A DNA stretch of 13,963 bases from Candidatus Eiseniibacteriota bacterium (GTDB lineage: Bacteria; Joyebacterota; Joyebacteria; Joyebacterales; Joyebacteraceae), in assembly GCA_043819135.1 (NCBI GenBank), contig JBDRFG010000096.1, positions 1-13,963 on the forward strand, given 5' to 3'. This document shows, piece after piece, positions 1 to 13,963 of this stretch. The number at the start of each line of letters is the position of its first letter. Within the stretch, counting starts at the first letter, position 1. The position numbers and the translations under genes are program-made. The notes beneath the pieces were generated by a model. It did not search any database. It was not told where the DNA came from and saw only the letters and a program-made list of their open reading frames with translations.

Positions 1-1
1 C

Positions 2-607
2 CTCCTCGGAACGCAGATGATAGCGAAGGGACTCGACTTCCCGGGCGTGGGTCTCGTTGGAGTTGTGGCCGCGGACGTCGGCCTCAACCTGCCCGACTTC
101 CGCGCGGGCGAGAGGACCTTCCAGCTCCTGACGCAGGTGGCGGGGCGCACCGGCCGGGGAGAGGAGCGGGGGCGGGTCGTCGTGCAGTCGTATCTGCCTG
201 AGCACTACACGATCGCGCTCGCTCGCGACCAGCACTTCGCTCCCTTCTTTGACCGTGAGATCGCAGAGAGAGAGGGGATAGGTCTGGGCTACCCGCCGTT
301 CACGAGGCTCGTGGGCATCACTGTCAGAGGCAGGGACGAGGCCCAGGTTCGGGAAGCCGCGGGACGGCTCGCTGACTTCCTGTCAGCCGGATCGGAGCAG
401 ATGGAGAACCCCCGCCCGGAGGTACTCGGGCCCGCGCCGGCGCCGCTCGAGAAGATACGCGGTATCTACCGCTGGCAGGTCATCGTGAGAGGCAGGGCCG
501 GGAGCGCCCGCGCCCTGGTGTCCGGCGCGCTCGCTCAGAAGAAGGCGCTCAAGCTGCCGAGCGCGGTGACCCTCGCCGTAGACGTGGACCCGATGGACCT
601 GCTGTAG
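2..607 (+). CDS. priA: Primosomal protein N' (replication-restart helicase), 3' part; 5'-truncated by the window edge
   Basis: Frame is open from base 2: LLGTQMIAKGLDFPGVGLVGVVAADVGLNLPDFRAGERTFQLLTQVAGRTGR, then VLGPAPAPLEKIRGIYRWQ and a terminal VDVDP, all hallmark PriA C-terminal motifs. Stop TAG at 605-607. Confidence 0.97.
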   Translation, partial: LLGTQMIAKGLDFPGVGLVGVVAADVGLNLPDFRAGERTFQLLTQVAGRTGRGEERGRVVVQSYLPEHYTIALARDQHFAPFFDREIAEREGIGLGYPPFTRLVGITVRGRDEAQVREAAGRLADFLSAGSEQMENPRPEVLGPAPAPLEKIRGIYRWQVIVRGRAGSARALVSGALAQKKALKLPSAVTLAVDVDPMDLL

Positions 608-613
608 AATCCC

Positions 614-1228
614 CTACTCCACAAGTCGCGTGAACGCCGCAGTCAGAGAGCAGGCTTCTCCGGTCTCGGCATCATCGTTCTCGGCGAGGAACTCCGCGAG
701 CTCACGGATCAACTTCACAGCGTGCGCGGTCGCCTTAGGTGAGAGCCGCGACGTGAGTCGCAGAAGCACAGGGGACGCCTTCTCTCGAGCGCCTCCGTCG
801 CCACGCACCTCCAATGCGCGGGTCAGTTCACGCTCCGCCGTCCGAAGCGTGGAGCGTTGGAGGTCGGCGAGGGCCGAGAGGAAGGCCTTCGAAGTCTCGG
901 TCCTGTCGATGATGATTCTCTCGGCCACGAGCGCGTAGACGCCCTCCGGACGCCCGCTGCCTTTATGCCGGCCGGTCTCGACCACAATGCCCGCCTCTTC
1001 GAGCGCGTGAACGTGGTAGTAGAGCGCGGCCGGCTCGTGACCCAGCTCGTCCGCGAGTTCCCTGACCGTGCACGTTCCGAGCCTGGTGAGGGTATGAACG
1101 ATCTCCTGCCGAAGCGGCGTCCGCAGCGCCCGAACCTGCTTCGTGCTCCTGATATGGAGGACTTTCTTCCTCCGTGACGCGAGAATCTTCTTTCCGCGTG
1201 ACGTGGTTGTTTCCTTCCCGCGTGCCAT
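614..1228 (-). CDS. ArsR/HTH_20-like winged-helix transcriptional regulator (204 aa)
   Basis: ALRTPLRQEIVHTL...TVRELADELGHEPAALYYHVHALEEAGIV...GRPEGVY is a winged HTH. Start placed at ATG 1228, which has GGGAGA 8 nt upstream on the minus strand; the ORF-track start at 1321 runs through the AT-rich spacer. Confidence 0.85.
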   Translation of the reverse strand: MARGKETTTSRGKKILASRRKKVLHIRSTKQVRALRTPLRQEIVHTLTRLGTCTVRELADELGHEPAALYYHVHALEEAGIVVETGRHKGSGRPEGVYALVAERIIIDRTETSKAFLSALADLQRSTLRTAERELTRALEVRGDGGAREKASPVLLRLTSRLSPKATAHAVKLIRELAEFLAENDDAETGEACSLTAAFTRLVE

Positions 1229-1265
1229 GCCCGTGGTCTCCCGTGGGGTCTTCTCAGGTCTGTTC

Positions 1266-1302
1266 GCATTGGTTATTGGAAATTCAACCAATATTCTAAT
1301 AT
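1266..1302. promoter_or_regulatory. AT-rich divergent promoter/operator region with overlapping inverted repeats
   Basis: ATTGGTT(1268-1274)-N11-AACCAAT(1286-1292); TATTGG(1274-1279)-N8-CCAATA(1288-1293); TATTGGAA(1274-1281) versus TTCTAATA(1294-1301) with 1 mismatch. Lies between divergent start codons in otherwise GC-rich DNA. Confidence 0.6.
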
Positions 1303-1402
1303 GCTTGTCAGATGTGTGCAAGCGCGAATTGGGTGTTCAGGGGGGCACGACCCTGCGCCCGGAGATCGGACTGAGCGTGTCGGACAAGCCGGAGGTCGGA
1401 CG

Positions 1403-2806
1403 ATGAGAAGCCGCACGGTTGTTGCAGTGACGAGTGGGTTGTTGCTCCTGGCGCTGGCGTGCGCCGCCGGCGCGCAGGGGCCGGGCGGCCTGGGGCCGGG
1501 CGCCCCCGGGAGGCCGCCGATGGACGAGACAAACAGGGGAGAGCTGCTGCAGGACCTCGAGAGGGCCAGGGCGGCGCACGTTGCGGATCCGGGTGACGCC
1601 GACGCGCGTCACGGCTGCGCGCAGCTGACCTACGAGTCCGGTGATTTCGAGGGCGCCCTGCTCCTGCTCGAGCCGCTTCTGGCCGAGAAGGACCCCGCCA
1701 TCGACGTCCTGATGCTGGCGGCGCGCATCGAGTACCTGCGTGGCAGCCACGACAGAGCGGAGGAGCTTCTGCAGCGCATCCTGGCGCGAGAGCCGGACAA
1801 CGCGCCCGCGCTCATGAAGCTCGTCTTCGTCTACTACCAGACGAACCAGTACGACCGGTGCCGGACGCTCCCGGTGGAGGCGCTGGGGGATCGGAGGATC
1901 CCGCACCTGGACCTCATGCTGGCGTTCGAAGACGCGCCCTATCAGGTCGTGTGGCGGGACGGCGAGAGGACTGTTGTACCGTTCCTGGTGACCGACCCGC
2001 TACCGGTGATAAAGGTCGAAGTGAACGGCCGTGAGGTGACGGCTCTCATCGACACCGGCGGGGATTCGTTCATCCTGGACCCCACGATCGCGAGCGAACT
2101 CGGGATAGAGATCGTGGCGTCCATGATGGGTATGTTTGCCGGAGGGATGGAGGCGGAAGTGGGATTCGCGAGGGCGAAGTCTCTCTCGCTCGGCGGTGTC
2201 ACACTCAACTCCGTTCCCATGACCGTCCTTCCGACCAACCGGATGGCGATCGGAGGCTACACTCTCGACGCCATCGTTGGTACGGGCGTGCTCAAGCAGT
2301 TTCTCGCGACGCTGGACTACCCGAACGACCGACTCGTCCTGCGCGCGTCGACCGGCGCCCCGGACTTCTACGCCGAGTTCGCCGGGACGGTCGTGGACGA
2401 GGTGCCCTTCTACCTTCAGTCGACGCATTTCTTGCTGGCGAAGGGCAGCCTCAACGGCGTCGACGACCTCATCTTTCACGTCGACTCGGGGCTCGCGGGG
2501 ACCCCCGCGTTCTCGGCGCCGCGCCAGACGCTCGACCTCGTCGGCATTCCGGTCCCTGAGGTGGAGGTGAGGGAAGGAACGATGGGCGGTGGTGGTGGCG
2601 GATTCGCGATGGGCACCTTCGACATCGATCAGCTGGGACTCGGCGGCCTGACTCAGGGTGACCTCATCGGCAGCTACGGTGGGCTGCCGCCGCATAGCTA
2701 CCGGATGCACGGATTCATCCAGGACGGGCTCATCTCGCACAACTTTCTGCGGCACTACGCGTTGACGCTGGACTTCGAGCGAATGAGGATGGTGTTTACG
2801 CAATAG
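1403..2806 (+). CDS. Secreted TPR-repeat protein with two retropepsin-like aspartyl protease domains (467 aa)
   Basis: GGAGGT RBS at 1391-1396 and ATG at 1403. Signal peptide MRSRTVVAVTSGLLLLALACAAGA; TPR-like helices (AARIEYLRGSHDRAEELLQRILAREPDNAPALMKL); ALIDTGG (2051) with DAIVGTGVL/LDYPN; FHVDSG (2483) with DGLISHNFL/LTLDF. Confidence 0.85.
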   Translation: MRSRTVVAVTSGLLLLALACAAGAQGPGGLGPGAPGRPPMDETNRGELLQDLERARAAHVADPGDADARHGCAQLTYESGDFEGALLLLEPLLAEKDPAIDVLMLAARIEYLRGSHDRAEELLQRILAREPDNAPALMKLVFVYYQTNQYDRCRTLPVEALGDRRIPHLDLMLAFEDAPYQVVWRDGERTVVPFLVTDPLPVIKVEVNGREVTALIDTGGDSFILDPTIASELGIEIVASMMGMFAGGMEAEVGFARAKSLSLGGVTLNSVPMTVLPTNRMAIGGYTLDAIVGTGVLKQFLATLDYPNDRLVLRASTGAPDFYAEFAGTVVDEVPFYLQSTHFLLAKGSLNGVDDLIFHVDSGLAGTPAFSAPRQTLDLVGIPVPEVEVREGTMGGGGGGFAMGTFDIDQLGLGGLTQGDLIGSYGGLPPHSYRMHGFIQDGLISHNFLRHYALTLDFERMRMVFTQ

Positions 2807-2866
2807 CGTGACGTAGCGCGCCTCTCGCAACGACACGGCCCCGCGCCAGACCTCGTATCCGGCCAC

Positions 2867-2895
2867 TTGAGGACTCACGGTGCTTCTGATAACCT
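2867..2895 (+). promoter_or_regulatory. Putative sigma70-type promoter for the DUF418-led cluster
   Basis: TTGAGG(2867-2872)-N17-TAACCT(2890-2895), 39 nt upstream of ATG 2935. Confidence 0.4.
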
Positions 2896-2934
2896 CCCTG
2901 ACAGGGAGATCACACACCTGCCAGGGAGGCTCCC

Positions 2935-4188
2935 ATGTCAGACGCCACTGAAACCCACGCAGTCGCCGCGACGACGTCCGCCGCGCCCGTGGCGGCCGAT
3001 GAGCGAATCGCATCGCTGGATGTGTTGAGGGGATTCGCCATTCTCGGCATCCTTCTCATGAACATCCAGAGCTTCTCAATGATAGGCGCGGTCTATCTCA
3101 ACCCGACAGCGTACGGCGACCTCACGGGCATCAATCGCGTCGTGTGGTTGCTGAGCCATCTCTTCGCCGACATGAAGTTCATCAGCATCTTCTCCATGCT
3201 CTTCGGGGCGGGCATCGTTCTCTTCGCGACGCGGCTAGAGTCGCGCGGGCTCCGTCCGGGCCCCCTTCACTACCGGCGCACCTCCTGGCTGCTCCTGATC
3301 GGTCTGGCTCACGGGTTCCTGCTCTGGTACGGGGACATCCTCGCCATCTACTCGCTAATTGGTTTCATCGCCTATCTCTTCTGGAGGAGATCACCCCTGG
3401 CGCTCCTCATCACGGGCATCGTGATGATGTCCGTGGGCACGGCGCTGTACGTGCTGGCAGGATTCTCTCTGCAGTTTGCTCCTCCGGAAGCCATGGACGG
3501 GATCCGCGCGTTCTGGAGCCCGGGCGCAGAGTCGGTCGTGCACGAGTTGGCCGCGATGCGCGGGTCGTGGGTCGAGCAGATGTCCGTGCGCGTGCCCGAG
3601 ATGGTCAGCACGCTCACGGTGGTCTTCTTCATGTACTACCTCTGGCGCACCGTCGGGATGATGCTCATCGGCATGGCGCTCTTCAAGTGGGGCGTGCTCT
3701 CAGCAGAACGCTCGACGCGCTTCTACGGAGTGGCCGCCATCGTCGGCTTCGTCGTGGGACTGCCCGTCATCTGGCTCGGGATCGCCCGGAGGTTTGCCGA
3801 CGGATGGACGGTTCCCTGGTCGTTCTTCAATGGATCCCAGTACAACTACTGGGCCAGCGCGTTCGTCGCCCTGGCCTACGTGTCGGTCGTCATGCTGGTG
3901 GTCAAGACGGGCGTTCTCGGCAAGCTGCAGCGAGCGCTCGCGGCAGCCGGCCGCATGGCCTTCACGAACTACCTGATGCAGACGGTCATCTGCACGACCA
4001 TCTTCTACGGGCACGGGCTCGGGCTCTTTGGAAGAATGGAGCGCGCCGGTCAGATACTGATCGTGTTCGCCGTCTGGGCGTTCCAGCTGTGGTTCTCGAT
4101 GTTCTGGCTCAAGCGGTTCCGGTTCGGACCGTCGGAGTGGCTGTGGCGGACGCTGACCTATCTCAAACCTCAGCCCATGAGGCGATGA
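2935..4188 (+). CDS. DUF418/YeiB-family polytopic membrane protein (417 aa)
   Basis: ERIASLDVLRGFAILGILLMNI, KFISIFSMLFGAG, LLWYGDILAIY, GRMAFTNYLMQT and FRFGPSEWLWRTLTY are the characteristic motifs of this family. GGGAGG RBS at 2924-2929. Confidence 0.9.
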   Translation: MSDATETHAVAATTSAAPVAADERIASLDVLRGFAILGILLMNIQSFSMIGAVYLNPTAYGDLTGINRVVWLLSHLFADMKFISIFSMLFGAGIVLFATRLESRGLRPGPLHYRRTSWLLLIGLAHGFLLWYGDILAIYSLIGFIAYLFWRRSPLALLITGIVMMSVGTALYVLAGFSLQFAPPEAMDGIRAFWSPGAESVVHELAAMRGSWVEQMSVRVPEMVSTLTVVFFMYYLWRTVGMMLIGMALFKWGVLSAERSTRFYGVAAIVGFVVGLPVIWLGIARRFADGWTVPWSFFNGSQYNYWASAFVALAYVSVVMLVVKTGVLGKLQRALAAAGRMAFTNYLMQTVICTTIFYGHGLGLFGRMERAGQILIVFAVWAFQLWFSMFWLKRFRFGPSEWLWRTLTYLKPQPMRR

Positions 4189-4204
4189 CGCCGCGGGGGT
4201 CTTC

Positions 4205-5698
4205 TTGGCGTGGTACGCGGAGGAAATAGCCTACGGGCTCCTGCCCGTGGCGATCCAGAACGCGATCGTTGCGCGCCACGGCCGGCGCATCTACCGCGAC
4301 CGCTTCGGTGCGGGGTACGACGAGCTCTCTCGTCTTCTGGAAGAGTCTGAGCGAGGCGACCCCGAGCTGCACCGCGCGTACCAGAACGCGCGACTCGCGG
4401 AACTCATCGCCCACGCCTACGAGACGGTGCCGTACTACCGCGAGGTGATGGACGCCCGCTCGCTTACTCCCTCCGACATCACGCGTGTGGAGGATCTTGC
4501 GAAGTTGCCGGTCCTTCGGAAGGAGGACGTGCAGGCCGCAGGAGACAGGCTCATCTCAAGAGCCGCCAATCGCAGGGCGCTCCGCCGCGGCGCCACGTCG
4601 GCGAGCACCGGCATGCCCCTCACCGTCACCTGGGACCGCGCGGTCGCGATGATGAATCACGCGAGCTACATGAGATTGAGGCGCTGGGTCGGCGCGCCCA
4701 TCGGCCGCCCCTACGCGACGATGCAGGGGCGGATAGTGGCTGCCATGGGGCAGAAGCGGCCGCCGTTCTGGCGCGAGAACCCCGCGTGGAACCAGACCTT
4801 CTACTCGACGCTTCACATGAGCGAGGCCAACCTCGTCCACTACGTCGCGAACCTCAGGCGGTCGGGAGCGGAGATGCTCGAGGCTTACCCGTCGTCCGCG
4901 TTCGCCCTTGCGAGGTTCCTCGAGTCGCGAGGCGAGTATCTCCCCTTCAAGGGCCTCATCACGACGGGTGAGCCGCTCCTGTCTGTCGAGAGGGAGATCA
5001 TCGAGGAGCGGTTCCAGACTCGGGCCTACGACTCGTACGGCCAGGCGGAGCGGGTCGCGTTCTCCAGTGAGTGCGAGGAGCACGCCGGGCACCACGTTTA
5101 CCCGGAGTACGGGATAGCGGAAGTGGTCGGTGAGTCCGGCGAGACGTTGCCGGCCGGGCAGTCGGGACTGCTGGTAGGTACGGGCCTGCACAACTATGCG
5201 ATGCCGCTGATCCGCTACGCCTGCGGTGACGTGGCCGCTCTTTCAGAGCGGTCGTGCCCCTGCGGTCGGACGCTCCCGCTTATGGAGGGCGTGCTGAGCA
5301 GGGTGGGCGACCTCATCGTCACGCCCGACGGACGGACCGTCCCTCCCATCATGGTATCGTGGGTGGTCCGGTGGATCGAGGGTGTCACGCAGTACCAGAT
5401 CCGGCAGGACAGCGTCGAAGAGCTGCGCATGCTCGTCGTGACGCCCGCGCCCATCACCGACGAGGAGCGGCGCAACGTGCACCACCACTTCGAGCGGCGC
5501 CTGGGACGCGGCATGCGCGTGACCGTCGAGCGGGTGGACGACATCCCTCGCTCCGACCGCGGCAAGAAGAGGCTCGTCGTGTCCAGGGTGCCGCTTCCGT
5601 GGGGCGGCGGAAACCTGTTGAGCGGACAGGAGGAAGGCGAAGGAGGGTTCGACGACCGGGCGGACGGCGGCGCGTCAGGGGACGCGCACACGGAGTAA
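4205..5698 (+). CDS. Phenylacetate--CoA ligase-like (CapK/PaaK-type) adenylate-forming enzyme (497 aa)
   Basis: HAYETVPYYRE, DLAKLPVLRKED, P-loop TSASTGMP, TTGEPL, YDSYGQAE, NYAMPLIRYACGD, DIPRSDRGKKR. TTG start with GGGGGT at 4195-4200; an in-frame stop at 4178-4180 bounds the start. Confidence 0.85.
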   Translation: MAWYAEEIAYGLLPVAIQNAIVARHGRRIYRDRFGAGYDELSRLLEESERGDPELHRAYQNARLAELIAHAYETVPYYREVMDARSLTPSDITRVEDLAKLPVLRKEDVQAAGDRLISRAANRRALRRGATSASTGMPLTVTWDRAVAMMNHASYMRLRRWVGAPIGRPYATMQGRIVAAMGQKRPPFWRENPAWNQTFYSTLHMSEANLVHYVANLRRSGAEMLEAYPSSAFALARFLESRGEYLPFKGLITTGEPLLSVEREIIEERFQTRAYDSYGQAERVAFSSECEEHAGHHVYPEYGIAEVVGESGETLPAGQSGLLVGTGLHNYAMPLIRYACGDVAALSERSCPCGRTLPLMEGVLSRVGDLIVTPDGRTVPPIMVSWVVRWIEGVTQYQIRQDSVEELRMLVVTPAPITDEERRNVHHHFERRLGRGMRVTVERVDDIPRSDRGKKRLVVSRVPLPWGGGNLLSGQEEGEGGFDDRADGGASGDAHTE

Positions 5699-5725
5699 GA
5701 ACACAGGCTGGAGGGAGTAGCAGCA

Positions 5726-6286
5726 ATGGACTGGGCGACACTGGGAATGGGCATCGTCATCTTCTGTGCTCGCATCGTCGACGTCAGCCTCGGCACGATG
5801 AGGGTGGCCAGCATCATCCAGGGCAGGACACGCGCGGCGTTCATCCTGGGTTTCCTCGAGACGGGCATGTGGGTGTTCATCATCGCGTCCGTGCTCCAGA
5901 GGATCGCTGAGAGGCCCATCGTCGGCATCTTCTACGCGCTGGGTTTCTCCACGGGCAACGTCGTCGGCATCATGATCGAGCGGCGCCTCGCCTACGGGAA
6001 TATGGTCGTGCGCGCGTTCGTGCCCAGCGACGGGGAGAAGATCGCCGCGGCCATCTACGACCAGGGCTTCGGCGTCACTCTGTTCCCGGGGAAGGGCGTC
6101 AAGGGTCCGGTGACGGAGGTGTGCGTGGTGTGCCGGCGCGGTGAGATCAAGCAGATCATCGATACCATAGAGAAAATGTGGCCCGGCGCCTTCTACGTGA
6201 CGGAGCACGCGGGCACCGTCCGCGGGATCAACCGCCCCATCATGCAGCCGCTGACCGGCTGGCGCGGAGTGCACAAGAAGAAGTGA
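5726..6286 (+). CDS. UPF0316/YebE-like (DUF5698 + DUF2179) membrane protein (186 aa)
   Basis: IFCARIVDVSLGTMR, GFLETGMW, YALGFSTGNVVGIMIERRLAYG, followed by a soluble GFGVTLFPGKG...PGAFY domain. GGAGGGAG RBS upstream. Confidence 0.85.
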   Translation: MDWATLGMGIVIFCARIVDVSLGTMRVASIIQGRTRAAFILGFLETGMWVFIIASVLQRIAERPIVGIFYALGFSTGNVVGIMIERRLAYGNMVVRAFVPSDGEKIAAAIYDQGFGVTLFPGKGVKGPVTEVCVVCRRGEIKQIIDTIEKMWPGAFYVTEHAGTVRGINRPIMQPLTGWRGVHKKK

Positions 6287-6330
6287 GCCCGGTGACCGCT
6301 CCGGTTGCCGCCACTGTATCCTGGAGACGC

Positions 6331-7749
6331 ATGGCGACGAACCGCGCGAGGCGACCTCACTACGAGAGTGACCGCGTCGGTCGCATCGAGCGCGTGGACG
6401 AGCGCGATGTTCTGTTCGCGCGCGCGGATCTCTTCAGGAAGTTCCCCGACGGAAGCCCCGAGAGGGACCAGTACTACTCCGCGCACCCGGAGGCACGCGA
6501 ATACGACAAACGGATCGCCGACGAGCTACGCCTGGGCAGCAGCGGAGGCGACTACGCCGCGCTGTGCACCGGGGTGTTCCACTCGCCTCGTGTCGTGGCG
6601 CGCGACGAGTTCGTGGACGGCGAGCCCGCATCGGAGAAGGTCGTGCTCGCCCCGGAGGAGGCCGCGCGGTGCGTCAAGGCCCTGGCGCGGACGCTCGGCG
6701 CCGACCTCGTGGGGACCGGTCCCCTGAGACCCGAGTGGGTCTACTCGCACGTTGGTCGTTCGTTCGGGAACGCCGAGGGATTCCCGCGGTGGGGATCTCC
6801 AATAGATCTGAGCCACCACACCGACGCCGTTTCCATGGGCTTCCGCATGGAGCCGGACTTCGTTGCGTCGGCCCCCGAGTTTCCGACCGTTCTCGCCACC
6901 GGCGTTGCCTACGCCATCGGAGCGCGTGCTGCGGTACGGCTCGCGCAATACATCAGGAGCCTCGGCTACTCCGCCCGCGCGCACCACGTCTACAGCTACG
7001 GTGTCCTCCCTGTGCCCGTGGCGGTCGACTGCGGGCTCGGCGAGCTGTCGCGTGCGGGATTCCTGCTGACGAGGAAGCTCGGGCTGGGCGTTCGCCTCGG
7101 CACCGTAACGACCGACCTGCCGCTGAGCCACGATGGGCCGACGGACATCGGTGTGCAATCGTTCTGCGAACGCTGCGAGATATGCGCGGAGCACTGTCCG
7201 TCGCGTTCGATCCCGACCGGCGGCAAGACCGAGTACAACGGCGTCATGAAATGGACGCTGGATACGGAGAGTTGCTACCGCTACTGGGCCGTCGTGTCCA
7301 CCGACTGCTCCGTCTGCATGTCGACCTGCCCGTGGACGAAGCCGTCGACGTGGCTCCATCGTGCGTTGACATTCGTGGCCACGTTCAGCGGCCCGCACCA
7401 GTTGTTGATGGTGGCCGCCGAGAAGCTCTTCTACGGGCATCCGGACAAGCGCCGCCGCGGGCGGACCCACGGGCTGGCGAGCCTCCGGCCGACGCGCCTG
7501 CGTCTGCACATGCGGGTGATGGGCGTGGTGGCGGCAGTGCTCGGGGCGGGCGGTATCCTGTGGCAGTGGTTGGATTCGTCCCCGCTCGATCCGGTCGGCT
7601 GGCTGGGTTACCTCGCATGGCTCGCGTGGACCATCCTGGGAGTCGGCGCTGTCTGGACCTTCCTCGCAGAGCGGACGCCGCGTCCGGCCGTCGTTGCGCT
7701 CGTTCTGTTCGGCGCGGTGTCGGCCATTCTTGGCGTCCTCGTCTTCTGA
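6331..7749 (+). CDS. Reductive dehalogenase-family (cobalamin, 2x[4Fe-4S]) protein with C-terminal 3-TM anchor (472 aa)
   Basis: VKALARTLGADLVG, LAQYIRSLGYSARAH, AVDCGLGELSRAGFLLTRKLGLGVRLGTVTTDLPL, FCERCEICAEHCPSRSI, KWTLDTESCYRYW...DCSVCMSTCPW. GGAG RBS at 6323-6326. An in-frame GTG at 6283, overlapping the upstream stop, is an alternative start. Confidence 0.85.
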   Translation: MATNRARRPHYESDRVGRIERVDERDVLFARADLFRKFPDGSPERDQYYSAHPEAREYDKRIADELRLGSSGGDYAALCTGVFHSPRVVARDEFVDGEPASEKVVLAPEEAARCVKALARTLGADLVGTGPLRPEWVYSHVGRSFGNAEGFPRWGSPIDLSHHTDAVSMGFRMEPDFVASAPEFPTVLATGVAYAIGARAAVRLAQYIRSLGYSARAHHVYSYGVLPVPVAVDCGLGELSRAGFLLTRKLGLGVRLGTVTTDLPLSHDGPTDIGVQSFCERCEICAEHCPSRSIPTGGKTEYNGVMKWTLDTESCYRYWAVVSTDCSVCMSTCPWTKPSTWLHRALTFVATFSGPHQLLMVAAEKLFYGHPDKRRRGRTHGLASLRPTRLRLHMRVMGVVAAVLGAGGILWQWLDSSPLDPVGWLGYLAWLAWTILGVGAVWTFLAERTPRPAVVALVLFGAVSAILGVLVF

Positions 7750-7891
7750 CAGGCCCCTTCGCCAAAACACCTGCGCCCAACCGCGAGTCATATCCCACGA
7801 GAACGGAAGGTCGCCGCTGCACGCTGCCGCGACCGCACGCTGTTGCCACTACAGCAGAGCAGCAGCCGCCGCACGCTTCGGAGGGCCGAAC

Positions 7892-8236
7892 ATGCCGAGC
7901 CGCAGAGACACGTGGGGTCGAATAGCCACGTTCGTTGGCGTCACCTACGCCTGGTCGTTCATCTTCATGGGTATGGCCATCAAGTCCCAGGAGATCACGC
8001 TGGTCAGCGCCTTCGGCGGGATGTGGAGCCCGTTCGTCGGGATCCTCGTCCCGCGGCTCATATTCCCCGACGGCAGGCGCAGGGGAAGTCTCGGTGGACT
8101 GGGGTGGGGCTGGGGCAAGACCCGGTGGCAGGTGACGAGCTGGTTCCTGCCCGCGCTCTACGTCGGTCTCGCCCACGGCGCGGTCTGGGCGTTCGGGTTC
8201 GCGGGTTTCACTGACGCCGGTCCGGGCTCTGTCTGA
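7892..8236 (+). pseudogene. N-terminal fragment (114 aa) of a CPBP/CAAX (Abi) intramembrane protease-like protein, apparently truncated
   Basis: GGAGG RBS at 7880-7884. FVGVTYAWSF...MWSP...LGWGWGKTRWQVTSWFLPALY resembles the N-terminal helices of CPBP proteins, but the ORF stops before any EExxxR or His motif, 18 nt from the convergent gene. Confidence 0.6.
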
Positions 8237-8254
8237 GATGCCCCAGCCGGCGGC

Positions 8255-9898
8255 CTATTCGATGACCGTCAGCCTTCCGTCCGGCGCCTCGGGATTCAGG
8301 ACGCCCTCATTCCCCACGATCTCCGCGAGGATGGAGTAGAAGGTCGAGTAGGTGTTCTCGAGGTTCGTGGCGTAGCGCTTGAACCAGAAATACCCGTCGC
8401 CCTCGTGCTTGACAATGAAACTGTTGCTGAGAACGCTGTAGGTCCGGTTGGGATCGAGTTCCTTCCAAGAGCCGTCCGGTTCCTGTGCCGTCGCCTCGAC
8501 GACGCGCTCGCCCGGAACGGACACGGACCAGCTGTCATCCGCGCCCTGCTCGAGTTTCTGCTCCGTCCGCGTGAGGTCCACGGTGTAGCGAAGGCCGGCC
8601 GCGTGGAGGAGTCCGCCTCCTCCGATGCTTGCCGCGCTTCGCTCGAGGATCTCGAGGATGTAGCGTCCCTCAAGATCCATCGAGAACGCGTAGTTGCTGA
8701 ACTCATCGATCTCGTGGAGCATCACGTCCGATACCGGACCGGGCTGGTAGATCTTCTTGCCGCGGAACGCGCCGGCGTTGTTCAGCACGATATCGACGCG
8801 GAACTTGTCGCGCATGCGGTCGTTGACCAGGTTCGCGACCGGCGATTCGCCTTGCCGCAGGGTCTCCTTCGTCATGTCCCACGGCACGTCGGTCGTGCCG
8901 AGGACGATGGCCTCAGGGAACTGCTCCTGGTAGACGGCCAGCCTGGCCTCGATGCCCGCATCCGCCGGCACCGCGTCCGTGACCGGGATGAGCTCCGAGC
9001 GCACGCTCGTGAGGTCAAGCTTCCCGGCAGCGTCTGTCGTGAGGTCGAGCCGCACCACGTAGGGCCCCTTCTCGCCGCCGTTGACGACGAACGTGCCGCC
9101 CATCCTGTAGGCGGTCTTCGCGTACTCGTGCGAGTGCCCGCCGAAGATGATGTCGATGCCCGGGACGGACTTTGCTATCTCCAGGTCGCGCTCGTAGCCG
9201 ACGTGCGTTAGCCCGACCACCAGCTGGGCGCCCGCGTCCCGCAGCTCGCGGACCGCGCGGTGTGCCACTTCGAGATTCGTTCCGGTCATCTCGACGCTCT
9301 TTCCGCTGGTGACGTACGGGAACCCCTCTGTCATGAGTGAAAAGAACCCGACGCTCAAGCCGTCGTAGTCCTTGATGAGCCACGGAACGCAGCGTCCCTC
9401 GAGCGGCGTGCCCTCGACGGCGAGGTCGGTGCAGACGCACTCGAACTCCGTGTGGACGAGCGCGGCGGCGAGCACTTCGGGCCCCTTGTCGAACTCGTGG
9501 TTGCCGAAGGCGTAGAGCTCGTAGCCGGCCTCGGACATCAGTCCGAAGATGGCTTCCCCCTTGAACGTGTGGAAGTAGCGGTTCATGAGATCGTCACCGG
9601 CGGACACGACCACGACAGGCCCCGGGGTCTCGTTCTTGATGTCGCGGATGATGGTCGCGATGCGCGCGATGCCGCCGGCCGAGGCCTCCTCCATCTTGCC
9701 GTCGCCGTCCGAGTCCAGCTCCATGACCGAGGGCTCAAGCATGCCCTGAAGGTCGGCGGTTCCGATGATGGTCAGCGAGTGGGTCTTCGGCGCTACGAGG
9801 GTGTGCGCGTCTGTCCTCGGCGCCTGCGAGCAGGATGAGAGAAGCAGGGGAAGAGTGACTGCCAGAACGAGCACGGCGAGGGCACGCTGGGTCTTCAC
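8255..9898 (-). CDS. Lipoprotein 5'-nucleotidase / bifunctional metallophosphoesterase (UshA/CD73 family; 547 aa)
   Basis: Lipobox LSSC (Cys23); motifs GTADLQG, GGIARIAT, AGDD, GNHEFDKG, LTHVG, GGHSH; C-terminal domain with RQGESPVANLVND and NAGAFRG. AAGGAG RBS before the GTG start. Confidence 0.92.
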   Translation of the reverse strand: MKTQRALAVLVLAVTLPLLLSSCSQAPRTDAHTLVAPKTHSLTIIGTADLQGMLEPSVMELDSDGDGKMEEASAGGIARIATIIRDIKNETPGPVVVVSAGDDLMNRYFHTFKGEAIFGLMSEAGYELYAFGNHEFDKGPEVLAAALVHTEFECVCTDLAVEGTPLEGRCVPWLIKDYDGLSVGFFSLMTEGFPYVTSGKSVEMTGTNLEVAHRAVRELRDAGAQLVVGLTHVGYERDLEIAKSVPGIDIIFGGHSHEYAKTAYRMGGTFVVNGGEKGPYVVRLDLTTDAAGKLDLTSVRSELIPVTDAVPADAGIEARLAVYQEQFPEAIVLGTTDVPWDMTKETLRQGESPVANLVNDRMRDKFRVDIVLNNAGAFRGKKIYQPGPVSDVMLHEIDEFSNYAFSMDLEGRYILEILERSAASIGGGGLLHAAGLRYTVDLTRTEQKLEQGADDSWSVSVPGERVVEATAQEPDGSWKELDPNRTYSVLSNSFIVKHEGDGYFWFKRYATNLENTYSTFYSILAEIVGNEGVLNPEAPDGRLTVIE

Positions 9899-10012
9899 GA
9901 TGGTCTCCTTTCGGACGCACGGCCGGCGCGCATGGAGCGCGGGCTCACCGCACCGCTGGTTCCTTCCAGGTCCGTTTGCAGGGGCCAGTGGCGCTGACCC
10001 CGAATCAGCGGG

Positions 10013-10021
10013 ATTCTACCA
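10013..10021 (-). promoter_or_regulatory. Putative extended -10 promoter element for the 5'-nucleotidase
   Basis: Minus strand reads TGGTAGAAT (TGn + TAGAAT), back-to-back with the + strand promoter at 10037. Confidence 0.5.
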
Positions 10022-10036
10022 CACGCGCTCATCCAC

Positions 10037-10065
10037 TTGACAGGGCTCTCGTCGAGGCGTACATT
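10037..10065 (+). promoter_or_regulatory. Sigma70-type promoter upstream of the HD gene
   Basis: TTGACA(10037-10042)-N17-TACATT(10060-10065). Confidence 0.7.
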
Positions 10066-10235
10066 GTTGTGTACCGCCTGCCCTTACATGGGCAGGCACG
10101 CTTTTCGCAAGTGGAAGCAGGGCTGGCCGGTCGTGGCCGGCCAGGGTGAGGGCAGGAAGGCGCCCGAGTGGCATGAGCAACCGGGAAGCACTACCTGCGC
10201 CTCACCGGCACCAGAGCAGCATTGGAGTGGGAAAC

Positions 10236-10901
10236 ATGGCACAACTGACGTTCAACAAGATAACCAGGAACCACGACCTCCTCGCGATGATCAAGCAGTC
10301 CGACGAGCAGCTCGGCATCATCGGATACACCGAGCACGGCATCCGGCACTCCAAGTGGGTGGGGAGAACGGCCCAGAATGTGCTCAGGGTCTTGGGGAAG
10401 GATAAGAAGGAAGCCGAGCTCGCCGGCATCGCGGGCTTCATGCACGACATCGGCAACCTCGTCAACCGCGAGGACCACGCACAGTCGGGCGCCATCCTCG
10501 CCTACAGGATCCTCAAGGACCTCGACATGCCGCTCGATGAGATCATGTCGGTGATGTCGGCCATCGGCAACCACCACGAGGACCACGCGGACCCGGCGAC
10601 CAACGTCTCGGCGGCGCTCATCCTCGCGGACAAGGCAGACGCCCACAAATCGCGCGTCAGGAACCCCTCGACGGTCAAGTTCGACATCCACGACCGCGTC
10701 AACTACGCGGTCCAGAAGTCACAGCTCCAGGTTATGCCGGAGAAGAACATCATCCGGCTGGACCTGACGATCAACACGAAGATCTCCTCGGTGATGGAGT
10801 ATTTCGAGATATTCCTCTCCAGGATGGTGGTCTCCCGCAGGGCGGCCGACTTCCTGGGCTGCCACTACGAACTCACGGTGAACGGGACCCGGCTGCTCTA
10901 G
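10236..10901 (+). CDS. HD-superfamily metal-dependent phosphohydrolase (COG3294-like; 221 aa)
   Basis: GYTEHGIRH...MHDIGN...DHAQSG...AIGNHHE...LILADKAD...DIHDRVNYAV gives the H...HD...D metal signature. GGAG at 10224-10227 precedes ATG 10236. Confidence 0.88.
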   Translation: MAQLTFNKITRNHDLLAMIKQSDEQLGIIGYTEHGIRHSKWVGRTAQNVLRVLGKDKKEAELAGIAGFMHDIGNLVNREDHAQSGAILAYRILKDLDMPLDEIMSVMSAIGNHHEDHADPATNVSAALILADKADAHKSRVRNPSTVKFDIHDRVNYAVQKSQLQVMPEKNIIRLDLTINTKISSVMEYFEIFLSRMVVSRRAADFLGCHYELTVNGTRLL

Positions 10902-10980
10902 CCGGTTCCCGCGCGACCCCGGCTGATGCACAGCCGGTTCCCAGCAGGCCCCTGCAGACCGGACCACACCCGCATATGGC

Positions 10981-11009
10981 TTGACACGCGACGGACACGT
11001 GGATATACT
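10981..11009 (+). promoter_or_regulatory. Near-consensus sigma70 promoter of the TPR lipoprotein gene
   Basis: TTGACA(10981-10986)-N17-TATACT(11004-11009). Confidence 0.8.
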
Positions 11010-11064
11010 TCGCGGGTTAGCCAATACACGTGGAGAGACGATCTCTCCGAAAAGGGGGAAGAAG

Positions 11065-12066
11065 ATGAATGTAGCGAGGACAGCCGTTGCACTCCTGGCA
11101 CTGGCTGCTTTCGTCCTTCTGGCCGGGTGTGGGGGCGATCCCGCATTCACCAGCGGGAAGGTCTATCTGCAGCAGAAGGACTACGCGAACGCCGTCGTAC
11201 AGCTGAAGGTCGCCATCAAGAACTCCCCGGATGCCTGGGAGCCCTACATGTGGCTCGGCCGCACCTACGCCGAGACCGACGAACTCCAGCTGGCCAGCGA
11301 GCACCTGCGCGCCGCGCTCGATCTCTCCCCGGACGAGAAGGCCGCCGCCGAGTGCCGGAACGCGATCTCCTTCTACACTCAGATGTACCGCAACGAGGGC
11401 AACAGCAAGATGGAGGCGGCCCAGTACGAGATGGCGCTTATCGAGTATGAGAAGGCCCTCGTCATAGACACCGAGAACGCGAACAGCCTCGTCAATCTCG
11501 GTGCGGCCCACCAGAACCTGGGCGACCACGATGCCGCCATCGATTCGTACGAGAGGGCACAGAAGCTGGACCCCGAGAACGAGTCGATCCTCGGGTACCT
11601 GCTGGACGCCTACAGCTACAAGGCCGCGAGCCTCGCGAGCCCGGGCGTTGAGGACTACCCCGGCGCCATCGATTACTACGAGAGAATCGAGAAGGTTGCG
11701 CCTGACTTCCCGGACCTCATGTTCAACCTCGGCAACATGCACTACCTCTCCGAGCACTGGCGCAAGGCGATCGACTACTTCGAGCGTCATCTCGAGGGCG
11801 ACGACGAGGACACCGACGCGCTGTCCAGGGTCTACTACTCGTACTGGAAGCTGGCGGAGCAGATCTGGGACCTTGACGAGGTCCTGGCGACGGAGTACTA
11901 CGAGAAGGTGATCGAGGCCGTCCAGAAGCTCATCGAAACGGACGACACGGTCTCATACCACCGCATGCTCCAGCGGATCTACCTCAAGCTCGACCGTCCG
12001 GAGGAAGCACAGGCGGAACTCGATATGATCAGGGTGTTGCTGGAGACCGGCGACAGCCAGGACTGA
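11065..12066 (+). CDS. Tetratricopeptide-repeat lipoprotein (333 aa)
   Basis: MNVARTAVALLALAAFVLLAGC lipobox (LAGC); repeated TPR units, e.g. SLVNLGAAHQNLGDHDAAIDSYERAQKLDPEN and LMFNLGNMHYLSEHWRKAIDYFERHL. The ORF-track TTG start is the -35 box and is not the likely start. Confidence 0.85.
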   Translation: MNVARTAVALLALAAFVLLAGCGGDPAFTSGKVYLQQKDYANAVVQLKVAIKNSPDAWEPYMWLGRTYAETDELQLASEHLRAALDLSPDEKAAAECRNAISFYTQMYRNEGNSKMEAAQYEMALIEYEKALVIDTENANSLVNLGAAHQNLGDHDAAIDSYERAQKLDPENESILGYLLDAYSYKAASLASPGVEDYPGAIDYYERIEKVAPDFPDLMFNLGNMHYLSEHWRKAIDYFERHLEGDDEDTDALSRVYYSYWKLAEQIWDLDEVLATEYYEKVIEAVQKLIETDDTVSYHRMLQRIYLKLDRPEEAQAELDMIRVLLETGDSQD

Positions 12067-12106
12067 CGCTTCATTCCGGCGCACGAGCCGGATGGCACGG
12101 TTTCAC

Positions 12107-12140
12107 GGGAACATCGGCCCTCCGGGGCCGATGTTCTCTT
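12107..12140 (+). terminator. Strong hairpin, probable intrinsic terminator of the TPR gene
   Basis: GAACATCGGCCC(12109-12120)-TCCG-GGGCCGATGTTC(12125-12136): perfect 12-bp stem with a C(UCCG)G tetraloop, followed only by a weak TCTT tail. Confidence 0.55.
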
Positions 12141-12177
12141 GGAGCCCGGTGGTCTCCCGCGCTGCAGGGCCCACACC

Positions 12178-13161
12178 ATGGATATCCTCACCGACAGGGA
12201 CATATCAGGAACCCCGCTCGACGGCCTCACGGTCGCCGTCATCGGTTACGGCAACCAGGGCGAGGCGCACGCGCTCAATCTGCGTGATTCGGGCGTGGAC
12301 GTCGTGGTGGGCTTGAGGGCAGAGAGCCTGTCGCGCTCGAAGGCCGAGCTGGCCGGGCTCCGCGTGCTCGGCGTGTCAGAGGCGTGCGAGACGGGCGACG
12401 TCATCGCGCTCATGGTCCCCGACGACGTCATGTCCGAGGTCATCGACGAGGCCGTGAGGCCCCACGCCGGCCCTGGCGCCGCGATCCTGTTCGCGCACGG
12501 GTTCCCGCTGCGGTTCGGGGGAGTCGAGCCGCCACCTGGCGTGGACGTGGTCATGGTCGCGCCGATGGGGCCGGGCCTGAGGTTGCGCGAGCGCTACGCG
12601 GAGGGGAGCGGCCTGCCGGGCGCGTACTCGGTCGAGCGCGACGTCACCGGCAACGCGACGCGGGTGGCGCTCGAGTACGCGAAGGCGATCGGCCTGACGC
12701 GTGTCGGGCTCTTCCGGACGACGTGCGCCGAGGAGACCGAGATCGACCTCTTCAGCGAGCAGGCAGTGCTTTGCGGGGGCGTGACCCGGCTGGTGCGGGC
12801 CGGGTTCGAGACGCTGGTCGAGGCGGGATACCCGCCCGAACTCGCCTACATGGAGTGCCTCTACGAGCTGGACCTCACGGTCAACCTGATCGGCCGCTAC
12901 GGGATCGACGGGATGCGGAAGCGCATCAGCCGGACGGCGCTATATGGGGACCTGACCCGGGGCGACGAGGTCATCGGGGATGAGGCGCGTGAGGGGATGA
13001 GACGGATACTATCGGACATACGCGACGGGACCTTCGCCCGGGAGCTCCTGGAGGAGCAGAAGGGCGGGGGAAAGGGCATCGTGCGCCGCATGAAGGAAGA
13101 GGCGGAACGGACCATCGAAGAGGTCGGTAAGGAACTCGCCGACGTCGCGCACGAGGAATAG
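12178..13161 (+). CDS. ilvC: Ketol-acid reductoisomerase, class I (short chain), divergent (327 aa)
   Basis: VAVIGYGNQGEAHALNLRDSG, GLR loop, FAHGF, EETEIDLFSEQAVLCGG, ETLVEAGYPPELAYMECLYE, IRDGTFARE. ATG 12178 gives the standard numbering H107, D190, E194, E226, E230, S251. Confidence 0.9.
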   Translation: MDILTDRDISGTPLDGLTVAVIGYGNQGEAHALNLRDSGVDVVVGLRAESLSRSKAELAGLRVLGVSEACETGDVIALMVPDDVMSEVIDEAVRPHAGPGAAILFAHGFPLRFGGVEPPPGVDVVMVAPMGPGLRLRERYAEGSGLPGAYSVERDVTGNATRVALEYAKAIGLTRVGLFRTTCAEETEIDLFSEQAVLCGGVTRLVRAGFETLVEAGYPPELAYMECLYELDLTVNLIGRYGIDGMRKRISRTALYGDLTRGDEVIGDEAREGMRRILSDIRDGTFARELLEEQKGGGKGIVRRMKEEAERTIEEVGKELADVAHEE

Positions 13162-13243
13162 CAGGTCGCGCGTCCCGGCGTCCCACGGGCCCCGCCGCCG
13201 GCCGGACCGCCCGGACTCCCGCAAGCCCCCTCGCTGAAACATC

Positions 13244-13272
13244 TTGACAGGCTGGACCAGCTGGATTAAGCT
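13244..13272 (+). promoter_or_regulatory. Sigma70-type promoter of rho
   Basis: TTGACA(13244-13249)-N17-TAAGCT(13267-13272). Confidence 0.7.
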
Positions 13273-13322
13273 TTGCAGTGTCCGGGGGAACAGCGGACAC
13301 TGCTTCCAGTAGCTGCCCATCC

Positions 13323-13354
13323 GAAGCACACCGTCCCAATCCAGAAGCACACCG
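13323..13354 (+). repeat. Direct repeat GAAGCACACCG x2 in the rho leader
   Basis: Exact 11-mers at 13323-13333 and 13344-13354 (21-nt period), each preceded by CCCA(A)TCC. Confidence 0.75.
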
Positions 13355-13468
13355 AGGACTCCAAGTGTAACTTCGCTCCAGGGACAATACATGACATGCA
13401 CGCGGCCGGCGGCCGGGTTCGCCTGCCGGTATCACCTCACAGCACCACCTACCTAAGGTAAGGGAGTA

Positions 13469-13963
13469 ATGGCAGAAAAGAACGGCAAGACCGCGTCGAG
13501 AACGACCGGCACCAGGAAGACGACATCCAGGACGCCTTCCGGAAACTCCAGGACGGCGGCCTCCAGGGCCGACGAGTCGAAGACCGCGCGCGCGCGGACG
13601 ACGCGTTCCGCTGCGGCCGCTTCGAGTCCGTCTCCGCAGACGACCACCGCTGCTACGAACGGCGAGAACGGCGCCACCGAATCCGAACCGAAGATGCGGA
13701 CGCCGAACAAGGCCATGAGCACCAGCAGCGAGAATCTGGACATCGCCGAGCTCAAGACCAAGACCATCAAGGACCTTGTCGCCTACGGTGAGTCGCTCAA
13801 GATCGAGGGAGTGAGCGGGCTCCGGAAGCAGGAGCTCATCTTCAGGATCCTCGAGGGGCAGACCCAGCGGAACGGCCTCATCTTCAGCGAGGGCGTCCTC
13901 GAGATCCTGCCGGACGGCTACGGGTTCCTCAGGTCACCGGCCTACAACTATCTGCCGGGGCCG
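13469..13963 (+). CDS. rho: Transcription termination factor Rho, 5' part (runs off the window; absent from the ORF track)
   Basis: TAAGGGAG RBS then ATG 13469. The frame is open to the window end and reads ...LDIAELKTKTIKDLVAYGESLKIEGVSGLRKQELIFRILEGQTQRNGLIFSEGVLEILPDGYGFLRSPAYNYLPGP, the Rho N-terminal helical bundle and the start of the RNA-binding OB fold. Confidence 0.97.
   Translation, partial: MAEKNGKTASRTTGTRKTTSRTPSGNSRTAASRADESKTARARTTRSAAAASSPSPQTTTAATNGENGATESEPKMRTPNKAMSTSSENLDIAELKTKTIKDLVAYGESLKIEGVSGLRKQELIFRILEGQTQRNGLIFSEGVLEILPDGYGFLRSPAYNYLPGP

Follow-up and report, generated by a model that had tools for sequence, protein, structure and literature searches.

RdhB has so far been known either as a separate, outward-facing anchor of reductive dehalogenases (RdhA) or, in hybrid enzymes, in the form of N-terminal helices that are RdhB-like. 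The separate arrangement is that of PceA2B2 from Desulfitobacterium hafniense TCE1 (8Q4H; PMC10624902), in which, according to the accessible text of that report, PceA is Tat-exported, PceB is encoded by its own gene, the pocket faces outward, menaquinone is enclosed by two helices of PceA and helices 2-3 of PceB, and the outward-facing helix 2-3 loop of PceB binds PceA. The hybrids, also called 'transmembrane respiratory' RdhAs, have no Tat signal and carry their own three-helix anchor with an ExE-type loop at the N-terminus, their function being predicted in the available sections of the sources (PMC6797604; PMC12219181). A cytoplasmic, Tat-less state is described for NpRdhA (4RAS) and for the 'simplified cytosolic' type, proteins of about 395 aa from Chloroflexota and Desulfobacterota (accessible part of PMC12219181). 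The same part of PMC12219181 divides RdhAs into four classes, with helices N-terminal or none, and reports that some helix-less members use adjacent membrane genes; the hybrids described in PMC6797604, as far as its available text goes, are all N-terminal. Non-Tat signals and internal helices are noted for Anaeromyxobacter (PMC2330069, accessible sections), and the accessible portions of PMC7565565, PMC9303371 and PMC12908670 contain no case of a C-terminal fusion or an inverted RdhB. In full-text searches of the open-access literature we found neither a C-terminal RdhA-RdhB fusion nor an inverted RdhB, in keeping with an earlier note on this DNA, which did not recognise the arrangement as a described class.

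The window, a 13,963-nucleotide stretch of DNA from a Candidatus Eiseniibacteriota bacterium (contig JBDRFG010000096.1), contains an open reading frame at 6331-7749 on the forward strand, as are all features of the gene given below, which has no internal stops, is preceded by GGAG 4 nt upstream of its ATG, and encodes 472 aa that we read as an RdhA-family catalytic domain followed by a C-terminal RdhB. The catalytic core (residues 1-369; 6331-7437) carries both 4Fe-4S motifs of RdhA exactly where the earlier note had placed them, CxxCxxCxxxCP at 7165-7200 and C-x10-CxxCxxxCPW at 7273-7335. The protein scores 162.5 bits against the RDH model TIGR02486 (cut-off 160.35), and five further fused members score 166.9-175.7 bits. 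NpRdhA and two PceAs are its top PDB matches both by sequence and by fold, NpRdhA (4RAS) being the best on each count (Foldseek E 3.5e-15), with structural-alignment identity to characterised enzymes of ~21-27%; the AlphaFold2 model, with 33 homologues in the alignment, has a mean pLDDT of 75.7 and a pTM of 0.75. Identity as QueG was rejected, since TIGR00276 gives only 36 bits against a cut-off of 200 and the Foldseek E for QueG is 3e-4. We conclude from these comparisons that the protein is a member of the RdhA family rather than QueG, as had been proposed; by family it is likely a corrinoid/iron-sulfur enzyme, with dehalogenase activity and substrate predicted.

Hand-counted alignment with NpRdhA sets Tyr194 (6910-6912) on Tyr426 and Arg255 (7093-7095) on Lys488, that is, on the Tyr-Lys dyad described among the NpRdhA active-site residues F291, S422, M423, Y426, K488 and R552 (accessible text of PMC10463259), and both residues are invariant in 43 of 43 fused forms. 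The earlier note had named a trio, of which these two hold up; its third member, Arg241, aligns by the same hand count with Arg473, which is not listed as catalytic, and NpRdhA Arg552 has no counterpart. The RdhA fold, the two 4Fe-4S motifs and the Tyr/Arg dyad are shared with PceA2B2 as presented in the available text of PMC10624902. Unlike enzymes of the NpRdhA/BhbA type, with which it shares the lack of Tat and, by prediction, the cytoplasmic location, the protein has neither a duplicated cobalamin domain nor a reductase domain and would be membrane-bound through RdhB. The absence of a Tat leader, claimed from the sequence at the outset, extends to the homologues: a Tat motif with a hydrophobic stretch occurs in 0 of the best 120 of 540 matches, two of which have an RR-x-hydrophobic pair without such a stretch, and the protein itself shows no hydrophobic N-terminus by hydropathy and the Tat check.

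Directly after the RdhA domain comes a tail of ~90 aa with three predicted membrane helices. It is introduced by a basic linker (7438-7509, or more narrowly 7447-7509; mean 7.6 Lys+Arg per 28 residues in 42 homologues), and its hydrophobic segments, found at the positions expected from the earlier note (7516-7572, 7594-7665 and 7687-7746), have Kyte-Doolittle 19-residue means of 1.74, 1.75 and 2.86 and coincide with AlphaFold2 helices at residues 390-414, 421-446 and 450-471 (block pLDDT 81-95 over residues 391-470). The same three-helix tail is present in 45, the query included, of the best 120 of 540 matches, with overall identity of 55-82%; both named fused forms among these 120 are labelled Ca. 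Eisenbacteria. The other 75, one of which is a fragment, lack the tail, and most of them end ~50 residues past the second Fe-S motif; hosts of the tail-less sisters are Anaerolineae, Spirochaetota and further genera within the window's family. Locus L034, also of the window's family, has an ORF identical to that of genome G023. An independent contig, ~90% alike, spans 6790-7514 across the core-linker junction. A lost stop or misassembly peculiar to this contig was therefore rejected, because 45 of the best 120 homologues carry the tail and the independent contig runs over the junction.

The tail region at 7510-7746 is an RdhB-homologous three-helix domain by profile matches and by its free-standing homologues. 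Searched separately, as the earlier note had suggested, its profiles rank PceB (8q4h_C) first among 177,635 PDB sequences, with E 0.0034 for a profile of 8 sequences and E 1.4e-5 for one of 61, the latter covering chain residues 7-87 of 89. A canonical RdhB profile, assembled from forty distant sequences chosen for negative charge bias, matches PceB at 1.4e-9, finds 16-19 matches per genome in three Chloroflexota genomes of 1.4-1.5 Mb (Dehalococcoidia-type RdhBs, many of them behind Tat-bearing RdhAs), and matches the fused tails alone with an hhalign probability of 98.4% (E 4.6e-15). The predicted fold of the tail resembles PceB at Z 9.0 (rmsd 3.3, 79 aligned), a value tied by an unrelated helical bundle at Z 9.4. 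The loop between tail helices 2 and 3 (7666-7686) aligns with the ExE loop of PceB, Glu447 falling on the first Glu; all 45 fused forms have both Glu447 and Arg451, but just 7 of the 45 keep the second Glu, which is Thr in this protein and has mostly become Thr in the fused forms; 42 of 57 free-standing forms retain it. Generic family scans of the tail yielded no informative family match, an ESM Atlas search gave no match reaching 0.9, and a cluster look-up of 10 distant RdhB-like proteins returned only the name 'hypothetical'. No separate rdhB was found, either adjacent, as had been noted before, or elsewhere in the genome, where the sole match to the RdhB profile is the tail itself. On homology, the tail is an RdhB fused to RdhA and not a generic anchor.

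A short, 114-aa hydrophobic ORF behind the fusion gene, at 7892-8236 (+), was considered as an RdhB and rejected, with 0 matches to the RdhB profile, Pfam or NCBIfam. Its product may be truncated and is presumably similar to the N-terminal portion of CPBP-type membrane proteases. On the other side, a DUF5698/DUF2179 membrane protein (5726-6286, +) lies 44 nt upstream and is possibly co-transcribed; it is adjacent in two close relatives only. The window also holds a PaaK/F390-synthetase-like ligase gene (4205-5698) and a ketol-acid reductoisomerase gene (12139-13161), the one gene of the branched-chain pathway that we saw there. There is no conserved operon, neighbours recurring in two close relatives only, and no conserved electron-donor gene beside the fusion gene. 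Prolyl-oligopeptidase (S9) genes flank rdhA in L033, L034 and L053, probably incidentally. In a groundwater RNA library, two short contigs match the gene at 6360-6507 and 6707-6876 with 99-100% identity, which we do not count as expression because DNA carry-over is possible.

Free-standing versions of the tail exist. A profile of the 45 tails found ~90-aa genes right behind tail-less sister RdhAs in L053 (E 5e-18), L054 (9e-16) and L057 (6e-15); a full HMMER scan gave 57 matches, forty distant ones supplying the canonical profile above, and the protein search returned 57 free-standing proteins of 81-100 aa and one of 150 aa, mostly unnamed or 'hypothetical', PF27193 being assigned to 44 of the 58 listed. 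A sister rdhA lies just upstream in 8 of 8 metagenome loci found with the profile, and in these eleven split loci the separate ~89-aa gene follows 9-102 nt behind the sister rdhA, in frame in two of them; none of the six split-locus RdhAs with complete starts has a Tat motif. Met394 of the fusion, which is Met in 35 of 42 homologues, aligns with the start Met of the free-standing homologues, and the linker is likely derived from the former rdhA end plus intergenic DNA. Among 29 close-clade loci (L035-L063) we found a whole RdhB in 3, remnants in 2 and none in 24, 5 of which lie <=350 nt from a contig end. The two truncated remnants sit directly behind tail-less rdhA (L051:7058-7309 and L055:7058-7213), apparently showing RdhB loss in progress, and whole-genome profile searches of 9 family genomes with tail-less RdhA gave no RdhB match, so that the anchor is, on this evidence, dispensable in the family.

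We examined the history of the fusion with two trees. In the RdhA tree (IQ-TREE, 56 cores, a subset of 147 in FastTree), a single clade with support of 100/100 and a stem of 0.72 holds the fused, split, remnant and anchorless forms. Within it all 16 fused rows group together (100/100). The N-terminal hybrids, Dethiosulfatarculus included, branch next to the clade and are separate from it. Monophyly of the non-fused forms survives an AU test (p 0.35), and nesting of the fused forms is accordingly unproven by the RdhA tree alone. In the RdhB tree (47 sequences, 87 columns), in which the outgroup was chosen partly by charge and can favour the split, 12 fused tails form one group (100/99) nested in the free-standing inverted RdhBs (96/92), with canonical RdhBs set apart (98/93). 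The trees indicate, as their simplest reading, one fusion from a two-gene operon. Among long proteins with a canonical-type RdhB, a weak search, we found one of 209 aa and no second fusion.

The next relatives, the N-terminal hybrids, show 34-42% identity and differ in layout: their helices are N-terminal (accessible text of PMC6797604 and PMC12219181), whereas the enzyme of the fused forms comes first and a complete RdhB second, as the two genes naturally do. Only the first two hybrid helices match RdhB, at helices 2-3 (hhalign 95%, 44 columns), and the fused tails match the hybrid N-terminus weakly (24%, hhalign), which argues that this fusion is separate from that of the hybrids. One family genome, G023, contains both an N-terminal hybrid RdhA and a C-terminal fusion (L029, L005). 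The tail-less sisters (380-430 aa, many from Anaerolineae) fit the 'simplified cytosolic' type when compared by length and host alone with the accessible description in PMC12219181, and the RdhAs with adjacent membrane genes mentioned there may include the split form. Table S7 in the part available of that paper lists two proteins of 444-446 aa under Eisenbacteria, each with three helices; since it gives helix counts and not positions, fused members may sit unremarked in the catalogue. Cluster Smkt1, likened here by description only, consists of rdhA genes among which 0 of 12 have Tat and one lies beside an rdhB, and its report (PMC3939436), as far as the text is accessible, contains no analysis of fusion or orientation.

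As a measure of orientation we used a hand-made proxy, the Lys+Arg count of the N-terminus and loop 2 minus that of loop 1 and the C-terminus, in which kin are not independent. All 45 fused forms have a positive bias; once the linker is left out, they divide into 37 positive, 7 zero and 1 negative. The 11 split loci are likewise all positive, as are 47 of 57 free-standing relatives; the other ten of these are zero and none is negative, and the mean of the free-standing forms is a small +1.4. RdhBs behind a Tat-motif RdhA have a negative bias in 13 of 14 cases, the exception being misaligned; 52 further representatives divide into 42 negative, 3 zero and 7 positive, the last being near relatives or fusion fragments by inspection, and 35 loci from genome searches into 29 negative, 1 zero and 5 positive. 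In the fused and split forms the helix 2-3 loop, which faces outward in PceAB, has gained Arg, and loop 1 and the C-terminus have lost Arg; thus, the loop and the Tat-less enzyme would face inside. TatC was not found in this genome (a 92% complete assembly) or in any of 8 genus genomes, and was found in 1 of 19 family genomes; it is present in the hosts of three split forms. The reversed Lys/Arg bias, together with the failure to find TatC in the 8 genus genomes, makes it most likely that the RdhAB module was flipped cytoplasm-ward. We therefore predict that RdhB is inverted in the membrane and that the catalytic domain faces the cytoplasm, which supports the C-terminal tether and cytoplasmic core suggested by the earlier note. 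Three points go beyond that note: the tail is an RdhB, its predicted orientation is opposite to that of known RdhBs, and two-gene split forms exist. None of the findings it had named as speaking against its reading (grouping with QueG, a tail not predicted to span the membrane or unique to this assembly, a class already catalogued) was made.

L131:3900-8096 (G045:C27) has a pair of rdhA genes in tandem, of which the second encodes a Tat motif and is frameshifted; behind them lie an rdhB of canonical charge and a gene for an FMN-binding, RdhC/NosR-like protein. In L173:2875-4757 (G236) and in L138, the RdhA begins with a hydrophobic stretch, has a degenerate motif of twin-arginine type and is accompanied by an RdhB with a bias near zero; these RdhAs may belong to the 'novel clade' of PMC12219181, as outlined in its accessible part, or be intermediates.

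We asked how far the quinone site of PceAB is preserved. Helices 341-350 and 356-368 (7351-7434) are the counterpart, by alignment and AlphaFold2, of the menaquinone-holding PceA helices 17/18, and the menaquinone-site Trp/Lys/His on these two C-terminal helices, like the three-helix RdhB with a Glu loop between helices 2 and 3, is shared with PceA2B2 (accessible text of PMC10624902). Trp335, Lys337 and His343 align with PceA Trp487, Lys489 and His495 (the offset of 48 being inferred from chain length) and are conserved in 43, 38 and 43 of 43 fused forms; His343 also occurs in 21 of 22 anchorless relatives, and Glu364 roughly matches PceA Asp515 by extrapolation past the alignment end. In contrast to PceA2B2, Arg499 is replaced by Thr/Ser and the second Glu is mostly lost in the fused forms, and quinone-site residues are said in the available text of PMC10624902 to persist in quinone-free organisms. 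A fold of core against tail scored 0.52, compared with 0.01 for the highest control, with 100% agreement of contacts and a partner pLDDT of 76 or more, which lends weak support to their contact: 116 of 157 solved pairs pass the mark, as do 2 of 215 mismatched ones, scores <=0.60 include 18 of the 157 solved pairs and both passing mismatches, and likeness to PceAB can itself cause a pass.

MqnA/D and MenD over cut-off were each found in 0 of 31 family genomes and MenG in 0 of 19; of the relatives searched, 28 of 30 in the family and 7 of 7 in the genus have a MenA-like gene, most matches being below the curated cut-off. In L177:35-5903, L178, L176 and L179 this MenA-like prenyltransferase gene is part of an rnf operon, its neighbours in L177 and L178 being rnfB on one side and apbE on the other, an arrangement that suggests precursor salvage and a possible Rnf-quinone link; both the menA-like gene and the whole rnf operon are missing from the 92% complete assembly of this genome. 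DmkAB is reported as prevalent in Ca. Effluviviacota, the host lineage and a predicted fermenter (PMC11323493, accessible text, in whose wording 'dehalogen' does not occur). Salvage of a naphthoquinone precursor to demethylmenaquinone is thus plausible, because of the MenA-like gene in the relatives and the reported prevalence of DmkAB. The genome encodes five B12-binding domains over cut-off and gave 0 matches to CobS and to the PF01497 binding protein; the cobamide would therefore be scavenged by some other route. Its ferredoxin-type machinery comprises an Mrp-linked group-4-type hydrogenase and HdrA/MvhD-like and NuoF-like proteins. The Mrp-antiporter-linked complex is encoded at L130 (G000:C28); the two CxxC motifs that bind Ni are intact in its large subunit, as would fit a group 4 hydrogenase.

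We are highly confident of the architecture itself, namely an RdhA-family enzyme with an RdhB tail, split forms, one fusion origin, a reversed bias and no detectable TatC in the genus. Our preferred functional reading, which we hold tentatively and at a little short of an even chance, is a cytoplasmic-face RdhA-RdhB fusion on an upside-down anchor that likely reduces organohalides with electrons from membrane (demethyl)menaquinol. An ancestral rdhA-rdhB pair would have lost its Tat leader, RdhB reversing while the ExE loop stayed on the enzyme side, and the genes would have been joined once by read-through in the lineage of the family. Tail helices 2-3 and helices 341-368 would form a PceAB-like pocket, now facing the cytoplasm, from which electrons may pass from quinol through the two [4Fe-4S] clusters to a scavenged cobamide, the product being protonated by the Tyr194/Arg255 dyad. 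Since the quinol protons would be released inside, no proton-motive redox loop would be closed, unlike in PceAB; the enzyme may serve as an electron sink of a fermenter, with energy, if any, conserved on the donor side (e.g., by Rnf). The quinol step is a weak part of this explanation, given the Thr/Ser at the Arg499 position, the second Glu mostly lost and His343 kept even in anchorless forms.

The changes at Arg499 and the second Glu also speak for the main rival, in which the inside-out architecture is right and the donor is instead soluble ferredoxin or flavodoxin, with a vestigial quinone pocket and an anchor that only holds the enzyme at the organohalide-collecting membrane or docks it on a membrane complex. 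The lack of a detected de novo menaquinone pathway in the family, the ferredoxin-type machinery of the genome, the existence of anchorless sisters, and the use of ferredoxin by NpRdhA (accessible text of PMC10463259) all point this way; we consider it less likely than the quinol-fed reading, since Trp335, Lys337, His343 and the Glu447/Arg451 loop are conserved beyond the needs of a plain anchor and both the MenA-like gene and DmkAB (PMC11323493, available text) are widespread in the relatives or lineage. That the RdhA fold is retained for a substrate other than an organohalide, for example another C-heteroatom bond in a lipid-soluble molecule, seems improbable to us: the margin over the RDH cut-off is just 2 bits, identity to characterised enzymes is low, the Arg552 counterpart is absent, the clade stem is long, the gene stands solo without an rdhC or rdhT-like neighbour and the host is a predicted fermenter (PMC11323493, same text), but the Tyr/Arg dyad is invariant, RdhB is a dehalogenase-specific partner, and QueG scores far below. 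A normally oriented anchor, with the core exported in some other way, such as hitch-hiking on a Tat-bearing partner, or a tail of dual topology, could draw on TatC in the hosts of the three split forms and on the ten free-standing forms of zero bias; against it stand the TatC result in the genus, the strongly basic linker, the lack of any negative bias among the 57 free-standing forms and the fact that no second RdhA was found in this genome, and we regard it as highly improbable.

Returning to the inverted, quinol-linked reading, the broader picture that the whole RdhAB module was inverted and fused once, so that Tat-free sediment fermenters dump electrons onto organohalides, possibly through Rnf and salvaged demethylmenaquinone, is possible and held with some doubt. 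The clade adds a C-terminal fusion to the known forms of RdhB, and with it a candidate natural topology inversion after an export signal was lost; living genomes preserve every state, split, fused, remnant and anchorless. Some RdhAs now classed as cytosolic probably act with a membrane partner that has been overlooked, because the free-standing homologues are mostly unnamed or 'hypothetical'. A one-gene, Tat-independent RdhAB would be a simpler construct with which to test quinol-driven dehalogenation and the role of the ExE loop, and the same construct bears on whether the Tat-less RdhAs of sediment fermenters are dehalogenases.
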